From positions 176,700,001 through 176,764,000 of the forward strand of contig NC_091980.1 in the NCBI RefSeq assembly GCF_044704955.1: 64,000 nt of DNA, read 5' to 3'. Each line of letters begins with the position of its first letter. The stretch's first letter is position 1. Shown piece after piece: positions 1-64,000 of the stretch. Position numbers and translations under genes: made by a program. Under the pieces are notes generated by a model. The model worked only from the letters and a program-made list of their open reading frames with translations, was not told the DNA's origin and made no database searches. This DNA comes from Pristiophorus japonicus. Lineage: Eukaryota.

Positions 1-12335: not shown

Positions 12336-12834
12336 ATGGGTAGGGCCTTTTTATGGGCGTGTTGGATCAATTTCTGCACAGCTCCCTTCCCACAGAGAGC
12401 TTTCCTCTTTCACTGAGCCCTTTTTATGTGGAACATTAATGTGCGTCACTTACCTGCGACTGGGATCTTAGATTGGAATCTTTGTTTTTCTTGTTTTATC
12501 TCGTGGGGGGAAGGGGAAAGAGAATCTGGGTTAAGTAGTATAAGTGATCACATTCTCTGTGTTGGCGGTACAAAGGTCTGATTATCCTCGCATGGTACAG
12601 TTATCGGGCAATCTCAGTTATGTCAAGATGAAGCCTTTTGTGCAATGATCAGATGATTCCTTCGGGAGTTGCCAAGTCACAAAATTAACAAAACCGCAGT
12701 TATACTTTTACTAAACTCTCATTCAACTTCTTAAAGGCAGTGCCTCGCTTTTCTGGTCTGTGTGTCTGCCTGTTTGTCTCTTGCTTTGCCTCGGCAACAC
12801 ATCCCGTGTTTTTCCTGTTACATTGTGGGGGTTT

Positions 12835-13200
12835 TCTCTTGAATCAGTAGGTTGTGGGTTCAAGTCCCCACTCCAGAGACTTGAGTATGAAGTCTAGACT
12901 GACACTCCCAGTGCAGTGCCGAGGGAGTGCTGCTCAGTCAGAGATGCCGTCTTTAAGATGAGACATTAAGCTAAGGCTCCGTCTCCCCTCTCGGGTGGGC
13001 TAATTTGTAGAAGAGCAGGGAGTTCTCCCCGGTGTCCTGGCCAATATGTATCCCTCAACCAACATCACTGAAACAGCTTATCTGGTCATTATCACATTAC
13101 TGTTTGCAGAACCTTGCTGTGTAAAATTTGGCTGCCGCGTTCCTACATTACGATAGTGAATTGGCTGCAAAATTGGCTGTGAAGTGCTTTGGGATGGTCT
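12835..13200 (+). mobile_element. DeuSINE
   Basis: B-box-like gggttcaagtccc followed by the Deu domain. Confidence 0.85.
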
Positions 13201-13204
13201 GAGA

Positions 13205-13240
13205 TCTCGCTCTCTCCCCCTCTCATCTCTATCCATTTTT

Positions 13241-13293
<53 letters not shown>

Positions 13294-13620
13294 TTTCACT
13301 TTCTGTTGTGCTCTCTGTCTTTCACTTGTCTCTCTCCCATCTTTCTCTCCCTTTGTTTCATTTACTTTCTCTCTCTCTCTCTCTCTCCCCTTCGTGTGTC
13401 TCTTTCTCTCTCACTTGTCTCGTGCTCTCTTTTTTGTGTGTGTGTATCTATCTGTCTCATTCTCATTCTCTCTCTCGCTCCTCTATGTCTGTGGGTGTGT
13501 CCACTTCTTTCTGTGTGTATCTATCTGTATCTGCTTGTGCTCTCTCTGCTCTGTCTCTTCCACTCTCTCCCATTCTTTCTCCCCTCTCAGTCTTTCTCTT
13601 TCTCTTCCCCCTCTGTCTCG
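13205..13620. repeat. (TG)n microsatellite and CT-rich low-complexity tract
   Basis: Directly visible. Confidence 0.9.
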
Positions 13621-13824
13621 TGCGAAGTGAGGGTAATCTCGGCTCCTACCCTGGCTGTGTACAGTGGGTTGCTGTTGTTTGTCTGATCTGATTGTTGCTC
13701 TAACAATAGACAGTCCGCTGAAGGCAGTGTCATACTCTGGGCAGGAATGTGCCAGCTGTCCAGCTCTGCTATCGGTGCTATTAACCCTTTTGGCACTAAA
13801 CTAGTTTGTCATTGAAAAGAAGCT

Positions 13825-14255
13825 AAGAACTTGCATTTATATAGCACCTTTCATGGCAAAGGACACCCAAAAACTTTATGGCCAATGAAGTACTTTTGAA
13901 GTGTCGTCACTGTTGTAATGTAGGCAAACACCCCCTGTGTTTGGGCACAGCAGGATCCCACAGACCACTGCAAGATAATGACCAACTATCTCCCCTGCTC
14001 TTCTTTGAAATTGTGTCGTGGGATCTTTAGCATACACCAGAGAGGGCAGATTTACTCCAGCTTAACGTCCCATCTGAAAGACAGCACCTCCGACAGTGCA
14101 ACACCCTCTCAGCACTGCACTGGGAGTGTAGGCCGAGATTTTGTGCTCAAGTTTCTGGAGTGGGACTTGAACTCATCACCTTCTGACAGTTGAGAATGTA
14201 ACACGCTGATTCTGACTCTGAGGCGAATTTGCTACCAACCAAGCGCAGCTGACAA
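13825..14255 (-). mobile_element. DeuSINE
   Basis: Reverse-complement match to the other SINE copies. Confidence 0.85.
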
Positions 14256-14624
14256 TTGACAAGTGGCTATCGATGATGGTAGTCATGGGATGGAGATGTG
14301 TGTGTGAAGGAAGGGTGAACAAGAACCCAATACGCAAGAGCCTTCAGGTGCAGAGGGGAGCCAGTAGAGTGTGCGTTGGGGGGGGGCCGGGAAGGTGAGA
14401 GAACTCCGAAGTATTGGCCACACTGAATGTATTCCTGCCCCCTCTGATGTCACAATGAGCACATTGATGCTGACACCAGCTTCCAGCTCCACTGAGCAGC
14501 ATGAAGGGCTTCTTTTGTACATGTGTGTAGACAGAATGAATCCTGATGAGGATTTGGACAGTGGATGAGGGGTTTGGACAGCCTTGCTCAACGTGGAGAT
14601 GTTTCTGCTGAGATGAAACTCAAT

Positions 14625-15025
14625 CACAGAATCTTACAGGACACAAGGAGGCCATTTGGCTCATCATGCCTGTGACGGCTCTTTGAAAGAGCTATCCAGT
14701 TAAACCCGCTCTTTCCCCGTAGCCCTGCAAATTTTTCCTTTTATAAGAATCTAGCCAATTCCCTGTTTGAAAGTTATAATTGACTCTGCTTCTCCCACCC
14801 TTTCAGACACTGTTATAGATCACCGTAACTCGCTACGTTAAAAATAAAATTCTCATCTCCCTGCTAGTTCTTTAGCCAATTACTTTAAATCTGTGTCTAC
14901 TGGTTACAGGCCCTCCTGGCAGTGAAAACAATTTATTCCATCAAAATCCTTCATGATTCTGAACATTTCTATTAAATCACCCTTAATCTTCTCTGCTCTA
15001 AGGAGAACAATCCCAGCTTCTCTAG
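14625..15025 (-). mobile_element. Old CR1 3' end
   Basis: Reverse complement resembles the CR1 C-terminus/3'UTR also seen at 10150-10300 and 60200-60530. Confidence 0.7.
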
Positions 15026-15152
15026 TCATAACACGAAAGAAAAATATGTGTCACCATAACAGTCTGATCATTCGCTACACCCACTTCATTCCAGCTATCT
15101 GTACAATAGAGTAGGACAAGTATCACCGGGTTCATGTCACGCTACCGAACAC

Positions 15153-15356
15153 GACAGTGTGATGGAGCTGGATTAACATCAGTAGAGATACAGTCAGTAA
15201 CACAGGATGCTGGGGGAGGGGTTACTGAGTGACAGTGTGATGGAGCTGGATTAACATCAGTAGAGATACATTCAGTAACACAGGGTACTGGGGTAGGGGT
15301 TACTGAGTGACAGTGTGGGGGAGCTGGATTAACATCAGTAGAGATACAGTCAGTAA
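15153..15356. repeat. 78-bp minisatellite, ~2.6 copies
   Basis: Units start at 15153, 15231 and 15309 (gacagtgtg...gctggattaacatcagtagagatac). Confidence 0.92.
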
Positions 15357-15584
15357 GTGGTGCATTATCCTGACCATTCCTGCTGGGAGCAGATTTAATT
15401 GTGGTATTGCTCAATTACAGATCTCATTATTTACCGTCGTTAGCCTGTGGCTAAAGTGTGGTTTTTGCGCAACTCCGAATGAAGCCCAGTGGATTGACGA
15501 TCTGTTTTAATAATACATGGCAACAGAATGAGTCTCTTGGCTGTTGCTATGGAGACTGCTTTGCTGGTTACTAAATGCAGTAAG

Positions 15585-16008
15585 ATAGAACATGCATTTC
15601 ATATAATGCCTTTCATGACCTCAGGCTGTCCAAAAGCACTTTACAGCCAATGAATAACTTTTGAAGTACAGTCACTGTTATAATCTAGGAACTGTGGCAG
15701 CCAATTTGCAAACAGCATTGTGATGATGGCCAAGTAATCTATGATGCTGGTTGTGGGATAAATATTGGCCAGGACTCTCAACTCCCCTGCTCTTTTTTGA
15801 AATCGTGTCATGGGATCTTTTACATCCACCTGTGGGGCACCCAGGGCCTTGGTTTAACATCTTGTCAGAAAGACAGCACCTCCGACAGTGCACTCCCTCA
15901 GCACTGCACTAGGAGTGTCAGCCTCGAATATGGGCTCAAATTGCTGGACTGGAGCTCAAATCCACAACCTTCTGACTCCGAGGCGAGTGTGCTACCGACT
16001 GAGCCAAG
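15585..16008 (-). mobile_element. DeuSINE, near full length
   Basis: Reverse-complement tRNA-like head and Deu domain. Confidence 0.88.
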
Positions 16009-17427
16009 TTATAAAAGTGGGAGGGAAGGATTCTTGATGTTAGAGCCATGGGTCGCTCTTGTTGCAGTCCGATGAAGCTCTGGTCTAGAGGTGAGGATGA
16101 AATCAGGGGTATTATTTAGCAGTCCTTGCTTGCTCCCTCGCTTGCTCTCCTGAAGGCAGTGACTTATTCTGAGGTGCTGACTGGCACTGCCAACCCTGGG
16201 TACCTCATCCTGGTTCCTATTATTCATACCTGAGCCGAGATGGTGAGTGGCAGATTGTGTCGTGGTGCCCTCGCCCACCATCCACACAGAATGGTGTGGA
16301 GTTCGGAGGCTATGATTACTGGTTGGAGATCAGGAAGCGGGAAACCTTAGAAGATCCCTTTTCACCTCCTCCTTTCGCCCACACACATCCTGAAAATACT
16401 TCCCCCATACCCCTCACAAGTTACAACCACTCGACTTAATCAGCTGGATCAATGCTGCTTTCTGGCACTTGACCGGGGAGGGCAGGCTATTCAGCCTTTC
16501 GTGATTTTGAGGCCTCGCTCTCAGTTTAAATCTGGCAGGCGAGCTGCGGAGGGCCAAACTGGACTGCCGATTCAGGGGCAGCCGCTAGCAAGGTAGGCCA
16601 TGCGGGGAGGTCGTGATCGTGGAAGGTGGGGGGACCCGGGGCAGCGGCGGCCCAGATTATTCATTCCTGCTCCTCCGATACTCCCCAAGAATAATTCGAC
16701 ACTTACTTTTGCCGGGCCTCTTTGGTTCCATTGCCCGTGGGACTGGGTGGGAGTGAGCACTGTGAAGGTTCCAACCAGTCCCGACCTAAAATGGCAACTG
16801 GGGTCCTATTTTCGTTACAGATCTCTGATTCTCATATTGGTAGGGGTCCTATTGCCTGAAACAGGCGGGCGGCTTGGACATCCGGTGGAAGGCCCCTTTC
16901 AAAATGGCGCCGGCCACCTTACTAGTGTTGATGTAACTTTGTAACTTCCTGCTCCCACCTACACAGCTTGATGTCCCTTCTATCTTCATTGATGGAACAC
17001 ATAACAGGAGCTTCGCAGAGGGCCTGCAATATGACCGGTTGAAGCACAGTTGTCTTTTCTTTAGTCAACTATGTCGTCATCAAGACAGAGGATTTTGCAC
17101 TGGGGAATGGAACACTTCCCATTTCAATGCACCTAGTGTCAGCATTAGCCACTCCAAAATATATAACTGGGATAGATACATGCCAAAGTTCGCTCGACTC
17201 TGTCCTAACCATTTGACTAATGCCCTAAAACCACCAACTGTCTGAGTGAAGTCTCCAATTTAGTGGCAATTTGTAGATGTTTTGGTGCAGTAACTGAGCC
17301 TGTCCAAATCTATCTCCCAATGGACCATTCAAGCCAGCTGGCAGAGCAGAATTTCAACGCGTTGTTCTGAGCTGATCTCTTGCCGTGAAGGCTGCACCAC
17401 CTAGTTCCTACACACATGTGACCTCCC

Positions 17428-18105
17428 AACAACAAGAACTTGCATTTATATAGCGCCTTTAACATAGTCAAACATCCCAAGGCGCTTCACATGAAAAGAG
17501 GGAAATGGTACAAGAATTGACACCAAGCCAAGGACCTAGATCTGGAAAGTGGGATTAGGCTGAATAGCTCTTTGTCGGCCGGCATGGACACGATGGGCCG
17601 AATGGCCTCCTTCTCTGATGTAAATTTCTATGATTCTATTGTATGCCAATAGTGACTGGCTCTAAACACAATGGTCAATCAATCGACTAATTTCTGCTTT
17701 TTATATTTTTATTTTTTATATTTTTATATTAGGATATGTAACAAAGCTTGGTCAAAGAGATGGGCTTTAAGGAGTGTCTTAAAGGAGGAGACAGAGATTT
17801 AGAGAGGCGATTACAGAACTTTGGGCCTAGTTGGCTGAAGGCACAGCCACCAGTGATGGAGCGATGAAAATCGGGGATGCACAAGGTTACATTTAGAGGA
17901 GCGCAGAGATTGAGGACGGAGGGGTGGTTGTAGGGCTGGAGAAGGTTACAGAGATGAGGAGGGGCGAGGCCATGAAGGAATTTGAAAACTAGGATGAGAA
18001 TTTTAAAGCCGAGGTGTTGTCAGACCGAGAGCCACTGTAGATCAGCGAGCACAGGGGTGATGGGGGAATGGGACTTGGTGCGAGCTAGGATATGGGCAGC
18101 AGGGG
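17428..18105 (-). mobile_element. L2 LINE 3' fragment containing a short CR1 tail at ~17535-17640
   Basis: caacaacaagaacttgcatttatatagcgcc tail; body matches 25615-26030 and 31655-32200. Confidence 0.75.
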
Positions 18106-18197
18106 TTTAAGACCAGTTCTGACCCTCACGTTTGCGATTTGTAAATGCAGCAGTTCCTACGTTCACTGATTTCTGTCCTTTATTTGGTTCTTTGCAG

Positions 18198-18392
18198 ACT
18201 GCCGGCAGCCATTGCAACCAGAAAATGGCGGCTTTGCTTGCCACCCCACACCCTGCTCCAAATTCGTGGCCAGCACGGTCATCGAGTACTTCTGCGACGA
18301 GGGCTACACACTGAAGAGAGATTACAAATTCCTGACCTGCGAGGATGGAGAGTGGCAGCCCCCGATGGAGGTCAGCTGCAGGTTCAACCCAG
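18198..18392 (+). CDS. SUSD6: SUSD6 exon encoding the Sushi/CCP domain
   Basis: ttctttgcag|AC...CCAG|gtcagt; encodes CRQPLQPENGGFACHPTPCSKFVASTVIEYFCDEGYTLKRDYKFLTCEDGEWQPPMEVSCRFNP, closely resembling vertebrate SUSD6 (KIAA0247/DRAGO) as I recall it. Confidence 0.95.
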
Positions 18393-19332
18393 GTCAGTGC
18401 TGGAACCTGGGAACAACTTCCATTTATATAGCGCCTGTCACGACCTCGGGGCGTCCCAAAGCGCTTTACAGCCAATTAAGTAATTTTTGAAGTTGTAATG
18501 TAGGAAACGAGACAGCCTAATTGCGCACAGCAAGCTCTCGTATCCATCAATGAGATAATGTTGGCGAGGACACTGGGGAGAAAGCCCCTGCTTTTCTTCG
18601 AATATTGCGGTGGGATCTTCCACCTGAGAGGGTAGACAGAGCCTCGGTTTTACTGACGCCAGCTTTTTAAAAGTGAATTTAAATTCTCAAACTGGCATGG
18701 TAGAATTTGGACTTGCGCTCTCTGGATTACTGGCCCCAGAAAATGGGGGCTTCGCATGCCACCCTCCGCGTGTACACCACTCTTGATTGCCCACGCAAAG
18801 AGAATTTTGTTAACCCATCAACCATCTTAACGGTTATGGTAGCATTGTGATTATGTTACTGGACTAGTAATCCAGAGGTCTGGACTAATGATCCAGAGAC
18901 GCAAGTTCAAATTTAAATTAAGTTAATGAAATCAATCTGGAATAAAAAGCTAGTGTCAGTAACGGTGACCATGAAACTATCGGAGTGTCGTAAAAACCCA
19001 GCTGGTTCACTAATGTCCTTTAGGGAGGAAATCTGCCACCCTTACCTGGTCTGGCCTACATGTGACTCCCGATTCTTAACTGCTCTCTGAAATGGCCTAG
19101 CAAGCCACTTAGTTGTACACAACCGCTACAAAAAACAACAATATAAATAAAACCGGACGGACCACCTGGCATCGACCTCGGCACCGTCTACGGACACGAC
19201 AACGGCACACCCATCCCAGTCGACCCTGCAAAGTGCTCCTCACTAACATCTGGGGACTTGTGCCAAAATTGGGAGAGCTGTCCCACAGACGAATCAAGCA
19301 AGAGTCGGATATAGTCATACTAATGGAATTTA

Positions 19333-20830
19333 TACATAGAAACATAGAAAATAGGAGCAGTAGTAGGCCATTCACACCTTCGAGTCTGCACTGCCATTCA
19401 ATATGATCAGGGCTGATCCTCTATCTCAACACCATATTCCTGCTTTTTCCCCATACCCCTTGATGCCTTTTGTTTCTAGAAATCTATCTATCTTCCTCTT
19501 AAGTATATTCAGTGACTTGGCCTCCACAGCCTTCTGAGTGAAAAAATTTCTCCTCATCTCGGTCCTAAATTTCCTATCCTGTATCCTGAGACTGTGACCC
19601 CTTGTTCTAGACTTTCCAGCCAGGGAAACATCCTCCCTGCATCCAGTCTATCCAACCCAGTCCGAATTTTATACGTTTCAATGAGATCCCTTCTCATTCT
19701 TCTAAACTCTAGTGAATACAGGCCTAGTCAACCCAATCTCTCCTCATACGACAGTCCTGCCATCCCAGGAATCAGTCTAGTGATCCTTCGCTGCACTCCC
19801 TCAATGGCAAGTATATCCTTTCTTAGATAAGGAGACCAAAACTGCACACACTACTCCAGGTGCGGTCTCACCAAGGCCCTGTATAACTGTAGTAAGACAT
19901 CTTTGTTCCTATACTCAAATCCTCTTGCAATGAAGGCCAACATACCATTTGCCCAGGTCCCGCTGTACATCGACACTTCCCAAGCCATCACCATTTAAAT
20001 ATTACTTTGTCCTTATGTTTTTCCTACCAAGGTGGATAACTTCACATTTATCCACGTTATACTGCATCTGCCATGTGTTTGCCCACTCACTCAACCTATC
20101 TAAATCACCTTGCAGCATCTTTGCATCCTCCTCACAACTCACAATCCCACCTAGTTTTGTGTCGTCAGCAAACTTGGAAATATTACATTTGGTTCCCTCG
20201 TCCAAATCATTTTTATATATATATATATATATATATTGTGAATAGTTGGGGCCCAAGCACTGGCCCCTCTGGTACCCCACTAGTCACTGCCTGCCACCCC
20301 AAAAAAGACCCGTTTATTCCTACTCTTTGTTTCCTGTCAGTAACCAATTTTCAATCTATGCCAATACATTACCCCCAATCCTATGTGCTTTAATTTTGCA
20401 CACTAACCTCTTATGTGGGACGTTATCAAAGTCTGAAAATCCAAATACACTACATCCACTGGTTCTCCCTTATCTATTCTATCAGTTACATCCTCAAGAA
20501 ACGTGAGTAGGTTTGCCAAACATGATTTTCCTTTCATAAATCCATGTTGACTTTGTTTAATCCCGTTGATATTATCTAAGTGTGCCGTTCTCTCATCCTT
20601 TATAATAGACTCCAGCATTTTCCCTACTACTGATGTCCCTACTAACCGGTCTGCAGTTCCCTGTTTTCTCTCTCCTTTTTTAAATAGTGGGGTTACATTT
20701 GCCACCCTCCAATCTGCAGGAACTGTTCCATAATCTATAGAATTTTGGAAGATGACAACCAATGCATCTACTATTTCCATGGCTACCTCTTTTAGTACTC
20801 TGGGATGCAGATCATCAGGCCCTGGGCCTT
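19333..20830 (-). mobile_element. CR1 LINE fragment nested in the preceding LINE
   Basis: Minus-strand ORFs 20403-20780 and 20002-20280 (WRVANVTPLFKKG, FADDTKLGG); (TTTCTATG)n tail at the left. Confidence 0.93.
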
Positions 20831-21654
20831 TTAGTCAATGTCCCAGACTCCTCCATCACCATCCAGAGGTGGCAGCACAGTGGTATATACTTTGGAGGGA
20901 GTGGCTCTGGGAGTCCTCAACATTGGCTTGGGACCCCATGAAGTCTCATGGCTTCAGACCAAGCATGGGCAAGGAAACCTCCTGCTGATTACCACCTACT
21001 GCCCTCCCTCAGCTGATGAATCAGTATTCCTCCATGTTGAACACCATTTGGAAGAATAACTAAAGGTAGTGAGGGCACAGAATGTACTCTGGGTGGGGGA
21101 CTTCAATGTCCAAGAGTAGCTCGGTAGCATCACTACTGACCGAGCTGGCCGAGTCCTGAAGGACATAACTGCCAGACTGGGCCTGCGGCAGGTGGTGAGA
21201 GAACCAACATGAGGAAAAAACTTACTTTACCGTGTCCTCGCCAATCTACCTGTCGCAAATGCATCTGTCCATGGCAGCATTGGTAGCAGTGATCACCGCA
21301 CAGTCATTATGGAGATGAAGTCTCGTCTTCACACTGAGGACATCCTCCATTGTGTTGTGTGGCAGAACAGAACAGATCTAGCAGCTCAAAACTGGGCATC
21401 CATGAGGCGCCGTGGGCCATCAGCAGCAGCAGAATTTATTCCACCTCAATCTGTAACCTCATGGCCCGGCATATCCCTCACTCTACCATTACATCCACCT
21501 GCGAGGGAAGATAAAGACTTGGCTCAACATCTGGAGTGTCAGCCTAGATTATGTGCTCAAGTTTCTGGAGTGAAACTTGAACCCACGACTTTGATTCAGG
21601 TGAGAGTACTACCTACTGAGCAACAGCAAGCAAAAAAAGTGTAGCAAGTAGAGA

Positions 21655-22832
21655 AACAAAGAAACATAGAAAATAGATGCAGGAGTAGGCCATTCGGCCC
21701 TTCGAGCCTGCACCACCATTCAATATGATCATGACTGATCATGCAACTTTAGTACCCCTTTCCTGCTTTCTCTCCATACCCCTTGATCCCTTTAGCTGTA
21801 AGGGCCACATCTAACTCCCTTTTGAATATATCTAACAAACTGGCCTCAACAAATTTCAGTGGTAGAGAATTCCACAGGCTAACAATTCTGAGTGAAGAAG
21901 TTTCTCCTTATCTCAGTCCTAAATGGCTTACCCCTTATCCTTAGACTGTGACCCCTGGTTCTGGACTTCCACAACATTGGGAACATTCTTCCTGCATCTA
22001 ACCTGTCCAATCCCGTCAGAATTTTATGTTTCTATGAAATCCCCTCTTATTCTTCTAAATTCCATTGAGTAGAAGCCTAGTCAATCCAGTCTTTCTTTCT
22101 TATGTCAGTCCTGCCATCCCGGGAATCAGTCTGGTGAACCTTTGCTGCACTCCCTCAATAGCAAGAATGTCCTTCCTCAGATTAGGAGTCCAAAACTGTA
22201 CACAATAGTCAAGGTGAGGCCTCACCAAGGCCCTGTACAAATGTAGTAAGACCTCCATGCTCCTATACTCAAATCCTCTCGCTATGAAGGCCAACATGCC
22301 ATTTGCCGCCTTCACCGCCTGCTGTACCTGCATGCCAACTTTCAATGACTGATGTACCATGACACCCAGGTCTTGTTGCACTTCCCCTTTTTCTAATCTG
22401 TCACCATTCAGATAATATTCTGCCTTACTGTTTTTGCCACCAACGTGAATAACCTCACATTTATCCACATTATACTGCATCTGCCATGCATTTGCCCACT
22501 CACCTAACCTATCCAAGTCACCCTGCAGCCTCTGAGTATCCTCCTCACAGCTCTCACTGCCACCCAGCTTAGTGTCATCTGCAAACTTGGAGATATTACA
22601 TTCAATTCCTTTGTCTAAATCATTAATGTATATTGTAAATAGCTGGGATCCCAGCACTGAACCTTGCGGTACCCCACTAGTCACTGCCTGCCATTCTGAA
22701 AAGGACCCGTTTATTCCTACTCTTTGCTTCCTGTCTGCCAACCAGTTCTCTATCCACATCAATACATTACCCCCAATACCATGTGCTTTAATTTTGCACA
22801 CCAATCTCTTTTGTGTGGGACCTTGTCAAAAG
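21655..22832 (-). mobile_element. CR1 LINE 3' fragment
   Basis: ORF 22100-22804 ([18 protein letters not shown]); tail at the left. Confidence 0.93.
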
Positions 22833-22948
22833 CCAGAGATATATTGGTTGAGGTGCACTGATTTAACTCGACCAAACCAGAGACTTATTCTATAAAAGCA
22901 CTTTGGGAGCCGGACAAAAAGTCCATTTTAAAAGTAGAGGCATATTTA

Positions 22949-23555
22949 TCATAGGCAGTCCCTCGAAATCGAGGAAGACTTGCTTCCACTCTAAAAGTGA
23001 GTTCTCCGGTGACTGAACAGTCCAATACGGGAATTACAGTCTCTGTCACAGGTGGGACAGACAGTCGGTAAAGGAAAGGGTGGGTGGGGAGTCTGGTTTG
23101 CCGCACGCTCCTTCCGCTGCCTGCGCTTGGTTTCTGCATGCTCTCGGCGATGAGACTCGAGGTGCTCAGCGCCCTCTCGGATGCTCTTCCTCCACTTCGG
23201 GCGATCTTGGCCAGAGATTCCCAGGTGCTGATGGAGATGTTGCACTGTATCAAGGAGGCTTTGAGGGTGTCCTTGAAACGTTTCCTCTGCCCACCTGGGG
23301 TTCGCTTGCCATGCAGGAGTTCCAAATAGAACGCTTGCTTTGGGAGTCTTGTGTCTGATGATGTGGCCCGCCCAATGGAGCTGGTCCAGTGTGGTCAGTG
23401 CTTCGATGCTGGGGATGTTGGCCTGAGCGAGAACACTGATGTTGGTGCAAGTCCTCCCAGTGGATTTGCAGGATGTTACGGAGGCAGCGTTGGTGGTATT
23501 TCTCCAGCGCTTTGAGGTGGCTACTGTACATGGTCCACGTCTCTGAGCCATATAG
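22949..23555 (-). mobile_element. RTE LINE 3' fragment (part of a duplicated block)
   Basis: ELLHGKRTPGGQRKRFKDTLKASL and CPTCDRDCNSRIGLFSH zinc-finger-like C-terminus. Confidence 0.9.
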
Positions 23556-24335
23556 TACAGCTACAACACTGACATCAACCTAACAATACGGAAAACCGCC
23601 CAGCTATGTCCTATCCACAAAAAGCAGGACAAATCCAATCTGGCCAATTACTGCCCCATAAGTCAACTCTCAATCATCAGCAAAGTGATGGAAGGTGTCT
23701 CCGTTGACAGTGCTATCAAGCAGCACTTACTCACCAATAACCTGCTCACTGATGCTCAGTTTGGTTTCTGCCAGGACAACTCGGCTCCAGACCTCATTAC
23801 AGCCTTGGTCCAAACATGGACAAAAGATTGAATTCCAGAGGTGAGGGGAGAGTGACTGCCCTTAACATCAAGGCAGCATTTGACCGAGTGTGGCATCAAG
23901 GAATACTAGTACAATTAAAGTCAATGGGAATCAGGGGGAAAACTCTCCACTGGCTGGAGTCATACCTAGCATAAAGGAAGATGGTTGTGGTGGTTGGAGG
24001 TCAATGATCCCAGCCCCAGGACATTGCTGCAGGAGTTCCTCAGAGCAGTGTCCTAGGCCCAACCACTTTCAGCTGCTTCATCAATGACCTTCCCTCCATC
24101 ATAAGGTCAAAATGGGTTTGTTCGCTGATGATTACACAGTGTTCAATTTCATTCGCAACTCCTCAGATAATGAAACAGTCCATGCCCGCATGCAGCAAGA
24201 CACCAACGCTGCCTCCGCAACCCCTTCAGCCTGATTTACACTGAGTATTTTAGATTATTGGTCACATGGCATTGTTAAAACCTGTGATTTACAGATGTAC
24301 AGGTGTGCTAATTCTGTTTAACCTCCTCCATTTAG

Positions 24336-24474
24336 GTAAAGACGCAGGAGCCAGTATTGGAGTCCCGACACTGTCAATAGTTGCGTCCACTGCCAGCTCT
24401 GTCGCCCTGATCCTCCTCCTGGTGGTTTTATTTGTTTTACTGCAACCAAAACTGAAATCGTTTCACCACAACAG
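24336..24474 (+). CDS. SUSD6: SUSD6 exon encoding the transmembrane helix
   Basis: ccatttag|GT...ACAG|gtgagt; encodes GKDAGASIGVPTLSIVASTASSVALILLLVVLFVLLQPKLKSFHHNR; phases fit both neighbouring exons. Confidence 0.96.
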
Positions 24475-24499
24475 GTGAGTGAAGAGCCAGCAGAAGGGC

Positions 24500-24812
24500 A
24501 TGAGAGTCTGGGTCACTGGGGGGGAGGGGGGGTATTGTGAGTCTGGGACACTGAGGGAAGGGGGGGAGGTGGACTGTGAGTCTGGGACACTGGGAGAGGG
24601 GGGTGATGTGTGTCTGGGTCACTGGGAGGCGGGGGGGTGATGCGAGTCTGGATCACTGGGGTGGGGGGTGATGTGAGTCTGGGACACTGGGGGTGGGGGG
24701 TGATGGGTGATGTGAGTCTGGGACACTGGGAGGTGGGGGGGGGTGATGTGAGTCTGAGTCACTGGGAGAGCGGTGGGGGGGGGGGGGGCGGGGGGAAATG
24801 CGAGTCTGGGAT
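24500..24812. repeat. Degenerate G-rich minisatellite (gtgatgtgagtctgggacactgggg..), ~8-9 copies
   Basis: Directly visible just after the TM-exon donor. Confidence 0.85.
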
Positions 24813-25086
24813 TGTGGGGGTAGGGGGTTGGCGGCGAGGTGATTCCGGGACCTTGTTATGGAGCCAAGGCGGATAGATGAAGTTAACAGACAGATCAGTC
24901 ATGATCTAATTGAATGGTTGAACAGGCTCGAGGGGCTGAATGCCCTCCTCCTGTTCCGAATGTTCCTCAAGGCTTCCTGAGGTCTTGGTCAATGTGAAAG
25001 CTCCACTTGACCTAACCGTGTGTGTGTGTCTCTGTTCCCAGGTGAGATCAGGGAGCCTAATCTTGTGTATTTGTGTCTGTCCCCAG

Positions 25087-25508
25087 GCGAGATCAGGGAG
25101 TGTCGGGGGATCAAGTGTCCATTGTGGTGGATGGGGTTCCCGTCTCGCTGCCCTCCTATGAAGAAGCCGTGTACGGCAGTTCGGGTGCTGCCATCCCACC
25201 TTCTGGTTCCCGTGTGCAGATAGTGATGGCGGAGGGGCCAGTCCCAGTCCCGGGAGGGGAGGGTCCGGGGGACGGCGCACACCACAGCAGAGGTGCCGAC
25301 GACTGCCCGGAATGCCCCACGGACGGTGAAGCCCACGGCAGCGGCAGCCGCTCAGAGACTGTTTTGATTCATCAGCCTGCCTTCTCCTCGCCTGCGCACT
25401 CTCGCAGATCCGCGCTGAGGCTGTCGCGGTCTACGGATACTCAGGACTCCGAGAACAGTGACGTACAGAGTCTTCTGTCCCTCGCCTCCCCTGTGGGATC
25501 TACTGACG
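25087..25508 (+). CDS. SUSD6: SUSD6 exon encoding the cytoplasmic tail
   Basis: tgtccccag|GCGA...GACG|gtaagc; encodes RDQGVSGDQVSIVVDGVPVSLPSYEEAVYGSSG...DSENSDVQSLLSL. Confidence 0.96.
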
Positions 25509-25614
25509 GTAAGCTGCCGCCTCCGACTGGTCTGGGCTTTTTTTGTATAGGACTTTGACTGAACAAGGGGAGGATGAATTGGGCGAAGTCCTGGTTGGGA
25601 TGAGTTTGGATAAC

Positions 25615-26030
25615 AACAACTTTCATTTATATAGCGCCTGTAACGTAAAACATCCCAAGGCACTCTACCGGACAGTTATCAGACAAAATTTAACACTGAG
25701 CCTGAGCCACATGAGATATTAGGACAGGTCAAGGAGATAGGTTTTAAGGAGCATTTCAAAGGAGGAGAGCGAGGTAGAAATGTGGAGAGGTTTAGTGATA
25801 GAATTCTTAGGGCAAAACTTAGGTCCTCAGCAGCTGAAGGCATGGCAGCCAATGGTGGAGTGATAAAAATCGGAGCAGATAAGAATTGGAGCAGTGCTGA
25901 GTTCTTGGAGGATTGTAAACTCGAGGTGTTGCCGGACCCAGAGCCTATGTAAGTCAGCAACCACAGGGGTGATGGGTGAGCAGAACTTGGTGCGAGTTAG
26001 GATCCAGGCAGCAGAGTTTTGGATGAGTTC
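25615..26030 (-). mobile_element. L2 LINE 3' fragment
   Basis: aacaacaactttcatttatatagcgcc tail and L2 body. Confidence 0.8.
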
Positions 26031-27347
26031 AACATATGCTCATGTTACTGAGCTACACAGCTCACATTTTTTAGCCACCTTTTATTGCCTTGAACAAGAC
26101 CAGGAAGCCATTTTCACCAACCCAGCACTGCTTTCATCTACCGGGCAAATCTCCATCAGCACTGTCCCATCAAACACTCCCAGGACAGGTAAAGCACGGG
26201 TTAGATACAGAGTAAAGCTCCCTCTACACTGTTCCATCACACACTCCCAGGGCAGGTAAACAGCTCATGTTCTCTCTACAAATTCTGCTTGTGTCTAGGC
26301 TGGGTTGGATGCAGAATAATGTTCCCTTCACTGCCTCTAATCCTCAAGCCCAACATCAGATGAGAGGCCACACTGTCTTTCCCACAGGGGCCATCATTTG
26401 GGTCTACCTGCTGCTGCTGCTTCATGTCGAATCAATCTGGAATGTCGACAAGCATCCAATGGGACTCTTAATAGCCAGCAGAGGCCAGACTTGCATCCAG
26501 TCACTCTCCGCTTGATTGGTATCCGGATCCCAAAGGTGAAAGGGCAGTGCCTAACTCACTGGGTGACCCAGTTACCCCTCCCCCTCTCCCACCCCCACCC
26601 AGTGTTTGTTAACAAAAACTGAACTGCTTTGCAAATTATTAACGAGCCTCCAGCCAAGCTACCAATATAAAGTTCAGTGGAAACATTTCTTGCTATTTAT
26701 GGACGGGTTGGCTGAGTCCACACAATATATTCCACTCCTAAAATCTTTCAGATTGGAGCCATATTCAGGGTTGGGTCTTTTATTGGTGAACTTACTGACC
26801 TTTGGAATGCCACTGTTTTGGGGTTCACTTTCATACCTTCCGTACCCCTTTGTGCCCCCTTCCCCCAAGTGTCACACTGCGATGCTACACAAGATATGAG
26901 TGCTGGGAATGACTCCTACCTCCTTGTTCTGTGTGGCTCCGCCACCCCCCCCCCCCCCCCCACCCCAGCTGCCCTCTCTCTAGATGCTGCGCATGTTGCC
27001 ATCTGCTGCCCATGTGAAAGCAGATCAAATGCTGCCACACCAGCTCAGTGCAGCCCTTTCTGGTGATATCCATGACAGCTGGTCTGCAGTGAGATCTGGC
27101 ATTCTCTTTCTGCTGGCCTCAGTGGGCCTGTGACTGTTGAACACTGACTAACGTAAAACTCGGGAGATCTTCAGTGTAATTCATTGCTCTCTCCACTTAA
27201 TTGAACCTCCATTTTATATGGAAGCTAAAAATACTTGTCTTTGTCTTTCTTGCTCACTTATCCTGTCTCTCTTTCTTTATCTCTCTCGTTCATTATCTCT
27301 TTCTGACCATCTTTCATTTGTATCTCTCTTCTTGCCTCTTTTTCTCT

Positions 27348-27507
27348 NNNNNNNNNNNNNNNNNNNNNNNNNNNNNNNNNNNNNNNNNNNNNNNNNNNNN
27401 NNNNNNNNNNNNNNNNNNNNNNNNNNNNNNNNNNNNNNNNNNNNNNNNNNNNNNNNNNNNNNNNNNNNNNNNNNNNNNNNNNNNNNNNNNNNNNNNNNNN
27501 NNNNNNN
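27348..27507. other. Assembly gap (160 N)
   Basis: Run of N next to a CT-rich tract. Confidence 1.
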
Positions 27508-27789
27508 CATCTCATGTGCTCTCAGACCCTCGCGTGGTCTCTCGCCGTCTTAGCCAAAAGCTCTCTCTATAGAAGTAGTTCCTCAACCCGACGGGTCGAC
27601 AGGACTAGGATATTATACCAGATATTTAAAACAACATGGCTCAGATTCCCCAAACCATGCTCCCTAAGAGCAAGACTCCCCGCTGGAACGGCAGGATTGT
27701 GGAATTGCCCCTGACAAGAGGTCACTGGTTGTCTTTCTCCCTTCCTGAGGCAGTGGTCCTCATAATGTGACCCATGGTCCAATTGTACC

Positions 27790-29420
27790 CATCATCCCAA
27801 TCACTATCACTAGAGATAAAGTACTAGGCAAACTAATAGGACTAAAGGTGGACAAAGCCCCTAGACCTGATGGCTTACATCCCAGGGTCTTAAAAGAAAT
27901 GGCTGCAGTGATAGTGACTGCATTGGTTATAATCTGCCAAAATTCCATGGATTATGGAGAGGTCCCAGCGGACTGGAAAACCGCAAATGTAATGCCCCTA
28001 TTTAAGAAAGGAGAGAGACAGAAAGCAGGAAACAATAGACCAGTTAGCCTAACCTCTGTCATTGGGAAAATACTGGAGTTCACCATTAAGAAAGTAGTAG
28101 CAGGACTTTTAGAAAATCATAATGCAGTCAAGCAGGGTCAGCATGGTTTTATGAAAGGGAAATCATGTTTGACAAATTTGCTGGACTACTTTGAGGATGT
28201 AACAAGCAAGGTAGATAAAGAGGAACCAGTAGATGTCATGTATTTGGATTTCCAGAAGGCATTCGATAAGGTGCCACATAAAAGGTTACTGCACAAGAGC
28301 TCACGAGGTTGAGGGTAATATATTAACGTGGATAGATGATTGGTTAACTAACAGAAAACAGAGAGTCAGGATAAATGGGTCATTTTCCGGTTGGCAAACT
28401 GTAACTAATGGGGTGCCACAGAGATTAGTGCTGGGGTCTCAACTATTTAAAATTTATATTAATGACTGAGATGAAGGGACCGAGTGTAACGTAGCCAGAT
28501 TTTCTAATGATACAAAGATAGGTGGGAAAGCAGGTTGTGAGGAGGACGCAAAGAATCTACAAAGGGATATAGATAAGCTCAGTGAGTGGGCAAAAATTTG
28601 GCAGATGGTGTTTAATGTGAGAAAATGTGAGGTTATCTACTTTGATAGGAAAAATAAAAAAGCAAATTATTATTTAAATGAGGAGAGGTTACAAAATGCT
28701 GCAGTACAGCGGGAACTGGGGATTCTTGTACACGAAACACACAAAGTTCACATGCAGGTACAGCAAGTAATTAGGAAGGCAAATAGAATGTTGGTCTTTA
28801 TTGTAAGGGGGATGGAGAATAAAAGTAGAGATATCCTGCTCCAAATGTACAGGGTATTGGTAAGACCACACCTGGAGTACTGCGTACAGTTTTGGTCTCC
28901 TTATTTAAGGAAGGATATACTTGCATTGAAGGTTCATGAGGTTGATTCCTGAGATGAAGGGGTTGTCATATGAAGATAGGTTGAGTAGGTTGGGCCAATA
29001 CTCATTGGAGTTTAGAAGAATGAGAGGTGATCTTATTGAAACATATAAGATTATGAGGGGACTTGACAGGTTAAATGCAGTGAGAATGTTTCCGTTCACG
29101 AGGGAATATAGAACTAGGGGACATAATTTCAGAATAAAGGGTCGCCCATTTAAAATGGAAATGAGGAGGAATTTCTTTTCTGAGGGTCGTGAATCTTTAG
29201 AATTCTCTGTGGAGCTGTGGCGGCTGGGTCGTTGAACATATTTAAGGTGGAGATAAACAAATTTTTGAATGGTGAGGGAGTAAAGGGTTACGGGGAATGG
29301 GCAGGAAACTGGAGTTGAGGCCAAGATCAGATCAGCCATGATCTTATTGAATGGTGGAGCAGGCTCGATGGGCCAAATGGCCTACTCCTGCTCCTATTTC
29401 TTATGTTCTTAATGTTCTTA
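27790..29420 (+). mobile_element. CR1 LINE, RT to 3' end, decayed
   Basis: ORFs 27767-28312, 28605-28952 and 28936-29235 (PDGLHPRVLKE, YLDFQKAFDKVPH); TTCTTATG tail. Confidence 0.94.
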
Positions 29421-29424
29421 TCAC

Positions 29425-29765
29425 AATAACAACTTGCATTTATATAGTGCCTTTAACATAGTAAAATGTCCTAAGGCACTTCACAGAAGCGTAATCAGAC
29501 AAAAAATGACACCGAGTTACATAAATCAATAAGGAGATATTAGGATGGGTGACCAAAAGCCTAGTCAAAAATGTAGGTTTTAAGGAGCGTCTTAAAAGAG
29601 GGGGAGGACAGGTAGAGAATTGGAGGGGTTTATCGAAGAAATTTCAGCGCCTAGGGCCGAGGCACAGCTGGCAACAGTGGGGCAAAGGGAGTGGGGGATG
29701 TACAAGAGACCAGAGTTGGAGTTCTTGGAGGGTTGTAGGAGGCGGTTACAGAGATAGGGAGGGGG
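29425..29765 (-). mobile_element. L2 LINE 3' fragment
   Basis: Same tail and body as the other L2 ends. Confidence 0.75.
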
Positions 29766-29900
29766 GAGGCTGCCTTTCCACCCCTATGAGGCTCAGCAGG
29801 GGAGGCTGTTCTGTCAATGTGCTGTAAGAAGGTTGTGAGCAACTAGCTCAGCCTTTGATCCATTCACCCTTAACTCGAACCCTGTTCTATTTTGTTTCAG

Positions 29901-29926
29901 ATATTCCTTTGCTCAAGGATGCGTAA
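29901..29926 (+). CDS. SUSD6: SUSD6 last coding exon (DIPLLKDA*)
   Basis: ttttgtttcag|AT ATT CCT TTG CTC AAG GAT GCG TAA; phase fits the previous exon and matches the known SUSD6 C-terminus DDIPLLKEA. Confidence 0.93.
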
Positions 29927-30911
29927 GGTCATCTGTACTGGGTGCCCTGCTCAGCTTCCTCCTCTCCTTCATCCTCCTCCACACTCGACTCTCTGTCTCC
30001 GATTGACTGACTCCACATCTAACCCCTTCGCAGGAGCTTCGCAAAGAAGCCCCGCCCTCCGAAGCCCGGTATGGGAGTGACTCGCAGGGAGGCGGTTCTA
30101 TCCACACTTTGCGCTGGGCACATTCCGGCTATGGAGAGGATGCCTGCATAGGCAGATAACTCTGACATCCTTCACGACGCGGGACTTAGACTAGATGTTC
30201 AGTAGTGGGTGGTAGCTTGATCTGTGCATTTTAAACACTGCTTCCCCTGCCTCTGGTTTGGTCCTCAGTGCCATCCCTGCCTCCACCGCCCTTAACTGCT
30301 GTCCATTCCACTTTACGATAGGCCACTGGGCCTAAGCTACTTCTTGCCCCCTTCCCTAGCACCAGACGGAATGCTGACGGGCGTCAAGCCCTCGAGCTAA
30401 CTCACCAACTCGGAGCATTGGCTGGGTTGAAGTTTGACATCGGAACGCGTGCTCTTGGCCCGGCGCTGGAGTGATTTGCCCCTTTCATGTGGCTCCGAGG
30501 CCCATTGAGTTTGCACGTCATTGCTGACACTAGTCCTCTTGTGAACTCTTTCAATGTTGGGAAGGGTGAGGTGCAGTGCAGGCTGAGACTGGCAGACGTT
30601 CATTGGTGAGGCACGCGCGCCCCTCTGCTGGGATATCTCTGGGGTGGAACTGACTAGAACAGGTTGGTGAAACAACCAATCTATGATGGAAGACCAGGAG
30701 AGATGGGTCGTTCAACGGCTGACCTGTGGAGGAAGATACTCAGTGATGGCTACATTTTGGACTCCCTGTAAACTGCTCTCAGTCCTGCAAAACCAGCTCC
30801 AGCATGTTAGCAGGTGGGCTATCAGTCAGAGGCTGGGCTTCCCCCTACACATCTGTGACTGGGAAATGCTGGCGTACCTGAGGAAGTGGTCAAAGAATGT
30901 TGAATATGCAG

Positions 30912-31235
30912 CAGACAATTTGCGCACAGCAAGCTCCCACAATGATGTAATAATGATCAGTGATGTTGGTTGAGGGATAAATATTGGCCAAAAAACTAGG
31001 GAGAACTCTTTGCTCTTTGAAATAGTGCCAGGGGATCGTTTACATCCACTAGAGCGGGCAGACAGGGAGCCGGTTTAACCTCCCATTTGAAAGATGACAC
31101 CTCTGACAGTGCAGCGCTCCCTCAGTACTGCACTGGAGTGTCAGCCTAGATTTTGTGCTCAAGTCTCTGGGGTGGGGCTTGAACCCACAACCTCCGACTC
31201 CGGCAAGTGTTACCAACTGAGCCACGGCTGACACA
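30912..31235 (-). mobile_element. DeuSINE within the putative 3'UTR
   Basis: Reverse-complement head gtcagccgtggctcagttggtaac...gggttcaagcccc. Confidence 0.88.
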
Positions 31236-31654
31236 GAAAAGGTTGTACTTAGTATGTACTCTCTTTCTCCATTACCACTGTGGTCTCAGCAGATCGATTA
31301 AACCCCTCTGATCCAGTAAAACCTGTGCATGTAAGGATATAGCATGAAGACTGGGACCTCTCTATCTGAAATCCCCATCACTCCGCTCCTGCCTGCAGTC
31401 CTCCATAGCAAATATCGGTGGATATTCTCAGCCTTTGTGCAATGTATAAAGGGAAAGTGGAAATCTATATTCTTTTCTTTTTGCCTTGAAGATGTGAATG
31501 GTGTTTGTGTGTGTTTCTCCTGTACTGGCCTCCGCTTTAGTTGAAGGGCCGGGAAAAGTCGGAAACCAGGGCAAGGCTCCAACAATAAGAAAGGAGATAA
31601 AGATGGGTAGATATGTTTCCAAAACAAAAAAAACTTGCCCTAACTCAAGTGTCA

Positions 31655-32200
31655 ACACTTGTATTTATATAGCGCCTTTAACGCAGTAATTTTTCCTAAG
31701 GCGACAGACTGTAATTCCTGTATTGGGCTGTTCAGTCACCTGAGAACTCACTTTTGGAGTGGAAGCAAGTCTTCCTCGATTTCGAGGGACTGCCTATGAT
31801 GATGATTTTCTTAAGGCACTTCACAGGTGCGTTATCGAACAACATTTGACATCAAGCCACATAAGGAGATATTACGACAAGTGAAGGAGGTAGGTTTTAA
31901 GGAGGAAAGAGAAGTAGAGATGGGGAGAAGTTTAGTGACAGAATTCTTTGAGCAAAGCTTAGGTCCTCGACAGCTGAAGGCACGGCTGCCAATGGTGGAG
32001 TGATAACATTCGGGGACAGGTGACCAAAAGCTTGGTCAAAGAGGTAGGTTTTAAGGAGTAGAGAAAAGTGGAGAGATTTACGTGGGTAATTCCAGAGCTC
32101 GGAGCCCTGGAGCAGGTTACAGAGATGGGACGGAGTGAGGCCGTTGAGGGATTTGAACACAAGGATGAGAGTTTTAAAATCTAGGCGTTGCAAAGTGATT
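31655..32200 (-). mobile_element. L2 3' fragment containing a ~100-bp RTE 3' tail (+, 31703-31805)
   Basis: RTE tail ...gggactgcctatgatgatgat flanked by ttttc(c/t)taaggc duplication. Confidence 0.8.
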
Positions 32201-32614
32201 AAAAACCCAAGTGTCCAGAGACGGAGAAATTGGAACATGCAAGGGAAGAATGCAGGTGAGGGACCCCCTCGCTAATGAACGTCTGCTGAGCACCAGCCGG
32301 AGATGTGGGGGCCTCGAGAGGGGACCTGTCACAATGTCCCCTATGTGTGAAGCTTCCCGTGTGTGGGTCACTGACCCTCCCTACACCTAAGGGTCAATGT
32401 TCCTTGCAAGCTGCGCTTTGTTCTGCACGCCCTGTTTCTTTCAATGTCCCTTTAAATTTTTACAGGTTATTTCCAAAGTAAGGGTTTGTAAGCGGCCTGC
32501 ATGGGACCTTGCAGATAACTGCGTGACTGCAAACGCGCAGCTTGGAGAGAACTTTGCTAAGGGTGCTACTAATCTGTGAACTCCAATAGCATAACTTCGA
32601 AGTTGGGTAACTAC

Positions 32615-33085
32615 ATAAAAAGACAGGCATGGAAAAACCCTCTGGCCCATCCAGCTTATCCCACAAAACTGCGATACCTTGCGGATCACAATACTGACGC
32701 ACTCCAGCCCAGCTGGAGACCATGTGATCTCCTGGGAGAGGTGAAAAACCAGATAAAACCCAGCCCAATTTGAGGAAAATCTGAAAAGTTCCTCTCCGAC
32801 CCCCTTAGGTGATCGAACCTAGTCCATGAGACCACTCTGGCCCTGATTAATGTTACACGGTAGCTATCTTGAATGAAGCGATCTCCGACCCAGCTGAAAA
32901 CAACTCCAGCTCTCACTTGAAGGAATGCAGCTAATGGACGTTCACCACACGAGCCGGCGGCCTGTTCCACGGGCACACTTTTCTCTGGAGAACCACCTCC
33001 TCACATCTAACCTAATTGTGGCATTGCGCAACTTGAGATTGTGACCCCCCATCCCGTGGTCCTTCCCTAACCTATCCAGCTGATC
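32615..33085 (-). mobile_element. Divergent CR1-like 3' end with long 3'UTR
   Basis: Minus strand encodes GHNLKLRNATIRLDVRRWFS (CR1 C-terminal motif) followed by a 3'UTR ending gatgggccagagggttt. Confidence 0.65.
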
Positions 33086-34110
33086 CGAGTGTTGGGGTAT
33101 AGCAGTGTGGGGGAGGCCATCAAGCACCACTCGGGCTTGATGCTGCGCGGGAGTGGAGGGCCATTGCAGGGTCGAATGAGAACACTTGGGCATGCCCTTT
33201 GACCTTCTTGGCCCGTTATGAACTGAAACAGTTTTATTTGTCATTTTTTGGGGGGTAAGATGGTAAGGATACTCCCACCCGCACGACACAATGGCCGGGA
33301 CTGGACTCTGCACGCGCATGTAAACAGGTATCTGTTGGCGCCCAGAGAAATTACAGCTATTTGGTCCAACTAATCCATGCCAGTGTTTATGCTCCACACG
33401 AGCCTCCTCTCCAACCTACTTCATCTAAATCTATCAGCATAGGCTTCTATTCCTTTCTCCCTCATAAGCTTCCTCTTAAATGCATCTATGTTGTTCGCCT
33501 TAACTACTTGTGGTAGCAAGTGCCACATCTTCACCACGCTCTTTGGGGAAGAAATGAACCTACACCTGCTGCTCAGGCTGACAATCTGATCCACAGCTAC
33601 CGGTCTCGAACCGGCAGCACCATCTAACTGGGACCCTGTTATTTCCACCTTCCTAGCCCTGCCATCCGAGAGGCTTTGTGTGTGTGCCCGTGCCAAGGTG
33701 CAGCGTGAATGCTTGGATTAACCAGTGCTTTCTTTTGTAACCGATCTGTCTCTTGGGCTCTCTCTGTAGCGGGGGGAGGTGTGCATTGACGATTAGATTT
33801 TACCATTTTATCATTGTTGTAAATAAATAAATAATTTCTCCGACGTTTCCTAAACGAGGAACGGGATGCTGTTGTACAGCAGTCCCGCTGCTGATGCAGA
33901 GGCAAGAGCGCGGTTTCTTGTGACGTGGCTGTTAGTGTAATGGAATGGAACTGTGGAATGTGTCGAGGTCACTCAACCTGTGCATCTTTGGCTTTTGCTT
34001 TTAAGTTTCTTTGGAATCCTGTATATTGCAATGGGTGTGAAGATAGTATTTTAATATTTGTACAAAGTTAATTTAAGTTTAATTGTACTATGTATATAAC
34101 TGCATTTCTA

Positions 34111-34116
34111 AATAAA
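34111..34116 (+). terminator. Candidate SUSD6 polyadenylation signal AATAAA
   Basis: AATAAA at the end of an AU-rich unique segment with upstream TGTA motifs. Confidence 0.5.
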
Positions 34117-34140
34117 TTTACTCTTTAAGTGAAATAAAAT

Positions 34141-34780
34141 GAAAGAACTTGCATTTATATAGCATTTTTCACAAACTCAGGATATCTCAAAGTGCTTTAC
34201 AGCCAATGAATTACTTTTGAAGTGTAGTCATTGTTGTAATGTAGGGAAATGCAGCAGCCAATTTGCGCACAGCCAATTTGCGCCAGCAAGCTCCCACTAA
34301 ATAGTAATGTGCTGATAACTAAATCATATGTTTTAGGTGTTGGTCGAGGGATAAATATTGGCCGGGTCACCTGAGAAGATCTTCCCAGCTCTCCTTGAAG
34401 AGTCCCATGGGATCATTTATGTCCACCTGAGAGGGCAGACTGGGCCTCAGTTTAATGTCTTGTCCGAAAGACTGTACCTCTGACAATGCAGCACTCCCTC
34501 AGGGCACTTCTCAGCGCCGAGCTTGCTGCCAACATCTCGTCGTAGGCAACTAGGCCCATACAGCAGTGCCTGGTCTCCAATCGTCTTGGACCCCCTTGCC
34601 ACTGGACCAGGACAGCTTAGCCAGTGTGCAACGACCACCCCACGTTAAAAGAACTCACGCATAGGCATCTTCCACTCCCTTAGTACTGTCCACCTAGATT
34701 ATGGGCTGAAATCTCTGGAGTGGGACTTGAACCCACAACCTTCAGACTCGGAGGCAAGGGTGCAACCAACTGAGCAACAA
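34141..34780 (-). mobile_element. DeuSINE with a 170-bp foreign insert at 34503-34672
   Basis: SINE sequence on both sides; insert flanked by cactccct(c/t)ag. Confidence 0.85.
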
Positions 34781-35989
34781 CTAGCACCATGTACACTAGG
34801 TTTCATTTGGGAAGGGGGTGCCAATGGGTAATAATCAGGAGCAGTTGATTTATTATTTTCCCTTCTCTAATCCATAAGCGTGTGGCTAATTGAAGCACCT
34901 CTAGCACAGCCCTCAATCAACACATCTTGGAAATTGAGCCCGAGATCGTCCTGGTATGCCTCTAGGCAGGATATGTAACCTACTGATGCATCGGCGGAAG
35001 CCTTTTGGGATCTGGGGTGTGTTGCTACAGAGCATGCTCCTGCAAGGAATGGGTGTGCACTCCATATTGGGCAAAAGGAAACTCGTCAATGGTTTAGAGT
35101 CAACCATGGTGACGGGATTCTGCCTTCAGATACCGAGCTGACCAAAATGGTGTCACTGAGCTCCGTTCCACAGACTCTTTGTCTGATTTTTGCACAATTC
35201 TTTGGTGTCATTTCTTCCTTTGATTTCCATTCAGTAATTTTCTTTACATTTTTTAGATTATATCCTCTATCGCTATGTTTTGGCCTTATTCAGAAGCTAT
35301 TTTGACTCCCTCCGTTGTGTTTATACAGGATATTGTCACAAATCCCTATTTCCCCTATGTGGAGGTATAGGATGTTGTCATACGTCCTTTACCTCTAATG
35401 CAAGCTCAAGGAGTAGGGAAACACTCCAATGTCTTGTTGATACTTTTTTTTAATTAAATCAAATCAATGATAAAACATAACCCCCTACAACAACAACTTG
35501 CATTAACGTAGTAAAATGTCTCGAGGTGCTTCACAGGAGTGTAAAGAAAAGTTGACACTGAGCCACATAAGGAGATATTAGGACAGATTTGGGGAAGGAT
35601 TTTTGACAGGTTTGCGACCGCTTTTTCACCGGGGTGAACAAAAACGACTTTCTTTTGGCACTAAACGAGTTGCACAACATTTTGCACCCAGGTGGAAATT
35701 TCGGCAGTGGTTTTGTGGCGGCGCTAAAACTTAGCGCACATCCAATGTTTTCACGGTTTGAATGTCAATCGGCGGGCAACATTGCGCTATTGCCCTGGGC
35801 AGAAAATTCGGCAATATCACCTGATTTATCATCCGTCTGGAACCCGCCAGAAAAAACCAGTCGAACCCAGCGCTAACATGAAAACGGAGCAAACGTTCAG
35901 TGAATAGAAGGATTTGGAGAAGGCGGCTGTGTTTTACACACTGATGTTTTATGTGAGTTTATAGTTTGTTTTAAAGGATACTTAAACTG

Positions 35990-37140
35990 GGGCTATACTA
36001 TGTCAGCCATTATTCCTGGCTGCTTTTTCTATGCAGTGTTGAGCTGGAAGAAGGCTTATTGATGAGCATTTTGAGCGTAATCGAAGAGGTTGCAGATGTA
36101 TGGGGAGGAGGCCTTCAACGAGTTTACAGGCAACAGCACTCATACCTGCAGCTCTCTGAGGCACAGTGCATTAGAAGGCTGCACTTCCAAAAAGAGGCGG
36201 GCCCAGGAATATGCCAGCTCATAAAGGCAGGCCTACAGCCTCCCAGCAGCAACAGGACTGCACTGTCCATCAAGGTGAAGGTGACTGCGGCACTTGCCTC
36301 CGGCTCCTTTCAGGCATCAGCGGGGGACATATGCTCCATCTCGCAGTATGCTACACATTGCTGTATTCGCCAGGTGACTACTGCACTGTGCGCACGCAAG
36401 ATGGACTTTATAAACTTCTCAATGACCAAGGAGGCCCAGAATTAGAGGGCTGTAGGTTTTGAATGAATTGCTGGCTTCCCCAAGGTTCAGGGTGCCTTTG
36501 ACTCTACGCACATCGCCCTGCGAGCACCTTTACAGAATGCAGAGGTTTACCGAAACCAAAAGTGATTCCTCTCCAAGAACATATAGATCGTCTGTGACTA
36601 TACTCAGCGCATAGTGGCAGTCAATGCCCAATATCCAGGGAGCATCCATGATGCCTTCATCTTGCGTGAGAGCACTGTCTCAGGCCTGTTCGAATGTCAA
36701 CCCCAAGGCCAGAGCTGGATGCTGGGGGTCAAAGGTTACGGCCTAGTCACCTGGCTCATGACCCCCCCCCCCCTCGGAACTCTCAGACAGAAGCCGAGCA
36801 TCGCTATAATGAAAGCCATAGAGCCACACGCAACATCTTCGAACAGACAACTGGAGTGCTCAAGCAGCGCTTCCAATGCCTGGACCACTCTGGAGGATGC
36901 CTGCAATACTCCCCTCAGCAGGTCTCTGAGTTCATTGTGGTGTGCTGCATGCTACACAACTTAGCCATCATGAGGGGACAAGAATTGCCAATAGGGACTG
37001 CAGGACCATCTCAGGAGAGAGGGGAGGAGGGGGACGAGGAGCCTGGCGAGGAACCCATGCCACCACCACCATGGCCTCGTGCAGCTTTCGCCAATGCAAA
37101 AGCCTTACATCAGCAGCTCATAATTCAATGCTTTGCTTGA
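35990..37140 (+). pseudogene. Harbinger (HARBI1-like, DDE_Tnp_4) transposase pseudogene
   Basis: ASGSFQ, GFPKVQGAFDSTHI, YPGSIHDAFILRES, GVKGY (degenerate GDxGY), YNESHRATRNIFEQTTGVLKQRFQCL, CCMLHN; several stops and frameshifts. Confidence 0.92.
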
Positions 37141-37399
37141 AGAGTGAACGGCACGTTTGACCATTGTCTGGCCACTCTATCCCACCATGTTGACTATTCC
37201 CCCTCTTAGTCTGCAAAGGAGACACTACACAGGAATGGTTAAGGTGAACAAAAGAATTTAATAAACATTGTAAACTTTTTAAACATCATTTTGAAACTTA
37301 AATAAAATTTGAACTTGAACAGAATTTTAAAACTTTTACAAAATAACAAAACAGAACAGCCCCTGCATTGAACATCTTTTACCTCTGGCTCCCTGCCTT

Positions 37400-39041
37400 A
37401 CCCTAACCCCCTTCTCTCGCAACCCCTTCCCCCACACCCCCCTCCCTCGCGTCGTGATCCTACCCAAGTTGGCACCAAAGGTTTGTGCAGCACAGCGGCC
37501 AGAGTCCTCCTGTACTGGGGGGGAGAGACGATGGAGAAGCTCGGGATATAGAAGGCCCGGCTTCTGAGTGCCGAGCCTCTTGCTCGGCGTTGCCAGTCAC
37601 AGGGGCTGCGGGTCTAGGTGTGACACTGGGGATTGCAGGACAACCTGCGACCCGACCTCAGTCACGTTTGCAGATAGTGCCACGATGCTTGCGGGAATCC
37701 AACCCAATACCTCTAGGAGCTTTTGGGTGAGCTGGACAGTTCCCACCATGTCCAGCTGTGCATCCGCCTGTCTGTCAGCAGACGTCTTTGTCGACTCACC
37801 CTCCGGAGAGACGGCATACAGGATTCGACCCCGGGAGTGTGTTGCTGCATGCCACTAGTACTCGGGGCCTCAAATGGATGAAAGCCTGAGACTGTTTCAT
37901 CTGCGAACGAGGTGCTATCTGGAAGAAAAAGAGGTGTCGAGTGCATCTATCCTCCCCCCCGCCCCCCCCACCCCTGGAGTAGGCTGCTCTGTTAGCTCCT
38001 CTCCGTGCCTCATCCTTGTCCTCGCCCTCCTCCCCCCAACCCCCCCCCCCCCACATGACGGCCTGTGATGGAGGCTTCCATTGAAGAATTTGCCGCATGC
38101 GATTCCTCATCTGGAAATACAAAACAACAGACGAGTGGTTAGCAGCAGTGGAGGGGGCAGGGTGACATGAGTAAGGTCACAGAGCCACAAGCTCATTTGA
38201 AGGACCGCTGCTACTCCATTACATGTAGCCCAGAGACACTGCATGACATTGCCCCAACTCTAGTTGACAGACACTACATCACATTGCCCCAACCCAGCCC
38301 GGGGAGTGTGCAGGACTTACCCTCACTATCGAACAGGGGGTCAGCATCCCCACGTGCAGTTGCCCTCCTTGAGGCACCGATCAGACCAGCCACTCTTTCC
38401 TCATTGTCTGTCAGAGACATGCTTCGGGGTGGACTGTCGTCCATCCGCTGCTGCTCCCGGCGGTTGTGGAACATCTTTCCCTGCAAAGGTGACAATGGGA
38501 ATGGTTACCAGAGGGCCCATCTGCTCTTGTAGCACACAGATAGCCACTTATACCATACTGTGTGCATTTAATACAATCCTCTGTTTAATGGTCCTGTAAG
38601 TTGCACGTGGTTCAAGAGGAAAACATTTGAAGTGCAGAAACATCTTTTAAGATCTCAGAAAGCAAACTTAATAATGTGTAAAGATCAGTCATGGCAATTA
38701 AAGTTCAACACTAAGCCTACTTATACCAACAGCATGAGAACAAATAGGGTCAGATTTATAATTTAAGTACTGAAGGAGTGCCTCACTAAAAATATTACTT
38801 ACTCTAACGACCTTGCAAAGGTCATTAAACCTCTTGCGGCACTGTGTGTGGGTCCTTCGGATGGCATCGATAGAATCTCCTCAGATATGCTGGTCCAAAT
38901 TCTATGAAAAACTGCTGGGAGTGGTCTACTTGCACCCCTCCTGTTTAGTTTGGCCTATTTCCTTTCAGCAGCATTGACAAGGGCCTTGTTTGCCTCACTG
39001 GTGAACTTTCTGGCTCTCTGCCTGCTCCCATCTCCTTCCAT
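37400..39041 (-). pseudogene. Harbinger Myb/SANT-like DNA-binding protein pseudogene; exons 39041-38803, 38480-38321 and 38110-~37400
   Basis: MEGDGSRQRARKFTSEANKALV...RTHTQCRKRFNDLCKVVR|gtaagt; ttgcag|GKMFHNRREQQRM...|gtaagt; acidic third exon after tatttccag; in-frame stops. Confidence 0.82.
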
Positions 39042-40391
39042 TGCGAATTAAATCTAAAAATGGCTGATTCAGCCCTGGGTGTACTGCAATGTGTGGACGC
39101 TCCCTAACAGCTGACCAAAAGCGCGGGAAGAAGAAAAATATAGCAAAAAAAAAACTTTGCACGTGCACAGATGGCCCGATTTTTTCGCTGGGAAGTTTCG
39201 GCTCTGGCGTACAAATTCAGTTGTGTAATGTCGTATTTATCGCTATCGCTAACGCTCTTGACTGTTTGCTGAATTTTACGAGCTCTAGCGTTAACGGTAA
39301 CCCAGCGGTTAAAAAAAAATGTTGCCGCAATTATTGCCTGAAAATGGGCGAAATTGCAAAAACCCAAACTTCTAGCCCATCGACTTTGTTCCTCTGAAAG
39401 AATAGATTGAAGAGTTCCTTATTTTGTTCATTGCTTCAGAATGTTGTTCCATTAGGTGGGGTCAAATGTGTGGATCAGATATCATCACTACCTCTCTGTG
39501 TATGCCTTGTTGACAGTTCCTATTACCCTCTTGTGTCAACCTTTGATGTCTTATATCTTCCAATCTTTATTACAATGGAAACTTATCCTCAATGGCAATC
39601 AAAATTCCTTTTTCATACACTATTCCCCCTCCTATTATAAAAAGCTTGTCTCTTTCAGCTGTGTGTCTTTCTCGAGTGTTTTAACCAAGCTCAATATTCT
39701 ATCATTCTATATGCCAATGAGCTTATTCTATTCATCTATACGTGCCTATCCTCACATAGTATAATGTCATCGGCCCTAAAATTCCGTTCATCTTTCTCCA
39801 ATGTTATTGATGTCATTGTGATCAAAGGATATGGGGGGGGGGGGGGGGGCGCGATATTGCGTTCCAGTTTCCGCTAGTTATATTGGTACAATCAGGGCAG
39901 CTATGCACAAAAAACACTGGCGCTTGAGTTTCCACATCTCTTACGCTGGTTCAGGATTCAATTCGCTTGAATCAGACCCCACCCCTAGAACTGGCAACAG
40001 CCCCAGGTTGAACTTGTGAGATTGCGCTGGTTCAGGAACACTGTTCACTCTAACTTTATCGTGCACGGTCCCTCCCAGTGACATCAGCTTGTGAGCGGCC
40101 GAGGTGGGACCTTCTGCTCACAAAACTTAGGGGAAAGATTGTTTGGGAATGCTCTTCAAATTGTACTCATTTTTTTTAGGGCACTAGAAACTAACTAGTA
40201 TACATCAACGAAATGTTTCAGTATGGTATTTTTGTCATTTTCAGTGTAGGACTAGGCACCTTTATTAAAATGCTTATTTTTGGTGATAACCCCATTTTCT
40301 GCTGTACAGGTATTAATAAAAATGTACCATGCATCAAGCAATACTTTTTAATGGGGATAAAAAGCAATTACGTTCTATTACACTGCCCGGT

Positions 40392-41803
40392 TGCACTGTT
40401 CAAAAAAGGAGGCAGACAAAAAGCAGGAAACTATAGACCAGTTAGCCTAACATCTGTGGCTGGGAAAATGTTGGAGTCCATTATTAAAGAAGCAGTAGCA
40501 GGACATTTGGAAAAGCAAAATTTGGTCAGGCAGAGTCAGCATGGATTTATGACGGGGAAGTCATGTTTGACAAATTTGCTGGAATTCTTTGAGGATGTAA
40601 CGAACAGGGTGGATAAAGGGGAACCAGTGAATGTGATGTATTTGGACTTCCAGAAGGCATTTGACAAGGTGCCACACAAAAGGTTACTGCACAAGATAAA
40701 AGTTCACGGGGTTGGGGGTAATATATTAGCATAGATAGAGGATTGGCTAACTAACAGAGAGCAGAGAGTCGGGATAAATGGTTCATTCTCTGGTTGGCAA
40801 CCAGTAACTAGTGCGGTGCCGCAGGGATCAGTGCTGGGACCCCAACTATTTACAATTTATATTAACGACTTGGAAGAAGGGACTGAGTGTAAGGTAGCCA
40901 AGTTTGCTGACGATACAAAGATGGAAGGAAAAGCAATGTGAGGACACAAAAAATCTGCAAAAGGACAGACTAAGTGAGTGAGCAAAAATTTGGCAAATGG
41001 AGTATAATGTTGGAAAGTGTGAGATCATGCACTTTGGCAGAAAAAAAATCAAAGAGCAAGTTATTATTTAAATGGAGAAAGATTGCAAAGTGCCGCAGTA
41101 CAGCGCGACCTGGGGGTACTTGTGCATGAAACACAAAAGGTTAGTATGCAGGTACAGCAAGTGATCAGGAAGGCCAATGATATCTTGGCCTTTATTGCAA
41201 AGGGGATGGAGTATAACAGCAGGGAAGTCTTACTATAGCTATATAAGGTATTGGTGAGGCCACACCTGGAATACTGCATGCAGTTTTGGTTTCCATATTT
41301 ACGAATATACTTGCTTTGGAGGCAGTTCAGAGAAGGTTCACTAGGTTGATTCCGGAGATGAGGGGATTGACTTACAAGGAAAGGTTGAGTAGGTTGGGCC
41401 TCCACTCATTGGAATTCAGAAGAATGAGAGGTGATCTTATCGAGACGTATAAGATTATGAGGGGGCTTGACAAGGTGGATGCAGAGAGGATGTTTCCACT
41501 GATGGGGGAGACTAGAACTAGAGAGCATGATCTTAGAATAAGGGGCTGCCCATTTAAAACAGAGATGAGGAGAAGTTTCTTCTCTGAGGGTTGTAAATCT
41601 GTGGAATTCGCTGCCTCAGAGCTGTGGAAGCTGGGACATTAAGAAACTGTCTATTTCTGTCTTCAAACGATAAGGGGTTATGGGGAGCAGGCAGGGATAT
41701 GGAGCTGAGTCCATGATCAGATCAGCCATGATCTTATTGAATGGCGGAGCAGGTTCGAGGATCCGTATGGCCTACTCCTGTTCCTATTTCTAATGTTCTT
41801 ATA
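40392..41803 (+). mobile_element. CR1 LINE, RT to 3' end, decayed
   Basis: LFKKGGRQKAGNYRPVSLTS, YLDFQKAFDKVPH; CR1 tail. Confidence 0.94.
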
Positions 41804-42174
41804 ATTTTACATTTGATTATGCAAATGAAGTTTAGCAGAAACTTGGAAGTGTAACCGAATCAGCGCAGTTGTGAGTGCAATTTTCCGATTGTCCCCAAAG
41901 CACAAACTTGACCCGAGGATTTGTGAGCAGTTTAAACCAATTTTTGATTAAAATAATTTAACATATCTATATTCTTTCACCAACTTAAAGAAGCTCACAG
42001 TACAGGTTCCCTCTCTGACGCCAACAGGAAGTGTCTCCATGCTGAAGTGGATCCAATGCCAACGAGCGGGGTTAAGAATGAGACTTCGGATCCGTCTGAA
42101 GGCTGCTGTGGAGCCTTCCAATGGTATTGAGAAATCGTGGGAACAGGCTGAGAAACTTTGCACTCAGTCAATAG

Positions 42175-42980
42175 CAACTTGCAACTTTCACATCAAGGCA
42201 TCCCAAAGCACTTTACAGCCAATTAATACTTTTTGAAGTGTAGTCACTGTTGTAATGTAGGAAAGGCGCCAGTAATTTATGCACAAGATCCTGCAAATAG
42301 CACCAAGAAATGGCCAGATCATCGGCTTTAGTGATGTTGGTTGAGGGATAAATATTGGCCAGGACACTGAGAACTCCCCTGCTCTTCTTTGAAATTGACC
42401 TACTGACTCAGAAGCGAGAGTGCTACCAACTGATCATCATCCTCATAGGCAGTCCCTCAGAATCGAGGAAGACTTGCTTCCACTCTTAAAATGAGTCCTT
42501 AGGTGGCTGAACAGACCAATACGAGAACCACAGTCTCTGTCACAGGTGGGACAGATAGTTGTTGAGGGTAAGGGAGGGTGGGACTGGTTTGCCGCACGCT
42601 CTTTCCGCTGCCTGTGCTTGATTTCTGCATGCTCTCGGCGTTGAGACTCTAGGTGCTCAGCGCCCTCCCGGATGCACTTCCTCCACTTAGGGCAGTCTTT
42701 GGCCAGGGACTCCCAGGTGTTGGTGGGGATGTTGCACTTTATCAGGGAGGCTTTGAGGGTGTCCTTGTAATGTTTCCTCTGCTCACCTTTGGCTCGTTTG
42801 CCATGAAGGAGTTCCGAGTAGAGCACTGCTTTGGGAGTCTCGTGTCTGGTATGTGAACAGTGGCCTGCCCAGCGGTGCCGATCAAGTGTGGTCAGTGCTT
42901 TAGTGACACCAAAAACTCCCCTGCTCGTCTTTGAAATTGACCTTCTGACTCAGAAGAGTGCTACCAACTGAGCCATGGCT
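42175..42980 (-). mobile_element. DeuSINE interrupted by an RTE 3' fragment (42434-42900)
   Basis: ORF 42443-42826 is the RTE C-terminus; SINE sequence is duplicated on both sides of it. Confidence 0.88.
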
Positions 42981-43459
42981 GTGACATCACCAATCTCAAC
43001 TTTAATATTACCATTTGCTCGTTTTTAAAACCCTTCAACTGGGTGAAGAATCTCTTCTTTGTGGAGGGGGGAGAAAGAGGTGGGTAGTCCTTGCTCACCT
43101 TCCTCACAAATTACATGTCTACTTTGTTGAGCACCTCAAGTAAAAATCATCTAAATTAATTTCCCTTGTAGACTGACAAAAACATAGTCTATAGCTTAAA
43201 AACTGACCACACCAGAGTTGCAATTATTAGTTTTACTTCACTACATCATTCATATTGAACCAGGTGATGTGATACAGCTGCAAATCATTTACATCCTTTT
43301 TCTCTGATTTATCAATACTTTTGCCTTGTTCCTCCTAGTTCTACACTGTTCAACTGCTTCAAGATTCCCTGATCTCAAATATTCAGAACTCCCTACCCAA
43401 CAGCATTGCGGTCATCACTGGCAAGACAAGCATCAGGTCTTATCCCTCGTTGTCACAAC

Positions 43460-43740
43460 AGAGTGGCTGGCTAGGCCACTTCAGAAGGCAATTAAGAGTT
43501 AACCATGGTGGTGTGGAACTGGAGTCACATTAATGTCCTTTTGGGGAGGAAACACTATATGAACCAATTGGGCTTTTATGACAATCTCAACATTTACTGA
43601 TAAATGCTTTTTTATTTCCAGATTTTTTAAAAGAAATTAATTGAAATTCTTAAACTGCTATGCTGGCATCACTCTGGATTACTGGTCCAGGCCTCTGGAA
43701 ATACTAGTCCAGTAATATAACCACTATGCCACTGTAGCCT
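43460..43740 (-). mobile_element. tRNA-headed element related to the 5' end of the LINE at 18832
   Basis: Reverse complement ggctacagtggcatagtggttatattactggactagta...ccagagg...gtgactccag...tggcctagccagccactc. Confidence 0.7.
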
Positions 43741-45027
43741 GGAATTTGAACCCACTATCAATTTGGAGATTATAGGTTTTCTAACCACACCCTCTCTAAG
43801 GTTTTGACTCCTCGGAGATACAGTTTCATAGCTGCCAGACTCTGGTATTTCACTCAAGTTTCTCCTATTCACATGTAGGATCCTTCTCAATATGCAACAG
43901 GCACAACTGCGGAAGGTACAGCCTGACACCCAATTTCGAACAGGAATTGCTGGGCACAATCAGGAGTAGAAATCGCGCCGGTACTGCAGAGGGCAATTGT
44001 ACCACCTCTACTGCCACCAGTTGAGATCACCCAACTCAGACCAGAGATCAGACCTTGAAACTGTTCCAATTTAAATGGCTCAACAACTCGACCACTGCTG
44101 GGGGGTGGGCAGTAGTAGGAAGGTGGGGAAAGTGGGAGGTCGGTGAAGCTTATGGCTTGGTTTTCATTCATCTATCCAACCAGTCAATGTTCTCTATATT
44201 TATTTACTGTCTTTAGGATTGAAACGGAACCCACTGTCAAACTCAAGACAGCAGTTTGTACAGTCAGCATCACTCTTGCAGCAAAAAATACTAAACTCTA
44301 GAGCACTGCCTCAAAATTTGGTATCTTCAAGTCTTCCTTGTGCAGAGATTTGCCAGCAGGTCTGTCAATCAAACTCATCTTTCTCTCCATTTCCCCAGGA
44401 GTATTCTCTGCAAACAGCTCATGCTGTGGCCACTAAAATAAGGTTGTTCTCACCACAAAAAGGAGTGAATATTTGTTGCCCAACCGACTTGAGATAATGA
44501 ACAGCTCAACAACCCCAGTATTAGTGGAGACCTTTTTAATTCCTCACTCATCAACACTTCAAATTCCCCACCTGTCTCAGTACATAGCTTGTTTAAAAAG
44601 TGTAATTTAGGTTAAAAAAAAATCCAGTCTGGAAAAATGGCCAAAAACAAAATCCCATATATTGACAACTTTACTAGCCCATAGTAAACTGCAGCTCAGG
44701 AAGCCCATTCCAGTTTGATCAATATCTGGAAACTAAGCAGTCTAGGAACATCCCTGGAGGCCCTCTTAATAACATTTTGTAAATGGAAGATCGACAAATT
44801 CCTATAGCATTTCCAATTAGGAAGCTCAAGTGTCCCTGTGGCATCAGAAGCCAATACTGCAGTGATCCTCGCAGTCAATACACTCCATGGGTAGAACATG
44901 TAACCTATTCTGGAAATTCATCAGTCACAAGTGGTCAGTCTATACAGGCAACAGCAGTTAGTCATCTCAAAAGACTAGAATTGAAAAGTAGGAAAATTAT
45001 TAAACTTGTATAGAACGTTGGTTAGAC

Positions 45028-45450
45028 CACCTACTCCAACCTCCGCAACATCGCCCGTCTCCACCCCTGCCTCAGCTCATCTGCTGTGGGAATCCTCATC
45101 CATGCCTTTATTACCCCTAGACTTGACTATACAGATACCAACACTCATCTGGCCGGACTCTCATCTTTTACCCTCCATAAACTTTAACGCATCCAAAACT
45201 CTGCTACCCACATCTTAACTTGCGCCAAATCCCATTCACCTAGCACCCGTGCTTGCTAACTTACATTGGATTTTAACGCCTCAATTTTAAAATTCTCACC
45301 CTGGTTTTCATATCCCTCCATGGCCTCACCCCCTCATCTCTAATCTCCTCCAGCTCTACAACCCTCAGAGATCTTGGCGTCCTCCAATTCTGGTCTTTGC
45401 GCATCTCATTTTAATCGCTGCACCATTGCCGGTCATGCGCTCAGCTGTCT
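45028..45450 (+). mobile_element. L2 LINE ORF2 C-terminal fragment
   Basis: ctcatccatgcctt...agacttgacta...catccaaaactctgct (LIHAF..RLDY..IQNSAA-like motifs). Confidence 0.75.
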
Positions 45451-45760
45451 GGCCAGAACAGTTGATTGGCAGTCATTAACAATTATCATGGTTAAAAAAG
45501 GTGCTTGTGCTGTTAATTACCAGACAACTTTCTGCAGTGAGTTTAATGGACAATTAATTTGCAAATTCAGCAAGTTCTTAAAAATGACAGGGAAGTTAAG
45601 AGCGAGATGCCCTGTGTGTGAAGCAAATGGTTGAGTGGCATAAATCAACTAGCAAGTGCTGCAGATTCGCAACTCAGCACATCAATGCCCTGAATTTGCT
45701 AGCCAATTAAAAAGGGCATGTGTCGTTAACAGGTCATCTTATTTCCAGCAAGATCCGGCC
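45451..45760. mobile_element. Putative MITE with GGCC termini
   Basis: Left ggccagaac, right gatccggcc (imperfect TIR); internal inverted gcaaattcag / ctgaatttgc. Confidence 0.45.
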
Positions 45761-46186
45761 TATTATTTAGTGAGGATACCACAAAATAAGAGAGCATTGT
45801 CAAAGCATTATGCAATACATAACAGGTCATTGTATTCTCCAAGGTGAATGGGAAAGATGCTGCATCTCAATGAGTATTTCTATTAGTGAGCTGCTGAGCC
45901 ACATCGGCCTAGAAGTACCTCATGTTTAATCCCCAGTCTGCAAAAAGTGAGCTGACCTCATGCAGCACCAGTTGAAGGATGCAACTTTTAGACCCAGTAC
46001 CCTAGATTATTGATTGCAGGGCTGGGCACTCCCGATAACCATCTAGCAGCCCCTGCTGGAAAAGTATGGACATTGGGTCAAGAAGGGATCAGGATTGGCT
46101 GAAGATAAAACAGATTTTAAACCTTTAATAGTCAACTTGTATCCATCATTACAGCAAAAAAATATTAAATGCATTTACATAGCAAT

Positions 46187-46192
46187 TTTATT
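46187..46192 (-). terminator. Candidate BUB1B polyadenylation signal (AATAAA on the minus strand)
   Basis: tttatt ~65 nt downstream of the BUB1B stop. Confidence 0.5.
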
Positions 46193-46255
46193 CAGTAAAA
46201 TCGAAATATAGGAACCTGAAATAAAACAGTAGTTTTTAAAATGGTCTTCCATTCA

Positions 46256-46436
46256 CTAATCATAGGGAGTCAGGTTCAGCATGAATGCATTATTGTACAT
46301 AATCTCATAATCTGGTTCAATGGCTTCTCTCATGGTCTGTCGCAGATCACTCAGTGTAGAGACGGAGGGTGCATCTCTTGCATTCAGAATCTTTTCAAAG
46401 AAACTGCTCCATAACTCCATGTACAGCAATTCCATT
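46256..46436 (-). CDS. BUB1B: BUB1B last coding exon
   Basis: ttcttacag|A ATG GAA...; MELLYMELWSSFFEKILNARDAPSVSTLSDLRQTM...PYD*, resembling BubR1 ELWNKFFVRILNA. Confidence 0.9.
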
Positions 46437-46456
46437 CTGTAAGAATACAAAAAAAA

Positions 46457-46862
46457 GACTCCATTTATGTAGCACTGTTCATGGCCTCAGGATGTCCCAA
46501 AGCATTAATAGCCAATGAAGTAACTATTGAAATGTAGTTACTATTGAAATGTAGTAAATGTGGGATCCAATGAGATAATCACCAGAGTGATGTTGGTTGA
46601 GATATACCAGGACACCAAGGGGAACTCAACTGCTCTTCTTTGAAATCTTTTGGGATCTTTTACATCCACCTAAGGGGGCAGGACAGGCCTTCGGTTTAAT
46701 GTCTCATCCGAAAGATGGAACCTTAAAACACTGTAGCTCTCCCCTCAGTACTGTACTGGAGTGTCAGCCTAGATTATGTGCTCAAAACTTGAGTGGGGCT
46801 TGAACCGACAATCTTCTACCTCAGGAAGAGAGAGTACTACCCATTGAGCCAAGGCAGACATC
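46457..46862 (-). mobile_element. DeuSINE
   Basis: Reverse-complement match to the other copies. Confidence 0.82.
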
Positions 46863-47761
46863 TAGCAGTCGTTCACTGCTAGGGAGAGAGTATTAACCTA
46901 AACACAAATTACATACCTAGGCAAATTACATACCTGGGGAGTGAATGCAACAATCATACATTAAATTCAGTTAGAGCAATACCACAGATTGGTGAGATGG
47001 AAGGATACAGGTTCAACTCCCCAGTGCATGGAGTCCCTGATCTCTGTTGTGCTATATGGGTGACAAGCACAAGTCTGAACTTCTGCTTTGGCCAGGTAGT
47101 CACTTGTATACCCAGTTCAAGAACAGTTGTATAGACAGACACCTGGGATCAGGTCACTTAGTCCCATCTCCTTGGCCACTTGATGCAGCAGGTCAGAAGT
47201 GAAATAGGGAGTGCTGGTGATATTGCAGTGGGAAAGAGGGCATATCAAAAAAGTAATTAACCTGAACAGAAACAAAGTTCAGAGGGTCATGCTTAGCACG
47301 GTGCCATGAATAGCATATTCATGCCAAAATTAATTTTACACATGTTTTTGGGGAGGCGTGGAACAGCAACTAAATACTTCCACAAGGGGGCGCGAGTGCA
47401 TTCTTGCCTTTTAGCATCTGGTTCCAAAAATTTACTAGGCAAGAATGCCAGTTCATTGCCCAGCGGTAGATGGACAAATAGTATGATTCTCACCAAAAAA
47501 GGTCAAGAAATATATGGGAATCATAGGCTTAATGATTGGGGAAGGGGAGGTGTATAAATGTGGCAGGAGCAAAATGTCTTTAATTTTAGACAAGAGCTGC
47601 TCAAGCAATTTACAGATCACTGCATTATTGGTAGTGCAGACTCAACTCATTTAGCAACACAGCAACTGGGCTCATTGATTTTACATGTCTGAAACAAGGA
47701 TTTAGAAAAAGCAGTACCAACATTGCACAATACAAAATGAAAGTAATGCCATTGAAGGTAC

Positions 47762-47868
47762 CTGTAGGATGTGGGGCTGAGTATCCACAGTGAACCCTCC
47801 TTGCAGACATCTAGATGCCCTTCAAACAGCAGGAAATGTAACGTGTTTGCAATCCCAAGGAGATCAAC
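47762..47868 (-). CDS. BUB1B: BUB1B exon
   Basis: gttgtag|GTT...ACAG|gtacct; VDLLGIANTLHFLLFEGHLDVCKEGSLWILSPTSY (BubR1 VDLFGIADLAHLLLFKEHL). Confidence 0.93.
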
Positions 47869-50100
47869 CTACAACAGCCAGTGACGAGGGTTAAAGTTAG
47901 AGCACACACTAGTTATAGCTATAAACACTGGCTTGGCTCCTCACACAAGCTGCATGCTTTCTAATTTCATCTACCTCACCAGGGGACATTTAGGATTTTA
48001 AGCTGCAACGGTCAGGTTTTTCGTACCTATAATTTCTCTGTTAATGTAAAGATGTTTCGCTTCAATTCATTCAAACCCATTTGTTGCAGAAACAGTCTTA
48101 TTCTTGGGTTGTTGGCAGCACTCTGGTAGCTTACCCAATAGGCCTGTTCTTCACTCATGAACCTGGACAACTAGTATCAGCTACTTATTCAACCATAGAG
48201 TGCTTCATAGCCAAGCCTCATTCGGTTCAAAAACATCAACATGTATTTTCCATCAGGGGTCATGGAATACAAACAGGAATGGGAACAGTGTCTGCTTTTA
48301 CCACACTCCCTATCTCAGTGTTGGCCAATAGAAATTGGTGACTGGTCACCGGTCTGGCTACGGCAACACTTTTATAGCCACACGTACTAAGGCTAGTAGA
48401 AAATGCCTCGCATACATACACTCACAATCCAGGTAAATATACTTCATGTGTATATTTATTTAACATCTAAAACATTCAGTAACCAAAACGTAAAGTAGCC
48501 ACAATAATCAAAAAATATTACACTGATTTGTCTTATTTACCAACAAACCCAGATAGGTTAAAGTTCACATGCATACACTGTGGAACGAGGAGCACTGAGA
48601 TCACATGCCCAATAGCAGTGTCTATTGTTCATGTTTTATTGACGAGAAATGCAATTGGCCACATCTGGATTCAATTCATATTGAACACACCAAACTCACT
48701 GTTCACCATGGACCCAGACCATGGATTCAACAGCATGCCACTTCATTCAAGTTCTAATTAAAAGCCAACTGATATTTAAACTAACTTTTATAATTAATTA
48801 ATGGTTAGTAAACATGTTTAAGGGTCAACAAGAGCTTCATGCATACTGACCACAATAAAGGCTGCAAGGCTTACTCATTCCCAATATGGTCACTCAGACA
48901 ATTTATCCTCAAAGTGCACCCTAATAATAGATAAGACAAGCTCATTTCCCCAAGTGCTGGATAATTAACTTCAGCCAGATCGAACAGCGAGATGCAATAA
49001 GCCACTTGCGAGGACCTTTACTATGCAAGATGACATTTTGAAATTGAAATTCCACTCCTGTAAAGACATGACCCAACCGCTTGTGATCAGAACACATCAG
49101 GCTCACACTTTGTGAAGTGTGTCAGTCAGCTCAGTGAAATGTACACTAGGAATTGTTCATATCAGAAAGAAAGCTTTTTATTTATTCACTGGATGTGGAC
49201 ATTGCTGGAAAGGACGACATTCATTGCCTATTCCTAATTGCCTGAGAAGGTAGTGGTGAGCTGCCTTTTTTGAACCACTGCAGTCAGTGTTGTGAAGGTA
49301 CTTTTAGTGCTTTAAGGAGGGAGTTCCAGGATTTTGACCTAACATTTATATAGCAGCTTTCATGACCTCAAGATATCCCAAGGTATTTTATAGCCAATAA
49401 AGTACTTTTCTTTTTGAAGTATAGTTACTGCTGTAACGTAGGAAACACGGCAACCAATATGCACACAGAAATGCGATAACGATAATCTGTTTAAGTGATA
49501 ACCATTCCAAACCATTACCACTCCCCATGGATTTGTGCATAATACTCCACGAGGTGGTATTTAACAGTAGACCAAAAGGCCCTGGTTTAATCCATTTGTG
49601 CCCCATTAGCTGACTGCAGTTGTGGGCAGCATGCATGCCCCTGGGTAAGAAGGATGGGGGAATGCAGAAAAAAAAACAGCTAGTGACCTCTTCTGCTGAA
49701 AGTTGGATTTCAAGACAGGGACAGCACCAGACCTTGCTACGATGTACCCCGCCAGCCCCCTACCCCAAGGTTGAATAACTAGTTGCTCCTTGTAGCTGTT
49801 CTTTGTGGGCTTGTGTAGAGAAAGGCAGGGACGGCTAGTGAAGTGTAGTTGTATATCATATGCCATGATCAGATTTTTTTTTTTTTTTAAAAAGTAGAGG
49901 GGCGGGCGAAGACGACAAATAGGAAATGTTTGGAGAAAATAAGAGTAAAGGGCCAACTCCACAAGAGGATAATAAATCTGCATTGTAACAACCGTATTGA
50001 GCATGGAGAGTACCATAGCTATGTGGTCAGCTCCACTCACAGTGCCAATTAATTGTCACAAGCATGGTTGTGAGCTAGGTTAGTTCCCCATGCAACTTAC

Positions 50101-50275
50101 CTGGTAGGCACTAGTGCACTCCAACAGGAGCTCCTTATTGGGTAGTGAATGCGCTGTAGGAAAACCTGTAAACTTGGCAACGTCAGGCTGTAGCCTCAGG
50201 TCCAAGCTGTGAGTGAAGTCCAAGAGCTTAACTAGACCGTCAATGTTGGGGGACATGAAGGCATCATTATAAAGC
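50101..50275 (-). CDS. BUB1B: BUB1B exon (DFG-equivalent region)
   Basis: cctccttag|G...CAG|gtaagt; LYNDAFMSPNIDGLVKLLDFTHSLDLRLQPDVAKFTGFPT...CTSAYQ (BubR1 KIVDFSYSVDLRVQ). Confidence 0.94.
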
Positions 50276-51281
50276 CTAAGGAGGAAGTGAGATTAGTCAG
50301 GTTAAACAGGTTAATCTTAAAAAAGGATGCAGTGTAAAACACAAGTGTATCCAATAACCCGGTATACTCAATTAAAAAAAAGGTGCTGGCTGGAAATGTG
50401 GGCCATTATATTCAAGCTTGCTGCACTTAACCATCCTAGTGCACAACTCTCACTGGCAATCAGTACAAGACACTTTGCTGCTATGCAAATTCTTGAGTGT
50501 TCAACACGAGCTCCTTTCATCAGACCTGCCCTGCTCAAATTAAGAGCATAAACTGGTTTCAACTATGGCAATCTTCATCAGAAGCTAAAGGGAACTGTAG
50601 TCGATATCAACTGTGTGTGCTCAATGCAAAACAGCAGCAGGGCTGGATAACCTGGCTAGTAAAGTTGGGAATTTGCCATGGATGGACCAGGGTTTATTAC
50701 CTTTTTATACTGGAACTTGCAACAGTCAATTCTGATTGGCATTGAAATCCATAGTTCGAAGTTGACCCATGCACCGTAATCTTCTGCAATTGAATGTTGC
50801 CACGGCCCAGCGACAGTGCAGGAGTGCATAAATCTAAGCTGACACTTCAGTGCATTACTGAGGGAGTGCTTTAGGATGTTGAGATCTTGAAAGATGCTAT
50901 ATAAATGCAAGTTTTTCTTTTTACTGGGGATCTGCCCTTCTATTAGCAGTGACAATGACAGGTGAGTCCTTGCTTCTGCCATTGTAGAGATAGGTAGAGC
51001 TGATAAAGAGCAGGTAGCAAGTGGCTGTCTTTATTGCTTGGCTCTAGATCATTTGTAACCTCAATCTGTGGCTGACTTACTGTCCATATTCCAGGATTGG
51101 GAAGGTGCAGGTCTTGTACAGCCAGAGGGAAGTATCCAATACTGAATTCCTAAAAACTGAACTCCTGGTTTCAGAATCCTTGATCCAGCAAGGCTCCAAC
51201 CCATTATAAAACTAACCCAAGCAAGAAGGCAGGCATCATTACTCTGCCGCAAATGTTCGTATAAACGAATATTAAACTAAC

Positions 51282-51424
51282 CGGTCACCCAGGAAGAGTG
51301 TTTCAGGCGCTATACCCCCATGAACAATCTCAGCAGTGTGCATCAGTTCCACTACAGCCAGTAAGTCAAGTGTCAGAAACATAACTAGTGCTTCTGGCAC
51401 ACATTCCCAAGTCCGAGACAGACC
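51282..51424 (-). CDS. BUB1B: BUB1B exon (catalytic-loop region)
   Basis: ttttgtag|GGT...ACCG|gttagt; GLSRTWECVPEALVMFLTLDLLAVVELMHTAEIVHGGIAPETLFLGDR (BubR1 VEMLHKAEIVHGDLSP). Confidence 0.93.
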
Positions 51425-52299
51425 CTACAAAAGAAAAATGAAAAGGTTACCAGTTATTAGGAGTGCACACAGTTTGGTGCCGTTTGAACTTCACTTTCAA
51501 GCACGTTAGTGAGTCAGGAAAGGTTCAAATAAAAATTCTATAACAATTTACAAAAAAGGAATCAGGAAATGCCAGCAACATCACTGTTTAACATTGTTGG
51601 CATTTTGAAAGTAAACCCTCTAAAATACTGACCAGTAATAAACAATGTCACAAAAGTCATACACACCTATGAGGAACTATATGGGGTATGGTTCTACAGC
51701 TCGGTGTGCCTTCTGGTTCTTTGCCAAAATAGCCATTCTTCAGGCATGAGCTGAACATTAAGTTTCAGCATGCTAGTTAAAGTGCCAAAATAAGCATCGG
51801 TCAAGCTGAATAGTGTTCTGATTCAATGGACAGGACTTTCCAGGAGTCACTAGATAGTGTCCGGGTAGTGGGAATCCTGATCCGATTTTCTGCCCCAACC
51901 CCTGCTTAAGCCACAAATGTAGCATCCTCACTACCACTCTGGGTGAGATGCACAGATCAGGGATCAAACTGAAGATCTTCCTCATCCATCAGTCTCAGTA
52001 CCACACCAGAAAGTTCATTTACCCATTAAAATTGAGCAAGGTTACCAGATTTATGTTTTTCAGCAATTTCCTATAGGAACAGTTCATTGGCTACCTCTGC
52101 TGCTAAGAGGTGTACATGAACCATGCAACTATCATCCTTCACGAATGCTCTCTAAGAAAGCACCTAGCCCTTGATGGCAGGTGGAGATGGAGAAATAACA
52201 ATCTGAAGAACAACCAGCATGAGAAGCAGCAAGTTATTCACCACTGCAACTATTTAAAAGATCCCGTTGTTCTCGCCCCGTGAAATTTGGAGATCTCAC

Positions 52300-52461
52300 C
52301 TGCAGAGTTTCACAGTTCTTGTCCTGATCCACTGTCACATATCCATTCTCAAATAGGTAGCAGCTGTGATTCTGGCTGAAATGGTTATTAAACTGGGAGC
52401 CGAGCCGCTTCTTGAGCTGCTGATTGATGTAGAAGTCCCATGGCACAGTGTGTGAATGCAC
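52300..52461 (-). CDS. BUB1B: BUB1B exon
   Basis: caaacag|GTG...CAG|gtgaga; VHSHTVPWDFYINQQLKKRL...SCYLFENGYVTVDQDKNCETLQ (BubR1 VPWDFYINLKLKERL). Confidence 0.95.
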
Positions 52462-52559
52462 CTGTTTGAAGGGAAATGCTCATACAGGTCAGTGTTTATG
52501 CAGGCTTAATATCACATCCACTTCAAATGAAGCAGCCTTCAAAAATGCTAATAGTAGCA

Positions 52560-53018
52560 TTCATTCAAAACTCTGCTGCCCGTATCCTAACTTGCTCCAA
52601 GTTCCGCTCACCCATCACTGACCGACATTGGCTCCTGGACCCACAACGCCTTGATTTTAAAATTCTCATTCTGATGTTCAAATCCTGTCATGGCTTCATC
52701 CCTCAATCTCTAACCTCTTCCAGCCAGACAACTCTGACCTCTGCACTCCTCCAATTCTGGCCTCTTGCACATCCCCAATTTCCACCGCTCCACCATTGGT
52801 AGCTGTGTCTTTAGCTGCCTAGGCCCCAAGCTTTGAAATGATTTCACTATACCTCTCCTGCTTTAAGATACTCCTTAAAATCTATCCCAGTGACCAAGGT
52901 CACCTGTCCCAATAAGTCCTTCTGTGGCTCGGTGTCAAATCTTGTCCGATAACACTCCTGTGAAGAGCTTTGGAACGTTTTACTACATTATAGGCACTAT
53001 ATAAATCCACGTTGTTGC
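52560..53018 (+). mobile_element. L2 LINE 3' end
   Basis: IQNSAARILT...HWL...RLDFKILILMFKS; tail ggcactatataaat...gttgttg. Confidence 0.85.
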
Positions 53019-54723
53019 AGTTAAGGGGAATGCCTATTTGGACTGAATCAGGATACCAGTATTCAACAAGTTAGATTTCTCCAATACTCTCCTCATTCTA
53101 AACACAGTGGCTGATGCTCTATCCTGCACAAAATTCCCACTCTCCTGGTCTGACCAAGTCTCAGCAATTTCATGAAGATCCTTGACTTCATGCTGTGGCC
53201 CCACCTTACCTCAGCAACCTCCTCCAGTTGTACACCCCTACTCTCCACCAACTGACTACTTTACAATCCCCAGTCAGTAGATTTTCCCGAGACCCAAATC
53301 TAATGATCTTTGGAACTTCTTCCCTAAATTATTCGGCCTTGTATCCTCCCTTCCCATTTTCAAAAAACCCCAAAAGACCCTCCTTGGTAATTTTGCCCAT
53401 CTCCCCATTTTTGTTTGTTCTCTCTGCCTCGACGATCATCTGATGCCTCTAACGTGCTCCGAGGTTTTGCTTTATGTAAAAACGCTACAGAAATTCAAGT
53501 TGCTGGAAGATTGCTTCGCTAATGGATACTGGCTCCAACTGACCCACAGAAAAAATATCCTAGAAGTACAAGAGAATCCATAACCATACTTCAAGCACCA
53601 AGAGTCATATGTACATGGGAAGAAAAGACTGAAGCAGGTCTGGAGGAAGACCAGACCTTGAAACTCCCCACTTTGACAACTGGAGTTTATTCCTCCTTGT
53701 GCAGAGGGCATTGGAGGAGAAATAATGAAAACCAAAAACAGAAGTAATACCGACACATTACACCAGCTATTCAGATAATAAATTTTAACTCCATCTCCTA
53801 AGCTAGGACACAGTCATTCTGGTATATTATCAGAATGCACATTCTTCAGTGGAGTACAACATATGCCAGCAGGCTATTGAACTGCAGGGGCATTATAGCC
53901 TGGAAGGATCGTGTTCTCCAATATCCAATTTTCAGCAGAAGTCTGAAATATTTCAGGTTTCTAGTATTTGCTAAAATTTCCTTCTCATTTATCCAGCAAC
54001 TGGGGAGGGGGAAATCACAGAATAGGCATCAGATTCCTGGCTGATTTATCTCCTTAACCAGTGATACACAAGTCAATTTTAGCATCCCACACATTCCAAG
54101 ATAGATTAGGTAATTTAATATAGTAAGATTTATTTTATTTAAAAAAAAGAATTTTAGATCAACTAGGCAAAATCCTCAATCAATTTATTGACCACGTGTT
54201 GACTTGTTCAAGGGCTTAGTCCCAAACTGCTTACATACACTTCCATCAAACCCATTACAGGAAAACTGACCACACGGTAACCCACTCCCACTCACTGCAT
54301 TAGTCCAATATGAGTTCTCCTTACATGGCCAATAAAGAATGACTACAGTACCAGCTTGTCTTTCATTTGTACTAAATAGGTTTTTAAAGAATTTCCATTG
54401 CATCAATAGTGATGCATTAGAATAGGGTTCACAGATTGAAAATTAGATTGGTATAGAATATTAGAGAAGTCTCCATGAAAGGGGCGGGGAGGGGGAAGGG
54501 TGGCAAAATGAGTTGTCACTCATTCACAATATCCATTAGTATTCTCTGCAGTCAGAACGTTCCCCAAAATGGCAATACACTATTGCTGATTAAAATCAGA
54601 TTAAATAGCAAAGAGGGTAGACCCCTATTTGTGTTATTCTCATCCTGTAAAATGCCTGAAACTTCTCTAAATGAGAGTCCACTTATACATTTCATCTTAC
54701 ACATCGATTGACGGGCTACCTAC

Positions 54724-54824
54724 CTTTATAATAGCTTTGGGCAGGCTCAAGCTTGGATTGGTTCCATAGAATACATGGTGCTGTTCATATGCTGCTGCTC
54801 GTTTGATGTTAAATGTTTGTGAGC
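54724..54824 (-). CDS. BUB1B: BUB1B exon (N-lobe, ending at the VAIK-equivalent Lys)
   Basis: gttctacag|GC...AAG|gtaggt; SQTFNIKRAAAYEQHHVFYGTNPSLSLPKAIIK; phase 0 fits the next exon. Confidence 0.85.
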
Positions 54825-54839
54825 CTGTAGAACAAAAGA

Positions 54840-55212
54840 CAGACTTACATTTATATTGCACCTTTCACGACCCAAGGACATTCCAAAGTGTTTTCCAGCC
54901 AATTAAGTACTTTAAGTATTGTCACTGTTGTAATGTAGGCAACGTGGCTACCAATTTGCACACAGCAAGGTCCCATGAACAGCAATGAGATAAATGACCA
55001 GATAATCTGTGTGGCTGAGGGATAAATATTGGTGAGAACACCAGGAGAATTCCTCTGCTCTTCAAAATAGTGCCATGAGATTGGTTACATCCAAGGGAAG
55101 ATAAAGCCTTGGCTCAACATCTGGAGTGTCAGTCTAGATTATGGGCTCAAGTCTCTGGAGTGGAACTTGAACCCACGACTTTGATTCAGGTGAGGGCGCT
55201 ACCTACTGAGCA
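54840..55212 (-). mobile_element. DeuSINE
   Basis: Reverse-complement match; its tail abuts the acceptor of the BUB1B exon at 54824. Confidence 0.85.
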
Positions 55213-55349
55213 ACAGCAAGCAAAAATAAGTGTAGCAAGCAGAGATATTGGTTGAGGTGCACTGATTTAGCACGACTAAACCAGAGACATTCTATAAAAG
55301 CACTTTGCGAGCGGGACAAAAAGTCCATAATAAAAGTAGGGGCATATTT

Positions 55350-56130
55350 ATCATAGGCAGTCCCTCGAAATCGAGGAAGACTTGCTTCCACTCCAAAAGC
55401 GAGTTCTCAGGTGACTGTACAGCCCAATATGGAAATTACAGTCTCTGTCACAGGTGGGACAAACAGTCGTTGAAGGAAAGGGAGGGTAGGACAGGTTTGC
55501 CTCACGCTCCTTCCGCTGCCTGCGCTTGGTTTCTGCATGCTCTCGGTGACGAGACTCTAGGTGCTCTGTGCCCTCCCGGATGCTCTTCCTCCACTTAGGG
55601 CGGTCTTTGGCCAGGGATTCCCAGGTGTCGGTGGCATGTTGCACTTTATCATCAAGGAGGTTTTGTGTGTGTCCTTTAAACGTTTCCTCTGCCCACCTGG
55701 GGATCGCCTGCCGTATGGAGTTCCAAGTAGAGTGCTTGCTTTGGGAGTTGTGTGTTGGGCATGCAGACGACGTGGCCCGCCCAACGGAGCTGGTCAAGTG
55801 TGGTCAGTGCTTCGATGCTGACCTGATCGAGAACATAGACGTTGGTGTGTATCCTCCCAGGGGATTTGCAGGATCTTGCGGAGACAGCGTTGGTGGTTCA
55901 CTCCAGCGATTTGAGGCGTCTGCTGTATATGGTCCACGTCTCAGCCACATAGGAGAATAGGTATCACTACAGCCCTGTAGACCATATGCTTGGTGCCAGA
56001 TTTGAGGTCCTGGTCTTCAAACACACTCTTCCTCAGGCGACCGAAGGCTGCTCTGGCGCACTGGAGGCGGTGTTAGACCTCATCGTCTATGTCGGCCCTT
56101 GTTGATAGTAGGCTCCTGAGGTATGGGCAT
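55350..56130 (-). mobile_element. RTE LINE 3' fragment
   Basis: ORFs 55351-55797 and 55557-55784; CPTCDRDCNFHIGLYSH. Confidence 0.9.
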
Positions 56131-57124
56131 ATTACAGCAGCATCAGAGACTGCTTCAGGACAAATGGATTAGCTTATACTCTCACTTCTAATATTTCAAT
56201 ACTATCACTTGATAGGATTTAAATAGATTTTTTTTTAACAAAATGATAGGGAAGGGAAGGGAAGGAAAGGAAACATCTTTGAATCGGGACATTTTTAATG
56301 AACACGACGCCAGAACAGTCTCCTTAAAAACCCAAGGGAACCATTAGATGGATGGCCAATATGTAAAAATGGGCTCTAGATGAATTCATTTAAGATACAA
56401 ATTTTAGATCTTGAAGATGGTACATCCTAGCTCCATTTTCATCCAATCAATAGCTGCACTAATTATACCAAATGGGCTGGAGTCGTCGTGACTATTGTGC
56501 AACTTTCTCCATTAAGCATAAATTTGTTTAGCTGCAGAGAGTTCTACCGTGAAATGGCCCAGTACTGAGTGACTGGTTTCACACCCTGTCAATGCTGTAA
56601 ACTAGCAGTCTCTGCCAACCCTGCAAGAATTGATTACCTACTTTACTGTAAGAAATTACCAAAAAAAAGTATCCACGGCATTTAATACTACAAGAAGAAA
56701 ATTACTAACTGCCCTAAATACATACAATGGTTGTATAAAAAAAGCAAGTAATTATCATGTTTGTACAAGCAGTCACCAGCTATCAGGCATCCAGTGGTCT
56801 TACAACCTTAGTACATGAACATTCCCTTAATAAAAATAATCTAGGTCTCAGATCAGCAGTTCTTTAAAAGGATTGAAATCTGGCTGCACAAACCATGCTC
56901 AGTGGAGAGTGCATAAATCCATCACTACACAGTGTAACTTAACAAGTCCTAACAAAAGCACGATTTTAAACGAGTATAGACTGGATGCATTGTCAGTGTT
57001 ATAAAATGAACTGACTGAATATAGGTGTGCTATGTTACACCATCCAGCTACAAACTAATTGGACAGCATATTTCAGCCCATGAGATTAAGAGGTCAATGG
57101 CTTCATGGTTAAACTAAATAGTAT

Positions 57125-59593
57125 GTTGTGGCACCAACCAGGGAGCAGGCTATCTTAGATCTAGTACTGTGTAATGAGACAGAATTAATAAATGATTTCA
57201 TAGTAAAAGAACCTCTAGGAAAGAGTGAACATAGCATGGTTGAATTTCAAATTCAGTTGGAGGGCAAGAAAGTTGGATCTCAAACCAGTGCCCTGATCTT
57301 AAATAAAGGCAATTACAAAAAAGGTATGAAGGCAGAGTTAGCTAAATTAGACTGGGAAAATAGATTAAAGTGTAAGAAGGTTGGATGAGCAGTGGCAAAC
57401 ATTTAAGGAGATATTTCATAACTCTCAGCAAAAATATATTCCAGTGAGAAGGAAAGACTTTGGAATGGAGAACCATCCATGGTTAACTAAGGAATTAAAG
57501 GATGGTATCAAGTTCAAAACAATGGCATACAATGTTGCCAAGATTAGTGGGAGGCCAGAGAATCAGGACATTTTTAAAAACCAGCAAAGGATGACTAAGA
57601 GAGAGAAGATGGATTATGAGTGTAAACTAGCAAGAAATATAAAAACAGATAGCAAGAGCTTCTACAGGTTATATAAAAAGGAAGAAGGTAGCTAAAGTAA
57701 ACGTTGCTCCCTTAGAGGATGAGATTAGGGAATTAATAGTGGGGAACAGGAAAATGACAAAAACTTTGAATAAATATTTTGTATTAGTCTTCACCATAGG
57801 AAACACTAAAAACATCCCAATAATAGATAGTCAAGAGGCTATAGTGGGGGGGGGGGGGGGGGGGAAAGAGTTAAAACAATTAAAGAAAAAGGACTCAGTG
57901 AAATAATGGGACTAAAGATGGACATGTCTTCTGGACCTGATGGCCTGCATCCTAGGATCTTAAAAGAAGTGGCTGCAGAGATAGTGGATGCATTGGTTGT
58001 AATCTATCAAAATTCCCTGGAATCTGAGGAAGTCCCAGCGTATTGTAAAACTGTAAATGTAACACCCCTATTTAAAAAAGGAGGGAGACAGAAAGCAGGA
58101 AACTATAGGTCAGCCAGCCTAACATATGTCATTGGGAAAATGTTGGAGTCCATTATTAGGAAAGCAGTAGCTGGACATTTGGAAAATCATAATGCAATCA
58201 AGCAGTCAGCATGGCTTTATGAAAAGGAAATCATGTTTGACAAATTTGCTGGAGTTCTTTGAGGATGTAACAAGCAGGGTAGATAAGGGGGAACCAGTGG
58301 TGTAATTGGATTTCCAGAAGGCATTTGATAAGGTGCCACATAAAAGGTTACTGCACAAGATAAGAGCTCACGAGATTCGGGGTAATATATTAGCATGGAT
58401 AGAGAATTGGTTAATGGAATTCTCTATAACATGGATGAAAGTGTCATTTGCCAATTGGTAGGCTGTAACTTGTGGGGTGCCACAGGGATCGGTGCTAGGG
58501 CCTTAGCTATTTACAATCTATATTAAATGACTTAGATGAAGGGATAAGTATAATGTATCCATGTCTGCTGATGTTGCAAAGCTAGGTGGGAAAGTAAGTT
58601 GTGAGGATGAGGAGGACACAATGAGCCTGCAAAGGGATATAGATCGGTTAAGTGACAGATGGAGTATAATGTGGAGAAGTGTAAGGTTAGCCAAGTTTGC
58701 TGATGGTAAAAAGATGTTTGTACAAGCAGTCACCAGCAAGAAAGCAAATTGTGAGGACAAAGAATCTGCAAAGGGACATAGACAGGCTAAGTGAGTGGCA
58801 AACATTTGGCAGGTGGACTATAATGTGGGAAAGTGTGAGGTTATCCACTTTGGCAGAAAAAATAAAAAGCGTAAATTATTTAAATGGAGAGTTTACAAAA
58901 TGCTGCAGTACAGAGGGACCTGGGGGTCCTTGTGCATGAAACACAAAAAGTAAGTATGCAGGTACAGCATGTAATCAGGAAGGCAAATGGAATGTTGGCC
59001 TTTATTGCAAGGGGGAGAGAGTATAAAAGCAGAGAAGTCCTGCTACAACTGTACAGGGTATTGGTGAGGCCACACCTAGAGTATTGTGTAGTTTTGGTCT
59101 CTCTATTTAAGGAAGGATATACTTGCATTGGAGGCAGTTCAGAGAAGGTTCACTTGGTTGATTCCGGAGATAAAGGGGTTGACTTATGAAGAAAGGTTGA
59201 GCAGGTTGGGTCTATACTCATTGGAGTTTAGAAGAATGGGAGGTGATCTTATTGAAACATAAGAAACTGAGGGGTCTCGACAAGTTAGATGCAGAGAGGA
59301 TGTTTCCACTCGTGGGAGAAACAAGAACTAGGGGGTATAGTTTAAGAATAAGGGGTTGTCCATTTAGAACGGAGATGAGGAGATTCGTGACTCTGGAATT
59401 CTCTGCCCCAGAGAGCTTTGAATATATTGAAGGTGGAGATAGACAGATTTTTAAAAACGATAAGGGAGTTAAGGGTTATGGGGAGCGGGCAGGAAAGTGG
59501 AGCTGAGCCCAAGATCAGATCAGCTATGATCTTATTGAATGGCGGAGCAGGCTCGAGGGGCCAAATGGCCTACTCCTGCTCCTATTTCTTATG
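57125..59593 (+). mobile_element. Long CR1 LINE (end of EN through RT and 3'UTR), chimeric with a duplicated segment near 58540-58800
   Basis: PTREQAILDLVLCN, GPDGLHPRILKE, two successive FADD-region copies, CR1 tail. Confidence 0.93.
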
Positions 59594-59599
59594 CTAAAG

Positions 59600-60530
59600 G
59601 ACAAAGCAGAGTAGTGGTGAACGGTTGTTTCAGAATGGAGAGAAGTGTGTAATGGTATTCCTCAATGGTCAGTATTAGAACCATTGCTCTTTGATTTGAC
59701 CTGGACTTGTGTATACAAGGCATAATTTCAAAGTTTGTGGATAAGACAAAACTCCAGTGTAGTAAACAGTGAGGAGGATAGTAACAGACTTCAGGAGGAC
59801 AGAGAGACTGGCGAAATGGGCAGACACATGGCAGATTAAATTTAACAGAGAAGTGTGAAGTGATAGATTTTGGTAGGAAGAATGAGGAGAGGCAATATGA
59901 ACTAAATGATCTAATTTTAAAGGGGCTGCAGGAACAGAGATCAGGGGCACATGTACACAAATCTTTGAATGTGACAGGACAAGTTGAGAAGGCTAAAAAG
60001 ACAAATGGGATCCTTGGCTTTAAAAAATAAAGGAAGTACAAAAGCAAGGAAGTTATGCTAAACCTTTATAAAATCACTGGTTAGGCCCAGCTTGTGCATT
60101 GTGGCCAGTTCTGGGCCACACACTTTAGGAAGGATGTTAAGGCCTCAGAAAGTGCAAAGATTTATTAGAATGGTACCAAGGATGCAGGACATCAGTTATG
60201 TGAAGACTAGAGAAGCCGGGATTGTTCTCCTTAGAGCAAAGGAGGTTAAGAGAAAGTTTGATAGTTCAAATTATGAGTGGTTTTGACGATTAAATAAGAA
60301 GAACTGTTCCCAGTGGCAGAAGGGTTGGTAACCAGAGGACAGATTTAAGGTAATTTGTAAAAGAACCAGCTTCGATAGTAACTTTCAATAGGGAATTGAA
60401 TATATACCTTAAGGGGAAAAAATTGCAGGGCTTTGAAGAAAGAGCACTAGAGTGGAACTAATTGGATAGCTCTTCCAAGATTTAGCACGAGCACGGCGAT
60501 CGCCTCCTGTGCTGTACGCTTCTATGACTT
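59600..60530 (+). mobile_element. Older CR1 3' fragment
   Basis: Degenerate GIPQ.SVL.P and later CR1 motifs; old-type 3'UTR. Confidence 0.8.
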
Positions 60531-60916
60531 TTGAATCCAGCAAATGCCCATATGGAGTTTTATTTTGGAATTTAATCACATCAAAACACATTCTCTCAGG
60601 GTAACTTCCAGTGCTAATCTCTAGTAGGTCAGGCCACACCATTTGAACCAGAGGAACACAGGCCTGATAGTTGACCAGATATTTGCCAAATTTCAGGATA
60701 ATTATACCAAACTGGTATGTCACTCTCCTGCATTTTGTTGGCTCCCATTCTCTGCTAGGGGCAGGATTGGAAAGAGCAAACAAATCTCCAACTTCCAATT
60801 CAAACTCCTCTAGCAGATCCCCAAGAGAATGGCATATCCTCCATGTGCACAAGAGAAAGAAGAGAATTCTGTGCAGTTCACAAACATATAATGAGCTGGC
60901 TCAGCACAACATACAT

Positions 60917-63900
60917 GTGGCTCAATTTTCACCAAGCCTGTTTTCTGGTGTATTGCCAGAGTTACGCCTGTTTTTCTAGGCCAAAAATAATTTGCCAAAG
61001 TTTCCCTGATGTATAATTTGAATTTGGTGCCTCGCAGCTTGTCCAGTTACTTCGGGGGGTGGGGGAGGGAGCTGCTGTCTGCGTCAAAACGAAGCCCCAC
61101 CTTCTGCGCATGTGCGACAAAAGTTACATTTTTGACATCGTTCCAATGGGCGCGCATGCTCAGTACAGCTCAGATTTGGCAATCCACCATTTTTAAAAGA
61201 GCCAGTCGTGTCAGAAGGAGTGCTGTGAGCGCGCGGTCTGGGTGGCGCCGATGGGGCGGAAGGCGGTGGTCGGGGAAATCGCGCTAAAGCTACTGGTCGT
61301 GGGCCACCCCGACCTGCGTGAGACCACCACCGCAGGTCGGGGCTATAAATAGAGCTGGAGCACCGGGCCCTGGAACATCGTGGCGGAGGTGCGGTGAATG
61401 AGGGTACGGGGCCCAGAAGAGCAGAGGGCCCAAGGGCAGCATGGGTCAACCCACACTGCGATATGTGTACGCACTAGGTCCGTGCAGCAGAGCAGGTCTC
61501 CAGTTGTCCTGGTTAATTCTTGCCACTGAATAAAAGCCTAGCTCAGTCAAGCCCGTGTGGTGGCTGATGTGCAACGGTGACCACACATTAAAAAAATCCA
61601 CGCACAGGTATCTTCTACCCCCTCAATTGGACTGCCTGGAAAAAAGCAATCAATACTGCACAAGCTGGGCCCACACTCAAGGGAGAGGGCAAGTCCTGCA
61701 AATTCATCATGGTCCTTCAAATCAGCCTGCTGCCTGGCCTGCGATGTGTGAGCCTACTCATGCTACCCACCCTGCCCCTCCTCTGCTGCTAACCATTTGA
61801 CTGTTATCTTTTGTAGAAGTTGAGGCCAACCCGGACGATGCAGAAGAGTCAGACGAGGACGAACCTGAAGAGGAGAACATCTTCCAAATCCAACCCTCCA
61901 GAACAAGAACATGGGGGTGAGGGCATGGAGCTGGATGAAGCTCCCGCTATTGTACTGACTTTGAGGAGGTGCGGTTTGAGTGTTGGTGGGACATTCCATG
62001 TTTTCACATCTTCGAGGTTGCAGGTCCCAGTGGCAGGCTGCAGCGAGGCACACCCAGGGCCCTACCGAGATTGGCGGTCCCAGTGGTGTGGCGCAGCAAG
62101 GCAAACCCAGGACCCCACCGTCCGAGGCTATGGGTCGCAGTTTTGGGGTGCGAGCCACACCCATGGTGAGGAAGGGAAGGAGCTCGACCGCGCTCTCCTG
62201 AGGTGCAGGATCTAAGAGATGTGGTTCAGCTGATGTCATTGAGTGCGGAGAGCACTGACCTTACCCGATCACTCCAGGATGCCATCAGTGGGGTGAATGA
62301 TGAGGTAGCGGGACTGTCGGGAGAAGTAACAGCAAATACACGAGAAATGGGAACGATGTCCGGAACCATCAGTGAGGGAATAGTGGCCATGAGGGAGGGA
62401 ATGTCAGAGGTAGTGCAAACCACGTCAGTGACCACGAGGGACGGAATGTTGCAGTTCGTTCAGTTTTGCTCAACATGAGGGAGGGAATGTTGCAAATCGT
62501 TGACACTGTCGGGGCGTATGAGGGATGTTGGAGTTAGCTGCTGCAATAAGGGAATAGGACCAGACCACACGCCCATTGACAGAATCAACTGTCACTCCCA
62601 CTCCAATCCCCACACCAGCCTCCGAAGAGCCCAAAGCCAAGCCCTCCAACTTGCCGCCTGATGCCGACCCCCCCCCCCAACCAAGAGATGTGCAGTACCC
62701 GAGATGTTAGAAAGAATATGCTTGGTACCAAGCCCAGAAACACTGCGCCACCGCCTGTGGGCAGGGGTGGTGGTGTGTCCAAGACCAAGCTCAGCGGGCG
62801 GTCTTTGAATAAGGGGGAGGAGAGACGGGTTCAGCCTTTCTTTGCTGCTGCTGTTATTATTGTAACTGTTCACAAATTAAAAGTTTTTTGTAAGTTATGT
62901 AAATTTACAAGTTTATAAGTGATCTTAAAGTAAAGTTTGATACAAGAATAATTTCATTAAAGTACATTGTAAACTTTTGATTAAAATATATTTTACATTA
63001 AAACTGAATCATGTTCATTAACAGCAGCTCCAAACAGTAAACATGTCCATGTGGAATAGTTGTCGCTGAGCCCTCAGGCATCAAAGCTTTCACAGATTCA
63101 TGGCGCAAGGCTCGAGCAATCGTAAAAAGGGTACGATGGGCCGCCCTCCTCCGCCGTCGTGCTCCGGCCGCAGGCACTTGCATGGCTTCCTCATCCTCGT
63201 CGTTCTCCTCCACTTCCTCCTCCTGATCATTATCAGCCACTCTCACCGCAGGTAGGTCTTCCACTATCAGGTGCTGCTGCCTCATGATGGTCAAGGTACG
63301 CAGCAGTGAATTGACCGACAATCTCAGGGGAGTGCTGAAACATGGCAGATATAACGCTCTCGCGTAGGATGAATGCAGCATGGGTGCTGCCAGGCATCAA
63401 GCATCGACTGACATGATATGATGCATGTCGTCACACACGAGCTGCACATTAATGGAGTGGAAAGCTTTTTCTGTTCCTGTATATCTCTGAATCCTCCAAA
63501 GGTGCTCACAAGGTGATGTGGGTACAATCAATGCAGCCCTGTTATGCATTGCTTGGGTGGTCATGGAGAACTTTAAGAAGTTATTCCTATGTGCTTACAG
63601 TGCAGCCCTGACCTGCCGAATGAAGACCTATGTTGCATGTTGAGATATGGCGCACACATCCCTAGTTATAGCTTGAAACGATCCAGAGGCATAGAATGAA
63701 AGTGCAGCTGTAACCGTCGCTTCAACTGACAAAGTAGTCCTCCTGATGCTTCTAGGTTGCAGGTCTGCTTTGACCAACTCATAGATCTCAGTTACATCTT
63801 ATGTGGAAACGCAGCCTTCTGACATTCTGCATCACTCAGGTGGAGGTACGAATGCCTGTCTCGATATACCAGAGGTGGGTAAGGCCTCCTGCCCAGCACC

Positions 63901-64000
63901 CTATGGGCTCTGATGTTCCTGATGCGATGAAGTTGAATCAATTGTCTCTTACGTAGCACCATGATGCAGAAGGCTCGCATCAGGTATGACATTGTCAGTA
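60917..64000. mobile_element. Second PIF/Harbinger transposon (opposite orientation, internally deleted, continues beyond the window)
   Basis: Starts gtggctcaattttc; acidic/coiled-coil ORF remnant on + (61817-~62810) converges on a transposase remnant on -. Confidence 0.75.
63070..63992 (-). pseudogene. Harbinger transposase pseudogene, internally deleted
   Basis: LGRRPYPPLVYRDRHSYLHLSDAEC, VTAALSFYASGSFQ, GCIDCTHI, PGSTHAAFILRES; stops, frameshifts and a missing GDxGY-to-E segment. Confidence 0.88.

Follow-up and report, generated by a model that had tools for sequence, protein, structure and literature searches.

A tandemly duplicated 3′ splice site in SUSD6 of Pristiophorus japonicus with a probably inert upstream copy

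The boundary between an intron and the cytoplasmic-tail exon of SUSD6 in the shark Pristiophorus japonicus is duplicated in tandem, in two head-to-tail 45-nt units that both keep the signals of a 3′ splice site. The upstream copy is probably (with a probability of roughly 0.72) a neutrally decaying decoy, used at noise level at most, with the downstream copy serving as the acceptor in all three transcript assemblies. The attribution of the gene to SUSD6, made in an earlier sequence-only reading of this DNA, is borne out by the exon 3′ of the duplication, which encodes a 140-residue piece with 100% identity to P0001, a UniRef protein whose label is sushi domain-containing protein 6-like, Pristiophorus japonicus. 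The features involved are given below in coordinates of the window, that is, the whole 64-kb stretch of DNA analysed; a slash within a motif marks the splice boundary.

18198..18392, + strand: SUSD6 sushi-domain exon (tblastn of P0001; Pfam Sushi PF00084).
24336..24474, + strand: SUSD6 transmembrane (TM) exon, donor CAG/GTGAGT (tblastn, transcript contigs).
24475..25086, + strand: intron of 612 nt with a G-rich minisatellite, a dispersed repeat and the decoy acceptor (TRF, transcript contigs).
25011..25055, + strand: upstream unit of 45 nt, consisting of the decoy acceptor and a copied 14-nt exon start, part of the intron in the transcripts seen (TRF, comparison; no transcript-contig depth at 25002–25083).
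25039..25047, + strand: CAG/GTGAGA, where the decoy AG runs into a donor-like motif (agreement at 8/9 positions with the donor consensus CAG/GTRAGT, used for all match counts here).
25043..25045, + strand: TGA, the stop that a message spliced to the decoy would meet first in frame; its counterpart in the downstream copy is CGA, at a CpG (sequence comparison).
25056..25100, + strand: downstream unit of 45 nt, in which the working acceptor leads into the genuine exon start, 14 bases long (joint 24474->25087, GT..AG, in X5, X6 and X7).
25058..25060, + strand: TAA, the second in-frame stop, inside the working branch-point motif CTAAT and independent of the C>T change (sequence reading).
25087..25508, + strand: cytoplasmic-tail exon, 422 nt, with LPSY at 25148–25159 (residues 166–169) (tblastn, transcript contigs).
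29901..29926, + strand: coding part of the last SUSD6 exon, DIPLLKDA-stop (tblastn).

Mapping of P0001 placed none of its N-terminal exons within the 64-kb window. The tail exon is flanked by introns of 612 nt upstream and 4392 nt downstream, and the SUSD6 junction region is nearly invariant among 17 sequences aligned. The search with the 140-residue piece found 235 relatives, 120 of which were listed; among the 120 homologous proteins fetched, 115 read RR across the junction, with the motif missing in three and differing in two. A paralogue that would make this copy of SUSD6 dispensable was rejected, as the tail exon matches the genome at one place only. The SUSD6 sushi exon has one other match, a sushi-type exon of 44% identity at G000:C7:216773438-216773623 (minus strand), which probably belongs to another sushi-domain gene. 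Some 340 nt past the sushi exon, a 29-nt intron piece (18736–18764) is 89.7% identical to part of it (in-window E 8e-4), with all three differences at third codon positions (frame LAPENGGFACHP vs LQPENGGFACHP); the piece has no obvious acceptor, is not a common repeat and is possibly an old partial exon duplicate or a chance match.

TRF reported 25011–25100 as a tandem repeat of period 45 with 2.0 copies, 84% matches and no indels. Direct comparison found 38/45 identical bases between the two units, and at periods of 30 to 69 other than 45 the matches around the duplication never exceeded 27. Each unit is composed of 31 intron-derived and 14 exon-derived bases and carries a yTnAy branch motif (its A at 25015 and 25060, respectively), a GT/pyrimidine tract, CCCAG (AG at 25040–41 and 25085–86) and the first 14 nt of the tail exon, an anatomy which the sequence-only reading had described correctly. 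By crude counts of consensus matches, the measure of splice-site strength used throughout, the two sites are alike, with 14 pyrimidines in -23..-4 in the upstream unit vs 14 in the downstream unit, 10 of them T in each, and equal branch spacing. The copies differ at seven positions, of which 25043 (T vs C) belongs to the 14-base exon part and the other six to the 31-base intron part. At the junction the downstream copy reads AG/G CGA and the upstream copy AG/G TGA, giving CAG/GTGAGA. The duplication was also recovered in DNA run X3, where contig record 8 spans 24930–25641 including both units with 0 other letters and 0 gaps, and TRF, direct comparison and this contig agree that it is real. Run X3 derives from sample S1, possibly the source of the assembly, so the copy number of two, as in the assembly, comes from one run and perhaps from the same animal rather than a second one. 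The longest identical stretch common to both copies is 12 bases, and a 31-mer assembly therefore cannot confuse them.

Four of the 20 listed runs were examined, the DNA run X3 and the transcript-like runs X5, X6 and X7. The latter three come from the same organism and one study, with tissue and library type unrecorded, and are read as transcriptomes because of their exon-only cover and GT..AG joint. The joint 24474->25087 (GT..AG, 612 nt skipped) is the sole junction here in 3/3 of these runs, at contig depths of 21.3 (X5), 162.4 (X6) and 47.3 (X7), and none of them has transcript-contig depth at 25002–25083. In 25049–25095, the depths of 5.43, 41.5 and 12.1 compare with 5.44, 41.46 and 12.08 expected from the 12 bases of the canonical contig alone; the depth is thus fully explained by that contig, and no contig uses 25042. 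Among the 15 joints shown (of 41), none leads to or from 25042, splicing intermediates not being expected in contigs. In both X5 and X6 a single contig joins the TM exon to the tail exon, with no difference in depth, and neither run has a contig that skips the tail exon. The X7 contig breaks at 25141, not at the junction, and no run breaks at the junction. At 25141, X5 and X6 carry a synonymous C>T (Pro), which is likely an allele, and the break in X7 may be an allele bubble. Branching paths can presumably leave traces in contigs, and none appears at the junction. It is reported that Logan contigs drop single-copy k-mers and simplify the graph (PMC12424806, excerpt). Contigs of this kind drop rare isoforms, NMD would thin a decoy isoform further, and a minor form could go unseen. 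A cryptic exon ending at 25041 was also considered and rejected, as no YAG with at least 11 pyrimidines was listed in 24475–25000.

Splicing from 24474 to 25042 would add 45 nt in frame, beginning AGG TGA GAT CAG GGA GCC TAA, and would shorten the product from 293 residues to 145. The two stops would be separated from the last junction by 463 and 448 nt, respectively. Premature stops more than ~50–55 nt upstream of the last junction trigger NMD, and the decoy isoform is likely NMD-cleared. The expectation of the sequence-only reading that use of the upstream AG would bring a stop right after the TM exon, with loss of LPSY, is sound, the first stop being 463 nt before the last junction. Its further proposal that the CpG C>T change creates the poison is refuted, because the in-frame TAA at 25058–25060, which that reading had overlooked, would truncate the decoy isoform regardless; without the C>T, the isoform would read R-R-D-Q-G-A-stop. 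As this TAA belongs to the branch motif CTAAT of the working acceptor, the decoy isoform would have been truncating from the moment of duplication.

The history we propose for an inert upstream copy begins with local slippage or unequal crossover, which would have copied 31 intron and 14 exon bases of the SUSD6 boundary. From the outset, any message spliced to the upstream AG would have been truncated and likely cleared by NMD, so that a duplication allele without dominance of the downstream site could not have lasted. What likely favours the downstream site is that it adjoins the full 422-nt exon and lies nearer to that exon's donor, in line with exon definition. In the classic globin experiments of Reed and Maniatis in 1986, a duplicated acceptor with a short exon piece reportedly loses to the outer site. 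The unused copy would then have gathered ordinary changes, including the CpG C>T that happened to give both TGA and GT. The step in which the downstream site wins is the one open to objection, since the decoy is no weaker on crude counts and is predicted to be more accessible. When folded locally at 15 and 37 C, the decoy tract is predicted to be more open than the working tract (unpaired 0.64–0.66 vs 0.32–0.34), and RNA structure hiding the decoy was accordingly discarded as the explanation of the choice. Also against an inert decoy are the reports, in excerpts of their sources, that where human 3′ sites compete the upstream one is usually preferred, a bias that exon definition lowers and does not reverse (PMC9225289), and that AGGT dual sites show synergy and no mutual blocking (PMC10809524), together with the finding that GTRAG directly follows the AG in 0/115 background decoys.

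The differences between the copies (6/31 intronic vs 1/14 exonic) give a Fisher p of 0.41, a weak test at 45 nt, and the chance that the five key signal bases escape seven random changes is likewise 0.41. By this within-pair test, which has little power, the upstream copy is not detectably under selection. The inter-copy distance of 0.17 (raw 95% range 0.065–0.295) suggests that the duplicated pair is not very recent. C>T at CpG is the commonest kind of mutation; the change at 25043 sits in a CpG, and CpG o/e is 0.47 in 200 kb of this genome, a sample of twenty stretches of 10 kb that come from 15 contigs. An AG/GT overlap, rare among random decoys (0/115), needs just one transition in the true exon start, GCGAGA. 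The same 200 kb held three distinct two-copy duplications of period 30–150 (four TRF rows, one locus appearing twice), which puts the frequency of a given 30-nt acceptor block lying inside such a unit at ~1 in 7,100. At 190,000 acceptors, the human exon count implied by an excerpt of PMC6224609, roughly ~27 duplicated acceptors (Poisson range 5–78) would be expected per genome. On this rough base rate, an acceptor inside a tandem duplication is rare per gene and expected per genome. A simple acceptor filter gave 0.29 acceptor-like decoys per kb per strand, and at 17–31 kb of the window it picked four further sites besides the decoy and the four true acceptors.

The upstream acceptor might instead take a sizeable share of splicing, with NMD clearing the product and a lower SUSD6 dose being tolerated, all of this unregulated. 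Such a leak would fit decoy signals that are intact and comparable to those of the working site, a general preference for upstream 3′ sites (PMC9225289, excerpt), two stops placed far before the last junction (463 and 448 nt) and contigs from which minor paths are dropped (PMC12424806, excerpt). However, no contig and no contig break marks the junction even at depth 162, and comparable duplicated boundaries yield no aberrant mRNA in amphioxus (PMC3087553, PMC3902484). The strength and openness of the decoy, the upstream-site bias and the AGGT synergy nevertheless keep an NMD-masked leak alive as an outside chance, the best placed of the alternatives.

The sequence-only reading had favoured a switch in acceptor choice between full-length SUSD6 and an NMD target or tailless isoform, by which cells might tune SUSD6 and hence WWP2/TMEM127-dependent MHC-I turnover. 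Human SUSD6 acts with TMEM127, and its binding to WWP2 requires Y177 of L174-P-S-Y177 (PMC12720080, excerpt); a decoy isoform would lack the corresponding LPSY, and regulated use of it would make the SUSD6-TMEM127-WWP2 pathway of a cartilaginous fish adjustable through loss of the tail that bears LPSY. Such regulation is improbable, well below the leak in our estimation. The downstream junction alone was found in 3/3 transcript-like runs, the upstream copy bears no sign of selection, and the stop is a by-product of the duplication. Neither the decoy peptide nor a protein ending at the junction occurs in the 120 fetched homologues, protein sets that seldom hold NMD isoforms, and 115 of these read RR. 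By general knowledge, AS-NMD poison events that arise through an alternative 3′ splice site have premature stops far upstream of the last junction, as here; that kind is marked by inclusion, regulation and conservation, and what the SUSD6 decoy is seen to share with it is the stop placement.

A still slimmer prospect is that a splice to 25042 rebuilds a strong donor, CAG/GTGAGA, from which splicing proceeds again and takes out the 45-nt piece in one case and the entire tail exon in the other. The first outcome would restore normal SUSD6 mRNA; the second, with joining to 29901, would give a frameshifted tail with a stop in the last exon. The rebuilt donor has 8/9 consensus matches vs 6/9 for the tail exon's own donor, and the route would be invisible in mature junction counts. 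According to excerpts of the sources, an RPS2 exon whose start was changed from GC to GT became recursive once eIF4A3 was knocked down (PMC6224609) and human introns of 43–56 nt are spliced (PMC4463651). On the other hand, just 18 nt would separate the donor from the branch A25060, rebuilt donors are normally repressed by the EJC (PMC6224609, excerpt), and X5 and X6 carry the TM and tail exons on one contig at equal depth with no skipping contig. It is equally doubtful that the CpG C>T made the spare acceptor recursive and so changed a poison site into a step that proofreads or tunes MHC-I turnover; mis-spliced transcripts would then return to normal SUSD6 mRNA by removal of an ultra-short 45-nt intron, or at low EJC activity would lose the WWP2-binding tail exon. 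Were the GT change self-correcting, the locus would show a harmful duplication neutralised by recursive splicing.

The dual 3′/5′ splice site noted in the sequence-only reading does exist as a motif. The authentic TM-exon acceptor (24335–24341) is AG/GTAAAG, and the sushi/TM junction rebuilds a donor-like CAG/GTAAAG with 7/9 consensus matches, a putative RS-exon. In humans, 3.6% of exons rebuild a donor at their junction and 93.8% of those are constitutive (PMC6224609, excerpt). The AG/GT overlap is unremarkable because this junction and 3.6% of human exons have one too. Recursive-splicing exons and dual-specific AGGT sites, as described in excerpts of PMC6224609 and PMC10809524, share with the SUSD6 decoy an AG/GT core that would rebuild a 5′ site after a first splice; as the contigs contain no acceptor or donor use of the decoy, the likeness is one of motif.

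An assembly error as the origin of the tandem duplication is ruled out for practical purposes by the seven differences between the copies and the single DNA-run contig that holds both without change.

The inert-decoy reading has close company in the mirages of amphioxus, tandem repeats across an intron-exon boundary in which AG/GT signals are kept and splicing is undisturbed (PMC3087553, PMC3902484). As in BflGb6, the SUSD6 unit joins the 3′ end of an intron to the 5′ start of an exon; its size of 45 nt and identity of 84% compare with known ranges of 10–160 nt and 81–100%, and the spare unit keeps the branch motif, tract and CAG. Normal SUSD6 splicing is apparently undisturbed in 3/3 transcript-like runs, in contigs that could miss rare forms. 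In contrast to the amphioxus cases, SUSD6 has two units only, belongs to a shark and not a cephalochordate, and has a spare unit turned into an AG/GT overlap. Copy-number instability is a feature of the amphioxus mirages, and the SUSD6 repeat is known as two units in the assembly and one DNA run. The locus thus has the structural features of a mirage and matches a poison event or a recursive site in motif only. A further parallel is the 37-bp VNTR in IVS7 of human F7, where, in the excerpt of PMC1557585, a boundary repeat makes look-alike sites, the identical duplicated 5′ splice sites stay silent and only the one adjoining a full exon is used; that repeat has many identical donor copies, whereas SUSD6 has one diverged acceptor copy. 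The titles and abstract starts searched, a coverage that excludes most subscription journals, make no mention of a SUSD6 acceptor duplication or a shark mirage. The SUSD6 locus is probably undescribed, yet its kind is already known from amphioxus. If the upstream copy is an inert decoy, as is most likely, the duplication matters little and offers a clean vertebrate example of a tolerated duplicated acceptor. The pair could also serve as a natural minigene with which to study what makes one 3′ site prevail over a similar one.

Several minor features of the window may be recorded. The 612-nt intron contains a G-rich minisatellite (24500–24780, period about 36–39), whose five GTGAGT donor-like motifs (24537, 24576, 24673, 24712 and 24748) are not used in the transcript contigs. 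An open frame at 36670–37137 has a transposase-type domain, DDE_Tnp_4 (PF13359), with E 1.2e-12, and a short tandem duplication of period 78 lies at 15153–15356 (2.6 copies, 94% matches). SUSD6 itself carries a second small duplication at 25239–25250, where CCAGTC occurs twice; this 6-nt in-frame repeat gives PVPV in the tail, two residues more than in the other sharks aligned.
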